From a virus, in the IMG/VR virus record IMGVR_UViG_3300025012_000054, positions 27,456-91,455 of that record: a stretch of DNA of 64,000 nucleotides, one strand, 5' to 3'. A program made the translations under genes and the position numbers. The notes under the pieces are model-generated. The model was not told the DNA's origin and did no database searches. It saw only the letters and a list, made by a program, of their open reading frames with translations. Below are positions 1 to 64,000 of the stretch, one piece after another; the first letter of the stretch is position 1; every line of letters starts with the position of its first letter.

Positions 1-17
1 CTAATATCGTTAGTAAT

Positions 18-527
18 TTGGAAAGTAATCTAGATTGTTTGGGATTCAGTTTACGTCTTGGCTTAAATTGCTCGTTCTGCTTTCCATACGGCAAACTCCA
101 AGACATTCCTGCTACTACAAAAATAGACAATGGAGTTGTTAATAAATATAATTGGCAAACGGCGCAACTGGACTTTGGCTACCCACTCGAACTATCAAGT
201 TCTGCTTACAGGCTGGAAGATATAATGGAAATACTAGATAATTGCGATTATCATAATCCAAATTCCCTAGAGGATAGTATGACCAGTTGCCACATTCAGG
301 TAAAACCAAATTTATTAATGTATGATAAAAGCGTGGCGTTTAGCAATCCAATCAACAAAGTCCAACTTGATCATCCTAATAAAAGCGGCGATATAGATGC
401 AGACGTATTGTTACAATATTTTATGGCTGGTTATAGAATAGACGACAAGCTGTTCAATCATTATAAAAACAGCGGAGCACATGAATTAGTAGATATAGAG
501 GTGAAGAAAATATATGAGCAGACATAA
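18..527 (+). CDS. Probable glycosyltransferase-related protein, C-terminal part (likely begins before the window)
   Basis: Frame is open from near the window edge; overlaps the start of a GT2 gene; DFGYP motif. Confidence 0.4.
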   Translation: MESNLDCLGFSLRLGLNCSFCFPYGKLQDIPATTKIDNGVVNKYNWQTAQLDFGYPLELSSSAYRLEDIMEILDNCDYHNPNSLEDSMTSCHIQVKPNLLMYDKSVAFSNPINKVQLDHPNKSGDIDADVLLQYFMAGYRIDDKLFNHYKNSGAHELVDIEVKKIYEQT

Positions 528-1347
528 ACCAAAACAACACACTAAAGAAAGCAATCCTTTGATTTCTGTGATTGTACCAGTTTATAATCGCAAAGAGTGG
601 ATACCCTTAACGCTGGAATCCCTGCGAAGTCAAACTTACAAGAATGTCGAAGTGGCAATTTGCAACGATGGCGGAGAACCTATTGATGATATTCTAAGTC
701 AATTTCAGGACTTGAACATTATTTATACTGCACACGCCGAGAATAAAGGGCTTCCTGCTGCCAGAAATACTGCCCTTAAAAGCTGCCATGGTGAATTCAT
801 AAGTTTTCTCGATTCAGATGATCAATATATGCCTTTGGCGCTAGAATTTAGAATGTGGAATATCAAAAAATTAAATGCGGAAATAGTTTATACACGATCT
901 TTGAGGAATATATATGATCCCATCATACAAGATAACCAAAAGAGATATCGTCTCAAACATCAGGAACTATACTGGAACTCAGAATTTTCTCGTGACCAAA
1001 TATTATGGATGAATATCTGTCCTTGTTGCAATACTCTTTTTTCAAGAAAATCGTGGGAAAAAACAGAATATTGGCTCGATGAAACGTTAACGTCAACCGA
1101 AGATCATGATTTTTGGATTGCATTAAGCAGAAAATTCGATTTTTACAATCTCTCATTGTTAGACGCGGAATGCAGTTATAGGTTAGAGCCTGGAGGACAA
1201 ATGACCGGCAATCGTGATTTTTCACAGAATTGGATTAAAGTCTTTAAGAAATGGAGGAACACCGCCGAGAATCTGACCCTTGTTACAAATACCCAAAACG
1301 CAATTTTAAAACAGGCGGGAATCGACCCTGAAAAATATGGCTTATAA
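514..1347 (+). CDS. Glycosyltransferase family 2 (GT-A fold)
   Basis: ISVIVPVYNR, NDGG, NKGLPAARN, FLDSDD (DXD) and EDHDFW motifs. Confidence 0.92.
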   Translation: MSRHKPKQHTKESNPLISVIVPVYNRKEWIPLTLESLRSQTYKNVEVAICNDGGEPIDDILSQFQDLNIIYTAHAENKGLPAARNTALKSCHGEFISFLDSDDQYMPLALEFRMWNIKKLNAEIVYTRSLRNIYDPIIQDNQKRYRLKHQELYWNSEFSRDQILWMNICPCCNTLFSRKSWEKTEYWLDETLTSTEDHDFWIALSRKFDFYNLSLLDAECSYRLEPGGQMTGNRDFSQNWIKVFKKWRNTAENLTLVTNTQNAILKQAGIDPEKYGL

Positions 1348-2302
1348 AAGCAAATATATCAATCTCGACCTAACAGGGATGAGATTTGGAAAATTAACGG
1401 CAATAAAAAAATCGGAAACGAAAAAAACGCGAAAAACAACTTGGGAATGCTACTGCGATTGTGGAAATACCTCTTTAAGAACAGTTACAGAATTGCTGGT
1501 TTTAAATCTCCAAACATGTGGAAAGTGCCATAGAAATAAAGATATTACAGGAAAGAGATTTGGTAGTTTGATAGTTCTATTCCTTGATCATTTTTATAGA
1601 AAACAGCCTTATTGGAAATGCAAGTGTGATTGTGACAACACTACTGTTGTTCGAGGGAGCAGTCTGGCGTCGGGATACACTAGGAGTTGTGGATGTAGGA
1701 GAATTATTGTTGGCAAAATGAGAATGATTGATTTAACTAACAAGAAGTTTGGTAGATGGACGGTGTTATCTTTAGCAGAAAGACCAGAAAATATAAAATC
1801 AGGAATATATTGGAATTGTATTTGCGATTGCGGAAATCCAGGTATTATTAGAGGAGCAAATTTAGTAAACGGAAACACAATTTCTTGCGGATGTTACCTT
1901 AAAGACCATTTTGAGTCAGGACTCGAAAAAGCCAACATTCATAGGGCGTACATGTCATATAAAAAATCTGCAAGAAATAAAAATCAAGAATTCGAGTTAA
2001 CTGAAAAAGATTTTTTATATTTGGCAAAACAAAATTGCTTTTATTGTAACGCTCCTCCTTCTAATATACAAAAAGGCGGAATGAATAGTGTTTTTTATTA
2101 TTCTGGAATGGATAGGGTTGACAATACAAGAGGATATACTTTGGATAATGCTGTTCCCTGCTGTAAAGAATGTAATATAGGTAAAAAAGCAAAAACCAAA
2201 GAAGAATTTTTAAATTGGATTAAGAGAATATATATGCATTCTATTCTCAATAAAGATGAAAAAGAAAATCCTGTAAGCCAATATAAAGCAAAGGAGAAAT
2301 AA
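1337..2302 (+). CDS. HNH homing endonuclease with three tandem N-terminal DNA-binding repeats
   Basis: Three DLTGxRFGxL...W.C.CDCG repeats; C-terminal CFYC...GMDRVDNTRGYTLDNAVPCCKECN. Confidence 0.85.
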   Translation: MAYKSKYINLDLTGMRFGKLTAIKKSETKKTRKTTWECYCDCGNTSLRTVTELLVLNLQTCGKCHRNKDITGKRFGSLIVLFLDHFYRKQPYWKCKCDCDNTTVVRGSSLASGYTRSCGCRRIIVGKMRMIDLTNKKFGRWTVLSLAERPENIKSGIYWNCICDCGNPGIIRGANLVNGNTISCGCYLKDHFESGLEKANIHRAYMSYKKSARNKNQEFELTEKDFLYLAKQNCFYCNAPPSNIQKGGMNSVFYYSGMDRVDNTRGYTLDNAVPCCKECNIGKKAKTKEEFLNWIKRIYMHSILNKDEKENPVSQYKAKEK

Positions 2303-2304
2303 AT

Positions 2305-3420
2305 TTGGATATCGTAATGGTTTTCGCAGATTCGCCTGGTGAATTAAATTGTTCCATCCATAACATTTTAAATCCGGCAAAAGCAATTAATAAACTAGAA
2401 GGGCATCATGTCGATACATTTTTTATCAATGATTTTAATACCAATACAGAGGAGGTTCAAAAGGCTTGTGAAAAAGCAGATATTATCGTAATTGAACGCA
2501 ATTTGTTTGGCGATGCCCTGGTAATGGAAATGTTTTGGTGGGTTAGAAATAAGACAATAGCGGTAATATTTGACGATGCCTATCATGTTATTGAGCCGGA
2601 AAACGTAGCCCATGGCTTCTGGCACGAAAGTCAGATAATGACCAAGAATGAAGACAATACGCTGAATACCCTGACTGTTGTGCCAAAGACGTTGACGCAG
2701 TTACGCAGGGGCGTTCGCACAGCTAAGGGCATGATTGCGCCATCTAAGGTGTTGACAGATGATTGGATGGCATATACAAAAACATATCGCACCCATAACT
2801 ACCTGGATTTGAATCGCTACCCAGATGATACGCAGCCATTATTTCCCCACGATGACATTGTAATAGGCTGGTGTGGGAGTATGTCGCATGTTTCTTCTTT
2901 TACGGATAGTGGCGTTTTACCTGCTCTTACCTATGTGGGTAGAAAATATCCTAATGTTAGAATTATGTGCGGTGGTGACAAAAGAGTTTACGATAAAATC
3001 AATCTTCCCGAAGGCAAGAAATTCTTCTCACCGTTTGTTCCAGAAGAACAATGGGCGTCCCTGTTGAAAAGCATTGATATTGGATTAGCCCCTTTGAGCA
3101 GTGAGTTCGACAAAAGGCGGTCATGGATTAAAGCCCTGGAATATATGATAATGAAAACTCCATGGATTGCCACCAATTTCGAGACCTATCATGAACTCGG
3201 CGAGTATGGAACACTGGTGGAAAACGGCGTAGATAATTGGAAGAAGGCATTAGTGGACATGATCGAAAATATAGAAGATGCTCGTAAACTAGCAAACGGT
3301 AAAGCCTACGAATTTGCCTTGGAACAAACTTACGAAAAAAATATTCATAAACTATTGGATGTGTACCAACAAATTATCAGTTCTCCAGATCGTGATGACG
3401 TACATGATTACGGTAAATGA
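2305..3420 (+). CDS. Glycosyltransferase (GT-B/GT4-like)
   Basis: IGWCGSMSH, DIGLAPL, KSWIKALEY-type motif typical of phage GT4-like enzymes. Confidence 0.8.
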   Translation: MDIVMVFADSPGELNCSIHNILNPAKAINKLEGHHVDTFFINDFNTNTEEVQKACEKADIIVIERNLFGDALVMEMFWWVRNKTIAVIFDDAYHVIEPENVAHGFWHESQIMTKNEDNTLNTLTVVPKTLTQLRRGVRTAKGMIAPSKVLTDDWMAYTKTYRTHNYLDLNRYPDDTQPLFPHDDIVIGWCGSMSHVSSFTDSGVLPALTYVGRKYPNVRIMCGGDKRVYDKINLPEGKKFFSPFVPEEQWASLLKSIDIGLAPLSSEFDKRRSWIKALEYMIMKTPWIATNFETYHELGEYGTLVENGVDNWKKALVDMIENIEDARKLANGKAYEFALEQTYEKNIHKLLDVYQQIISSPDRDDVHDYGK

Positions 3421-3628
3421 TTGGATAATCAAAACAGATATACAAATAGAAGAAAAACGTGCTCGTCATAAAAATTCACTCTATGTCATGGAAGCAAAAA
3501 TAATAGAAGATGGAATTAGTATCGAAGAACGTATAAGCGAATATTATGACGCCAAAAATATCTGTACTAAAATCAAACGATGCCCGCTAAAACATGCTTA
3601 TGAAATCGCCCTGTGGCAGAAAATATAA
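3404..3628 (+). CDS. Hypothetical protein
   Basis: ATG at 3404 overlaps the end of the upstream gene; in frame with track ORF 3314..3628. Confidence 0.45.
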   Translation: MITVNDWIIKTDIQIEEKRARHKNSLYVMEAKIIEDGISIEERISEYYDAKNICTKIKRCPLKHAYEIALWQKI

Positions 3629-4004
3629 GCCCCGAAGAACGTGTAAACATTGTGGTGGACTTTTGGTACAAATAGACGAGATGATGCTGCCCACTATTAG
3701 CCTGTTGAATAAGAAGGGATATCGTACCAGATTTTGTTGTAGCGGTCACGTATATGATGATTTTATTCATCCTTTTCTCTTGTTTCAAACATATGTGATT
3801 TTCGAAAAAAACATTATACTTCCATCAATACCTAAAGATTTTAGATACGATGGCAACTATGAAGACGGAAGATCTTGCATTAGAAAAGATTCATATGATG
3901 GATGGACTGATAGTTATGCCCATTGCGAGTTACTAAGAGGAAATTTATCGCTGATAGAATGGGCAACAATGTTACCACAACATAATGAAAGCAACATTTT
4001 ATAA
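3594..4004 (+). CDS. Hypothetical phage protein (CxxC, T-x-F-CCSGH motif)
   Basis: ORF track; ends at palindrome site 3985-4002. Confidence 0.6.
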   Translation: MLMKSPCGRKYKPRRTCKHCGGLLVQIDEMMLPTISLLNKKGYRTRFCCSGHVYDDFIHPFLLFQTYVIFEKNIILPSIPKDFRYDGNYEDGRSCIRKDSYDGWTDSYAHCELLRGNLSLIEWATMLPQHNESNIL

Positions 4005-4013
4005 AGGAGTTAT

Positions 4014-4214
4014 ATGTTGGAAAAAGATAAAGATCCAACCGGTAAAGATATAAAGAATATGCTATCAGATTTTCACGCTGAAACAGAAACAGACCTGGAA
4101 GAAAATCTGCTGAAAGATTGGAATATGGTAAGATGTGCGATATGCCATAGGCAACTGGATTTATTGGTAGCCGCTTATTTAGACGATGAACCCGTACACC
4201 AATATTGTTTATAG
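4014..4214 (+). CDS. Hypothetical protein (CxxC...HxxC zinc-binding)
   Basis: AAGGAG RBS directly after a palindrome site. Confidence 0.65.
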   Translation: MLEKDKDPTGKDIKNMLSDFHAETETDLEENLLKDWNMVRCAICHRQLDLLVAAYLDDEPVHQYCL

Positions 4215-4223
4215 GATGCCGAT

Positions 4224-4445
4224 ATGATTACCTTGGATTCAATATTACAAATGATATATGATAAGCATGAATCTCTGGAGCGCAAAATGTCCGAAGGCAA
4301 ATCTCGCGGAATGACCCAGATGGAAGAATTCGGATTACTGAGCGAGGATGTAGCTACTATGGAAATCTACAACACTATAATGAAAGATGTTATTGATTGC
4401 AATAAAGATTTAAACAACTATTCGGATTGGCTAAAGACAGCCTAG
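4224..4445 (+). CDS. Hypothetical protein
   Basis: ORF track, tightly packed. Confidence 0.6.
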   Translation: MITLDSILQMIYDKHESLERKMSEGKSRGMTQMEEFGLLSEDVATMEIYNTIMKDVIDCNKDLNNYSDWLKTA

Positions 4446-4453
4446 GAGAAAAA

Positions 4454-4666
4454 ATGGACACCATAAAATTTGAATTAAATACAGACACGGATTACCGCGT
4501 TGTTGCCGAAATATCTTTAAACGGCGTCAGTATTGATGACTATCTCATTGCTTTCAAAGCGTTTCTAATCGCTTGTAGTTTTACCGAACAAACAGTAGAA
4601 GAAATCCAAATGATGGAAAACGCCAGATATATTATCGACAGAGAACAACAAGAAAACAATATTTAA
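4454..4666 (+). CDS. Hypothetical protein
   Basis: AGGAG RBS before ATG 4454. Confidence 0.6.
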   Translation: MDTIKFELNTDTDYRVVAEISLNGVSIDDYLIAFKAFLIACSFTEQTVEEIQMMENARYIIDREQQENNI

Positions 4667-4669
4667 CCC

Positions 4670-4698
4670 TTGACAAGAACGGCAATTGGTGGTAATAT
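4670..4698 (+). promoter_or_regulatory. Sigma70/SigA-type promoter of the tyrosine recombinase
   Basis: TTGACA-17bp-TAATAT with extended -10 TG. Confidence 0.75.
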
Positions 4699-4720
4699 TT
4701 ATATATTCAAGGAGATGATT

Positions 4721-5596
4721 ATGCGAGAATATAATGAATTTATCAAAAATAAAAGCCACTTATCACCACATACGCTAAGAAGTTATAGTAGTACCATATC
4801 TAAATTCTTGGTGCATTACGACGTTAAAGACATTGAAGATTATCGACGGTTACAACTCATTGACTTTGAAAATTATCTCAGCGAATTACCGGTACAAAAC
4901 AGCAGTTACAACGCACATCTGCGCAATCTTCAGGTGTTTTCTTCCTGGCTGCATGATCATAAAATGACCGCTGAAAACATCATCCAGAATATGAAACCCC
5001 GCAAGGAAGAGCGCAAAGATAAGATATCTCTTACAGAAGCAGAAAGACAGGCGATGATTAGTCATGCAGATTCTCTTGACTTCAAACTTAGTCTGGCGCT
5101 GATGTTTTACATGGGGCTACGTCGTGAGGAATTAATCGGAGTAAAAGTGTCGGATATCGGGGGCGATTTCCTGACGGTTTTAGGCAAGGGTAAAAAGAAA
5201 GTTAAGTTAGAAATGCCTCCGATTGTAAAAACGCTGGTAGATGCTTATTTGTCCTTGCGTAAAAGCGATAGCGAATATCTTATTCTTTCAAAGGTAGGAA
5301 AGCACTCACTGTCTAGCAGCGGATCTATTTACAAGCGCGTAAAGTCTGTGGCTAAAAAGGCAGGGATTGCGCCGGAACGAGTTGAGATGATTGCACCCCA
5401 TACTCTCCGCAGGACGTTTGCTTGCTTGGCGGTACAAAACAATGTGTCGCCATATATTGTGAAGGACATGCTCCGCCACAGCCAGTTCAGTACCACCGAG
5501 AGGTATCTTAAAGCCATGGGTTCCGATGTGGCTAACACAGCAATTAGGAATCAGCCGATGCCCAGCGAGGAGGCAATGCAATGGTCGAAGCTATAG
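4721..5596 (+). CDS. Tyrosine recombinase (XerC/D-like integrase)
   Basis: SAM-like N-terminal domain (SPHTLRSY); catalytic R (GLRREE), K (GKGKK), HxxR (HTLRR), H (LRHS), Y (TERY); AAGGAG RBS before ATG 4721. Confidence 0.93.
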   Translation: MREYNEFIKNKSHLSPHTLRSYSSTISKFLVHYDVKDIEDYRRLQLIDFENYLSELPVQNSSYNAHLRNLQVFSSWLHDHKMTAENIIQNMKPRKEERKDKISLTEAERQAMISHADSLDFKLSLALMFYMGLRREELIGVKVSDIGGDFLTVLGKGKKKVKLEMPPIVKTLVDAYLSLRKSDSEYLILSKVGKHSLSSSGSIYKRVKSVAKKAGIAPERVEMIAPHTLRRTFACLAVQNNVSPYIVKDMLRHSQFSTTERYLKAMGSDVANTAIRNQPMPSEEAMQWSKL

Positions 5597-5805
5597 AAAT
5601 ACGATCATGCTTCCTGTGGCAAAACGCCGTCACCTGGTATGAGGAAAAGTATGGAAAGTGTAGTTGGATTGCTAGTGAAAGCGGAGCAAATGTTATCAAT
5701 AGTCTAACTGGTGACTTGGTTGCATATAAAACACATTTTCCCAATCAATATTTTCTCGTTACAGAATATTTTCAAAAATCCCCATGGGGGAAAAAGACAC
5801 AATGA
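5581..5805 (+). CDS. Hypothetical protein
   Basis: GAGGAGG RBS; TGA stop lies inside palindrome 5802. Confidence 0.65.
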   Translation: MVEAIEIRSCFLWQNAVTWYEEKYGKCSWIASESGANVINSLTGDLVAYKTHFPNQYFLVTEYFQKSPWGKKTQ

Positions 5806-5829
5806 AACCTATCTTTTATTAGGAGTAAA

Positions 5830-6012
5830 ATGGACGAACATATAAAGAATCTTTGGGAAATAATCATTGAAGAAATGCCTCAAGGCTGTATTATAACTGA
5901 TATCAAAACGAGGGATGAGATTGTAATTGCGTCAATGCACGATGCCCTAGCGCTTGCTCAATCACTACTAGAAATGGTTAAGGCGCAAATAGAGAAACGC
6001 GGAATAGAATAA
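5830..6012 (+). CDS. Hypothetical protein (palindrome-flanked)
   Basis: AGGAG RBS; flanked by sites 5802 and 6009. Confidence 0.7.
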   Translation: MDEHIKNLWEIIIEEMPQGCIITDIKTRDEIVIASMHDALALAQSLLEMVKAQIEKRGIE

Positions 6013-6038
6013 AAGACTGATTTCATTAGGAGAGAATA

Positions 6039-6590
6039 TTGGACAGAGCGCATAGTTTGGTAGGTTTTAATCCAACAGATAGACCCCAAGACGATTTTTA
6101 TCCAACGCCAGAGAATGCCACCATTTCATTATTAGACATATTCAAGCCATCTGGTAATATTTGGGAATGTGCTTGTGGCAATGGGGCAATTTCAGAAGTC
6201 CTTATACGAAACGGATATGATGTTATTAGCACAGATTTATATGGACATGGATATGGAAAAGTTGGCGTAGATTTTCTGGAAACTAAAGAAAAATTATCAG
6301 ACAATATCATAACCAATCCTCCTTTTAATTTGGCAAATGAATTTATTGACCATGCAATCAACGGATTGAAAATTAAAAATATGGCTTTACTCTTGAAATT
6401 ACAAGCGCTTGAGGGCGATAAACGAAGTAAACTCTTGCAGCAAACCCGTTTATCATCAGTAAACGTTTTTAGAAAAAGATTAACTTTAACGCGCAATGGC
6501 GAAAAGATGAAAAATAGTGGAATGATTGCCTTTGCTTGGTTTGTTTGGAAAGAAGATTATCTTGGTTCACCTATCGTGAGATGGCTATAA
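6039..6590 (+). CDS. DNA methyltransferase (amino-MTase, probably N6-adenine)
   Basis: DFYPTP, WECACGNG (SAM-binding), TNPPF catalytic motif; TTG start. Confidence 0.85.
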   Translation: MDRAHSLVGFNPTDRPQDDFYPTPENATISLLDIFKPSGNIWECACGNGAISEVLIRNGYDVISTDLYGHGYGKVGVDFLETKEKLSDNIITNPPFNLANEFIDHAINGLKIKNMALLLKLQALEGDKRSKLLQQTRLSSVNVFRKRLTLTRNGEKMKNSGMIAFAWFVWKEDYLGSPIVRWL

Positions 6591-6807
6591 TAAATCTTTG
6601 ATAGCACAATGAGAAAAATGGAAGATTGGAATGATATTTTTAAGGAAATAGCAGAAATGCTTATTAGGCTTGCCAAACAAATGGACATCTCAGTAGAAGA
6701 AGTTATTGAAGGTACAAAAAAAATGGATTGATGAGGGAAAAGATGCCTCATAAAATCTTGATTTCATTGTACGAGTGTTTTCAACATTTGTTGAAAGGAT
6801 ATATAGT

Positions 6808-7119
6808 ATGACCGTGCCGAATAAAGAATCGCGTGATTTATTTGAAGAACTCGTAAAAATCATTTTAATGCGGGGTACTATGTTTCCAAAAGAACATGGA
6901 AACTGGGCAAGGCTTCAAATTGGTGACGATGCGTATCTGTGTATGGATACTTGGAGTCAAGCAATTCACCTTAAGAAAAATGCAGAGTACAACAATAAAT
7001 GGACTGGATTTGATGGAGAAGAAATGCAATATTTGGGACTGAATTTTGGCGGAATGGAACTCCATGTAGATGCTTATTATCTGGAAAATTTGTTAGAAGC
7101 AATAAAAAAAAGTACATGA
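6808..7119 (+). CDS. Hypothetical protein (palindrome-flanked)
   Basis: Between sites 6750 and 7116; stop inside the site. Confidence 0.65.
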   Translation: MTVPNKESRDLFEELVKIILMRGTMFPKEHGNWARLQIGDDAYLCMDTWSQAIHLKKNAEYNNKWTGFDGEEMQYLGLNFGGMELHVDAYYLENLLEAIKKST

Positions 7120-7144
7120 AAGTAAAATTTTATTAGGAGATATT

Positions 7145-7324
7145 ATGAAGCAAGCGATAATTCATTTCAAGAATGGAACAAAAGATTGGGTAGATCCAAT
7201 CGATGACGAAGAAAAAGACATTTTCTATGGGAACGCCACTATTATCATAACCAACGGGGCAAATCAAAGATATGTTTATGATAGGCAGTCCATATCGCTG
7301 ATCGAAATTGTACATATTGATTAA
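7145..7324 (+). CDS. Small hypothetical protein, 59 aa (not in ORF track)
   Basis: AGGAG RBS; MKQAIIHFKNGTKDWVDP...; flanked by sites 7116 and 7324. Confidence 0.7.
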   Translation: MKQAIIHFKNGTKDWVDPIDDEEKDIFYGNATIIITNGANQRYVYDRQSISLIEIVHID

Positions 7325-7389
7325 TGAAATTGAACTTTCATGAGGTACATAAAACAATAATTTCATAAGGTTTTGAAATGGATAAATAA

Positions 7390-7608
7390 ATGAAAATAGA
7401 TTTTATATCAATTGAAAAAATGAAAAATCAAATACCAAATTGTAATACGTTGCTGATATCACAGAAAACTTATGATGAAAATATTAAGAATTTTAAAAAC
7501 GGATATTATGGTAAATTAAAAATAGAAATTGCAAAAAATGCAGACGACAATAAGATGTTATTATATTGTTCGCCTAATGAGAAAGATATGACCGCCGGTA
7601 AATTATGA
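7390..7608 (+). CDS. Hypothetical protein
   Basis: ORF track; very AT-rich. Confidence 0.5.
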   Translation: MKIDFISIEKMKNQIPNCNTLLISQKTYDENIKNFKNGYYGKLKIEIAKNADDNKMLLYCSPNEKDMTAGKL

Positions 7609-7796
7609 AATTTGATCTTTATTTTAAAAATAAAACTTTGTATATTGGTTATATAAAAGGTTTTGACGATGGGTATATTGATGGAAAAAATGATTTGGGC
7701 TATAAACAAAAAGATAAAAATATAAATTTATATTGCCTAGGATACTTTGAGGGGTATAATTATGGGAACAACCAATATAAAAAAATGGAAAGGTAA
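7605..7796 (+). CDS. Hypothetical protein (GYxxGY repeats)
   Basis: ATGA overlap with upstream gene. Confidence 0.55.
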   Translation: MKFDLYFKNKTLYIGYIKGFDDGYIDGKNDLGYKQKDKNINLYCLGYFEGYNYGNNQYKKMER

Positions 7797-7896
7797 AATT
7801 TTGTTACTTATAAATAGGGCAATAGACATAAAACGCCTATTATCCTAAACAAAAACTTATTAGAAAATTTTAAATAACAAATAAGAGGAGAAGATT

Positions 7897-8097
7897 ATGG
7901 CGCCAAGCAGAATAAGCATACTAAAAAATAAATATAATGAAGTGTCTTTATCTTTATATAATTGGACTTTACATGATTCTGTTCCAGTAATTACGATGGC
8001 ATGTAATTCACCAGAAGAATTAATATCTGAGATAGATGAATTAATTGAAAATTTAAAAGAAATAAAGATTAACGCTGAACAATATTTTATCACATAA
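7897..8097 (+). CDS. Hypothetical protein
   Basis: GAGGAG RBS. Confidence 0.6.
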   Translation: MAPSRISILKNKYNEVSLSLYNWTLHDSVPVITMACNSPEELISEIDELIENLKEIKINAEQYFIT

Positions 8098-8181
8098 AAT
8101 ATTCTTTTTTTATGAAAAATACGATAGGGTCTATAGATTATATTCTGGCAATAACCAAAAAATAAATGAAAGGACAAAATC

Positions 8182-8562
8182 ATGCGCAAAGAAAACGGTA
8201 AATTAATTGTTATAAAAAAAGAATTTCCAACGTATTTTGGTTTTACAAGAAATGATATAGTTGCCTTATGTTCAGAAAATAACATATATTCAAATGAGGA
8301 ATGTATGAAAAGAAAAATTCGAAGATTTCTAATGGGTTTGGAAATATCGCTGTTCAAAACATTCTGGTATTTTGACAGGGCAGGATTTTGGTTCTTGTAC
8401 CATGGCGATGAGGTCTGTTGGATTTACCCATGGCGTAGAACCAATAAAGATGAGAAATGGATTTCTTTATTTTTTAGTGGAAGTGGACAATTTGGCGATG
8501 CGGTCTACAAAACATTAAAAGATATTGACGATGAATATGATGCGTTTTGTGAAGCACAATAA
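8182..8562 (+). CDS. Hypothetical protein
   Basis: AAGGA RBS; stop inside site 8559. Confidence 0.6.
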   Translation: MRKENGKLIVIKKEFPTYFGFTRNDIVALCSENNIYSNEECMKRKIRRFLMGLEISLFKTFWYFDRAGFWFLYHGDEVCWIYPWRRTNKDEKWISLFFSGSGQFGDAVYKTLKDIDDEYDAFCEAQ

Positions 8563-8578
8563 AATAACTGTTTCATAA

Positions 8579-9047
8579 GGTTTCAAATAGGTGGCAACAG
8601 AAAAGGTAGAGGTGAAGGAATGGGTGTTACAGACGGTGATGGTGATTTAAAAGCAGTAGATACAAATTTTATTAAGTATGTTTATAACGTGGATTATCAG
8701 AAATGCTACAAAAATAATTTTGGGAATAATGTGGAGCGAGCCGTTAGATTTTACTTGTCTGCCGAAGAAAGAGGATTTCGCAGTGGAGGAATAAGTAGCG
8801 ACTCAAATGAAGTTTTTTATACAACAGAAGCAACCGGATTTGTGCTTTATCCACAGGCGCTAAATCCGTTCTTGAAAATTATGGAAACATTGAAGTTACA
8901 TGATAAAATAATTATTCTTCCCGCATATAATCAAGATGAAGGAATTAATCTTCCAGCATATATTATTGTGTGCTTATCGGATGGATATCCAATACAGATT
9001 GTAACTAAGAATATTTAATTAATTTAGGTTGCCACCTATTTTAAACC
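8579..9047. repeat. 20-bp inverted repeats (19/20 identical) bracketing a single gene
   Basis: GGTTTCAAATAGGTGGCAAC (8579-8598) vs GTTGCCACCTATTTTAAACC (9028-9047). Confidence 0.85.
8620..9018 (+). CDS. Hypothetical protein inside inverted repeats
   Basis: ORF track; GAGGTG RBS. Confidence 0.65.
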   Translation: MGVTDGDGDLKAVDTNFIKYVYNVDYQKCYKNNFGNNVERAVRFYLSAEERGFRSGGISSDSNEVFYTTEATGFVLYPQALNPFLKIMETLKLHDKIIILPAYNQDEGINLPAYIIVCLSDGYPIQIVTKNI

Positions 9048-9057
9048 CAGGAGAAAT

Positions 9058-9414
9058 ATGAATAAACAATTTAATCCCTATGATTTGAATGATGTATCCA
9101 ATATGGACAAGTTTATCAAAAACAAAAAGGAGAATAATATGAATCAGTTTCCAGAAATTAGATTTGATTTAGACGGTATTAAAGTAGGTATAATTCAAAC
9201 GTTGTCAAAATACAATAAAGAGACGGAAGAATATGTCGGTGCCGAAATCGAGAAAATAATTCAATCTTATGATTTCGATAAAGTAATCCGTGAAACCGCC
9301 GCCGTTGCTATTAGATCTGGTATCGAAAAAGCACTTGAAGGTTATTTTACTTATGGTGAGGGCTATAAGGCTATTCAGGATTTAGTCGCTAACAAATTAT
9401 CACCTAGGCAATGA
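9058..9414 (+). CDS. Hypothetical protein (alternative start 9139)
   Basis: AGGAG RBS before both starts; stop inside site 9411. Confidence 0.65.
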   Translation: MNKQFNPYDLNDVSNMDKFIKNKKENNMNQFPEIRFDLDGIKVGIIQTLSKYNKETEEYVGAEIEKIIQSYDFDKVIRETAAVAIRSGIEKALEGYFTYGEGYKAIQDLVANKLSPRQ

Positions 9415-9437
9415 AATGACCGTTTTATGAGGATGAT

Positions 9438-9623
9438 ATGAAAGATAATTACGAGTGTATGCCTGGTGAATACGACGATTGTAAAAAAGAAAAAGAAGTG
9501 TTGCTTCGCGCATACAAGTTTTATAAACACTTTTTTGGACTATATATTAAATATCACGAAATTTTAGCTGACGAATATTCACAACATGAATATTTTCAAA
9601 ATAAATTAGGCAACATAAAGTAA
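9438..9623 (+). CDS. Hypothetical protein
   Basis: GAGG RBS after site 9411. Confidence 0.6.
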   Translation: MKDNYECMPGEYDDCKKEKEVLLRAYKFYKHFFGLYIKYHEILADEYSQHEYFQNKLGNIK

Positions 9624-9642
9624 TCTTGCGTGAAGGAGCAAT

Positions 9643-10062
9643 ATGAGTAAAGAATACGATGATGTTCTGAAACAACTAATTGATCTCAATAAGCAAAATC
9701 GAGAAGCCAATAGCCACAACATGGAAATGTTTTCTCCGTCTGAAGCAGTATGGGAATACGGAGTAATACGTCTTGATATTGGTAGAGGCGTGGGTAAAAC
9801 TACTTTTATTAAAAATAATGCCACATCAAAAGACTTAATAATTACTTTTAACCGCGAGAGCCAAAAAACATTTGGTGAAATTCCGGCAAAAGTTATTGTT
9901 TCAGATATTGGAGAATTCCTTCGCGCACTACATCATGCAGAAGTGTTTGAGACGATTTATGTTGACGAGCCCATGCTTTCGTTTCGGCAATTAGATATGC
10001 GAGACGCGTTAAAAACACTTATTCATAACTACGATCAAACAATTGTCATTTTGGGTAAATAG
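9643..10062 (+). CDS. Small P-loop NTPase-like protein
   Basis: GRGVGKTT (Walker A-like) and IYVDE (Walker B-like). Confidence 0.6.
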   Translation: MSKEYDDVLKQLIDLNKQNREANSHNMEMFSPSEAVWEYGVIRLDIGRGVGKTTFIKNNATSKDLIITFNRESQKTFGEIPAKVIVSDIGEFLRALHHAEVFETIYVDEPMLSFRQLDMRDALKTLIHNYDQTIVILGK

Positions 10063-10078
10063 AACAAGTATTTATGCC

Positions 10079-10107
10079 TTGACAAGACTCGGTTTGTGTG
10101 GTATAGT
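10079..10107 (+). promoter_or_regulatory. Sigma70-type promoter
   Basis: TTGACA-17bp-TATAGT with TGTGG before the -10. Confidence 0.85.
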
Positions 10108-10130
10108 TACATTATAGAAAAGGAGAAAAC

Positions 10131-10244
10131 ATGATGAAAAAATTTAGTGAGGTAATGAACATTGTTACAAAAATGTGGAAGAAACTTAACGACGAAGAAA
10201 AGAATGTTTTGGCAATGCTCATTGCTGGCACTTATACTAAATGA
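10131..10244 (+). CDS. Micro-protein, 37 aa (not in ORF track)
   Basis: AAGGAG RBS; first ORF after the promoter; stop inside site 10241. Confidence 0.65.
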   Translation: MMKKFSEVMNIVTKMWKKLNDEEKNVLAMLIAGTYTK

Positions 10245-10266
10245 AAGGTGGATTTTATGAGGTGGT

Positions 10267-10653
10267 ATGAAACGATTTATTAGGCGCTTGCAGCTTCTAT
10301 GGAATAGAATCAGATATCCTGAAAATATTTGGTATGGCGGTGGATTAAAAAGAAAAACAGCTTTACACAGTGTGGGAGCAGGTTGGGCTAAACTTATTAA
10401 CAATCTTTATGACGCCAAACCCAAACATGTCAAAGTGTGGCAGGTAAAAGAGAAATTCGCCGGACTCCGTTTTTACTTAGATTCTGCACCAGAATGGTAT
10501 CATGACCTGATTGCTTATTACGAGAATCAGAGCTATAAAATTTGTGAACAATGTGGTGAAAAGGGTAAAGTGCGAGATGATTTAGGGTGGATCTTGACCT
10601 TATGTGATAAGCACTACCAGGAAACTATTGATCAAAGGAACATGAAACGGTGA
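10267..10653 (+). CDS. Conserved hypothetical phage protein (QVKEKFxGLRFY, CExCG zinc motif)
   Basis: Recognisable phage motif; GAGGTGG RBS. Confidence 0.75.
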   Translation: MKRFIRRLQLLWNRIRYPENIWYGGGLKRKTALHSVGAGWAKLINNLYDAKPKHVKVWQVKEKFAGLRFYLDSAPEWYHDLIAYYENQSYKICEQCGEKGKVRDDLGWILTLCDKHYQETIDQRNMKR

Positions 10654-10660
10654 TTTTATT

Positions 10661-10819
10661 ATGAATATTGAATTTTATAAAGAACCTTCTGGATTCAGTT
10701 GGAAGCCCCACTTTTTTAAGTGGACTGCAATAGATGAAGAATACGCTAATTATTCTGGATGGCATAAATATTATTTGATTTCTTGGTTATGGTTTAGTGT
10801 AGACATTTTGATAGGATGA
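10661..10819 (+). CDS. Small hypothetical protein, 52 aa (not in track)
   Basis: Fills the interval between sites 10642 and 10816 exactly. Confidence 0.55.
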   Translation: MNIEFYKEPSGFSWKPHFFKWTAIDEEYANYSGWHKYYLISWLWFSVDILIG

Positions 10820-10831
10820 AAGAGATATTTT

Positions 10832-11041
10832 ATGATGGATGATAAATATAATGAACTTGTAATGATTATTAGTTATTGGTGGCGCAGATTACTATGCAGA
10901 TTGTTTGGATGCAAATTAGAATGGTGGTCAGAAAACGAATATGTAAATGGGGAATATTGTGTGAGATGTAGTGCTGCTGAAAGTCAAGCAGAGGGCGATA
11001 CTCCGCATAAAATTATTTATAGAAGATGGAATAGTAGATGA
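10832..11041 (+). CDS. Hypothetical protein (LLCRLFG...CxRC)
   Basis: ATG in the right arm of site 10816; stop in site 11038. Confidence 0.65.
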   Translation: MMDDKYNELVMIISYWWRRLLCRLFGCKLEWWSENEYVNGEYCVRCSAAESQAEGDTPHKIIYRRWNSR

Positions 11042-11053
11042 AAGGAAGATTTC

Positions 11054-11230
11054 ATGAGCAAATTAGATAGAATATTGTTTCAAGCCATGTATACTACTAT
11101 CATCAAGGGTATTTGGGTTATCATTCTACTTTTACAAGGGCGTACCCCAAAAGACGAGTTAATATTTTTCAGGATGGAAGACCAAAGTACTGAGAGCAGA
11201 GTTTACGATTGGGTAAATAAAAGCGAATAA
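11054..11230 (+). CDS. Small hypothetical protein, 58 aa (not in track)
   Basis: ATG in the right arm of site 11038; TAA in the left arm of site 11227. Confidence 0.6.
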   Translation: MSKLDRILFQAMYTTIIKGIWVIILLLQGRTPKDELIFFRMEDQSTESRVYDWVNKSE

Positions 11231-11242
11231 AAGGAGTATTTC

Positions 11243-11419
11243 ATGATACACAAAAAAAGATTATATGTTATGTTCGAATATGTCGATACCATCAAATTCG
11301 AAGATAGTTTTTATATACTTCCAATTTTAAGTTTAGTTTTTCCACCAAGAGATTCGCGTATTATTTTAAAATTTGGATGGCTTATTTTTAAAGTTGGAAT
11401 CTTCTTTGATTATATATAA
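11243..11419 (+). CDS. Small hypothetical protein, 58 aa (not in track)
   Basis: GGAG in the site spacer and ATG in the right arm of site 11227. Confidence 0.6.
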   Translation: MIHKKRLYVMFEYVDTIKFEDSFYILPILSLVFPPRDSRIILKFGWLIFKVGIFFDYI

Positions 11420-11431
11420 AAGGATGGGGTT

Positions 11432-11644
11432 ATGATAACTAGTGCTACTATTGGTGGAATTTATAGCAATGAAGAAGAAATGGGCTTTCGTATAAGTTGG
11501 TGGGGCAGTAATGGATTTGGTCAAATTGGCATACGAAAATTTATACATAGCGGTGTTATTAATATTGATTCTGAAACTATGTCCAGGGAATTTGTAAAAG
11601 AAGTCTTTGCAAAATTAGTTGATGATGCTCAGTATTGTGAATGA
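11432..11644 (+). CDS. Hypothetical protein
   Basis: Stop inside site 11641. Confidence 0.65.
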   Translation: MITSATIGGIYSNEEEMGFRISWWGSNGFGQIGIRKFIHSGVINIDSETMSREFVKEVFAKLVDDAQYCE

Positions 11645-11697
11645 AATAGCGATTTTATTGTATAAAATGAGTGTTTCGTGATGTAGGAGGATGATTA

Positions 11698-12240
11698 TTG
11701 GACAGTAGATACTTGGTAGGATCGAGCGAAAAAGATAGAGAGATACAAGATTTTTATCGCACTCCAGCATATGCTACAAAAGAGTTATTAAAGAAGGAAA
11801 AATTTTCTGGATCTATTTGGGAGTGTGCATGTGGTGATGGTGCAATATCTGAATTATTACCAAAAGAAAATTTGATAATTTCAACAGATCTATACGACAG
11901 AGGTTATGGGCAACCTAGCATAAATTTTTTGGAGACATTCAAACAAGTAAATAATATTATTACCAACCCTCCATATAAACAAGCCGAACAATTTTTAATT
12001 CACTCTTTTGATTGCGCTGATCATAAAATAGCCATGTTGTTGAAACTGAATTTTTTAGAAGGACAAAAAAGGCACGGACTATTTAAACAATACCCTCCAA
12101 AAACTATATATGTTTTTTCTAAAAGATTGAGTTTTGATAAGGGCAATGATCAAGGAAGGGGGAGCGGGCTTCTGGCGTACACTTGGATGGTGTGGGAAAA
12201 AGCATATTCAGGAGACCCAATTGTAAAGTGGATATTATAA
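11698..12240 (+). CDS. DNA methyltransferase (paralog of 6039..6590)
   Basis: DFYRTP, WECACGDG, TNPPY; TTG start after AGGAGG. Confidence 0.85.
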   Translation: MDSRYLVGSSEKDREIQDFYRTPAYATKELLKKEKFSGSIWECACGDGAISELLPKENLIISTDLYDRGYGQPSINFLETFKQVNNIITNPPYKQAEQFLIHSFDCADHKIAMLLKLNFLEGQKRHGLFKQYPPKTIYVFSKRLSFDKGNDQGRGSGLLAYTWMVWEKAYSGDPIVKWIL

Positions 12241-12273
12241 TAAAACATAGATTCTATGTAGTAGGGATAACTT

Positions 12274-12741
12274 ATGAATTATGAAACCACAGCAGAAATG
12301 GAAATTGTTATTGCTAGATATTTTGATACTAGAAAAAACGTTATTGTTCCAAATGTAAGCCACGGCATGTTTAGATATGAAATGGATTTATGTATGCTTA
12401 ATATGGTTGGAATGTATGCAAGCGAAGTGGAAATAAAAATTTCTAAATCAGATCTAAAAGCAGACGCTAAAAAACCACATCACCACGATTGCGCATCTAT
12501 AAAATATCTGTGGTTTGCTATGCCTGAAAAATTAAAAGGCTGTGAGGAATATGTACCAGAACATGCAGGAATTTTATTTGTAAGTAGTAAGGGTATTGTT
12601 AGTGTTGCGAGAAAACCTGTATCTAATAAATCTGCACAAAAATGGGACTATAAAAAAGCATTCAGATTAGCCAGGTTAGGAACATTACGAGTTTGGAATT
12701 TGAAAGAATCCATTCATCGGATGATAAAATATAATAAATAA
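12274..12741 (+). CDS. MmcB-like PD-(D/E)XK nuclease
   Basis: VPNV, E-x-D, EVEIKISKSDLKAD motif. Confidence 0.65.
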   Translation: MNYETTAEMEIVIARYFDTRKNVIVPNVSHGMFRYEMDLCMLNMVGMYASEVEIKISKSDLKADAKKPHHHDCASIKYLWFAMPEKLKGCEEYVPEHAGILFVSSKGIVSVARKPVSNKSAQKWDYKKAFRLARLGTLRVWNLKESIHRMIKYNK

Positions 12742-12768
12742 AATCGGTATTTTATTAAAAGGAGAAAA

Positions 12769-13023
12769 ATGCAAAGATTTCAATTGAAAAAAGATAGCAA
12801 GAACAAATGGTTTATTTTCGATAATCAGCGCAAGACCGTTGTTACAAGCCATATGGCTACTGGTATGGAGGGAGCAGAAACCTTAAAAGTTATCAAAACA
12901 CTGCCTGAACCATTGCCTAAAATTAAAGAAGCGACTACCAATAATGAACGAGTAGTAGCAGGACGATCTAAGAAAATGAAGATTTCTGTTGAAGAATACC
13001 GACGCAGGTTTCCGAAATCATAA
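12769..13023 (+). CDS. Hypothetical basic protein
   Basis: AAGGAG RBS; flanked by sites 12738 and 13023. Confidence 0.65.
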   Translation: MQRFQLKKDSKNKWFIFDNQRKTVVTSHMATGMEGAETLKVIKTLPEPLPKIKEATTNNERVVAGRSKKMKISVEEYRRRFPKS

Positions 13024-13051
13024 TAAAATGCAAGTTTCATGAGGTGAATTA

Positions 13052-14083
13052 TTGAACTACGATGAGATTATAAATACACCATATACTGTTCTGGAAGCAT
13101 TATCAGAATCTGAAATTTACGATATTGTTTCAACTCTGATTGAACATTACCGTAAAACCGGATTTCCTTATTTTGAAATCGATGACAACAAGATTAAAAA
13201 AGAATGTTTGTCTTTATCAAAATCAGACAGTTCAAAAATAGAATTGCCAAATAATGAACTTCAACAGGGAATGTTGGGACTTGCAACATGCAACATGTTT
13301 CATCAAGAAATGTATGCTGTAAATTGTAAAAACGCAAAATCACCCATGGATATTTTTCTTGATGATGGTCTATTCCGTACCGCCCTAACGAAAAGAATCA
13401 AGTATAATGATCGCAATCTTAATCCCTCGTGTGTGCGCAGAACGTTGAGTGCTTTTGGCGGACAAGCTGCTTCAAATTTTAGACCATCTATTGCCAGGTG
13501 GGTTTACCAAAAATATGCTCCAATTGGTGGCAGCGTCTTAGATCCCTGTATGGGATATGGCGGAAGATTGATGGGTGCGTTTTGTTCTCAGGTGCGTCGC
13601 TATGTTGCAACAGATCCAAACAAGGTTTCTATTGCTGGGAATATCAATCTGCACAATCATTTGTTCGAGGCTCGCCCAGACAGACCGGTTTTTGAATTAT
13701 CAACTTCTGCCCTACCTTTTGAGGATTTTGTCACCGATGAGAAATTTGATTTGGTGTTTACGTCGCCACCATATTTTAATGTGGAAAAGTATGCCGCAGA
13801 TGAAAAACAATCTTATGCGAGATACCCAACATACGAAAAATGGGTGGAAGGATTTTTGACGCCATTAATCAATCATTCTTTCGATTACCTAAAACCCAAT
13901 GGATATTTGGTTCTCAACGTAGGAAAGCCGATTGACGAAGATACGTATAGAATAGGCACAAAAGTTTTTGGCAAAGAACCTGAAACTTATCACATGCGAT
14001 TGAGTAAGTTTTTAGGACAAGGAAATAAAAAAGATGTATCGCATAAAGTTGAACCGATTTTTGTGTGGAAAAAGACCACATAA
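13052..14083 (+). CDS. DNA methyltransferase (amino-MTase)
   Basis: SNFRP, VLDPCMGYGGR, FTSPPYF; TTG start. Confidence 0.85.
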   Translation: MNYDEIINTPYTVLEALSESEIYDIVSTLIEHYRKTGFPYFEIDDNKIKKECLSLSKSDSSKIELPNNELQQGMLGLATCNMFHQEMYAVNCKNAKSPMDIFLDDGLFRTALTKRIKYNDRNLNPSCVRRTLSAFGGQAASNFRPSIARWVYQKYAPIGGSVLDPCMGYGGRLMGAFCSQVRRYVATDPNKVSIAGNINLHNHLFEARPDRPVFELSTSALPFEDFVTDEKFDLVFTSPPYFNVEKYAADEKQSYARYPTYEKWVEGFLTPLINHSFDYLKPNGYLVLNVGKPIDEDTYRIGTKVFGKEPETYHMRLSKFLGQGNKKDVSHKVEPIFVWKKTT

Positions 14084-14133
14084 AACCCACATTTCATAAC
14101 ATGAAACTAAAATTTCATTAAGAAAGGAGTAAA

Positions 14134-14262
14134 ATGTTGGATACCATTCTATTGATTTGCGCGTTTGTCAGTTTTCTTTTGAAAGCATTGGGCGTCCCCG
14201 TATGGCGACTTGACCTTATGAATCTTGGATTTGCTTTTCTAGTATTGACTTTACTCGTATAG
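14134..14262 (+). CDS. Small membrane protein, 42 aa (not in track)
   Basis: AAAGGAG RBS; MLDTILLICAFVSFLLKALGVPVWRLDLMNLGFAFLVLTLLV, two hydrophobic segments. Confidence 0.7.
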   Translation: MLDTILLICAFVSFLLKALGVPVWRLDLMNLGFAFLVLTLLV

Positions 14263-14401
14263 TAGAACATGTCTTAGCACAGGGGTAGTTATGCCGATGA
14301 TGGCGAGTGGGTTCGCGGTAGGGATTGCTGGGCGAATAGGTATAATGTTTCGAGCAGGAGACATCCTCAAAATACATGTGCAAATATGAGGAGCAATACC
14401 C

Positions 14402-14430
14402 TTGACAGATTTAAGATATTGTGGTATAGT
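14402..14430 (+). promoter_or_regulatory. Sigma70-type promoter for the tRNA/ncRNA region
   Basis: TTGACA-17bp-TATAGT with TGTGG. Confidence 0.85.
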
Positions 14431-14568
14431 TATTCAACAGAACGCATCACGCGATAGGGCGAGCCTAGCGAACCGAGATTGGGATAATTCTAGAATAACC
14501 TCCCACAGAGACCGATTATTTCTGGCGTCATATAGATAACAACTAGATCGGTAGTATGTTATCACCCT

Positions 14569-14640
14569 AGCGGGTTAGAGTAGTGGATCACTCACGAGTC
14601 TCATAAACTCGATACGTTCGTTCAAATCGAACACCCGCTA
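14569..14640 (+). tRNA. tRNA with CAT anticodon (Met, or Ile2 if lysidine-modified)
   Basis: Acceptor AGCGGGT/ACCCGCT, D arm GAGT/ACTC, anticodon arm CGAGT-CTCATAA-ACTCG, T arm GTTCG-TTCAAAT-CGAAC; no encoded CCA. Confidence 0.9.
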
Positions 14641-14643
14641 CAA

Positions 14644-14720
14644 GTGAGAGACAGGGGTTAAATTCCCCTATCTGTGAAAGCCCCAGCCCAAACAGATTAG
14701 CATAGTGCTAGTGCGCTCAC
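14644..14720 (+). ncRNA. Putative structured RNA (four-way junction) in the tRNA trailer
   Basis: GTGAG/CTCAC closing stem with three hairpins: AGGGG/CCCCT, ATCTGT/ACAGAT, TAGCA/TGCTA. Confidence 0.45.
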
Positions 14721-14774
14721 CCAAAATGTAGTAAAATGTGATTTTATGCAGTAAGTTAAAATAAGGATGGACGC

Positions 14775-15095
14775 ATGTATTCTAGTATTTGGGTTGAACA
14801 TATCAATATTTGCAGAATAATCCAATATATATCTATGTTACATGGATTCGATATTGCTTTGCGAGATGCCGAAGAAGTATGGGAACATTACTCCGAATCT
14901 TTATCTGCGGGGTGGATGGTGGAAACATATGGAGATCTAGATAATATGTGGCAATTAATTAAGAATCAGTTTATTAGCAGCAATGAAACAACCCCAGAGT
15001 TTGATATTAGAGTCAAGGAACAGATGGTAGACACTGCTGAAATGATTGAGAACGACGACGAATGTAATATACAATTCGTCATAAAAAATAATTAG
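14775..15095 (+). CDS. Hypothetical protein (WxxYSxSxxAGW motif)
   Basis: ORF track; followed by site 15101. Confidence 0.65.
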   Translation: MYSSIWVEHINICRIIQYISMLHGFDIALRDAEEVWEHYSESLSAGWMVETYGDLDNMWQLIKNQFISSNETTPEFDIRVKEQMVDTAEMIENDDECNIQFVIKNN

Positions 15096-15123
15096 TGTTA
15101 ATGAAATTGTGCTTTTATTAAGT

Positions 15124-15293
15124 TTGTTCACAAAAGGCGTGGGTTGCCAATGAGCCGATATGCAGGCAACATCTTGTCTGGCACTTAAAGCGTCTGAAGA
15201 GAGAGTAACGCCTCGAAACCCGAAAGGGTAGCGCGGAGTATCCCTAGCCAGAGAATAACTGGATACCAGTCGGCTCACGCCTTTTGTGAATAA
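15124..15293 (+). ncRNA. Type I hammerhead ribozyme (core 15190-15234) within a 23-bp enclosing stem
   Basis: GCGT-CTGAAGA-GAG(loop)CTC-GAAA-CCC(GAAA)GGG-TA|GCGC; GUA cleavage triplet, predicted cut after 15230; outer stem 15124-15146/15271-15293 has only G-U deviations. Confidence 0.88.
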
Positions 15294-15305
15294 GCAAAGT
15301 CATAT

Positions 15306-16463
15306 ATGGAAGGAGATAATTTGAAAGTTATTGACAGCGAGAAATTACCAATCAAAATGTGGCTAACAGATATTGAAGATGGCGCTTTACAACAAGCAAA
15401 AAACTTAGCCAATCTTCCATTTGTCTATAAATGGATTTCTATTATGCCAGATAGTCACCAAGGTTATGGTATGCCCATTGGTGGCGTCATGGCTACCCAA
15501 GGCGTGATAGTCCCAAATGCGGTTGGTGTGGACATCGGCTGTGGTATGGCTGCGATAAAAACTTCTCTGACAGATATTTCTACAGAAGAATTAAAATTGG
15601 TTATGGGTAAAATCCGTGATGTTATTCCTGTGGGATTTAATCATCATCCAGAAGATCAAGAATGGGACGGATTCGATGACGCTCCAGATATTCAGACCAT
15701 CCAGGATCAACTTCCGTCAGCCCGAAAACAGTTGGGAACGCTTGGGGGAGGAAACCATTTCATTGAAATTCAAAAAGGATCAGATGATCATATATGGATT
15801 ATGATTCATTCTGGAAGCCGTAACTTTGGCAAGAAAACCGCTGATATATACCACAAACTTGCGCAAAAATTATGCGACAGATGGCATGTGCAATTACCGG
15901 ATAAGGACTTGGCTTTTCTTCCTATTGAGACCTCGGAAGGAAAAGAGTATTTCCAAGCAATGAAATATTGCTTAAATTTTGCCGAGGGTAACAGGGATTT
16001 GATGGCTAGACGTACTCTACTTTGCTTATCTTCTGTAGTGGATTGCTATATGGAAGATGAAATTGATATTCATCATAACTACGCCGCATTTGAAAATCAT
16101 TACGGCAAGGATGTTTTGGTTCATCGTAAAGGTGCCACAAAAGCCACTCTGGGGCTACGAGGAATTATTCCTGGTTCTATGGGAACATCCAGTTATATCA
16201 CCAAAGGATTGGGTAATCCAGAAAGTTTCGAATCTTGTTCCCATGGCGCAGGTCGTAGAATGGGACGCAAGGATGCCGTAAGAACCTTAAACCTGAAAGA
16301 TGAACAAGATAAAATGACTGGTATTGTGCACGGCTTGCGAGATGCCTCTAATTTAGATGAAGCACCAGGTGCATACAAAAACATTGATGAAGTTATGAAA
16401 AACCAAGAAGATCTGGTTGAAATTAAAATATCACTAAAGCCTTTGGCGTCAATCAAAGGTTAA
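15306..16463 (+). CDS. rtcB: RtcB RNA ligase (probable start TTG 15321)
   Basis: PDSHQGYGMPIG, VGVDIGCG, GGGNHFIE, HSGSR, HRKGA, PGSMG, SHGAGR and DEAPGAYK motifs. Confidence 0.96.
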   Translation: MEGDNLKVIDSEKLPIKMWLTDIEDGALQQAKNLANLPFVYKWISIMPDSHQGYGMPIGGVMATQGVIVPNAVGVDIGCGMAAIKTSLTDISTEELKLVMGKIRDVIPVGFNHHPEDQEWDGFDDAPDIQTIQDQLPSARKQLGTLGGGNHFIEIQKGSDDHIWIMIHSGSRNFGKKTADIYHKLAQKLCDRWHVQLPDKDLAFLPIETSEGKEYFQAMKYCLNFAEGNRDLMARRTLLCLSSVVDCYMEDEIDIHHNYAAFENHYGKDVLVHRKGATKATLGLRGIIPGSMGTSSYITKGLGNPESFESCSHGAGRRMGRKDAVRTLNLKDEQDKMTGIVHGLRDASNLDEAPGAYKNIDEVMKNQEDLVEIKISLKPLASIKG

Positions 16464-16489
16464 TGAAATTAGGCTTCTATCGGAGGTGA

Positions 16490-17044
16490 ATGAAAAATAA
16501 ATATATTATCGAAAACGGTATAATAAAAATAATTCTCCATAGGCGAGAAGACAATGATTTAATAACGATTATTGATAAAGAAGATTTTGATAAAGTGAAC
16601 GCATATGATGGTACGTTTTATGCTAGTAGATATATTAAACTAAATGGGAAATTTTATGTAAAAATAACCTTATATCTAGGAACCATTGACGGAAAACCGA
16701 AATATAAAGTAATTAGGTTTCATAGGATTATTTTGAATTGTGAAAACAACGATATTGTTGATCATATAAATGGAGACACTCTAGATAACCGAAAATCCAA
16801 TCTAAGAATAACTGATTTTGGAGGAAACACAAAAAACAGATGTGGCGAGAACGCAAATAACACTTCTGGTGAACGCAACGTGTCTCTTATAAATGGGCAG
16901 TACGTAGTTCAAATTCAAGTCAATGGAAAAAATACTGTTTTAGGAAAATTTAATAATATCGAACAAGCGAGAATTATAGCAAACCAAGCAAGAAAAAAGT
17001 ATTATGGGGACTATTCTGGAAATAGTACCACAATAGCCCAATAA
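16490..17044 (+). CDS. HNH endonuclease with C-terminal AP2-like domain
   Basis: FHRII...VDHINGDTLDNRKSNLR; NTSGERNV...LGKF...ARKKYYG. Confidence 0.85.
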   Translation: MKNKYIIENGIIKIILHRREDNDLITIIDKEDFDKVNAYDGTFYASRYIKLNGKFYVKITLYLGTIDGKPKYKVIRFHRIILNCENNDIVDHINGDTLDNRKSNLRITDFGGNTKNRCGENANNTSGERNVSLINGQYVVQIQVNGKNTVLGKFNNIEQARIIANQARKKYYGDYSGNSTTIAQ

Positions 17045-17071
17045 AAGTATTATTTTATTAAGGAGCAAAAA

Positions 17072-17314
17072 GTGAAAATATATAGATTGTATACCGGATG
17101 CGATGGTGAATACTCCTGCGATTATTATAGGGGTTTGTTTAAAACAGTTGAACCTATGCTCTCTTTTGTAGAAGAATATATGAAAGAAGAAAGAGGCAAA
17201 GAAAATATCTCTGCTATATTAACTGATGATGGAAAAATATTCGTCAACGGTATTGATAACGAATGGCACAATCCTTTCGGATATGAGATTATTGATACTG
17301 ACAACTTGCAATGA
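17072..17314 (+). CDS. Hypothetical protein
   Basis: Flanked by sites 17041 and 17311. Confidence 0.65.
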   Translation: MKIYRLYTGCDGEYSCDYYRGLFKTVEPMLSFVEEYMKEERGKENISAILTDDGKIFVNGIDNEWHNPFGYEIIDTDNLQ

Positions 17315-17339
17315 AATTATTATTTTATAAGGAGAAAAA

Positions 17340-17579
17340 ATGGAACGATCAGAAGCATATCAACTAATCGACGAAGAACGCGAATATCAAAACAGCAAGC
17401 CCCCACGTCCCAAAAGCGATGCGGACACATCCGTTGGGGAATGGCTTATCTATATTGAGGAACAATTATCACGAGCTAAACATAACGTTTATAAATTAGA
17501 TCAACTTCTTGCCATGGATAATGTGCTTAAGATTGCGGCGTTGGCTGTGGCTTGCATGGAAAACAACGAAGTTTCATAA
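17340..17579 (+). CDS. Hypothetical protein (MazG-like helical fold possible)
   Basis: IDEERxYQ...KIAALAVACME pattern; flanked by sites. Confidence 0.6.
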   Translation: MERSEAYQLIDEEREYQNSKPPRPKSDADTSVGEWLIYIEEQLSRAKHNVYKLDQLLAMDNVLKIAALAVACMENNEVS

Positions 17580-17607
17580 TAAAATATGTCATTCATGAGG
17601 TTGTAAT

Positions 17608-17997
17608 ATGCTAACAGAAAAAGAAAAACTATTTGATAAAATATTTGACTTTTGGTTGAAAAAATTCAATTTAACCGAATGGGATATTCAACTAGATTTT
17701 CTTGATAAAGATGAATTCAAAGCGCTGTTCTTAAAAAATAATAAATTGGTTGAACTTGCCCCTGCTTGTTGCGAATCTCTGTGGCAATATCAACAAGCGA
17801 AAATCGGCGTTAATACCGACAGGTTAGAAACCGTGGATGACTCAGATATAGAAAAAGTTGTAATTCACGAATTCATGCATATTTTTTTGAGTGAAATGAG
17901 GAATAATCATAAAGATGGTGAGCACGAAGAACGTGTTGCTACCATGCTTGCCAGGGCTTTTATTGGAATAAATAACTTCAAGGAGGCACATATTTAA
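17608..17997 (+). CDS. HEXXH zinc metallopeptidase-like protein
   Basis: VIHEFMH plus downstream EE. Confidence 0.65.
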   Translation: MLTEKEKLFDKIFDFWLKKFNLTEWDIQLDFLDKDEFKALFLKNNKLVELAPACCESLWQYQQAKIGVNTDRLETVDDSDIEKVVIHEFMHIFLSEMRNNHKDGEHEERVATMLARAFIGINNFKEAHI

Positions 17998-18066
17998 CAA
18001 CATAAAATAGTATTTTTATTAGGTTGCACATATTTGTAGTAAGTCTATTTATAAAAGGAGAAATAA

Positions 18067-19008
18067 ATGAGTTTTATTAAAGCCGTAAAAGGCAAGAAGC
18101 CTGTTCGAGTAGTAATAGGCGGGCCGTCTGGCGCAGGAAAAACCTATACAGCGCTTACTTTTGCAAAGTATTTGGAAACAATAACCAAGAAACCAACCGC
18201 TGCAATTGATACCGAGCATTTTCGTATGAGTTTGTATGCAGATAAATTCGCGTTTGATGTTGATGATGCAGATCCCCCCTTTCATCCCCAGCTACTAATA
18301 GACAATATCCATAAAGCTGAGAAGGAAGGATATGGACAATTAATTGTAGATAGTTCAAGTCACTTTTATAATGGCGAAGGCGGCCTGCTTGAGGTTGTCA
18401 ATGACGCCGCTAAGTCCAAATTCGGTGGCAATATTTACGCAGGGTGGGCTGTAGGTACTCCACTCCAGAATTCCCTAATCGATGCTATTATTCGATCTCC
18501 TTTGCACATGATTTTCTGTACTCGTGCCAAACAAGGTTATGCTGAAACAGAAAAGAATAACCGCAAGGTTTACGAAAAAGTTGGTATGGAACTCCAGCAA
18601 AGAGATGGTTTTGAATTCGACTTCGATTTTGTATTGATGATGGACATGGATAACAATGCCACTGTGGATAAAGGTATGGGATATGTTTCTACAGGAATGT
18701 ATATCAAAAAACCTGACGAAAAAACCATCGAATTAATTATGAAGTCTATTAATGAAAATACCGTAGACACTCCCGCTGTTCCTGCCGAAAGCAAGGCTAC
18801 TATTTTCAAGAAACAGGAAGAAGTCTTGGTAGATCTTCAGGGAAAAGTTATCACCGAATGCAAGCGCCTGAATGCCAAGACCAATGAAAAGGTTATGACA
18901 TTGTTAAAAACATATGAGCCTAGTGGTAATCCTAGCAAGATGAAGGATCAGGCTAAATTGATTGAATTATTGGGTAAACTTATTGAGATACCGGCAGAGG
19001 GAGAATAA
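18067..19008 (+). CDS. AAA ATPase, Sak4-like single-strand annealing recombinase
   Basis: GPSGAGKT, IDTE, IVDSSSH, EFDF; adjacent to an SSB-like gene. Confidence 0.85.
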   Translation: MSFIKAVKGKKPVRVVIGGPSGAGKTYTALTFAKYLETITKKPTAAIDTEHFRMSLYADKFAFDVDDADPPFHPQLLIDNIHKAEKEGYGQLIVDSSSHFYNGEGGLLEVVNDAAKSKFGGNIYAGWAVGTPLQNSLIDAIIRSPLHMIFCTRAKQGYAETEKNNRKVYEKVGMELQQRDGFEFDFDFVLMMDMDNNATVDKGMGYVSTGMYIKKPDEKTIELIMKSINENTVDTPAVPAESKATIFKKQEEVLVDLQGKVITECKRLNAKTNEKVMTLLKTYEPSGNPSKMKDQAKLIELLGKLIEIPAEGE

Positions 19009-19009
19009 T

Positions 19010-19420
19010 ATGAATTTTAATAATATCAAAACCAAAGTACTTGCAACCAAGGTTGAAAAGCGAGAAGGTTATTCCCTCGTTATGCTACGCGATAGTCGCC
19101 ACGATAAAAAGACAGATACGTGGAAACGCAGCCCCTATCCTGGTATTCATTTTGCCGCCAGTGCTCAGGCTAAAATCGACGAACTTATTGATGCCCTTGA
19201 AGGCGCAGATAAGTTTGAAGACGGCAATTCCAAAGGCGTTTGGATTGTTCTCAAGAGCGCGTCGCTCACCAACGAAGTATTCAAAAATAAAGAAGGTGTA
19301 GACGTATATCCGAAGCAATTTACTGTATGGGATTGGGAATTTTTTGTCCCTGAAGAAAAATCAGATGCACAAGATGAAACCCCTGTCGTAGAGGAATCAT
19401 CGGATGACCTCCCCTTCTAG
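19010..19420 (+). CDS. ssb: Single-stranded DNA-binding protein (probable)
   Basis: Acidic C-terminal tail ending DDLPF; position between Sak4 and primase. Confidence 0.7.
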   Translation: MNFNNIKTKVLATKVEKREGYSLVMLRDSRHDKKTDTWKRSPYPGIHFAASAQAKIDELIDALEGADKFEDGNSKGVWIVLKSASLTNEVFKNKEGVDVYPKQFTVWDWEFFVPEEKSDAQDETPVVEESSDDLPF

Positions 19421-19441
19421 TAAGTTGTAGTTGCTATTAAT

Positions 19442-19470
19442 AAGGCGGAGCATAAAACCCTCCGCCTTTT
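19442..19470 (+). terminator. Rho-independent terminator
   Basis: AAGGCGGAG...CTCCGCCTT followed by T. Confidence 0.7.
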
Positions 19471-19482
19471 AAAATAGAAAGG

Positions 19483-21429
19483 ATGTACATGCTCGTTCCG
19501 AAGGAAACTGTACTTGGCGCGAAGGAAAAATTAGGAGAACAAGCCGCTGAGATTATAGCGGCGGACTTACAATTAGAAGGATGTGTAGAACCAGACTTTA
19601 AAGCACTATGTCCTTTCCATGCCGAGGATACTCCAAGTTTTGTTTTTAGCAAAAAAGACAATGCTTTCAAGTGCTTCGGCTGTGGTCGTAGATATGGCAT
19701 TATTGATCATTACATTCAGCACAATGGTCTAACCTATTTGGGTGCTGTTCAAAAACTATTTGAATTAACTGAAACAAAATTTTCTTTTGGCGAAAAAGGA
19801 ATAAAAACCGAAAGAGATTATCGCTATCCATCGCGAGAGCAAAACGATTCTCGTCAAGAAGTAGAAGAATATTTACAAACTCGAAGTATTTCTAAAACCA
19901 CTCTGGATATGGTTGATGTTCAACAAGACGGCAATCACAATATCGTTTTTCATTATTATGATACCAATGATGTGTTGACCCTAGTAAAATATCGTCCTGC
20001 GCGTAAAGTTGATAAAGGCGAAAAATTTAAATCTTGGTGTCAAAAAGACACTGATACCATGCCGTTGCTTTATAATATGAATAGAGTTGATTTTACCAAT
20101 GGCCCACTTCTGATATGCGAAGGGGAAATTGACTGTCTTGCCGCTATAGAGTCTGGATATAAAAATTCGGTGAGCGTTCCTTTGGGCGCCAACAATTATG
20201 GCTGGATAGAAACGAATTGGGAATGGTTGGAATTATTTGATAAAATCGTGGTGTGGTCAGATAACGATGAAGCAGGACTAAAAATGCGCAAAGAGGTGTG
20301 CCAACGCCTAGGTGTATGGAGAACATTATATGTGGACGCACCAAGCAGGGTAATTGGCAAAAATGGAACAGAAGTAAAAGTCAAGGATATCAACGAAATT
20401 CTCCATTATTGCGGTAGTCAAAAAGTTTTAGATTTTATTAATGACGCCAAAGAATTACCCATTACTGGTATTGACGACCTATCAACCGTAGATGATTTTG
20501 ATATAGAAACCGCCGAAGGTCTTTATACCAACCTTGCGCCCCTGGACAAAATCGTATATAAAATTTTGTATGGTAGCGTGGCTTTAATTACTGGTAAAAG
20601 AGGTGCGGGTAAATCAAGTTTTGTCAACCAGGTGTTTGTGTGTGAACCCTTAGATCAAGGGCAAGATGTCTTTTATTTTAGTGGCGAATTGAGCGCACCT
20701 GTTCTAAAATCTTGGATTGAACTTACCATGGCGGGACGCGAACACGTAAAAATGAAAGACAATAGCGACTTCGTGCGTATTATGGATGTCGATGCGAGAA
20801 AAGAAATGCGCCAGTGGTATAAAGGTCGCGTGTGGGTGTACAAGGAAGTTGACAACTCCGAAACCATCATTCTTGAAAAAGCCATCAGCGTTACTCGCAA
20901 ATACGGGGTCAAAGTATGGATATTAGATAACCTAATGACGATAGGCTTGAATAACGCCAGCGAAAAAGACTTGTTACAAAAACAAAAAGAATTTATTGTT
21001 AAATTGAATCGCCTGTCGTTATTGTATGGTGTTTTAATTGTGTTGATCGCGCATCCGAGGAAAACCATGACTGGTCAGGAATTAGGCAGTGATGACATTG
21101 CAGGTAGTGGCGATATACCTAACCTTGCTCAATATATTTTTTCCATCAAGCGCTATAGCCAAAAAGAAAAAGATGGAGAAAAAGATGGTAAGGGAGGATA
21201 TAGAAAAGGCAAGGAGCCAACACCCTATGATACCGAAGTAGAAACAATGAAAAATAGATATTCGGGTAGAATAGGATTGGCTAAATTATATTTTGATTAT
21301 ACAAGTTATAGGTTCTATAATAATACCAAAGAATTATTTCGGCGATATAAATGGAATAAAGACACATCGCCGTTGCCTACTCAAGATCCTAACCATCACG
21401 AACAACTTCCTGACCTTATGAGAGAATAA
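19483..21429 (+). CDS. DNA primase-helicase (CHC2 zinc finger, Toprim, SF4 helicase)
   Basis: CPFH...CFGCG, EGEIDC, DNDEAG, GKRGAGKS, ILDNL, AHPRK, KNR. Confidence 0.92.
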   Translation: MYMLVPKETVLGAKEKLGEQAAEIIAADLQLEGCVEPDFKALCPFHAEDTPSFVFSKKDNAFKCFGCGRRYGIIDHYIQHNGLTYLGAVQKLFELTETKFSFGEKGIKTERDYRYPSREQNDSRQEVEEYLQTRSISKTTLDMVDVQQDGNHNIVFHYYDTNDVLTLVKYRPARKVDKGEKFKSWCQKDTDTMPLLYNMNRVDFTNGPLLICEGEIDCLAAIESGYKNSVSVPLGANNYGWIETNWEWLELFDKIVVWSDNDEAGLKMRKEVCQRLGVWRTLYVDAPSRVIGKNGTEVKVKDINEILHYCGSQKVLDFINDAKELPITGIDDLSTVDDFDIETAEGLYTNLAPLDKIVYKILYGSVALITGKRGAGKSSFVNQVFVCEPLDQGQDVFYFSGELSAPVLKSWIELTMAGREHVKMKDNSDFVRIMDVDARKEMRQWYKGRVWVYKEVDNSETIILEKAISVTRKYGVKVWILDNLMTIGLNNASEKDLLQKQKEFIVKLNRLSLLYGVLIVLIAHPRKTMTGQELGSDDIAGSGDIPNLAQYIFSIKRYSQKEKDGEKDGKGGYRKGKEPTPYDTEVETMKNRYSGRIGLAKLYFDYTSYRFYNNTKELFRRYKWNKDTSPLPTQDPNHHEQLPDLMRE

Positions 21430-21432
21430 TAG

Positions 21433-22218
21433 ATGCCAAAAAATACTGATATCATCAACAAAATGACATTTAGCTACAGCAATATCAGCACATTTGAAAC
21501 CTGTAAGTACGCATGGTTTCTTACCTATATAGAAAAACAAGAACGACACACCAATTATTTTTCAGAATTTGGTAGTTATTGCCATAACATCTTGGAAGAT
21601 TTTTTTCTTGATAAATTAGCAATTTATGAGTTGCTACCATATTATAAAGAACATTATGCTGAAAATATTAAATCAGATAGTCCGTTTGGATTTGGTAAAA
21701 ATTTAGGTGCGTTATATTATGATCAAGGATATAAATTTTTCGAAAATTTTGATTTCGATAAAAGCAAGTTTGAAATTCTTCAAGCCGAAGAATTTACTAT
21801 AGCACAAATCAGGGATATTAAAGTCACCATCAAACCAGATATTATTCTGAAAAATAAAGATAATGGCAAAATAATTTTAATGGACTATAAATCCTCCAAC
21901 CCATTCAATGCCAAGCGCCAAATCGTTCCTGCTAAAATCATACCCTACAGAAAACAATTAAATTTATATGCTGGTGTTTTATGGGCAAAGAAAAAAATCC
22001 AAGTGGACGAACAATGGCTATGGTTTTTTAGAACCGGAGGAATTGAAAGATTTCCTATTAGTGTAAAAAAAGTATCTGAAGATATTTTATGGTTTTTATC
22101 CGTAGTTGATAAAATCAAACAGGAAGAAAATTTTGAAGCCAATCCCAGTAATGAGTTCTTCTGTAATTCTCTTTGTTCAATGAGTTCAATTTGCCCCTAT
22201 AAAATAGTCAAGGAATAA
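21433..22218 (+). CDS. PD-(D/E)XK nuclease (RecB/Cas4-like)
   Basis: FSYS...C, G..CH, D...DYKS, QLNLY, C-terminal C-x3-C-x5-C. Confidence 0.8.
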   Translation: MPKNTDIINKMTFSYSNISTFETCKYAWFLTYIEKQERHTNYFSEFGSYCHNILEDFFLDKLAIYELLPYYKEHYAENIKSDSPFGFGKNLGALYYDQGYKFFENFDFDKSKFEILQAEEFTIAQIRDIKVTIKPDIILKNKDNGKIILMDYKSSNPFNAKRQIVPAKIIPYRKQLNLYAGVLWAKKKIQVDEQWLWFFRTGGIERFPISVKKVSEDILWFLSVVDKIKQEENFEANPSNEFFCNSLCSMSSICPYKIVKE

Positions 22219-22219
22219 A

Positions 22220-25200
22220 ATGAATAATTATATCAATTACCATTCACATTCTCAGTACAGCAACATCTCAACGCCCGACTCGACGATATCTAATCGAGAT
22301 CGGGCAGTTCGAGTTTCTGAATTGGGACAATCTGTGTTTTCTGCCTTAGAGCACGGTTGGAGTGGGCGCGTAATTGAGGCGATGGAATTATCCAAAGAAT
22401 TTAATGTTAAGCCACTGCTGGGAACCGAATCTTATTTTGTTAAAGACAGGTTGGAAAAAGATAAAACAAACGCCCACCTTATTCTGTTGGCAAAAAATGA
22501 AAACGGTAGAAAAGGCATTAATCGTATTTTAAGCGAAGCAAATATTTCTGGGTTTTATTATAAAGCAAGAATCGATCTTGAACTTCTGTTTTCTCTGCCA
22601 AAAAACGATGTGTGGGTTACAACCGCATGTATAGGTGGCATTTGGAAATATGAAGATGCTGAAAACTTATTACTACAAATGCAAGAATATTTTCAAAACA
22701 ACTTTTTCCTAGAAGTCCAGAACCACAGTGTGGAATCACAAAAAGAATTAAATAAAAAAATATTAGATTTATCTAATCGATATCGTATTCCTATTATTGC
22801 AGGAATGGATAGTCACATGATATATCCCAACCAGGCTAAAGAACGAGATGATTACCTGCTATCACGTGGTATTGAATATCCAGATGAAGAAAACTGGTTT
22901 TTAGACTTTCCTTCTTATGAAGAAGTTCTTCAAAGATTTCAGGAACAAGATGTTCTCAACAAAGTTGAAATTGGTGAAGCATTAGAAAACACGTTGATAT
23001 TTGAATCAGTTGAACCATATGATTCCATCATATTCGATCCAGAAATTATCAAGTTACCCACACTTTATCCTGACAAAACCCAAGATGAAAAAAATAAAAT
23101 CTTGGAAAGTTTGGTATGGCAACAATGGAATGTCGAAAAAAATAATATTCCCTTAAGTAGTTGGGCTTATTATGAAGGTGAAATCAAAAAAGAATTAGAT
23201 ACGGTTTGTGTTACCAATATGTCTGACTATTTCTTGCTTGATTATGAAATTATTAAAAAGGGTAAAGCAATGGGCGGACATATTACCCTTACAGGACGTG
23301 GATCTGCTCCGAGTTTCTACCTCTCGAAATTGTTGGAATTTACCACCATTGATCGTATCGCTGCTACCGTCAAGTTATTCCCCGAAAGATTCATATCATC
23401 AGAACGCCTACTGGAAACCAAGAGTCTTCCCGATATCGATTTGAACCTAGGCAATCCAGAAGTTTTTGCTCAGGCACAAACTGAAATCTTGGGCGATGGA
23501 CACAGCTATCCCATGATTGCTTTTGGCACGGTAAAAGCCAGTAGCGCTTGGAAATTATATTCTCGTATTTCCAACATTGATTTTGAAACCGCCAATATTG
23601 TGTCTGAACAAATTCGTAAATATGATATGGATATCAAGCACACAGAAAGCGAAGAAGAAAAAGAATCAATCAATGTTTTAGACTATATTGATAAAAAATA
23701 TCACGATGTTTTTACAGAAAGCGAAAAATATCTTGGGCTGGTAAACAGCCTGACTCCGCATCCATGTGCCCATTTAATGTATTCACATGGAGACATCAGA
23801 GAAGAATTTGGATTGATTAAAATCAAGACCGGCAACGTCGAACATATCTGCGTGTGTTGTGACGGTTTATTTGCAGAAAATTATAAGTTGCTAAAAAACG
23901 ACCTGCTGAAAGTCAGCGTAGTTGAACTGATTTACAACACATATCATCGTATTGGTAAAGAACCTCATACTATTCCAGAACTATTAAAATTGTGTGAAAA
24001 CGACAAAGCGGTTTGGGATGTGTATGCCAATGGTTGGACTAAGGGCATCAATCAATTTGAGCAAACAGGAACTCGCGGTAGAGCTACAAAATATAAGCCA
24101 CAAAACATATCAGATTTATCTGCATTTGTAGCAGCCATTCGACCTGGTTTCAAATCAAATTATTTCTTATTTGAAAGTCGTGAGCCATTTACTTATGGCA
24201 TCAAATCTCTTGATGATTTGATTCAGACACCAGAATTTCCATATAGCTTTATGCTGTATCAAGAAACCGCTATGCAGGTTATGGCTTATGCCGGAATTCC
24301 GATTTCTAAAACATATGAGATTATTAAAAATATTGCAAAAAAACGTGTAGAAAAAGTCAAGAAATATAAAGATCAGTTTGTTGCCGGTATGAAAAAGAAA
24401 TTAATTGAAAATGAAAATGCGGACGCCAAAGAAGCAAAACGTATTGCGGATATGACTTGGCAGATTATCAACGACAGTAGTGCCTATAGTTTTAATGCCA
24501 GCCATTCTTATAGCGTGGCAGGAGACAGTCTTTACGGTGCATATCTCAAGGCACATTATCCGATGGAATTTTATGAAGTATTCCTAAATATTCTTGAAGC
24601 CGATTCGGATAAAGACAGATTGTTCGAAGTCAAACTTGAGGCACAAGAAGCCTTTGGTATAAAGTTTCCATCTCTACAATTTGGTCAGGATAATCGTAAA
24701 ATCGTAGCAGATGTAGAAAATAAAAGTATCACACAATCCCTGAAAACTTTGAAGGGATTTGGAAATACAGTAGGCGATAGTTTTTATCAGTTGTCGCAAG
24801 TTTTTACCGATGGTGATTTTCTCGATCTGCTTATATTTGCAGAAGAAAACGATTATCTTTCTTCTAAATGGGCAACCCTGATAAAAATTAATTACTTCCA
24901 AAATTTTGGACACAATGGCAAATTGTTAAATATGTATAATGCATTTACAACTGGCGAAAATAAATATCAAAAGACCTATGTGGAAAAAACTAAAATTAAA
25001 AGACTAGATGCCCTCAAACAAATCTGGACGGAAACACCCAATTTACGAATTCCTTTTTCTGATCAGTTGGCAAATGAGTTTGAAATACTGGGCACCATTC
25101 AATCCACCTATCCAGAACTTGATAGGAAATATGTTTATGTTAAAGAGTTAAAAATCCAGTTCGCAGACGATGGAAATCGTATTGCGCCAAGAATACAAAT

Positions 25201-25438
25201 CTATGGGTTGCATAGTGGTAAACAAGCATCTTTAAAAATATATAATAAAACTTATGACAACACGCCCTTTACGACTGGTGCTTTATTATATTGTAGAAAT
25301 CTTGAAAGTCAATTTCCACAAAAAAAGATTGATGGGAAATTCGTAAAAGACACCCATGGAATACCACAATGGTGGATTACAAATTATAGTATCGTCAAAC
25401 CAGAAGATCTGGATAAATTTTTAGAGGAGAAGAAATAA
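22220..25438 (+). CDS. dnaE: DNA polymerase III alpha subunit
   Basis: PHP domain (HSHSQYS, DSH), GRGSA, PDIDL, HPCA, YSFNASHS, YLKAHYP. Confidence 0.93.
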   Translation: MNNYINYHSHSQYSNISTPDSTISNRDRAVRVSELGQSVFSALEHGWSGRVIEAMELSKEFNVKPLLGTESYFVKDRLEKDKTNAHLILLAKNENGRKGINRILSEANISGFYYKARIDLELLFSLPKNDVWVTTACIGGIWKYEDAENLLLQMQEYFQNNFFLEVQNHSVESQKELNKKILDLSNRYRIPIIAGMDSHMIYPNQAKERDDYLLSRGIEYPDEENWFLDFPSYEEVLQRFQEQDVLNKVEIGEALENTLIFESVEPYDSIIFDPEIIKLPTLYPDKTQDEKNKILESLVWQQWNVEKNNIPLSSWAYYEGEIKKELDTVCVTNMSDYFLLDYEIIKKGKAMGGHITLTGRGSAPSFYLSKLLEFTTIDRIAATVKLFPERFISSERLLETKSLPDIDLNLGNPEVFAQAQTEILGDGHSYPMIAFGTVKASSAWKLYSRISNIDFETANIVSEQIRKYDMDIKHTESEEEKESINVLDYIDKKYHDVFTESEKYLGLVNSLTPHPCAHLMYSHGDIREEFGLIKIKTGNVEHICVCCDGLFAENYKLLKNDLLKVSVVELIYNTYHRIGKEPHTIPELLKLCENDKAVWDVYANGWTKGINQFEQTGTRGRATKYKPQNISDLSAFVAAIRPGFKSNYFLFESREPFTYGIKSLDDLIQTPEFPYSFMLYQETAMQVMAYAGIPISKTYEIIKNIAKKRVEKVKKYKDQFVAGMKKKLIENENADAKEAKRIADMTWQIINDSSAYSFNASHSYSVAGDSLYGAYLKAHYPMEFYEVFLNILEADSDKDRLFEVKLEAQEAFGIKFPSLQFGQDNRKIVADVENKSITQSLKTLKGFGNTVGDSFYQLSQVFTDGDFLDLLIFAEENDYLSSKWATLIKINYFQNFGHNGKLLNMYNAFTTGENKYQKTYVEKTKIKRLDALKQIWTETPNLRIPFSDQLANEFEILGTIQSTYPELDRKYVYVKELKIQFADDGNRIAPRIQIYGLHSGKQASLKIYNKTYDNTPFTTGALLYCRNLESQFPQKKIDGKFVKDTHGIPQWWITNYSIVKPEDLDKFLEEKK

Positions 25439-25641
25439 TGGCAGAATATCAATATCGATGTAAGGAATGTAAAACTGTTTTTACCGTTATAAAATCTATA
25501 ACGGATGTAATTATTACATTTTGTCCCAGTTGTAAAAGCGATAAAGTACAGCAAAAATACTTTGCGCCTCATGTTCTGTATAAAGGAAAAGGTTTCTATA
25601 AAACAGATAATACCAAAAAGCCCTTGACAGAAACCGAATAA
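25438..25641 (+). CDS. FmdB-family zinc ribbon protein
   Basis: YQYRCKEC...CPSC...KGKGFY. Confidence 0.8.
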   Translation: MAEYQYRCKECKTVFTVIKSITDVIITFCPSCKSDKVQQKYFAPHVLYKGKGFYKTDNTKKPLTETE

Positions 25642-25652
25642 TGTGGTAAACT
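25624..25652 (+). promoter_or_regulatory. Sigma70-type promoter at the head of accessory array 2
   Basis: TTGACA-17bp-TAAACT with TGTGG; site 25660 lies just downstream. Confidence 0.8.
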
Positions 25653-25687
25653 TTAGATAATAAAATAAGACTTTTATGTGGAGGAAA

Positions 25688-25882
25688 ATGAAAGCAGACG
25701 ACATTAAACTAAAATATGATTCTATGGAAGAACTAATGGCTGATATGAATAATCTCATTGCCATGGGATTTGCCGAAGAAGTTGAAGATCCCAAGACCGG
25801 TAAGCCAGGTTATCGCATCACCCCTGCTGGTATCAAGATGTTTCAATATTATCAGCAACTACAATCAGGGAAACTAAATTGA
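25688..25882 (+). CDS. Hypothetical protein (winged-helix-like YRITPAG)
   Basis: GGAGG RBS. Confidence 0.6.
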   Translation: MKADDIKLKYDSMEELMADMNNLIAMGFAEEVEDPKTGKPGYRITPAGIKMFQYYQQLQSGKLN

Positions 25883-26073
25883 AAAAGGATTTTCGAGATA
25901 AGGTATTTCAGAAATTGGCTCATAAATTTCCATTGCGCCTGATTTGGTTCTGCATGTTCGAAGCCCTATCTATGCATCAACGCTTGACAAAGAATGCCAA
26001 GCTACCTAGTCAAGTCGGTATGATAGAAGCGATTCATCGCTTAGATGAAAAGCGCTTCGATGAGTGGGAATAA
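25879..26073 (+). CDS. Hypothetical protein
   Basis: Overlapping start/stop with neighbours. Confidence 0.55.
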   Translation: MKKDFRDKVFQKLAHKFPLRLIWFCMFEALSMHQRLTKNAKLPSQVGMIEAIHRLDEKRFDEWE

Positions 26074-26076
26074 ATC

Positions 26077-26538
26077 ATGGACATAAAATCGGGCAACGGA
26101 TACCCTTCTTCTGCTCTATCAAATTTTGCTCCCCATCCATTCGAAATCGATGGTGTTAAGTGCTCAAGCATGGAAGGATTTTTACAATCGCTAAAATTTG
26201 AAAATCCAGAAATGCAAAAACACGTTTGCACACTCGTGGGGATGCAGGCAAAATATAAAGGCAAAGATAAGAAATGGTGGAAAACTCAAACTCTCTGGTG
26301 GCAAGGCAAAGAAATTGATAGGCACAGCCAAGAGTACCAAGACCTGCTGGACAGAGCATATAACGAGATTTCTAAAAACACCGGTTTCCAACGTGCTTTG
26401 TTGGCTACAAAGGATTCATCCATTACTCATTCTATAGGAAAGTCAGATGCCAGTCACACAGTCTTGACACAACGAGAATTTTGTGGTAGACTTGAAAAGA
26501 TAAGAAAAATCCTACAGGATAAAACTAGCGTTTCATGA
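26077..26538 (+). CDS. NADAR-like protein (T4 gp30.3-like)
   Basis: ALSNFAPHPFEIDG..C.SMEGFLQSLK, L.WQG..IDR, ALLAT, TVLT..EFC. Confidence 0.75.
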   Translation: MDIKSGNGYPSSALSNFAPHPFEIDGVKCSSMEGFLQSLKFENPEMQKHVCTLVGMQAKYKGKDKKWWKTQTLWWQGKEIDRHSQEYQDLLDRAYNEISKNTGFQRALLATKDSSITHSIGKSDASHTVLTQREFCGRLEKIRKILQDKTSVS

Positions 26539-26547
26539 GGTGAAAAT

Positions 26548-26766
26548 ATGAGATACGCACAAATTCATTCAGGAAATAAACTACATTTAGTCTATGAGCC
26601 AGGCGAAGGCGTTGATGATCAGCACCTTGTAAAAGCGGGGTATGTATCTGCCCCTCTTTGCGGACAAAAATTCGAGGGCAATTATCGAATGACTATTAAT
26701 GTTCCTCTTGCCCATGCTTGTAAAAGATGTTTAAAAGTTTATAATAAAAGGAATCTTTTATCATGA
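26548..26766 (+). CDS. Hypothetical protein (H...LCG...CKRC zinc-binding)
   Basis: Flanked by sites 26519 and 26744. Confidence 0.65.
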   Translation: MRYAQIHSGNKLHLVYEPGEGVDDQHLVKAGYVSAPLCGQKFEGNYRMTINVPLAHACKRCLKVYNKRNLLS

Positions 26767-27077
26767 CTGATGACGGAAGTTTGAAATTTGCAATGGTGTT
26801 GTGGCTAGACAAACATGATGATCTACTCGAATATGAGGATGTTGATATCGTAACCGAAAGCGAATGCGTAAACGAATATTTAGAAATTGAATACGACATT
26901 GTTCCTCTGCTAAAAGAATCTCCCGTTATAAAAGATTTGGCTGATGGAAAATGGCGTGTTTATATTGAAGGAGAAATGTTTTTTAGTCATGATGATTATC
27001 CCGAAGGCGGAACAGAATATGATTACAACACCACGATAAATCTTATTACGCCCGAAAAGACTGATGGTTGGATATAA
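26763..27077 (+). CDS. Acidic hypothetical protein
   Basis: Flanked by sites 26744 and 27077. Confidence 0.6.
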   Translation: MTDDGSLKFAMVLWLDKHDDLLEYEDVDIVTESECVNEYLEIEYDIVPLLKESPVIKDLADGKWRVYIEGEMFFSHDDYPEGGTEYDYNTTINLITPEKTDGWI

Positions 27078-27110
27078 TAAAATGATGGTTCTATGTGGTA
27101 TGGAGTAGTT

Positions 27111-27305
27111 ATGGACAAACTATTTTGGAAATATGACAAAAACTTAAAGGCATATATCATTTATTATGACAAGCCCTGGCCAAAACCATATGCTGGCGAC
27201 ATTACGGAAGTCTGGCGATTAGCGATGGAGCCAAACCGCTTTAACGAACTTACCGTGGACGAAATTGTTCAAGCGCTTAATCACTATAAAATGGTAGTTT
27301 CATAA
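27111..27305 (+). CDS. Hypothetical protein
   Basis: GGAG RBS; flanked by sites. Confidence 0.6.
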   Translation: MDKLFWKYDKNLKAYIIYYDKPWPKPYAGDITEVWRLAMEPNRFNELTVDEIVQALNHYKMVVS

Positions 27306-27383
27306 TGTGCAATATGTTGACTATTAACGTCATATTTAGGCAATAAAAGTCAATATGTTGTACGTTATTCGGAGGAATAAAAA

Positions 27384-27578
27384 ATGAATATATGCAGTTG
27401 CGATGAATTTAAGAAGAATATGCCAAGAATAGACGGAGCGGTTTCTAATGCTTGGATTCATGGCTATGAATTGGGAAAAGAATTCGTGTATTTCCGTTAT
27501 TGCCCATGGTGTAGTAAAAAGATGGTTGATGTATATGTAGGGGATAGTGATCATGAGCACGACGATAGGATATTATAA
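27384..27578 (+). CDS. Hypothetical zinc-finger protein (CxC...YCPWC)
   Basis: GGAGG RBS. Confidence 0.65.
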   Translation: MNICSCDEFKKNMPRIDGAVSNAWIHGYELGKEFVYFRYCPWCSKKMVDVYVGDSDHEHDDRIL

Positions 27579-27844
27579 TGCCATATGTTAAAAAAGAATT
27601 AGACAAGTTACAAGATCATGTTTCTGATTTTGGCTGGGAATTAAATTCAGTAGAGTTTGACTTAGATATGCTGCCCGACATCGAAGAACCTTCTGAAATG
27701 GAGTTGGCTGAAGCCGACGAGGTAGCGTTGTCATATGCGATTTCGGCATATTTTAGAAATCATTTTATCGGCTATGACAATAAAGGCGAGCCTAAATGGA
27801 ATATAGGCAAGAAAAAACAAGCACTATTAAGAAAATTTAGTTAA
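27578..27844 (+). CDS. Hypothetical protein
   Basis: Translationally coupled; ends at site 27844. Confidence 0.6.
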   Translation: MPYVKKELDKLQDHVSDFGWELNSVEFDLDMLPDIEEPSEMELAEADEVALSYAISAYFRNHFIGYDNKGEPKWNIGKKKQALLRKFS

Positions 27845-27871
27845 TAAAAGCAATGTTTTATGAGGTAAAAT

Positions 27872-28096
27872 ATGATTAAATATTTCCACGAATTATCAAT
27901 AGAAGAATTCGACGAGTTGGTTAAGTCAGGAATGACTTGGAGCGAATGTGCTGAAAAATATCCTGCGCCAGAGTGGTGTAGCTATCCCCAAGCAGTTTTA
28001 GGCGATTTTGGATGTTGGTCACTCATGTCATTCAAAATAAAAAACAGACGGAACTGTATGCTGTGTGAGCATTATATAAAAGTTAATAAAAGATAA
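27872..28096 (+). CDS. Hypothetical Cys-rich protein (paralog of 34523..34747)
   Basis: KYFHEL...P.P.WC...GC..L...CxxC. Confidence 0.65.
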   Translation: MIKYFHELSIEEFDELVKSGMTWSECAEKYPAPEWCSYPQAVLGDFGCWSLMSFKIKNRRNCMLCEHYIKVNKR

Positions 28097-28113
28097 TTTC
28101 ATGAGGAAGAAAA

Positions 28114-28332
28114 ATGAAACGTGATAAAAACTGGTGGGCTAAATTTTCCAAAGAAGAACGATACACAATTTGGTGGTTCGAAAAAAACCAATATAAATCC
28201 GCAGGACTTGGTGGAGGTGGATATCTACCTTACGATTGTGGCGAATGTGCTGTTTGCGGAAACACTTGCTATATGTATAGTCCTTGCCAAGACTGTTCAA
28301 ATGAATATGATGCGTTAATTAATAGATCATAA
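28114..28332 (+). CDS. Hypothetical zinc-finger protein
   Basis: CxxC...CxxC; GAGG RBS. Confidence 0.6.
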   Translation: MKRDKNWWAKFSKEERYTIWWFEKNQYKSAGLGGGGYLPYDCGECAVCGNTCYMYSPCQDCSNEYDALINRS

Positions 28333-28355
28333 AAGTACAATCTTAATGAGGTGCT

Positions 28356-36929: not shown

Positions 36930-38629
36930 AAGAATTATTTCCAAATGTAAGACCCATTTCTAAAACGGCACAAAATATTTTACAAAAACGATATTTTAAT
37001 GCTGTACTAAATGAAACCAAATGGGAACAAATTGCCGACAGATCTGTTGATAATATTATCGACGAAGAAGGAGAGGATAAAGAAACCCTGCGGGAAATTA
37101 TCAGAAACACATACTTTGTCCCTAATTCTCCATGTCTTGTAAATGCGGGTAAACAGGGCGCGGGATTATCGGCTTGTTACGTTGTTGATTTTCCAGATAC
37201 GATTGAAGGAATATTTAAAACAAAATTAGACTTTGCTCTTATCGCCAGAAAAGGCGGAGGATGTGGAACATCCCTCAGCAAGATTAGACCAGAGGGAGAA
37301 ACGGTACACGGTAGCACTCATGGTTACGCAGGTGGCCCAATAAAATTTGCTAATACAATTTCGCATGATGCCGATGCTCTTACCCAAGCGGGGTTTCGAA
37401 GTATGGCTATCATGTTTACAATGGGTGTAAGACATCCAGATATTATTAAGTTTATTACCGCCAAAGAAGAGGAGGGCGTTATTGCCAATGCTAATATGTC
37501 AGTTATGGTGGACGATGATTTTATGACCGCCGTAGAAAATGACGATACATATTGGACAGAATTTAATGGTAAAAAATATCAAGAGTATAAAGCCAAAGAT
37601 GTTTTTAATTTGATGGTAGAAGGTGCTTGGCGCAACGGAGAACCTGGGATTCTATTTCGCGATCGAATTGACCAATCACCATATAAAGAAGTTGGGCAAG
37701 AAATATTTTCCACAAATCCTTGTAGCGAACAGCCCCTTCCACCTAAAGGTGTTTGCAATTTAGGATCAATTGATTTATCGAAATTACTTACAAAAAATAA
37801 ACAATTAGATTGGGAAAAACTATCACTTGTCGTAAGACTTGCAGTACGGTTTTTAGACAGTGTAATTGATAAGACCGCATATCCTACTGAAGAAATTAGG
37901 GATTGGAGCCTATCCAACCGTCCCATTGGCGCAGGCATTATGGGTTATGCCGATTATTTACTGATGAAACAAATTCCCTATGGATCTCAAGAAGCACTAA
38001 GTGAACTAGAAAACATCATGGCGTTTATCCACGATAAAGCGGAAGAAGAATCCATTCGCCTTGGTCAAGAATTGGGTATTCCAGAAGAGTGTAAAAAACT
38101 ATCCGTTCCACGGAGAAACATTACTCTTTTAACCGTTGCTCCTACGGGAACAATAAGCCTTATTGCTGGATGCTCATCCGGTATTGAACCAGTGTTCAGT
38201 GAAATAACCATTCGGAATGATAAAACAGGCACGTATACTTTTGAAAACGATCTTGCCGATAAACCATATTTTAGATGTGCGGTATCTTCAAATGGCGCAA
38301 CTGAAGTCACATGGGAAGAACATATTAAAACGCTTGTGTCTGCACAAAAACATGTGGATAGTGGCGTCAGCAAAACCATCAATTTTCCCACTCATACCCA
38401 TAAAGAAACCATGGCTAAGGCAATTATCATGGCGTGGAAAGAAGGTTGCAAAGGTGTTGCTATGTATAGGAACGGTAGTCGCAAGACCGAAGTTCTATCC
38501 CCCAAGAATTTGAAAAAAGATAAATGCCCAATTTGCGGTAACGATATGGTTGTAATAGATGAAAAGAAAAAATGTCTTGTCTGTACTAAAGACGTGGTTC
38601 TTGGAAAATTTACCACATCATACGATTAA
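36926..38629 (+). CDS. nrdJ: Ribonucleotide reductase, class II (adenosylcobalamin-dependent)
   Basis: PNSPCL.NAG, SACY, GEPG, TNPCSEQPL, CNLGS, APTGTIS, SKTIN; no beta subunit nearby. Confidence 0.88.
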   Translation: MKELFPNVRPISKTAQNILQKRYFNAVLNETKWEQIADRSVDNIIDEEGEDKETLREIIRNTYFVPNSPCLVNAGKQGAGLSACYVVDFPDTIEGIFKTKLDFALIARKGGGCGTSLSKIRPEGETVHGSTHGYAGGPIKFANTISHDADALTQAGFRSMAIMFTMGVRHPDIIKFITAKEEEGVIANANMSVMVDDDFMTAVENDDTYWTEFNGKKYQEYKAKDVFNLMVEGAWRNGEPGILFRDRIDQSPYKEVGQEIFSTNPCSEQPLPPKGVCNLGSIDLSKLLTKNKQLDWEKLSLVVRLAVRFLDSVIDKTAYPTEEIRDWSLSNRPIGAGIMGYADYLLMKQIPYGSQEALSELENIMAFIHDKAEEESIRLGQELGIPEECKKLSVPRRNITLLTVAPTGTISLIAGCSSGIEPVFSEITIRNDKTGTYTFENDLADKPYFRCAVSSNGATEVTWEEHIKTLVSAQKHVDSGVSKTINFPTHTHKETMAKAIIMAWKEGCKGVAMYRNGSRKTEVLSPKNLKKDKCPICGNDMVVIDEKKKCLVCTKDVVLGKFTTSYD

Positions 38630-38637
38630 GGATAACT

Positions 38638-38991
38638 ATGGATTTTAAAACATATCAGGAATTATCGGCACGTACTGGCGCTCGTTTAGCCAACAAACAA
38701 TTAGATAATATTCACATGGCTATGGGTATGAGTACAGAAGCAGGAGAACTACTAGATGTTTTTAAAAAAGAACTTGCTTATGGAAAAGAACCTGATTGGG
38801 TAAATGTCGAAGAAGAGATTGGGGACGAAATGTGGTATATTGCTGGGTTATGCACTATAAACAATTTAAACTTTGATAAGATATTGGAAAAAAATGTTCA
38901 AAAACTTAGAATTCGTTATCCCGAACTTTTTACCGAAGAAGATGCGAATAACAGAAAGCTTGACATTGAAAGAAATATTTTAGAACAATAA
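38638..38991 (+). CDS. MazG-like nucleotide pyrophosphohydrolase
   Basis: EAGE..D..KK, EEIGD..WY, N..KL..RYP. Confidence 0.88.
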   Translation: MDFKTYQELSARTGARLANKQLDNIHMAMGMSTEAGELLDVFKKELAYGKEPDWVNVEEEIGDEMWYIAGLCTINNLNFDKILEKNVQKLRIRYPELFTEEDANNRKLDIERNILEQ

Positions 38992-39007
38992 TAAAACAGC
39001 GATAAAA

Positions 39008-39041
39008 AAATAGGGTATACCTTTTACAGTATACCCTATTT
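39008..39041. terminator. Bidirectional terminator between the convergent arms
   Basis: AAATAGGGTATAC/GTATACCCTATTT 13-bp stem. Confidence 0.85.
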
Positions 39042-39043
39042 GA

Positions 39044-40588
39044 TTACTTAATATCTGGATGTTCCAGTTTAAGCCTTGCTATTTTTTCGTCGATATTCAT
39101 ATCCGCCCATAATTTTTCACCAGGAACCACAACGGGAGGAGGTGTAGGTAAAGGAATTTTCAGCATATAACCGCTGTAATTACTTACCCACCTATCAAGA
39201 GTTGCGTCTATCTTCCACCAGCCTGTGACAACATCTACTTTATAAACACTGACGGTTTGGTTCAACACAAGGTCGCCCATGTCGGCGTAGTGAATGCCTG
39301 CACCTGCACGAATATTTAAACTGCTAACAAGGCATTTGCCATGGAACAGCACAACCGGTGTAGGAACGGATTGCCAGCCCACGAGATAGGGCATGGGGTC
39401 AATCGCTCCAAGGTATCCACCAGGCGTATTAGATCCACCACTAGTAGGACGGATTTCAAAATGCAAGTGTGCCCCAGTGGAGAACCCGCATCCAGGATCA
39501 TTGGTGGCACCACCGCTTAAACCAATTTCTTGTTTGGCTTTAACAATGTCGCCAACAGCACATCCTAACTTAGAAAGATGCCCGTATATCAAAATACCGT
39601 CTTTTGTTTGAATTCTAACGTGCCTGCCATAACCGGTTTGACCCTGTAGCATATCCGCACGTATGACTTCTCCGTCTTGAGCCGCATACAGTTTTGTACC
39701 GACAGGACAAGCCCAATCAACGCCGTTATGCCCCTGACTTGCTGGATACCAGTTGGGATTTTCGCCAAACTTTTGGCTAATCCTAATGCCTTCTGGCAGA
39801 GGATAATATAAAATCATCTTTGCTCCTTCTTTTAATTTGTCCCAAGTTATAACTGGGTTTACTTCTATATTCAAATCTAATTCCGATAATCTCGTCTTAG
39901 CGACGTCGGAATATACACCTTTTGCCTTGAACCTGTCACCACTGAATTGGAAAAACACCACCTTATCTAAAGGATAATTTAGTGGCAGCGTAGGTATTTT
40001 CTTACCAACGGGAGCTATGGTTTCAAGATATTCCCACGTCTTCTCTCCTGCCGTTATTCCCTGTACCAACGTATAATCCGACCAATGTGTATATTTATCC
40101 CGCAGATATTCAAACCCTTGAGGACAATATGCTTGCAAAAACCAATTGGCTGTATATACGACGATATTATAAGGAGAATTTTTTTCCACGTATTCATATA
40201 CTGTTTTGAAATGTGTAAAGATTTTATCCGCTGAAACCCTTGGAACTTGTGATTGGCTGATTTGTTTATTATTCCATTGCTGCCACTTATCCCAATCCGC
40301 CCACCAATGTTCCCAATCCAGTTCGATAAAAGCAATATCTTTTCCTTTTATGGCGTCCAAAAAAAACCGTGCTTGTTGCGTGGCATCATAAATTGGATCA
40401 ACCCAAAAAAAAGGAGCTATTGAAAAATGATTGGCTACACCTCCGGCATAATGTTCTTCAAACTTATCATCTTTGAAAAGACTGCCACTGGCAGCCTTTA
40501 AAATCATTTTATTCTGCCCCTTGGTTTTCAGATAGGCAAAATCGATATATTGCTGATAATGACTATTATCCTGAAAAAGAATACTCAT
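39044..40588 (-). CDS. Endolysin: GH25 muramidase + M23 peptidase + SH3-like domain
   Basis: D.SHYQ, LDWE, YT..WF, FQFS (GH25); HNGVD, YGHL, STGAHLHFE (M23); LNIRAGAG (SH3b). Confidence 0.88.
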   Translation of the reverse strand: MSILFQDNSHYQQYIDFAYLKTKGQNKMILKAASGSLFKDDKFEEHYAGGVANHFSIAPFFWVDPIYDATQQARFFLDAIKGKDIAFIELDWEHWWADWDKWQQWNNKQISQSQVPRVSADKIFTHFKTVYEYVEKNSPYNIVVYTANWFLQAYCPQGFEYLRDKYTHWSDYTLVQGITAGEKTWEYLETIAPVGKKIPTLPLNYPLDKVVFFQFSGDRFKAKGVYSDVAKTRLSELDLNIEVNPVITWDKLKEGAKMILYYPLPEGIRISQKFGENPNWYPASQGHNGVDWACPVGTKLYAAQDGEVIRADMLQGQTGYGRHVRIQTKDGILIYGHLSKLGCAVGDIVKAKQEIGLSGGATNDPGCGFSTGAHLHFEIRPTSGGSNTPGGYLGAIDPMPYLVGWQSVPTPVVLFHGKCLVSSLNIRAGAGIHYADMGDLVLNQTVSVYKVDVVTGWWKIDATLDRWVSNYSGYMLKIPLPTPPPVVVPGEKLWADMNIDEKIARLKLEHPDIK

Positions 40589-40632
40589 TGACTTCCTTTC
40601 GATATTTTGTATGGCACATCTTGGTTAAAACC

Positions 40633-40660
40633 AAGGGTAGCCCACACAGGTACTACCCTT
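40633..40660. terminator. Hairpin / probable terminator
   Basis: AAGGGTAG/CTACCCTT stem. Confidence 0.5.
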
Positions 40661-40667
40661 TTACCAC

Positions 40668-40685
40668 ATGAAATTACTCTTTTAT
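40668..40685. repeat. Isolated ATRAAA-N6-TTTYAT site
   Basis: ATGAAA-TTACTC-TTTTAT, 6 bp past the stop of 40692..41312. Confidence 0.8.
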
Positions 40686-40691
40686 TATGTT

Positions 40692-41312
40692 CTAGAAAAA
40701 CCACATCGGAACTAGTTCACTAGTCATTGTTATCGCCTGTCCTTCTGCGGGTCTAAGGACTATTCCGACGCCGGAACTATCTACTGTTCCGCCAAAGTTA
40801 AAAAGAACGTCTACCGACGTATCTGTAGATATATCATAACCTGATCCAAATTTATTATTGTTGGTGTAGATTAGCGAGCCACTTGTTACGGTGATGTTCC
40901 CCACATCGAATCGCAAACCCGCGCAAGCAAATAGATAATCTCCGCTTAGTACGCCGCTCGCACTGACGCTGTTGTTTGCTCCTGATCCGTCAGTCGTATC
41001 GTATGCGATGACCCCCGCGCCAGTATTTACGCCACTCAGGGCTACTCCTAACGCTACATAACCTCCATTTTGATTCATGGTTATATTGTATGTTCCTTCA
41101 TCTGGATTCATTAGCAGCCATATAGAGGCATAGTCTGTTGCGCCATTATAAGCAACGGCTTGCACAAAAGAAGCGCTGTTAAAAGTAATAGATGTGGGCT
41201 TTGTCAAATTAGCCCCAGCTACCATCAGCAATAGTGCTCTATTTTCTCCAGAAGTTGTTATATTGACAGTTGTGTCTACATCAACATTGGTGCCAGTAGT
41301 TATTATTGCCAT
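40692..41312 (-). CDS. Virion/tail-associated beta-rich protein
   Basis: Position in the tail module; G/S/T/V-rich. Confidence 0.55.
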   Translation of the reverse strand: MAIITTGTNVDVDTTVNITTSGENRALLLMVAGANLTKPTSITFNSASFVQAVAYNGATDYASIWLLMNPDEGTYNITMNQNGGYVALGVALSGVNTGAGVIAYDTTDGSGANNSVSASGVLSGDYLFACAGLRFDVGNITVTSGSLIYTNNNKFGSGYDISTDTSVDVLFNFGGTVDSSGVGIVLRPAEGQAITMTSELVPMWFF

Positions 41313-41323
41313 AGTCTATCTCC

Positions 41324-42079
41324 TCACGGTAAGTTCTGGAAAGTTAGACCAATAGATGAGCCTTTGACCCCCGTACCACATAGGGATGAACCCGAACTCA
41401 TTGCCCAAATCTTCCATCCGCTATATACAGTTTGATAGGATGTATCTATAACCGCAGAAACACTTCCTGTTCCGCTGCCATTGTAAAAACTTCCTTCACC
41501 TATCACCGGATTGACGGTCAACATGGTCTGACTAGCACTAGCCGATTGTTCCGCACTAGATTTTACCGAAAATGCAGGGCTTCCACTCGTGCTCGAAGCA
41601 CTGCAATAAGCGTCTACGGCAATAAGTTTCCAGCCATTCATGCTCCCCGGAATTGGAACATAATTGCTTTCCGTTCCAACCAAAGAGGCGCTGGCATTCA
41701 AAGGGATAATTACAGTTCTTTTTCCGTAATCACTAGACGCCAAGGCGCTTGCGGATATCACCAAGGTGTCAGAAGATCCAGATGTAACGTGGGCAGATGT
41801 GGCATAATTTAAATCCATCCTGACGGCTGACGCGCTGCTGTCTTGAACCAGAGTATTGCCACTTCCAGAAGTTATCATCCACTCGTTAGTCAAAGTGGAA
41901 TTCAAGGCTAGTACGACATAACTTCCTGATTTTATCGCTCCAGCAAAAGTATCTATTTTTTGCAGATTAGATGTTGCGCTAGAACCCGAAGACACATCGA
42001 CATATTCTGAAAACACCGTGCTGGCATTTGTTACAGTGCTATAAGTTGTTAAACCCAAGTTAGTTGTAGATGTTGTCAT
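41324..42079 (-). CDS. Tail fibre/baseplate-associated protein (Ser-rich)
   Basis: Shares N-terminal TTNLGLTTYST...SNL..ID.FAG with 42110..42685. Confidence 0.6.
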   Translation of the reverse strand: MTTSTTNLGLTTYSTVTNASTVFSEYVDVSSGSSATSNLQKIDTFAGAIKSGSYVVLALNSTLTNEWMITSGSGNTLVQDSSASAVRMDLNYATSAHVTSGSSDTLVISASALASSDYGKRTVIIPLNASASLVGTESNYVPIPGSMNGWKLIAVDAYCSASSTSGSPAFSVKSSAEQSASASQTMLTVNPVIGEGSFYNGSGTGSVSAVIDTSYQTVYSGWKIWAMSSGSSLCGTGVKGSSIGLTFQNLP

Positions 42080-42109
42080 TTGTTATTCCTTTTGTAGTTG
42101 ATATTCGTG

Positions 42110-42685
42110 TTATTCATATCCCCACTCCAATACTATTTGTAAGCCCTGTGCTCTCGTAACGGATTCAGTTACGGCATATATCTTTATCTGATCGTCTGTG
42201 CTGACGTCATCATAATCTGTGTCTACTGTGCCAACGGTTCCCGCAACATCTCCACTGGCGATACTAATCGCTGTGCTCAAGGCGTCATTACTGGAATACT
42301 GTGTCATATTCCTGACTTGAATCGTTGTGGCATTAGTTGTACCGGCGGTATTTACAAACCCCTGTGCTCGTTTTAAAACCATTCCGTTGATTTCCGATGG
42401 TGCGCGGAAGTAAAAAATACCGCTGCTGGTATCTACATCTGTGGTAGATCCTACGATTTGAATAACCGCGGAGTGATTGTTGCTGGTTTTGGTTTCAACC
42501 GCAACAAGACTGGCGCTGATATCTGTAAGGCTGGCACTGGTGTTTCCGGCGAAGGCGTCAATAATAGATAGATTGGATGTGACAACGCTTCCAGATACCT
42601 GGTCGATATAATCATAAATCAGCACCGATGACGCATCTGTTATTGTACTATATGTAGTTAGTCCTAAATTAGTTGTTGTTCCCAT
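42110..42685 (-). CDS. Tail fibre/baseplate-associated protein
   Basis: N-terminus paralogous with 41324..42079. Confidence 0.6.
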   Translation of the reverse strand: MGTTTNLGLTTYSTITDASSVLIYDYIDQVSGSVVTSNLSIIDAFAGNTSASLTDISASLVAVETKTSNNHSAVIQIVGSTTDVDTSSGIFYFRAPSEINGMVLKRAQGFVNTAGTTNATTIQVRNMTQYSSNDALSTAISIASGDVAGTVGTVDTDYDDVSTDDQIKIYAVTESVTRAQGLQIVLEWGYE

Positions 42686-42698
42686 TTATATCACTCCT

Positions 42699-43067
42699 TT
42701 ATGTACCTATTTGGGGAATGAATGTCATAAGCCCCTGTCCCATGCGAAATTCGTAACCGGGATTGCTCACAATTACGGGCTGATGCACATATTTTCCGCT
42801 GAGTCCACTGGTATCGGTGCTGTACAAATAAACAATGAATCTGTTTTTCGCCACCACGTCGGTTTGAAACACTCCCGATTTTGTCAGGGTTACGGAACTA
42901 GGCTGTCCGTATGGGCACAACAACCACGTGTAAGTAAAGCTACTGATATCCACGGCGTTGCCATCGGCATCAAATACGTCAAATGGTAATTCCAGATATG
43001 TTCCGGCGATATAAGATTGCTCCAGCAATGAATTTATTGAAAGATTGGCAAATGTACTTGTTGTCAT
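42699..43067 (-). CDS. Baseplate upper (BppU-N-like) protein
   Basis: IAG...L.F...D.S...W.L.PY, DT..L.GKY; paralog of 43454..43807. Confidence 0.55.
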   Translation of the reverse strand: MTTSTFANLSINSLLEQSYIAGTYLELPFDVFDADGNAVDISSFTYTWLLCPYGQPSSVTLTKSGVFQTDVVAKNRFIVYLYSTDTSGLSGKYVHQPVIVSNPGYEFRMGQGLMTFIPQIGT

Positions 43068-43100
43068 TTATTCTCCTTTGAGATTTTTTCACATCGTCGG

Positions 43101-43454
43101 TTATCCCACATACATCACCGACAATTCATTCAATGTTTCTGGAGCCATTTCGCCCAAAGTTGAAGCGCTGTGATTTCCAAGTGTTAGTCCCAGATAATAA
43201 TTAGATACGGTGATTTCATTATATTCATCCACACCCGTAGACAGATGTGAGTTGTTGTTAAGCGTGAGACTAAAAACGTAAGGGGGATTATGATAATCTG
43301 CACTTACGCCCACGTCTTCAAGACTTGAAGCCGAAACATCGGAGATATAAGATCCTGAAAACAACGACAGGTAGGCTCCGCTCTGATACGCATATAATGT
43401 CAATCGCATAGGACTGGCAGAAGTAACATAGGTAAGACTGATTGCTGTTGTCAT
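43101..43454 (-). CDS. Virion structural protein, hypothetical
   Basis: Position in the tail module. Confidence 0.5.
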   Translation of the reverse strand: MTTAISLTYVTSASPMRLTLYAYQSGAYLSLFSGSYISDVSASSLEDVGVSADYHNPPYVFSLTLNNNSHLSTGVDEYNEITVSNYYLGLTLGNHSASTLGEMAPETLNELSVMYVG

Positions 43455-43807
43455 TACGTCCTCCCTATTGCCGCGGTTATATTAACAACACCCTGTCCGA
43501 GTTCGTAGTTATATCCGCTGACACCTGTTAAAAGAGTTGCCCTTTGCATATATTTTCCCGCTAAATTAATAGTATCGGTACTCAGTAATGGTATAAGCGC
43601 GTATCCGCTGCAACAATCAACAGACTTAGACAACACGATATATTCTGGGCGATTATAAGGATAGAGTACCCAAGATACGGATACCGTAGAAACATCTATA
43701 ACCGCACATGCGGAAGTAAACAGATAAAAGTAGAGTTCCTTATATGAACCGGCGATAAAATCAACTTCGGCGAGGCTGTTAACCACGACTCTGGTAAAAG
43801 TATTCAT
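43454..43807 (-). CDS. Baseplate upper (BppU-N-like) protein
   Basis: Paralog of 42699..43067. Confidence 0.55.
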   Translation of the reverse strand: MNTFTRVVVNSLAEVDFIAGSYKELYFYLFTSACAVIDVSTVSVSWVLYPYNRPEYIVLSKSVDCCSGYALIPLLSTDTINLAGKYMQRATLLTGVSGYNYELGQGVVNITAAIGRT

Positions 43808-43824
43808 AATTTATGCCATCCCTT

Positions 43825-45954
43825 CTAGTTGATTAGATATTGCCCGTTGATATATATTTTGGTGGTAGCCGCACCCAAGGTGCTTGCAACTACTGCCGCC
43901 AGACCCGTAGCCGTTCCTTCTTTATACAAATTCATGACGTTGCTGTTATTTGCCAGAACGCCACAAACGGCATAATATCCGGCTCCAAGCGTGATGTTTT
44001 CATATGTAACTCTAAGGGTGGAAGATAAATTCGCAAGATCTTTATGAAGAACCGGCATCATTACAGCCACGCCATTAGTTGTTGTTCCACTGACTCCGCT
44101 CAAAGACAGCGATAATTCAAAGAATAAAAATCTGCCGATGATACCATATCTTCCCACCTGATAGTTGTAGGTAAAAGTAGCACCTGTGGAAACCAGATAT
44201 GGCGTAAAAGCAGTAGGTGGCAAATACATGGCACCGACATCCGCTATAGCCGTACCCGTAAGACTGGAGAAAACAGCGAGGTTGCTGCTGCCGGAGGTAC
44301 TCGTGGATACCACGATATTATTTCCTACCCCAATTACGGTATTATAAGAACTGCTAACAGAATTCCATTTTTGAGAATTAAATTTTGTCGTAATTCCCGC
44401 ATCTATGGTTTCACCCTGCATATCGCTATATTGGAACTGACTATCATCCAGTCTCAGGCGGTTACTAAGCAGTAGTTGAAATTGTGTGGGATCGTCGTAA
44501 CTAAAATCTATGCCTAAAAGTGCCGCCACGGTGGAAACCGTAGGACTCAATTCAACCGTTATTGTGCAGCCCAAAGATATCTGCGCAATAAATGGTTCAA
44601 AATCTTTGATAAAAAGAAAATTAGCTGCATCTATTTCAAAACTATATCGGGGTTGAGAAAGTTTTACCAAAACAGTTTCTGCGAGATCATAGAGTTCCTG
44701 TGAAACATTTTGCACGTCTACCTCTGTCATCAAACTGGTTTGAATAAATGTGGTGTTGGTATACGTGCTTCCTATTATAAAGTTATTCAGACTCGTTAGC
44801 TGTGACGCGGTGAAATTATTTTCGAACAGCAAGCTGGTGTTAATAGCAGATAGTTGTGCACTGATACCGGCGATAATTCCTTCTTCTGTACTGATTTCCA
44901 CCTCTTTATCAACAATCTCTGCTTCCACTACGACGATGCTGCCACTGATTTCCGTGATATCCAAGCCCTGTTGAACCCTTGCATCTTTTACCACGACAAG
45001 TGCTGAAAGTTGTCCCTCCAGTGTTACCAAGTCGGAATTCAGGGTAATAAGTGCAGCGTTTTCTATACGCAGACCCGTTAATAGGTTCGCATATATAGGC
45101 TGTTGCTCCTCCACACTGGCTTCCCAGACATCGAGGGCATCAATTAGAGATTGTTGCATCCACGCGGTATCTTTATAATAATCGAAATTATATATCGTAT
45201 TTGTACCAATGGGATTAACTAGGTTGATAGCCATGTCTTCACCACCTAAAACATTTAATGCCGTTACTAATTCATTAGTGGATTCATCCTTGGTGAAGCT
45301 ATTCATAAGGTTGTCAAATGATATAAAGACATCCGTTGGGACTGTGGCATTATCTACTGTTTTCGCCGTTATGGTTTTATTGATGGTATCAAATACAAAT
45401 ATGCATTGAAACGTCTGACTGACATCATTTATCATGAAGTCATATAGGGTTTTATCCGTTACGTCAAAACTACGAGTGACGTTCTTCAATGCGGCGTCTA
45501 CACCGGCAAGCGTCCATCCGGGAATGTAAGCCATGAGTTCCGACATAAGGTTTTTAGTCGAAACTCCTGAACCGCTGAGGATGTTATTAAATGTATATGT
45601 GCCGCTGAATAAACTCAACTTCTTATAGGATAATATGACTTCCATGGATTGACACGTTATTTTCTTCTGTTCCACACCACCATTATTTTCTATTTTTACA
45701 TCGGTTATCATAAAATTAGCTACGCCGTCGACAAAAACAAGGCGACGATATTCGAGGCTGTCGTAATAATCGCTGTTTACTCCGTCTACTTGGGATGGAG
45801 CGGTAAAGGTTAGAGTAGAAAGGGTGTTATAACGTAATTCCAGGTTTCTGTCAAAAATAGTACCGAGATTATACAACACCGTCTCATCGGGATTGCATAA
45901 GGTAAAAACAGGAGTCTCTACCTGATTGTAGACATCAAATGATGTAATTGCCAT
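43825..45954 (-). CDS. Tail-associated (Tal/baseplate hub) protein
   Basis: Follows Dit; hub-like N-terminus, VNPIGTNTIYNFDYY, central coiled coil. Confidence 0.75.
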   Translation of the reverse strand: MAITSFDVYNQVETPVFTLCNPDETVLYNLGTIFDRNLELRYNTLSTLTFTAPSQVDGVNSDYYDSLEYRRLVFVDGVANFMITDVKIENNGGVEQKKITCQSMEVILSYKKLSLFSGTYTFNNILSGSGVSTKNLMSELMAYIPGWTLAGVDAALKNVTRSFDVTDKTLYDFMINDVSQTFQCIFVFDTINKTITAKTVDNATVPTDVFISFDNLMNSFTKDESTNELVTALNVLGGEDMAINLVNPIGTNTIYNFDYYKDTAWMQQSLIDALDVWEASVEEQQPIYANLLTGLRIENAALITLNSDLVTLEGQLSALVVVKDARVQQGLDITEISGSIVVVEAEIVDKEVEISTEEGIIAGISAQLSAINTSLLFENNFTASQLTSLNNFIIGSTYTNTTFIQTSLMTEVDVQNVSQELYDLAETVLVKLSQPRYSFEIDAANFLFIKDFEPFIAQISLGCTITVELSPTVSTVAALLGIDFSYDDPTQFQLLLSNRLRLDDSQFQYSDMQGETIDAGITTKFNSQKWNSVSSSYNTVIGVGNNIVVSTSTSGSSNLAVFSSLTGTAIADVGAMYLPPTAFTPYLVSTGATFTYNYQVGRYGIIGRFLFFELSLSLSGVSGTTTNGVAVMMPVLHKDLANLSSTLRVTYENITLGAGYYAVCGVLANNSNVMNLYKEGTATGLAAVVASTLGAATTKIYINGQYLIN

Positions 45955-45958
45955 GTTG

Positions 45959-46762
45959 TTATACCCCCACTCCACTAGCAAACACCGCATCTAAGGTGAA
46001 TTCGGTAAAATATCCGCTTAGTGTTAAAACATTAAGTCCCTGTACGGTTCTAAAAAATTTCTGATTGAATTTATTCATACGCAGTGCCGATGTGCTTGAT
46101 GTGATAATTCCTTTGTCGTTGTCTACTACTATTTGTTCCAATGGCGTCAGTCCACTAAATCGGAATTCCCGGTTGTTGTCGTTGGCGTTAATCAGCGAGA
46201 AATAATTCGTGCTGCTGCCACTGGTATCCACGGTAAAAGTAATTACGGGGTGATTATATCCCCCATATGAACTCGCGTTGAAATAATCAAATGTTTCCGT
46301 ATGCAAGCCGTTGGAATACGTTTTAGTCAAAGTAGGGGGATAAGTTATTGCCCAAGGTCTATCACATTTAGCATGTAGAGTCAGGGCATAGTTTAAATTA
46401 CCAATATATTGATGCGTTGATCGTGATAATATCACATTATATACGACATCTGCGATATCACCTTGTACGATTCTAAGTGGTAAATATGTTGATTTTCCCA
46501 GCAACCAGGTTTCAATAGCGTGGCGACTATTTCCGTCGATATGAGAAAAACTACCTACGGTGAAATCAAATTCAAGTGAACTCTGATAATATCTGCCGTA
46601 AAAATACGGTGATTCCCTACGATATAGCCATTGTTCATAAATACTGACGTCTCCGCCAGCACTGCTACCGATAAGACCAGAGGCATCAAAATTGAAGATT
46701 CTCAAATCATAGAGTTCGCTGGGAACGCCATTGAAGACAAAACTATCTCCGTAAAAACTCAT
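45959..46762 (-). CDS. Distal tail protein (Dit)
   Basis: F.FNG..S..Y.L, WL, CD.PWA, G.N.L pattern; downstream of the tape measure gene. Confidence 0.75.
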   Translation of the reverse strand: MSFYGDSFVFNGVPSELYDLRIFNFDASGLIGSSAGGDVSIYEQWLYRRESPYFYGRYYQSSLEFDFTVGSFSHIDGNSRHAIETWLLGKSTYLPLRIVQGDIADVVYNVILSRSTHQYIGNLNYALTLHAKCDRPWAITYPPTLTKTYSNGLHTETFDYFNASSYGGYNHPVITFTVDTSGSSTNYFSLINANDNNREFRFSGLTPLEQIVVDNDKGIITSSTSALRMNKFNQKFFRTVQGLNVLTLSGYFTEFTLDAVFASGVGV

Positions 46763-46780
46763 TATTGTTTTCCTCCGTTC

Positions 46781-47206
46781 TTATGTTTTCATGATATAAT
46801 ATAGTTTAACATAGGGTGGCACATTTGTTGCAGATTGTGAAGCCCCTACGGTATGCGCGTGTTCGCCACCAGTAGCAGCAGTACCGCTATATGAATGACT
46901 ATGGGGTGCGGACTTTCTGTAACTACCACTATCTCCAGATCCCGCAAGTGACCCACCTGTCTGACTATTGGTGTTGCCACTGAAACCATGGCTGTGGCCA
47001 CCACCACTCGCTAAAGAAGGAGCAGAAGAATGACTATGGACATTGCTGCCCGAAGTCGTGTTGACTTCGCCGTCACTGCTGGCTCCCATAACAAAATGGG
47101 AACGCAAATCCGGTGCGTCGTTACTGCCATCGCATAAAACCCATCCGATGGGAATACCTGCGGATGCACCGTACCAAATTGTAATTACACCTGTTGGAGT
47201 AGCCAT
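46781..47206 (-). CDS. Tail collar domain / short fibre protein with HxH motifs
   Basis: G.I..W.G...IP.GW.LCDGS...PDLR..F; HSH repeats; PPY..L.YIMK. Confidence 0.8.
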   Translation of the reverse strand: MATPTGVITIWYGASAGIPIGWVLCDGSNDAPDLRSHFVMGASSDGEVNTTSGSNVHSHSSAPSLASGGGHSHGFSGNTNSQTGGSLAGSGDSGSYRKSAPHSHSYSGTAATGGEHAHTVGASQSATNVPPYVKLYYIMKT

Positions 47207-47613
47207 TATGCCACCTTCATTATATAATATAAAAGCATGTACGGCGGCAGAGCCGTTGCAGAAGACAGGCTCGTAGAATGACTATGGGCGCCTGCGTCAG
47301 AAATATTTGCTGAGGCTCCATGACTATGGAGACCTGCGGCATATGTAATAGCACCGCCTATCGTGCTTATTCCGGTATCTGTTCCTATGCTTACTGTGGC
47401 GCTGTGCCCGTGATTACTAACGGTTGAGGATGTTGCACCTACGTGTGTGTGAGCGGTGCTACTAGCCGAAGTCGGCGTATCGCCGTCATCATATCTGCCG
47501 TAAACAAAATACCCTCGTAAATCCGGGGTGCCGTTGCTGCCATTACATAATTGCCAGTTCTCAGGAATGCTACTGCCCTGCCAAACCATGATTTGTCCTA
47601 TCGCTACTGTCAT
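47206..47613 (-). CDS. Tail collar domain / short fibre protein with HxH motifs
   Basis: Same motifs as neighbours. Confidence 0.8.
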   Translation of the reverse strand: MTVAIGQIMVWQGSSIPENWQLCNGSNGTPDLRGYFVYGRYDDGDTPTSASSTAHTHVGATSSTVSNHGHSATVSIGTDTGISTIGGAITYAAGLHSHGASANISDAGAHSHSTSLSSATALPPYMLLYYIMKVA

Positions 47614-48080
47614 GACATCCTCTTTATCCAGTACAACAACTTGTGAAATGGCAGGGATGATGCCAGCGCGGAGACGCCCGAAGACGTGTGACTATGCCCT
47701 CCGGCACTACTCGTTGTGCCATTATTAACCGTATGTCCATGACCTGTATTCGCATATGGTGTTCCTCCCGTCACAAAAAACCCAACGTTTTGTTCTCCAT
47801 TTGCACTCACAGAAATGCTATAACTATGACTGTGATCACTAACCGCACCAGAATTTGCGCCGGAGTGCAGATGTGTGGCGCTACCAGCAGTTGTTAGAAG
47901 TTCACCAGATGTTGCCGCACCTCTTACAAATCTGCCTCTGAGATCAGGTGTTCCGCCGCTGCCATTACATAATTGATATCCTGAAGGCACGGCGCTTGCG
48001 CTACCATACCATAGCACAATGGCACCAACTAAAACACCTGTGTTTAAATTTTGATCACCGGTATTATTTATAACTATCAT
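47610..48080 (-). CDS. Tail collar domain / short fibre protein with HxH motifs
   Basis: Same motifs as neighbours. Confidence 0.8.
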   Translation of the reverse strand: MIVINNTGDQNLNTGVLVGAIVLWYGSASAVPSGYQLCNGSGGTPDLRGRFVRGAATSGELLTTAGSATHLHSGANSGAVSDHSHSYSISVSANGEQNVGFFVTGGTPYANTGHGHTVNNGTTSSAGGHSHTSSGVSALASSLPFHKLLYWIKRMS

Positions 48081-48140
48081 ATTGTCGTCACCATATTATC
48101 GCTGCCTTTCATTTAAAATTCCGCCGAAGTTGTTATAAGT

Positions 48141-48170
48141 AAAAGGGGCTGGAAATAAAATTCCAACCCC
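48141..48170 (-). terminator. Rho-independent terminator after the tape measure gene
   Basis: GGGGTTGGAA/TTCCAGCCCC followed by TTTT on the - strand. Confidence 0.7.
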
Positions 48171-48177
48171 ATAAATA

Positions 48178-51100
48178 CTACACGCTATATGTAAGCGCAT
48201 TAGCCCTCTTACCTCTTTGGTTACTGGCGGAATTCAAAACATCAAATACCGCAGTTTTTATATCATCTAATCCCACTCTGTCAAGATTTCCGGCTACCGA
48301 TATGCTGATATCTCCTACGACGATACCACCGCTGGCGCCACCTGAGTTTGCAACCACGGTGTCCATATTAGGTATTTGTGCTCCTCTAGCAAGTTGCTGC
48401 TGTTGCTGCTGGTTGAATATCATAAACATTTCACCGCTTTCAGCCATGAGAGGATAGGTGTCATCGGGATAACCCGGAGGTATGACTCCCATACCGCCTT
48501 GGCTAAAACCACCAAAATCTGATTGCCATTCGCCCTGGGAGTTATAAAATCCATCGCTCCAACCACCACCAGCAGTAAAGTTTTCTATTCCCGGCCCAAC
48601 GTTGCTACTAGCACCGCTACTGCTGCCTCCGCCGCCACTGTAACCTCCACCTCCGCCTTGGCTATTCATTTGTTGAAGGGCTTCGATGACCTCACGAATG
48701 GCTTCAATCATGCGATTAAAGCCTTCTATAAGGCGGTCAATTCCTGCGAGTTGATTGTTAATCCATTCTTCATAGGCGGCGTATTCAGCATCTAATGCTT
48801 GTATCTGAATATCATAGGTTCTATCGGCTTGCAACTCCGCTATTTCTTCCGTTTTTTCAGCACGAAGTTCTTCTAGTTCCAGACGTCTCGCATTCGCTTC
48901 TTGACTGTTATCAAATTGTATCGCCAGGAGTTCGTTGTCGATATCTACTAATTCTTTATTTTTTTCTTCCAGAGATTTCTGATAATCATCTTCTTCTTTA
49001 GCAAGGCGTAATTTTTCTTTTTGCGCATCTATTATTTTTTTGTAGGCTTTTAGCAGATCTTTCAGTGCATCTTGTTGATCATGTAATGCATCTATTTGAT
49101 TATTTATTGCATCTATTTCTGCATTTTGTGCATCTACATTTGCCTGACTTGCTGCACCTCCGCCGCCGCCGACACTACCAACGGAAATACTCATGGCTGC
49201 AAAAGCGTTCAGCAATCCAATCATTTGTTCTTTTTCTTCTTTGGTAGCGTTTGCTGCGGCAATAGCGGACATCGCAAATTTATAGTTGCCGTTAGCGGCA
49301 GCTACGGCGGCACTGGCAATACCATATTTGGTAAACGCGTTCAGCATTTCCTGATAAGTGGCTTGCCGTGCGGCTTCGGCATCGAATAGATATCCATTGG
49401 CTGTTTGAGTCAGATATTGTGCGAGACTGGCGTTAGCGCTTATAAGCTCTATTGCTGTTTGTGCGCTGATGTAGCCATTATCTATTTGTTCTTTTTGAGC
49501 AGCAGTTACGGCATCCATTGTAGAGGCAACATCATCTAAGGATCGCTCATATTCTTCAGCAGGAGCAATGCCTCCATCAAGAGCATTGGCGGCATCGGCA
49601 AGGGCATCAACTAAGTCGCCTTGTTCGCCACCAAAACGTCTAGCAGCATCTGCCGCGCCGTCATTGGTTGCCTTTAAGATATTGGTGTTGTGTTCATACG
49701 CGATAATGATACCAGTAGCCGCTTCAATGGCTGCGGATAATTCTTTAAACTCTCTGGTAATTTCGTTATAATTAAATTCGCCAATATTTTCTTTCCCTTT
49801 GGCTAATTGCCCTCCCAAATAATCCAATCTCTCTTCGGGAGTAAATTGTTCAGTACCCATACCTCCAAATTTGCCGAGGTTATACACTCCATATTTTTTT
49901 TGACTATCTAAATAGTCCCTAGCCGATCCATATTTGTCGGCTTGTTCTCGCAAAAATCTTAGGGAATCAACCCCCTGCTGCGCTTTTATCCACGCTATGT
50001 TAGTTTCTATCGCTTTACTATTACCATCTATAGCATCTGTATATAAGTTCAAACCAGATGTAAGAGCGCCATATCGGGTATTGAGTGTTGTTTGTATATC
50101 TAATAATTCTATGTTGTCTTCAAGGGACTTATTGGCTTTTTTGGATAATTCTTCATATCTTTCTGCCAATTTTTTGAGTTCTTCTTGATCTTTATTATAT
50201 TGGTTACTGTCTTCTTGGAAAGCCGCATTTAGAGCAACAACTCGTTCTTCAGCAGTTTTGATATTAGAAATAAGCAATACCAGGGCACCGACTAAAATAC
50301 TAATGCCGGCAGTTGCTGCCGCTGTTCCAACGGTTGTAGCTGCCAAAGCAGTTGTAACTCCGCCTAATCCAAACGTTACTCCGGTTAGTCCGGTGATTAC
50401 GGCAGGTATAATAGCGATAAGAGATCCCAAACCAGTTAAAATAGTTTGATAGTTTATTACGATTAAAGCCGCGCCAATTGCTTTTAGTATCGGTATAAGA
50501 CCACCAAGAGCATCGATGACGCCAATTATTTTTGTACCTAAATCAGCGAAGTTCTTGATTGTTTCTGGCGTTATTGTTTTAGACCACATTTCTTCCAAAG
50601 AAGCAGTAAACTTGTTTTTAGCCGCTTCAACGTTATCACTAAATATTTTGTATCGTTGTTCGGTAAGACCGAGAGATTCTGCTTCTATTTCCAAAGCAGC
50701 AAGATACTCTTTTTGGCTACCCATTAAACTTTTGAGGACTTCGGATTGGCGGTTTCCTGCAAAAGCATTTGCGAGCATAGATTGTTCCAGAGTTTTGCCT
50801 TGAGCGCCTAGTTCATTCCATAAAACCATCGTTTCATTAAGTACGTCGCCCATATCCCGGAACTGACCAGTTGTTTTATCCCGCAGGGTTAATCCCAGAT
50901 TTTCAAGAACTGTTTCTACATCTGAAATAGATTCGCCTTCGTCGTCGAAAAATTTCCCCAGCTTGACGTTCTGCATCCTAACCAGTATCGTTTTGCATAT
51001 TTGTTACTCTTATTTAAATACATAAATAAGGGAGATACTTCTTCTTAAAAGCGTCTTTACGCTTGAGTATCTCTCTTCCCCTTCCTTTGTTATAGGGAAG

Positions 51101-53419
51101 ATCAGACTATCGCATTCCCATTTAGAAATGGGATTATCTCACTTAGTCGTTCAGGCTCTATCCAAAAGAAAGTGGCATTTCTTTTGTGTGTAATATTCTT
51201 CTGAGTTTGTGTGCACAATCGTACGAGCACGCATGATGATTGGCTTTTACATAATGGGAAGTCAATTGTTCTTTTTCTTTTCCGCAACATTCGCAATTAT
51301 ATGTTGTCCATTTTTCGGGTTGTTTCATCGACCTTCTTTCACCTGTTTTTATGTTGACAATCGTATTTATATATTCAATTGGCTGATTCATATATGGTGT
51401 TTGAATGTCGTTGTTTAAAATCAATTCCGATCCATCAACAGAATAATTGAAAGAATGATAATCAAATAAAACTCCATTGTTTTCAATATATTTCAAAATA
51501 AGGAGTTTACACAGATTGGGATTATTCATTATTTCCGATTCCCACAGATATAAAATTTCTATGCCGTAGTTATTTTTAAAATATGAATGTTTTGCTTTAT
51601 CTTGTTTTATTCTACTGACATGTCTTTCATATATAATTTCAGGATATTTACGATGATCACAATGCCAATATGTACCCATATTTTCAACGACTAATCCTTG
51701 CTGAATTAAGTAGTTATCTGCGGAAAAATAAATAAATCCTTTTTCTACAGAGTATTCTACCAATAGACTGTCAAGAATTCCGTTAATAACCCGCTGTATC
51801 CTTGTGTCTGCCTTAGCCACAAGTCCTTCTTCGAGTATTTTTGTTGCTCTGATTTTGCTTTTATCGCTCCATTCTTTGGACTGACTCCATACTTGGGCAT
51901 ACCACGCTTGCCTACAGATATTTGAACAAAATCTTTTACCATTCTCTATTTCCGCCGTTAAAGCGTCAAAAGACTTATCGCACCAACCACACAATATGTC
52001 TTGATGCAATTCGGGAATATAGCAAGGATGATTTTTTCCGGTTCGGGGGTTCTGGCGTTGCCATTCTATCTGACATTTCAAACCGCAATAGATCTTATTT
52101 TTAATCTTGGTCGTTTCAAACGGTGTGTCACATATTGGGCAAAATCGTTCTTCATAAAACTGGTTGTGCTTAAATATCATTTCGCATTCTTTACTACAAA
52201 AAGAATGCTCATGTCTTTTTCTACCAGTACGAATAATTGATTTATTACAATTTGAACAAAATAATTCTATCACTGTGCCTCCTTTCTTTAATTATTAAGT
52301 ATACCACACTTTGCCACAAATGTCAATATACAAATCAGAAGATATTACTAAATAGTTGCCCCTTGTTGTCCTCTTCAGGAGTTCCAAGTCAATCAGAGAT
52401 AATTTTTCATTAGGGATTATGAATTATGCCCTAATGCCTCCAATCCCTCATCGGGAAAAGGCTTGTCCGATACTTTCTGGAGCGACACGCATATTAGCGC
52501 TCACCACAGTTATCATGGCTGCCATTTGATCAAAATCTACTCCAGCCATACGAGATGTTGCTGAAACTTTTTGTAACGCCGAGGCCACTTCACCTACAGA
52601 ACTGGCGTAGGCATTGTCTAACGAAATTAATTTGTCAATAGTGGGCATAACTTCATCTAAACTTAATTTATAACCATTAATAATAGATGTAAGATATTCC
52701 GTAGATTGCGCCTGGTCTAAATTGCCTAATTTAGCCATCATTACACTGGCGCGTAATAATTTCTGTGTCTCCTCTGCTGTTTTACCCTGTCGCTGCCATT
52801 CCAGCGATCCTTCAGCGACTTCCAGAGTAGTTGCGCCCAACTCTTTCGCCAAGTTATTATATTCAATTGCCAAAGCTCTTGCTTGGGAAGTAGACATTCC
52901 GGTGACAATCTGAACATTCGTCATAGACTTGTTCAGGTCTTCAATAAACTGAACGCCTTCTTTGATGTTCCTCAGTGTTCCATACAATATACCTGTGGCG
53001 ACACCCCACATCGCGATTTTACCAACAACTTTAACTATAGCAGTACCAAAATTATCCGTACTGGCTATAGTTGTTCTAGCAGATTGATTGACTTCTTCAA
53101 ATTTATTTTTAAGCCCCCCCATAGCGACTTGAACTTTACCTATAGAAACTTGACCTTTACTATAAGCACCTATGAGATTACTAACGTCGTGATATTGCTT
53201 GGCAACTTCAGGATTCTTAAAAGCGTCCTGATTCTTTATTTTTATTGCTTCCAGTTGATTTTTCAACTTGCCAACACTGGTTTCTAGTTTTTCAAAATCC
53301 GTTGCTTTCGCGGTTACGGATATATTCATCGGCTTCATCTTGGCTTGTATTTTAGCCAATTGTGCTTCTATGCCGATATCCGATAGCTGCATTTTTACCA
53401 TTACATTATATTCGGCCAT
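48178..53419 (-). CDS. Tape measure protein, spliced: join(53419..52458, 50995..48178), 1259 aa
   Basis: TP901-type TMP core; splicing restores ...ESIGQA-F-KTILVRMQNVK...; 962+2818 nt = 1260 codons. Confidence 0.88.
51158..52273 (-). CDS. Intron-encoded homing endonuclease (Zn-finger repeats + Vsr/EDxHD-like nuclease)
   Basis: CxxC...FCS repeats; D...VE..G.YWH...D..K...G..ILYLWE. Confidence 0.8.
   Translation of the reverse strand: MIELFCSNCNKSIIRTGRKRHEHSFCSKECEMIFKHNQFYEERFCPICDTPFETTKIKNKIYCGLKCQIEWQRQNPRTGKNHPCYIPELHQDILCGWCDKSFDALTAEIENGKRFCSNICRQAWYAQVWSQSKEWSDKSKIRATKILEEGLVAKADTRIQRVINGILDSLLVEYSVEKGFIYFSADNYLIQQGLVVENMGTYWHCDHRKYPEIIYERHVSRIKQDKAKHSYFKNNYGIEILYLWESEIMNNPNLCKLLILKYIENNGVLFDYHSFNYSVDGSELILNNDIQTPYMNQPIEYINTIVNIKTGERRSMKQPEKWTTYNCECCGKEKEQLTSHYVKANHHACSYDCAHKLRRILHTKEMPLSFG
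52298..52326 (-). promoter_or_regulatory. Intron-internal promoter for the homing endonuclease
   Basis: TTGACA-17bp-TATACT with TGTGG on the - strand; AAGGAGG RBS downstream. Confidence 0.8.
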
Positions 53420-53463
53420 TTATATTTTACCCTCCTTTCTATTACTTGAAAATATAAATTGAA

Positions 53464-54477
53464 TTACTTATCAAAGTGCGCCTTGAGATTATCGAGTTCC
53501 TTCCATTCTCGATCTTTCCCTGTTAGGTCATTATAAATGGCGTACATAGAAGCACTTTTCCAGCCACAAATTTCGACTATCAAATCACTGGTCAATCCTA
53601 TACGAGTAAGAAAAGTAACCATATAATGCCTAAACGCATGGGCATATAATGGAACACCGAGAAATTCTTCCCATTTAGGAATCCAGTAACGAATTGTGCC
53701 CATAGTAGCTGGAGAACCGTCTTGTTTAATAAAAATACTAGTATGACTCTGACTGTTCGCTTCCATGATTTTATTACGTTCTATTAGCCATGAATCATAA
53801 TATGGAATAAATAAATCCTTGATAATATATTTAAATTTCATATCTCCGGTTTTAGTCCGCCCTTTAGTTTTTATCATTTTACTGGTTTCAATAAAAATAT
53901 CGGAATATGCCAAATTATCTTTGTCAATAATGTCTGTAGTAAATCTCAACAGCTCACTTATTCTAGCTCCACTGGAAATAGCCAAACTAATTAAACACGC
54001 TTCCTGCAATTTATTGGAACCCACTAAATGCTTTAGTAAATTATTGATTTGATCTTCGCTTAAAATAGTTTTTTCTCTTGACATTACTTTAGGCATTGTT
54101 TCCACCGCTTTTAAAATAGTGTTCCGGTAAAGAGGAAATTCTTCGTCCATCATTCGCTCGACAAAGTTGCTCAGACTGGACAAGCAACTTCTCATTCGAT
54201 TGAATCTTGATGAACTCCATTTGAGGTCGCTAACACAAAAACTAAAGAATTGGGAAAATTCCATCTTACGAATATCTACAAAAAATTTATTATCTAAATT
54301 TTCTAATACAAAAGTAAAAAATATAGAAAGATCGCTTCTATATCCGTCAACCGTTCCCGAAGAAGAGCGAGTGTCTTTTTCTCTTAAAAAATCTTTTATT
54401 AATTGCTTGTTTTTTTCGTTAACCTTTTCCCACTTATCAGGAGAAGTAATAATATTTTTAAATGTTTTTCGTCCCAT
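53464..54477 (-). CDS. Tyrosine recombinase in the tail module
   Basis: GARISE (R), TKGR (K), HAFRH (HxxR), GW...Y; position upstream of TMP as for SPbeta yomM. Confidence 0.88.
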   Translation of the reverse strand: MGRKTFKNIITSPDKWEKVNEKNKQLIKDFLREKDTRSSSGTVDGYRSDLSIFFTFVLENLDNKFFVDIRKMEFSQFFSFCVSDLKWSSSRFNRMRSCLSSLSNFVERMMDEEFPLYRNTILKAVETMPKVMSREKTILSEDQINNLLKHLVGSNKLQEACLISLAISSGARISELLRFTTDIIDKDNLAYSDIFIETSKMIKTKGRTKTGDMKFKYIIKDLFIPYYDSWLIERNKIMEANSQSHTSIFIKQDGSPATMGTIRYWIPKWEEFLGVPLYAHAFRHYMVTFLTRIGLTSDLIVEICGWKSASMYAIYNDLTGKDREWKELDNLKAHFDK

Positions 54478-54537
54478 TGTTTTTATGTCTCCTTTATGCG
54501 ATTCCGATTATATTTTAGATTATTTCTATTTTTTTCT

Positions 54538-55023
54538 TTAGGCATCGCTGTTCCTCCATGGTATAATTCCTTGTTCTATAAAATAACATAATCCTATAGC
54601 TACAGAATCCGACTGATCCTGATTTTCAAACCTGATATAAGGAAACATTTCCAGTATCTTTCCTTGTACGACAGATTTGTCAGACCTTCCGTTGCCCGTC
54701 ACAATTTTCTTAACGGATGAGGGAGCATACACGACTTGGCGGCAATCATTGAATAAATACTGGGTGAGACCAACCACCTTAAAAATTGCCTGCGTACTTG
54801 CCGCATGACGAGAAAACCCCGATTCTAAAATAATCAGATTTGTGGAATATTGCCCACGCAATTCCAACCAATTATCTGCTATTATTTTCAGCCTATCCTT
54901 ATGCTCCATTTTAGAAGTTGTAGGAATGCTCATTATTTTAATCGGATTTCCTTTTTCATCAAATATGCATACTCCGCTAGATGACAAGCTTAAATCAAAA
55001 GCATATATATAATTCATATTCAT
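54538..55023 (-). CDS. RuvC-like Holliday junction resolvase
   Basis: AFDLS..SSG, ILE, PSSVKK.VTG.GR.DK, DQSDS.AIG. Confidence 0.85.
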   Translation of the reverse strand: MNMNYIYAFDLSLSSSGVCIFDEKGNPIKIMSIPTTSKMEHKDRLKIIADNWLELRGQYSTNLIILESGFSRHAASTQAIFKVVGLTQYLFNDCRQVVYAPSSVKKIVTGNGRSDKSVVQGKILEMFPYIRFENQDQSDSVAIGLCYFIEQGIIPWRNSDA

Positions 55024-55082
55024 CTCCGTTTCAATATAAGGACAAGAAACTATTTCTAATCCCTCATCCTTATACTATACCA

Positions 55083-55619
55083 TTATAAAATTATGTCAAC
55101 AAGTTTTCCATTAGCATCAGGAAGAATATTTATCTTAATACCGGTAGTTGACACGGAATTCGATGTCATAACTTGTGCATACTTCTGGTCGATGGAGCAG
55201 TTAGGAAAACCATATTTTAACTGTTCGACGTTTTCTCCTGTAGAATTACGAACTTCAGCCACAAGAGCAACCTTGCACTTTTTTGAATCACGCCCAGAAA
55301 ATAAAGAAACTTTTTCTTGAGGTTTTACATTCAATACGTTTTGATAATCTGTATGTTTTTCTTCTTTCACATCAGATAAAAATTTTAAAAAATTAAGACT
55401 AAATGCAACATCTGTAAAAACAATCGTTCCATTTTGGTGCCCAATATCTACCGTACAATCAGTCAGAGTCTTACTAGACAATATTAGGTTTTCTTTTTCA
55501 TCAAATATATATATGTCACATATACTTACTAAAAATTTATTATTTAAAAAACCTGATTTAATATCCTCATAACTATAAAGTAGAGGATTATTTCTTCCGC
55601 CGCGTATTTCAGTAATCAT
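55083..55619 (-). CDS. Major tail protein paralog (rearranged)
   Basis: TEIRGGRNNPLLY at the N-terminus plus alignable segments to 58265..59320. Confidence 0.65.
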   Translation of the reverse strand: MITEIRGGRNNPLLYSYEDIKSGFLNNKFLVSICDIYIFDEKENLILSSKTLTDCTVDIGHQNGTIVFTDVAFSLNFLKFLSDVKEEKHTDYQNVLNVKPQEKVSLFSGRDSKKCKVALVAEVRNSTGENVEQLKYGFPNCSIDQKYAQVMTSNSVSTTGIKINILPDANGKLVDIIL

Positions 55620-55657
55620 ATTTTTCCTTTTCTTTTTTTGATTCCATATATAAAAAT

Positions 55658-55685
55658 AGGCAGGAGGCACTTAAGCCTCCTGCCT
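55658..55685 (-). terminator. Rho-independent terminator
   Basis: AGGCAGGAGGC/GCCTCCTGCCT stem with a T-run on the - strand. Confidence 0.8.
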
Positions 55686-55704
55686 TCTAACTACATCTAA
55701 TCAC

Positions 55705-56082
55705 CTATTTCTCGACGGGCTCAACCACTTGCTGTTTAGTTGGAGCATTAAGTTGTTTAATGGTTGCGGCTTTAGAAATAGCACCATCAGCACCGAACAA
55801 TTTATTCCAGACCTGGCTGGACATCCATATACCCATGCCTATCACAACTGTGGGGAACCACTGCTCGATAAAATCAACCATGCCAACAGGAAGATATAAG
55901 GTAAGAGCACGACTTAATATCGGCAAGAAAATGCTAACTCCGCCAACAATCCAGAATTTAGCCTTATTAGATAAATTCACGAACCATGCCCATCGTACTA
56001 AAATTACCGATAAAATTACACCAATAAAAACGGGACTACCTATTAGTGATAGAAAATCCTTAAACGTTTCGGGTAAAACCAT
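55705..56082 (-). CDS. Holin-like membrane protein
   Basis: Three hydrophobic segments; AAGGAG RBS. Confidence 0.6.
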   Translation of the reverse strand: MVLPETFKDFLSLIGSPVFIGVILSVILVRWAWFVNLSNKAKFWIVGGVSIFLPILSRALTLYLPVGMVDFIEQWFPTVVIGMGIWMSSQVWNKLFGADGAISKAATIKQLNAPTKQQVVEPVEK

Positions 56083-56095
56083 TTGTTTTTCTCCT

Positions 56096-56611
56096 TTAAA
56101 AAGTTTTTGTAAATTGAATGCCGTGCTTGCTGAAAAGTGATTCCAATATAGCGTCAAAACTACCATCATTTACTTTTTGTTCTATAATAGACCAGAAATC
56201 CCTAGGCATAGCCGCATTTCCGCCAAAATCATAGCCGGTTCCCGTGGCAATAAATTCCGCCATGTTTGCGCGTCTATCGTCTCCCGCGGAGTTACCGTGT
56301 TGATGTTTTTCAGGAACATACTTCATAGCAGTGGCTTCCTGAAGCCTCAATAATCCGAGAGGGTCAATCCCGACTAGCGATTCAACATATTTCCCCGCAA
56401 ATTTTGCCACTTCTTTGCCCCAAGCACCTAAAAAACCACCATTGTCTTCAAGTCTTTCGTAGTCGCCTCTCGTTTCAGAATAGACCGTGTTCCTAACAGA
56501 TTCTTTGATTATCTCAAGAATTTGCCCAGAAAATTCGTCTACAATCTCTGTCATCTCAGCCGAGAATACCGCCATCAACTGGACGTCATTAGTTATAGGA
56601 GCTCCCGCCAT
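56096..56611 (-). CDS. Neck/tail completion-like protein (HK97 gp10-like)
   Basis: V...VY...YER...GG.L..W; PRDF; morphogenesis context. Confidence 0.5.
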   Translation of the reverse strand: MAGAPITNDVQLMAVFSAEMTEIVDEFSGQILEIIKESVRNTVYSETRGDYERLEDNGGFLGAWGKEVAKFAGKYVESLVGIDPLGLLRLQEATAMKYVPEKHQHGNSAGDDRRANMAEFIATGTGYDFGGNAAMPRDFWSIIEQKVNDGSFDAILESLFSKHGIQFTKTF

Positions 56612-56627
56612 CGCTCACCTCCCGTGG

Positions 56628-56822
56628 TTATATCTCCACCTTACTGTTTTTATTACGTTTATCCGTAATGTCTTCACTAAAGTTGCAATCCTCACATATC
56701 ATAAATGTATTGGAATAGCTAACTCCTTCTTCGTCATCGACGACATCAACCACTTTCAGTCTACCACCACATTCGGGGCAACCGTATTCCAGGTACTTAC
56801 GAAATTTTTCTCTATATGGCAT
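56628..56822 (-). CDS. Zinc-ribbon protein
   Basis: CPECG...CEDC. Confidence 0.65.
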   Translation of the reverse strand: MPYREKFRKYLEYGCPECGGRLKVVDVVDDEEGVSYSNTFMICEDCNFSEDITDKRNKNSKVEI

Positions 56823-56825
56823 ATA

Positions 56826-56843
56826 ATGAAATCCATCTTTTAT
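56826..56843. repeat. Isolated ATRAAA-N6-TTTYAT site
   Basis: ATGAAA-TCCATC-TTTTAT; contains the TAA stop of the - strand gene 56840..57400. Confidence 0.8.
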
Positions 56844-57400
56844 GTGGTAGTTTTTTTAGGTCTGCCCTTTTTTACCGGCAATTCTTCCGTGGTTTCGATA
56901 TTGGGATAGAATTTACCCACATCGGCTTTAACGGCTTCGAATTTCCCCAACAACTTTTGGATGCCGTCTTCGCTGAAATCCATGTCTTTTACTTTGGCGA
57001 TGGCGTCGCTGGCTACATCTATCAACCGCTTAAATGCGGACACAACAGATTGCTGTTCCTGCAATTCTTTTTCAATCTTTTTGATGTCGATATAAAGTTC
57101 ATCGAGATCCATAATCTCAGCAGATACTTTATTCCAAAGTCCGCTGGAAACCACATCATCTATCACAATGTCTTTTATGTCGACGTTGGTGAGAACGTCT
57201 AAAACTGCAACAACCAGGGTATAATGTCTGGTAAGATATTGAGTAACGACATCATCGTCTGCTGCGCTAAAATACGCGGCTAAAATTGTATTTTTATCCG
57301 TCATATTAATGAATTTCTTAACCAGAACTTTTTTATCACTGAAAAGAAATTCAGCCAGAGGTTCTTCCTTATTCGATAAATCAAAATTTATTTTTTCCAT
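56840..57400 (-). CDS. Hypothetical protein (possible tail assembly chaperone)
   Basis: Morphogenesis context. Confidence 0.55.
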   Translation of the reverse strand: MEKINFDLSNKEEPLAEFLFSDKKVLVKKFINMTDKNTILAAYFSAADDDVVTQYLTRHYTLVVAVLDVLTNVDIKDIVIDDVVSSGLWNKVSAEIMDLDELYIDIKKIEKELQEQQSVVSAFKRLIDVASDAIAKVKDMDFSEDGIQKLLGKFEAVKADVGKFYPNIETTEELPVKKGRPKKTTT

Positions 57401-57415
57401 TTATTTCATCCTAAA

Positions 57416-57841
57416 TTATTCTTCCTCATATTTAAAGCAGGGGGGGTCGATAACTACGTCCATGATACCGCCATCACATGCTTTCTGCGCGAGTTCACGA
57501 TAATAAACTTCGAGGCAATCTATAGTTGCATCTCGCTCGTCGAGTTTACGTATAAGTTTCTTGTTTTCTCTTTCTAGCCTGCCAATACGAAGTCCCTGAT
57601 CATCAAATTTCTTTTCTTGATCCAAGAATTTTTTATCATATGTGTCAATTACGTTTTCAAGCCTGCTGATGCGAGTCAATTGCTTATCTAGGGCGTCCTC
57701 GTATTTGTCAATGGTTTCTGCGGCGGTTTTATCGTTTTCCACCACCAATTTATTTTTATCTCCACGCGACAAAAATGTTTTCCAAAGCATTACTAGAATG
57801 CCGATGAGTGCTACGATATCAGTAATGCTAGGACTTGTCAT
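57416..57841 (-). CDS. Membrane-anchored coiled-coil protein
   Basis: N-terminal TM segment plus heptad repeats. Confidence 0.6.
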   Translation of the reverse strand: MTSPSITDIVALIGILVMLWKTFLSRGDKNKLVVENDKTAAETIDKYEDALDKQLTRISRLENVIDTYDKKFLDQEKKFDDQGLRIGRLERENKKLIRKLDERDATIDCLEVYYRELAQKACDGGIMDVVIDPPCFKYEEE

Positions 57842-58193
57842 ATCGCCTCCGTCTATCTTTTATTTTTTGAATATGTGCTTTAATTATATCCGGTAAATAC
57901 ATGGGTTTAAAATTAGAAACGGATTCAATAACGACAAGAACGATGAGCATTGTGGCTGCTGGTCGAATCCAAGTACTAGAAAATGCGTATTCGCTACCAT
58001 CAAGGGGAACAAATTTTAAAATCGAGTAAACGACAGACCAATAGAGTCCTAGAAAAGAATACATCCATTTGCTCCAATTACCTACTTCTTCACGATTACG
58101 CACCGCATGAATAAAATTAGTGACACCTACAATAAATCCTCCCAAGATATTGACATATAACAATATCTGTGCAAACACATTTAATACCACCAT
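57828..58193 (-). CDS. Membrane protein
   Basis: Three hydrophobic segments. Confidence 0.6.
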   Translation of the reverse strand: MVVLNVFAQILLYVNILGGFIVGVTNFIHAVRNREEVGNWSKWMYSFLGLYWSVVYSILKFVPLDGSEYAFSSTWIRPAATMLIVLVVIESVSNFKPMYLPDIIKAHIQKIKDRRRRYDKS

Positions 58194-58220
58194 AGGCGCA
58201 ATTCTCCTTTCGAAATAATT

Positions 58221-58249
58221 AGGAGGGATATCGTTATAATACCCCTCCT
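58221..58249 (-). terminator. Terminator after the major tail gene
   Basis: AGGAGGG/CCCTCCT stem. Confidence 0.55.
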
Positions 58250-58264
58250 GTTATCGAAAAAAGA

Positions 58265-59320
58265 TTAAGCGGTTGTCACAATACTAATGGTATCATGTAA
58301 CAAGCCGGCATCCGCATCGACATATGAAGCAGTGACAGTAGCAAGCCATCCGGCTGCAACAGCAGATCCTGCCGTCACCAAGCCAGTATGGAGTCCTACA
58401 TTGAAATTGGCTGCAAGAGTTGTTGAACCGCTGGTTACAATAAACGAAGCCGTTGTAGTAACATCTACGTTAGATAGCAAGCCACCACGAATACCCCAAA
58501 GAGTAATTTGTTTGCTCTTAGGCAATCCGGCCGCAACAGAGAATGACAGCGTGGCAGGGCTGGCTGCCAAGGAAAGAATTGAAGGTGTGGTGTCGGCGAC
58601 AGGAATCCAGGTCACTTTGGCATAGTATTCGCCGGTGTCGCAATCGCTTGAAGCCACGGCAAGGGCACTACCTTCGAGAGCCTGATTGCTGACCCCATTG
58701 GCTGCAAAACTCAAGGTGTAGTTACCAGTAACTTGGAAACTCGGAATATTGATCTGAACGTAATTCTGGATCGCGCCGGTGTTGTCGCGCTCTTCTGCAA
58801 TAAGCGTAAGGTCTACGACTGTAGGCGGAAGAACGGTTTCAACGGTAATTTGATCCGCAGTAATGGTGTATTCATAGATTGCATTAACGCGATCATCTGC
58901 ACCACCACTAATTGTAATTACACTGCCAACAGGAGTTACGGTTTCAATCAAGCCATTAGAAAGAACAACGCTGACGTCACCCAGCGGGGTATCAAGCAAG
59001 GTGCCGCTACCACTAGCAGAGAGAACAAGACAATCTGTTTTTACCGCTGTAACGCTACTATTCAAAACGCTTGTACCGGCATTAAGAGCAAGGATGGTTT
59101 TATTAAATGTTGCCTCTGTGATTTTTACTTCAACTTTTCTGTCATGAATATAGGTATAAAGCAGGGGGTTGTTCCTGCCACCTCTCACTTCTGTTGCCTG
59201 CGTGGTTATTGTTAATGCGCTATCGATATTGGCTGTACCATAAGCAAGTGCATTGCCAGTAGTTGCATCACGAAGAATTGCGTCGGCAACTGTAACCAAG
59301 AATCTATTCGAGTCTGTCAT
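58265..59320 (-). CDS. Major tail (tube) protein with C-terminal Ig-like extension
   Basis: EVRGG.GN-type loop (EVRGGRNNPLLY), T/A/S-rich, strong RBS, followed by a terminator. Confidence 0.75.
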   Translation of the reverse strand: MTDSNRFLVTVADAILRDATTGNALAYGTANIDSALTITTQATEVRGGRNNPLLYTYIHDRKVEVKITEATFNKTILALNAGTSVLNSSVTAVKTDCLVLSASGSGTLLDTPLGDVSVVLSNGLIETVTPVGSVITISGGADDRVNAIYEYTITADQITVETVLPPTVVDLTLIAEERDNTGAIQNYVQINIPSFQVTGNYTLSFAANGVSNQALEGSALAVASSDCDTGEYYAKVTWIPVADTTPSILSLAASPATLSFSVAAGLPKSKQITLWGIRGGLLSNVDVTTTASFIVTSGSTTLAANFNVGLHTGLVTAGSAVAAGWLATVTASYVDADAGLLHDTISIVTTA

Positions 59321-59371
59321 ATGTTATTTTCTCCTTTTTTATTTAGTTATAATTCAAATTATCGGAACATC

Positions 59372-60157
59372 TTATTTTCCAAGGACGGCTTTATTCTTGT
59401 CAAAAAATGTCTCCGACGCTATCAATATATCATCATATCTTCCTTTTTTACCTCGGTGATAAAGATAATGTTTTAGCTCTCCGCCTTTCATTTTGATCTC
59501 ACCAGAGGCTATAAGAGGTTGATATAAATCAAATTGTTTTAACGTTATCATTCTATCAAATATGTTTTGCAACTGATATATAGTATATTCACCAATTTCT
59601 TCGGGATTTTTACGCAATAAAATAGAAAGTGTAAATATCTGATCGGCGAAATCTATATCAGATCTGCCATGTGAGCGTATTAATTTCTGCTCCAGTTCAG
59701 GATGGTACTGATTCACATATTCTATGCTACTGCCGTTTTGTTCCAGTATGATTTCCCGCAGTTCTTCAAATTCCCATTCATTGATTTCCACGTCGTCAAT
59801 AATAAGATAGACCATGGAGTTTTCACCGCTGTAGGGTTTGCCGCTGTCTATAATGTGAGTTTCTATTTTTACTTTTTGTCTTTTGGTTACATATTTGAAG
59901 AAATCCTCAATATCTTCGATGGTTTTATCCCTGATGTCTTTATCCGCAGATATGGCGATAATAAATCTGAGATAACTCATCTTTATTACGTCTTTATCTG
60001 CTACAAAATTCTTGGGATATGTAAAAATATTATAAAAAGCGCTAAAATATTTCATATCTTTTATTTTGACGGGATAGAATTCCAGTCCTTTATAAATCTG
60101 AGATAAGCCAAATACGTCGTTGCTACTAATATATGATTTTGACAGGTCTTCATTCAT
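59372..60157 (-). CDS. Morphogenesis protein (SPbeta YomV-like position)
   Basis: FEELREIILEQN, YTIYQ motifs; synteny. Confidence 0.55.
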   Translation of the reverse strand: MNEDLSKSYISSNDVFGLSQIYKGLEFYPVKIKDMKYFSAFYNIFTYPKNFVADKDVIKMSYLRFIIAISADKDIRDKTIEDIEDFFKYVTKRQKVKIETHIIDSGKPYSGENSMVYLIIDDVEINEWEFEELREIILEQNGSSIEYVNQYHPELEQKLIRSHGRSDIDFADQIFTLSILLRKNPEEIGEYTIYQLQNIFDRMITLKQFDLYQPLIASGEIKMKGGELKHYLYHRGKKGRYDDILIASETFFDKNKAVLGK

Positions 60158-60166
60158 AGTCTGCTC

Positions 60167-60742
60167 CTATCCCAAGGCATTACTGCACATAACCACAGAC
60201 ATGCCTTTATAGGGAATACTCCCTATTACACCAACTCTACATCTTGACGACGCTCTGGCGTTAAAGTATAATCTACCCACGCCTTCGATGTCGGCGCCAT
60301 TTAGCACCTCTATCAGTCTTTGTATAATAACTGCATTTCTTGTGGCATAGTTGGTCATGGTGGAAAGACTGTAATGACTGTAGACTTCGAAAAGCACGGA
60401 GGAAGTACCATAGATGTGATTGGCAGGAACAACTTCAGCCGGACTTATTCTCAATATTGTAGCAGCAACTGTCCAGCTCTGATCTTGTCCTACATCGAAG
60501 AATACCCTGTGGTCGATTTCGTCGCCCTCGCCATTCCATATCAACGCACCTTTTTCGGCTTTGCTGAGATCGGCATGTAGTGAGGAATTCCAAGCATCAG
60601 CAGTTGTATATTTTAACAACCTCCATATTAATTCATCGTTATCCATAAGATATGAGCAGATGTTATAACTCATTTGAGGGAGTAGGCTGAATTTATTATA
60701 AGCCCATTGATTACTGTCTAAATTAGGATCGATATTAGGCAT
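60167..60742 (-). CDS. Head-tail / tail terminator-like protein
   Basis: Synteny; WRLLKY motif. Confidence 0.5.
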   Translation of the reverse strand: MPNIDPNLDSNQWAYNKFSLLPQMSYNICSYLMDNDELIWRLLKYTTADAWNSSLHADLSKAEKGALIWNGEGDEIDHRVFFDVGQDQSWTVAATILRISPAEVVPANHIYGTSSVLFEVYSHYSLSTMTNYATRNAVIIQRLIEVLNGADIEGVGRLYFNARASSRCRVGVIGSIPYKGMSVVMCSNALG

Positions 60743-60746
60743 AATG

Positions 60747-62027
60747 TCACCATGCTCCCTTCAAATTAACACTTATTTGTTTTACAAAACTACCACTTGT
60801 GGCATTTACGAGTAGAGGATAATCCAAGTATTTATTGACATTATTTATTGTAAAGACGTTATTGCCTACAGCAGTCATTGTATAATTTGCTGTCGGTACA
60901 TTGGCGTCTGCAAGCGGGAATGTAAATACATCGGCTTGTTGTATGCCGTTAGTATATACGTAGGCAGTAAATATCTTAGACTCATCTTCTAATATGAATG
61001 TATCATCTGATGGTGTTATCCGTACTTCTTCTGTTGAAACACCGGAAGTACTTACTGTTACCGCGGCACTTGCTGAAACCGTGGAATTACTAGCCATGGT
61101 GGAAGTAATTACGGCAACACCAGAAGCACTTAGAGTCAAAGAACCTGTTGTTGAAACCCCGACTTTTGCCGCGTCGCTACTAGTGTATACTACGGATTTG
61201 GTGATAGGATCTCCGTTGAGTGTTACAGTAGAAACCAGTTGACGTGTTTCTCCGACATTTCCTGTTATTACCGCAGGTGTTAGAGACAAGGCATAGACGT
61301 TGTCATAGTAGTTTGCTATGCCCAAACTGAGGTTATCGAGGTCGTTGTTTATTTCCCAACCACCTACTGTTAACGTAAGCAATCTGCTAGTTGTATCGTC
61401 ATCGGTCTCTTGGTTTTGAGTATTTTGAACGCCGTTGCCAAATACGCGCCAACACAATCTATTATTGGGGCGACCAAATAGAAATCTCTGTCCGCCTTTG
61501 ATTAATTCAGTATTAGAATTTAGTTGCACATATATGTCTATGTAGCCCTGTGGTATGATCAAATTTTCTGCCGTAAGTGTATCTTTACTTCTAGCTATTT
61601 TATAATCAATGGCACACGGTTCCTCATAGTAAACTCCGTTGTCGCCAATCCAGCGAAGATATTCGTTGGCTCTCCTAACCATACAGTTATTTGACAGCGA
61701 TTTTATCGTGTCGCTATAAACACATATCCAGTAATTATTTTCGAAATAATATTTTGTACCTATACCTGCAATATGAGTGTCGCTTGGTTTGAATATCAAC
61801 TGTTTGAAATCATCACTCAGCCGAGCGCCAGTCATGTTATCAATAGCAGAGGTTACTCTTGCGGTTGCATCTACTAAAGATCCACTGGCAAAACTTGATT
61901 CTCGTTTAATTACATACACGTCTGAAGCAACTTCAAACTGCTGATTCACAAGAGCATCAAATTCTTCAACTAGTATGGAACTTGCGCTTATAGCAGGAGG
62001 AGATAATTGATAATATTTTAATCCCAT
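60747..62027 (-). CDS. Head-tail joining protein with Ig-like domains
   Basis: QRFLFG motif; C-terminal Big_2-like repeats (YTSSD...V...G). Confidence 0.6.
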   Translation of the reverse strand: MGLKYYQLSPPAISASSILVEEFDALVNQQFEVASDVYVIKRESSFASGSLVDATARVTSAIDNMTGARLSDDFKQLIFKPSDTHIAGIGTKYYFENNYWICVYSDTIKSLSNNCMVRRANEYLRWIGDNGVYYEEPCAIDYKIARSKDTLTAENLIIPQGYIDIYVQLNSNTELIKGGQRFLFGRPNNRLCWRVFGNGVQNTQNQETDDDTTSRLLTLTVGGWEINNDLDNLSLGIANYYDNVYALSLTPAVITGNVGETRQLVSTVTLNGDPITKSVVYTSSDAAKVGVSTTGSLTLSASGVAVITSTMASNSTVSASAAVTVSTSGVSTEEVRITPSDDTFILEDESKIFTAYVYTNGIQQADVFTFPLADANVPTANYTMTAVGNNVFTINNVNKYLDYPLLVNATSGSFVKQISVNLKGAW

Positions 62028-62040
62028 ATGTTACGCCTCC

Positions 62041-62517
62041 CTAAACCGCTCTGTGATCAAAGTCTTGGTTCTGCCAGTCAACCCAGTCTAGTTTTCTGAA
62101 GCCGTAATTGTTGAGTAGTTGACTGATTTCTTCAGTTTTCATAATGTAGTATTCCTTCTTAGCTTGAAGATTCTGAGCAGAAGAAAAAGTTTTAAAATCC
62201 CTGTCGGTTATAAAGTTTTGCATTTGCAGGACGTCGCTAATAGACTTAGCCATCCAGTATTTTACCATAATTTGACTGAGGATTATTTTATTTTCTGTAG
62301 ACAACACAACAGAAAAACTACCTTCGGTTGTTCCGCTCGTAGGAGCATATGTTAGTACTTGATCGCATTCATTGAACTCTACGATGGCGTCCATCAACCA
62401 GGGTTCCAGATATTCATTAAGCACGAAACTTCCACTGGTATTATAGATGGTATCCAAGCGGTAATCGGTTACGCGCATGAGAAACAGATCATTTATTTCC
62501 GATGATAATGTTCCCAT
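62041..62517 (-). CDS. Head-tail connector-like protein
   Basis: FL..VTDY, E..ILS..M..W, DFKTFS.AQ.L..K; synteny. Confidence 0.6.
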   Translation of the reverse strand: MGTLSSEINDLFLMRVTDYRLDTIYNTSGSFVLNEYLEPWLMDAIVEFNECDQVLTYAPTSGTTEGSFSVVLSTENKIILSQIMVKYWMAKSISDVLQMQNFITDRDFKTFSSAQNLQAKKEYYIMKTEEISQLLNNYGFRKLDWVDWQNQDFDHRAV

Positions 62518-62544
62518 AAACCTCCTTCCTGTTGTATTATAGAA

Positions 62545-62570
62545 GTACGGTAGCCTAATGACTACCGTAC
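62545..62570 (-). terminator. Hairpin / probable terminator
   Basis: GTACGGTAG/CTACCGTAC stem. Confidence 0.55.
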
Positions 62571-62611
62571 CCATAAAAGTTTTTTATTAGGCGTGTACCT
62601 AAAGGCAGTTC

Positions 62612-63259
62612 CTACTCGTTTTTAATTTCATTAATTTCTTGCACAGCCTTTACCCTGGCGTTGATGTCAACCCCAGATACTTTGGATATGCTGTTGACGA
62701 GATTAAAATCTACGGGTTCATTAGCAACCATTTTTTGTATGATAAAATCAACAACAATTTTTTGCTGCTTGGGATTGGCTACTTGAAACAGGCTAAGAGC
62801 ATCTTTATGATTACTCAAAATTTGTTCAATTTGCACCTTGGTTAATATGTGAGCATATGTTTCTTCCAGTCCCTGAGATTTAATTACACGATCATCTAAA
62901 ATCAGATAATAACCGGCTTCCAGAAAATTAGGATGATTGGCATTAATATCCAGTAGATCTCCAAATACGATGTTACGGGTTTCACCAAATTTCATAAAAC
63001 TATAATGTTTACCCTGCCTGCCTTGAGCGGTGGATAAATTTAACTTATTATTACATAATGACATTACTTTTATATATTCATTTTGAGGAATATCGGCAAA
63101 AAGGCGGTTTTCAGCAGGTATTTCTATTTTATCGCCACCAACTTTTTGTGATGCCATTACTAATTTTGTAAGTTCTTCTACTTGTTTTCGAAGTTGAGAA
63201 ACTTCATCCTCGGTATTCGAGGGTTTGATTTCCCTGTCTAAAGACTTAGGACGTGCCAT
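62612..63259 (-). CDS. Morphogenesis protein (SPbeta YonA-like position)
   Basis: AAGGAG RBS; synteny. Confidence 0.55.
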   Translation of the reverse strand: MARPKSLDREIKPSNTEDEVSQLRKQVEELTKLVMASQKVGGDKIEIPAENRLFADIPQNEYIKVMSLCNNKLNLSTAQGRQGKHYSFMKFGETRNIVFGDLLDINANHPNFLEAGYYLILDDRVIKSQGLEETYAHILTKVQIEQILSNHKDALSLFQVANPKQQKIVVDFIIQKMVANEPVDFNLVNSISKVSGVDINARVKAVQEINEIKNE

Positions 63260-63303
63260 TTTATATTTCTCCTTTTGTGGTATTATAATACCATTTTTAA
63301 TTT

Positions 63304-63954
63304 TTATTCCGGTAATTTGATTTCACCGGAAGATATTCGCTGTTTGAATTCTTCAAATTGAGCGGGGGTGTTATTGCCATGACCATAGAGTTTATGATAA
63401 AGTACATGAACTGATTTTTTCATCACTGCACCCAGTCCATATTTATTGTGTAATTCTACTATTCTGAACAAAACATCTGTGCCATATTTGCTGTATGCGC
63501 TCGTATAGTAGTTTTCATCACTTATACCAAATTCCGCCATTGCTGCTTTGGCAATAGTTTCAAACGAGGTGATATGATGAACATCGATGGGAACATTTGA
63601 CTCTCCGGTTATACAACAAGTATAGTTTGCTGCTCGGAGAGAGGCAATAGTCCAAGGATCGAGCCTAGCTCTTGCAGCAACCCAAATTTTACTAACTCCG
63701 CCCTTCCACGTTGAAGATCCTTCTCCTCGATTATTATATGCTCTTAAATCTATTCTGCATTGACGGCATGTTGGAAATTTTACAAAATCCCTAACCATTC
63801 GAAATGTTTCATGCCCAAGAGAGCACTTGTAATGAATTTTGCTCGCACCTGTTTTATAGCCTTCGGGAAAAGAAACAAATTCTAAAGAATTATCAAGAAG
63901 AATTTTTAACAACTCTTTTTCTGGAAATCTGTTTACATAGAAGTTTTCAATCAT
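63304..63954 (-). CDS. HNH endonuclease
   Basis: C..GH, WKGG, CCITG...DVHH...H..YH..YG.GNNTP.QF.EF. Confidence 0.75.
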   Translation of the reverse strand: MIENFYVNRFPEKELLKILLDNSLEFVSFPEGYKTGASKIHYKCSLGHETFRMVRDFVKFPTCRQCRIDLRAYNNRGEGSSTWKGGVSKIWVAARARLDPWTIASLRAANYTCCITGESNVPIDVHHITSFETIAKAAMAEFGISDENYYTSAYSKYGTDVLFRIVELHNKYGLGAVMKKSVHVLYHKLYGHGNNTPAQFEEFKQRISSGEIKLPE

Positions 63955-64000
63955 ACATTTTTTACAGCCAAAATCTCTTTTTAAATCGGCGTATGGTAAA

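What the first reader, a model, noticed from the sequence alone, without database searches (positions are those of the whole stretch)
15101..16480. Hammerhead ribozyme clamped in a long stem directly upstream of rtcB: a possible cleave-and-repair module
Seen: a complete hammerhead core (CUGAAGA 15194-15200, stem II GAG/CUC, GAAA 15215-15218, stem III CCC-GAAA-GGG, GUA triplet, cut after 15230), an extended stem I (TCTGGC/GCCAGA), and a 23-bp outer stem whose only deviations are G-U pairs, ending about 15 nt before the rtcB RBS. Established: hammerheads leave 2',3'-cyclic phosphate and 5'-OH ends, which are the RtcB substrates. Inference: the outer stem keeps both fragments together, so RtcB can re-ligate its own leader, acting as a feedback sensor, an mRNA-stability switch or a decoy substrate. 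An alternative pairing (TGAGCCGA 15151-15158 with TCGGCTCA 15270-15277) suggests a switch. Ribozyme and rtcB together fill one palindrome-bounded unit (15101 to 16463).
Basis: partly seen in the sequence, partly recalled or inferred. Interest (0 to 1): 0.8.

Follow-up and report, generated by a model that had tools for sequence, protein, structure and literature searches.

The report
Hammerhead inside knotted phage RNA cassette
The self-cutting hammerhead RNA in front of this phage's RNA-ligase gene rtcB is real, but it belongs to a separate, widespread and uncatalogued knotted small-RNA cassette that happens to sit next to rtcB in this phage only, so the proposed cut-and-repair module is not supported.

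Summary
The hammerhead at 15194-15230 (cut after A15230) is genuine. A full descriptor (core, three stems, non-G cleavage base) hits once in the window and never in 100 simulated windows, and its stems covary across dozens of homologous copies. Rfam's hammerhead models miss it.

It is not an rtcB leader device. It lies in one loop of a ~180-nt cassette (15115-15295) from a large phage RNA family that Rfam 15 does not hold. The family RNA has two halves locked by two pseudoknots, with 99-100% pairing and heavy covariation.

I collected 77 distinct members in three gene orders: HH-A-B (19), B-HH-A (42, as here) and B-A without hammerhead (16). The hammerhead always cuts just 5' of an invariant CGCGGA.

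The rtcB link is not conserved. None of 15 related rtcB loci has the RNA, and relatives with 98%-identical RtcB lack the cassette. The nearest cassette copy (95.6% identity) has no rtcB. Only 2 of 33 family-bearing phage records encode any RtcB.

About a third of members sit beside co-oriented tRNA genes. The RNA's function is unknown. Earlier runs of this scan found the same family on other DNA.

The parts
15115..15295 (+). Whole RNA cassette (P1 + half B + hammerhead + half A)
   Evidence: 95.6% identical over 181 nt to L018 1018-1198, whose flanks are unrelated. It is absent from L031/L032, which match the window again from 15303. It folds with z = -6.5.
15122..15137 (+). P1 closing stem, 5' strand (pairs with 15280-15295)
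   Evidence: Minimum-energy fold. Every B-HH-A and B-A member has a stem at this place but with a different sequence; pairing in the MAFFT register is only 65% because lengths vary.
15138..15184 (+). Half B: invariant CGUGGG (15138-43); P2 hairpin 15143-48 with 15165-70; PK1 5' strand 15152-58; P3 3' strand 15177-82
   Evidence: Alignment of 49 members: P2 is 100% paired with up to 4 pair types per position.
15189..15235 (+). Type I hammerhead: stem I 15190-93 with 15231-34; core CUGAAGA 15194-15200; stem II 15201-03 with 15212-14 (loop AGUAACGC); GAAA 15215-18; stem III 15218-21 with 15226-29; cut between A15230 and G15231
   Evidence: Descriptor unique in the window, 0 hits in 100 simulations. 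Homologous hammerheads in the same slot have covarying stems I, II and III. The L002 homologue scores 28.7 bits, E = 2.7e-5, against RF00163.
15231..15277 (+). Half A: (G)CGCGGA 15231-37; P4 hairpin 15238-43 with 15261-66; P3 5' strand 15247-52; GAAUAAC 15253-59; PK1 3' strand 15270-76
   Evidence: My model R1 scores 64.2 bits, E = 1.3e-12. P4 is 98.7%, P3 99.4% and PK1 100% paired, with many changes on both sides.
15280..15295 (+). P1 closing stem, 3' strand
   Evidence: no T-run follows it, so it is not terminator-like.
15098..15118 (+). Intergenic direct-repeat motif TTAATGAAATTGTGCTTTTAT (other copies at 16460-16480 and 7321-7341)
   Evidence: 3 copies against 0.04 expected. The copy behind rtcB is also present in L031.
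15321..16463 (+). rtcB (RNA 3'-phosphate/5'-OH ligase): a neighbour, not part of the RNA family
   Evidence: Pfam PF01139, E = 1.5e-113. The TTG start matches the N-termini of homologues.
14569..14641 (+). tRNA-Met, same strand, about 500 nt upstream (typical neighbourhood of the family)
   Evidence: In 16 of 49 members a co-oriented tRNA lies within 300 nt.

Best explanation
The motif at 15194-15230 is a working-type (type I) hammerhead. It is a module of an autonomous ~180-nt RNA cassette, not of rtcB. The cassette encodes a member of a large phage RNA family built from two similar halves. Each half is xCGYGG, then a 6-bp hairpin, then a tail. The loop of each hairpin pairs with the tail of the other half (PK1 and P3), which gives an interlocked double pseudoknot closed by a variable stem P1. 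Genes for this RNA occur in circularly permuted orders. Where a hammerhead is present, it always cuts immediately 5' of the invariant (G/C/U)CGCGGA of half A. Its job is therefore to create that 5'-OH end: it trims a leader in HH-A-B genes and nicks the connecting loop in B-HH-A genes such as this one. Here, cleavage would give a two-piece RNA held together by P1, PK1 and P3. The 3' piece would still be joined to the rtcB message unless a host nuclease cuts it off. Shown: the hammerhead features, the host-RNA helices, the three gene orders, the cassette boundaries and the lack of rtcB linkage. Inferred: that it cleaves, and that the mature product is a stable, trans-acting small RNA released from phage transcripts, as tRNA-operon small RNAs are. 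Its molecular target is unknown. Adjacency to rtcB is best read as two independent cargo cassettes landing in the same variable, tRNA-associated region.
For: Hammerhead: unique full-descriptor hit. The parsed homologues (33 of the 41 hammerhead-bearing copies) have an invariant core, variable-length covarying stems II and III, and a 2.1-1.1 pair that covaries: CG 16, AU 5, UG 3, GC 2. Host RNA: 92.6% of cells are paired against 67.5% when shuffled. The covariation score is 0.665 against 0.171 shuffled and at most 0.144 for slid partners; my own count on 49 members agrees. Architectures: 42 B-HH-A, 19 HH-A-B and 16 B-A among 77 distinct members. Independence from rtcB. Strand and neighbourhood: every adjacent tRNA is co-oriented. 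No terminator lies between the cassette and rtcB. No conserved neighbouring protein. No Rfam family matches the non-hammerhead part.
Against: No Rfam hammerhead model reports the window copy, and none of 15 other family loci reached a gathering score. Cleavage is untested. In 16 of 77 members the slot holds only a short linker or a decayed hammerhead, so a break at that point is not universally needed. In the window the minimum-energy fold prefers a longer outer stem that would compete with PK1 and P2, so a precursor or alternative conformer is possible. Function and mature ends are inferred from context only.
Confidence: 0.78

Rival explanations
1. One reading: hammerhead and rtcB form a dedicated cleave-and-repair unit. 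The clamp holds both fragments together, and RtcB re-ligates its own leader as a feedback sensor, stability switch or decoy.
For: Hammerhead products (2',3'-cyclic phosphate and 5'-OH) are RtcB substrates (established; PMC8782182). The fragments would stay paired. No terminator separates the cassette from rtcB.
Against: None of 15 related rtcB loci has the RNA. The rtcB relatives with 98%-identical protein lack the cassette. The closest cassette copy has no rtcB. RtcB lies within the fetched flanks of only 2 of 77 members and is encoded in only 2 of 33 family-bearing phage records. The supposed switch helices are constitutive family helices.
Confidence: 0.06
2. A local cis effect only: in this phage the cleaved cassette acts as a 5'-end insulator and stabiliser for the rtcB message. 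The 5'-OH end buried in a tight structure would work like synthetic ribozyme insulators such as RiboJ. This would be in addition to whatever the family RNA does elsewhere.
For: The cassette ends 15 nt before the ribosome-binding site with no terminator between. A promoter-like site lies at 15046-15075 (not above chance).
Against: L031 and L032 express the same rtcB without the cassette. In most members no gene starts directly behind the RNA, or a tRNA follows it.
Confidence: 0.15
3. The double pseudoknot is a ligand- or protein-sensing aptamer that gates hammerhead cleavage (an allosteric ribozyme) or downstream expression.
For: Many invariant unpaired bases sit in a compact pseudoknotted fold. 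The invariant CGCG of half A is sequestered in hammerhead stem I before cleavage.
Against: Downstream genes are not consistent. A fifth of members have no hammerhead. In HH-A-B genes the aptamer would be transcribed only after the ribozyme.
Confidence: 0.1
4. The cassette is chiefly a selfish or mobile RNA-coding element that spreads between phages, with the hammerhead serving its own propagation as in ribozyme-bearing circular RNAs.
For: The cassette is 95.6% identical between phages whose shared genes are about 67% identical. It shows presence/absence polymorphism. One contig carries tandem copies (L051). Members occur in contigs assigned to at least eight bacterial phyla.
Against: There is a single ribozyme per unit, so no unit-length excision. 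No associated transposase, reverse transcriptase or recombinase was found. Strong purifying selection acts on a complex fold.
Confidence: 0.08

Closest known systems
Type I hammerhead ribozymes of phages and prophages (Perreault et al. 2011, PMC3088659; Rfam RF00163)
   Same: CUGANGA...GAAA core, G10.1-C11.1, A15.1-U16.1 and a non-G cleavage base. Stem I is open and stems II and III are capped. It sits in phage intergenic DNA and probably processes long transcripts.
   Different: It scores below all Rfam hammerhead models. Stem II has only 3 bp with a recurrent AGUAACGC loop. It is embedded in a loop of another conserved RNA rather than flanking genes.
YrlA/Y RNAs of bacterial rsr-rtcB operons
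   Same: A structured non-coding RNA encoded beside rtcB.
   Different: No tRNA-like module, no Ro/Rsr gene and no Rfam Y-RNA match. Adjacency to rtcB is not conserved.
Small stable RNAs of phage tRNA clusters, for example T4 species 1 and 2 (rnaC, rnaD; my own knowledge)
   Same: Small structured RNAs of unknown role, co-transcribed with and processed alongside phage tRNAs.
   Different: No sequence or structure relation was shown. This family uses a ribozyme for one end and is spread over very different phages.
Naturally permuted non-coding RNAs (hammerhead types I-III, twister, two-piece tmRNA; Eckert et al. 2023, PMC10085705)
   Same: The same fold is encoded in circularly permuted gene orders, with either of two helix ends left open.
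   Different: Here the permuted RNA has no known function and carries a second RNA (the hammerhead) at the permutation joint.
Synthetic ribozyme insulators such as RiboJ (my own knowledge)
   Same: A hammerhead followed by a hairpin directly upstream of a ribosome-binding site leaves a defined 5'-OH leader.
   Different: This one is natural, and the part retained after cleavage is half of a conserved pseudoknotted RNA, not a simple hairpin.

Membership tests
Hammerhead ribozyme, type I | Catalytic core C3-U4-G5-A6-N7-G8-A9 and G12-A13-A14 | tested here: met
   CUGAAGA 15194-15200 and GAA 15215-17; invariant in the 26-sequence alignment.
Hammerhead ribozyme, type I | Three helices adjoining the core, with G10.1-C11.1, A15.1-U16.1 and a paired 1.1-2.1; cleavage base H17 is not G | tested here: met
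   Stems I, II and III have 4, 3 and 4 bp and H17 is A15230. The 1.1-2.1 pair is a U-G wobble here and C-G, A-U or G-C in relatives.
Hammerhead ribozyme, type I | Type I topology: stem I open, stems II and III capped by loops | tested here: met
Hammerhead ribozyme, type I | Score at or above the Rfam gathering cut-off (RF00163 and relatives) | tested here: not met
   No hit at all at E<=10. The homologue in L002 reaches 28.7 bits against a cut-off of 34. 15 other family loci gave no hit at gathering score.
Hammerhead ribozyme, type I | Site-specific self-cleavage giving 2',3'-cyclic phosphate and 5'-OH ends | not testable with these tools
   Needs in vitro transcription or RNA-end sequencing.
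Any Rfam 15 family (for halves A and B) | Covariance-model match | tested here: not met
   Nothing relevant at E<=10 in the window or in the unpermuted copy L002; nothing relevant at E<=1 in L001-L003.
   0 of 15 rtcB loci, 2 of 77 family loci and 2 of 33 family-bearing records.
Drum RNA motif (Weinberg et al. 2017) | Match to the motif; Rho-independent terminator at the 3' end | tested here: not met
   No Rfam hit of any kind and no terminator. The main text of the paper mentions no hammerhead link for drum. I had recalled such a link from memory, and it did not hold.
New phage double-pseudoknot RNA family (this scan's earlier findings) | Halves A and B with invariant CGCGGA, GAAUAAC-like, CGUGGG and GCAG segments, plus covarying P2, P4, P3 and PK1 | tested here: met
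   (R1 scores 64.2 bits).

The most novel reading that the evidence does not exclude
Halves A and B form an undescribed class of pseudo-two-fold-symmetric, interlocked double-pseudoknot RNA. It would be a tandem 'dimer' of a half-unit whose two xCGYGG segments meet on the dyad, which is why x is the same base in both halves in 76 of 77 members. It would have a biochemical role of its own in phage infection, such as binding a dimeric host factor, acting as a decoy in tRNA-directed defence, or catalysis. The hammerhead would time the release of its invariant 5' end. Phage or host RtcB could reversibly re-seal the nick.
Probability: 0.3. Interest if true: 0.85.

Novelty: new variant of a known kind. 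Interest (0 to 1): 0.6.

Why it matters
The attractive story, a ribozyme paired with the ligase that repairs its cut, does not survive comparison with related phages. What remains is arguably more useful. It is a widespread, strongly conserved, uncatalogued phage RNA with a defined fold and three natural gene orders. A built-in ribozyme marks one of its ends to the nucleotide. Culturable carriers exist: Pectobacterium phages Pappous and Taid, Dickeya phage Setonix, Enterobacter phage SDFMU_EhYP, and lambdoid prophages in 15 complete E. coli genomes. Its function is therefore directly testable. It also shows that current Rfam hammerhead models miss a whole subfamily of phage hammerheads.

Tried and rejected
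1. Rfam at gathering score and at E<=10 on 301-nt and 60-nt slices gave no hammerhead or other relevant family for the window copy.

2. Drum RNA, which I recalled as hammerhead-associated, was rejected. The main text of the paper mentions no such link, and there is no Rfam hit.

3. A bare sequence pattern for the hammerhead is at chance level, so I replaced it with a stem-aware descriptor.

4. My first reading, that about 1,100 E. coli genomes carry the RNA, was wrong. That query included part of the Q gene. With the RNA alone the count is 15 of 5,426.

5. A search for a conserved neighbouring protein found none. The largest cluster (11 loci) consists of antisense reading frames lying across the RNA itself.

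6. The alternative non-coding stretch in L031/L032 is not notably structured, z = -0.33.

7. I considered pairing of A12 or B15 with an invariant G across a CGCG/CGUG helix. It does not explain x = G, which is the majority case.

8. Literature searches for a description of the host RNA or of a hammerhead-rtcB link found nothing. A 2026 preprint reports a divergent hammerhead cluster that is also below Rfam thresholds, but I could not tell whether it is the same subfamily.

9. MAFFT could not align hammerhead stems II and III, whose lengths vary. I parsed those stems by script instead.

Full report
**1. Observation**

- CUGAAGA at 15194-15200.
- A 3-bp stem II (GAG/CUC) with loop AGUAACGC.
- GAAA at 15215-18.
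- Stem III, A-CCC/GGG-U, capped by GAAA.
- Cleavage base A15230.
- Stem I, AGCGU with GCGC.

The strand folds far better than shuffles (-73.4 kcal/mol, z = -6.5). The fold has an unbroken 25-bp stem, 15122-15146 with 15271-15295.

rtcB is real (PF01139, E = 1.5e-113). Its likely start is TTG 15321, behind AAGGAG 15310-15.

Rfam reports no hammerhead here at any threshold, and the bare sequence pattern is at chance level. A descriptor that also demands the three stems and a non-G cleavage base hits only at 15194-15230. It never hits in 100 simulated 64-kb windows.

**2. A larger conserved RNA**

A sensitive blastn of the leader matched intergenic sites in Pectobacterium phages Pappous and Taid, Dickeya phage Setonix and Enterobacter phage SDFMU_EhYP. 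None of these sites is near rtcB.

Those copies have the order hammerhead, then "half A" (GCGCGGAG...GAAUAACUGG...CCAG...), then a variable hairpin, then "half B" (CGUGGG...CAAYG...GCAG...CAUCU...). That is a circular permutation.

Two independent pattern scans of IMG/VR, one anchored in B and one in A, and one scan of species genomes collected the family. There are 77 distinct members:
- 42 are B-HH-A.
- 19 are HH-A-B.
- 16 are B-A, with a short linker or a decayed hammerhead.

Members occur in contigs assigned to Proteobacteria, Firmicutes, Bacteroidetes, Chloroflexi, Acidobacteria, Armatimonadetes and Patescibacteria, among others.

**3. Structure**

On 49 members, with the halves aligned separately, four helices are 94-100% paired with up to six pair types per position:
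- P2 is the hairpin in half B.
- P4 is the hairpin in half A.
- PK1 joins the P2 loop to the tail behind P4.
- P3 joins the P4 loop to the tail behind P2.

The pair-counting tool was run on 26 contiguous B-HH-A sequences:

| Measure | Observed | Shuffled | Slid partners |
|---|---|---|---|
| Cells paired | 92.6% | 67.5% | 36-44% |
| Covariation score | 0.665 | 0.171 | at most 0.144 |

No shuffle out of 500 reached the observed value on any measure. A mutual-information scan added a 2-bp extension (B53-54 with A26-25).

In the window, the inner part of the 25-bp minimum-energy stem (15138-46 with 15271-79) would compete with P2 and PK1. It is not conserved in the few relatives I checked by eye.

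**4. The hammerhead in family context**

Of the 41 hammerhead-bearing copies among the first 49 members, the script parsed 33. In these:
- The core is invariant.
- Stems II and III vary in length and sequence while staying paired.
- The cleavage base is A, C or U.
- The cut falls immediately 5' of the invariant CGCGGA.

The pair next to the cut covaries: CG 16, AU 5, UG 3, GC 2. The window's stem II, GAG-AGUAACGC-CUC, recurs in L018, L055, L068, L081 and L082. Relatives have GGGG-GUCACG-CCCC, GGUG-AGUAACGC-CACC and similar forms.

The L002 copy scores 28.7 bits against RF00163 (E = 2.7e-5 in a short search). None of 15 further family loci reached an Rfam gathering score. Rfam therefore systematically misses this subfamily. 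A 2026 preprint reports a divergent hammerhead cluster that is likewise below all six Rfam models. Whether it is the same subfamily is unknown.

**5. The rtcB link**

- Fifteen phage rtcB loci related to this one (41-98% protein identity) have no copy of the RNA within 1.5 kb, by eye or with my covariance model R1. Rfam finds no ribozyme in the 14 of them that were scanned.
- L031 and L032 are about 92% identical in DNA across rtcB. They align with the window up to 14551 and again from 15303. A 15-nt match (AAATTGTGCTTTTAT) lies directly left of the gap. The cassette is therefore a clean presence/absence difference.
- The nearest cassette copy, in L018, is 95.6% identical over 15115-15295. Its phage is otherwise about 67% identical, and the copy is followed by unrelated genes.
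- RtcB lies within the fetched flanks of only 2 of 77 members: the window itself, and L058 about 5.8 kb away.
- A whole-record search finds RtcB in 2 of 33 family-bearing phage records, and in 1 of 17 records that are at least 90% complete.

Both rtcB and the RNA tend to sit beside tRNA genes. Four of 15 rtcB loci have adjacent tRNAs. Sixteen of 49 RNA members have a tRNA within 300 nt, and every nearby tRNA is on the same strand. The window has tRNA-Met about 500 nt upstream. Chance adjacency of two cargo cassettes in a variable, tRNA-associated region therefore suffices to explain the arrangement.

**6. Mechanism**

*Shown:* the ribozyme's cut site coincides with the 5' edge of the invariant CGCGGA in every architecture that has a ribozyme.

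*Inferred:* in HH-A-B genes the ribozyme trims the leader. The 3' side is set by a following tRNA (RNase P) or by a leader-trailer helix, as seen in L001, L010 and the E. coli copies.

*Inferred:* in B-HH-A genes the ribozyme nicks the joint. This leaves a two-piece RNA held together by P1, PK1 and P3.

Sixteen members manage with a continuous short linker. In several of them the linker pairs with GCGGA (L047, L049, L070; output). The break is therefore helpful rather than obligatory.

No protein family is consistently encoded nearby. This fits a trans-acting RNA that works alone or with a host factor.

In this window there is no terminator before rtcB. Half A would therefore stay on the rtcB message as a structured 5'-OH leader. 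A local stabilising or insulating effect is possible but is not what the family is selected for.

**7. An unexplained regularity**

The base before CGCGGA in half A is G15231, the first base after the cut. The base before CGUGGG in half B is G15137. These two bases are identical in 76 of 77 members (G/G 59, C/C 11, U/U 6). This holds in members without a hammerhead as well.

Both halves share one plan: xCGYGG, then a 6-bp hairpin, then a tail, with reciprocal loop-to-tail pairing. I read this as pseudo-two-fold symmetry of a tandemly duplicated half-unit. That would also make both gene orders easy to reach. This is inference only.

**8. Novelty and prior notes**

Rfam 15 has no family for halves A and B. 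Literature searches found no description of them.

Earlier agents of this scan reported the same family on other genomes. I reached the same reading before seeing those notes (note) and re-tested it here.

New in this report:
- The explicit test of the rtcB link.
- The cassette boundaries.
- The architecture counts.
- The x = x regularity and the pseudo-symmetry idea.
- The frequency in E. coli: 15 of 5,426 complete genomes, unannotated. In the copy examined it lies between the Q antiterminator gene and the holin gene.

**Verdict**

The hammerhead is confirmed. The cleave-and-repair module with rtcB is not supported. The real object is a permuted, hammerhead-bearing member of an uncatalogued phage RNA family of unknown function.

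Noticed in passing
window 7321-7341, 15098-15118, 16460-16480: Direct repeats of an intergenic motif, TTAATGAAATT..GCTT.TAT: 3 copies against 0.04 expected. Two of them bracket the cassette plus rtcB, and the one behind rtcB is also present in L031. They may be cassette-junction or regulatory sites.
   Followed up: partly
window 15231 and 15137; all family loci: The base 5' of CGCGGA (half A) equals the base 5' of CGUGGG (half B) in 76 of 77 members (G/G, C/C, U/U). The two halves share one architecture, which suggests a pseudo-symmetric tandem dimer.
   Followed up: partly
L042 149-487 and 1501-2292: An rtcB homologue is split in two: residues 1-113 and 124-380 lie about 1 kb apart on the same strand. 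This could be an intron, an intein or a homing-endonuclease insertion.
   Followed up: no
L031 1026-1142: A 117-nt stretch scores as tRNA (40.4 bits) directly before a normal tRNA, upstream of the rtcB that lacks the cassette. It may be an intron-containing or otherwise unusual tRNA.
   Followed up: no
L051 11189-11446 (contig IMGVR_UViG_3300032173_000020; see also L133): Two copies of the cassette lie about 224 nt apart at the end of the locus. This is either a tandem duplication or a terminal-repeat artefact. It bears on how permuted gene orders arise.
   Followed up: no
L058 9462-9617 (-): The hammerhead slot holds a decayed ribozyme: stems and GAAA are recognisable but CUGANGA is lost. Halves A and B are intact (R1 scores 75.3 bits).
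   Followed up: partly
L047, L049, L070 linkers between half B and half A: In hammerhead-less members the short linker can pair with the invariant GCGGA or CGCGG, for example UCCGC-AGGC-GCGGA. It mimics hammerhead stem I.
   Followed up: no
L080 5089-5209 (-): A strong Betaproteobacteria-1 RNA (RF02932, 102.7 bits) lies about 2 kb from the family RNA and two tRNAs in the same phage contig.
   Followed up: no
window 16490-17044: An HNH-endonuclease-like ORF lies directly behind rtcB. Similar ORFs lie within 2.7 kb of the RNA in 4 family loci, the window included. This hints at homing-type mobility of the region.
   Followed up: no
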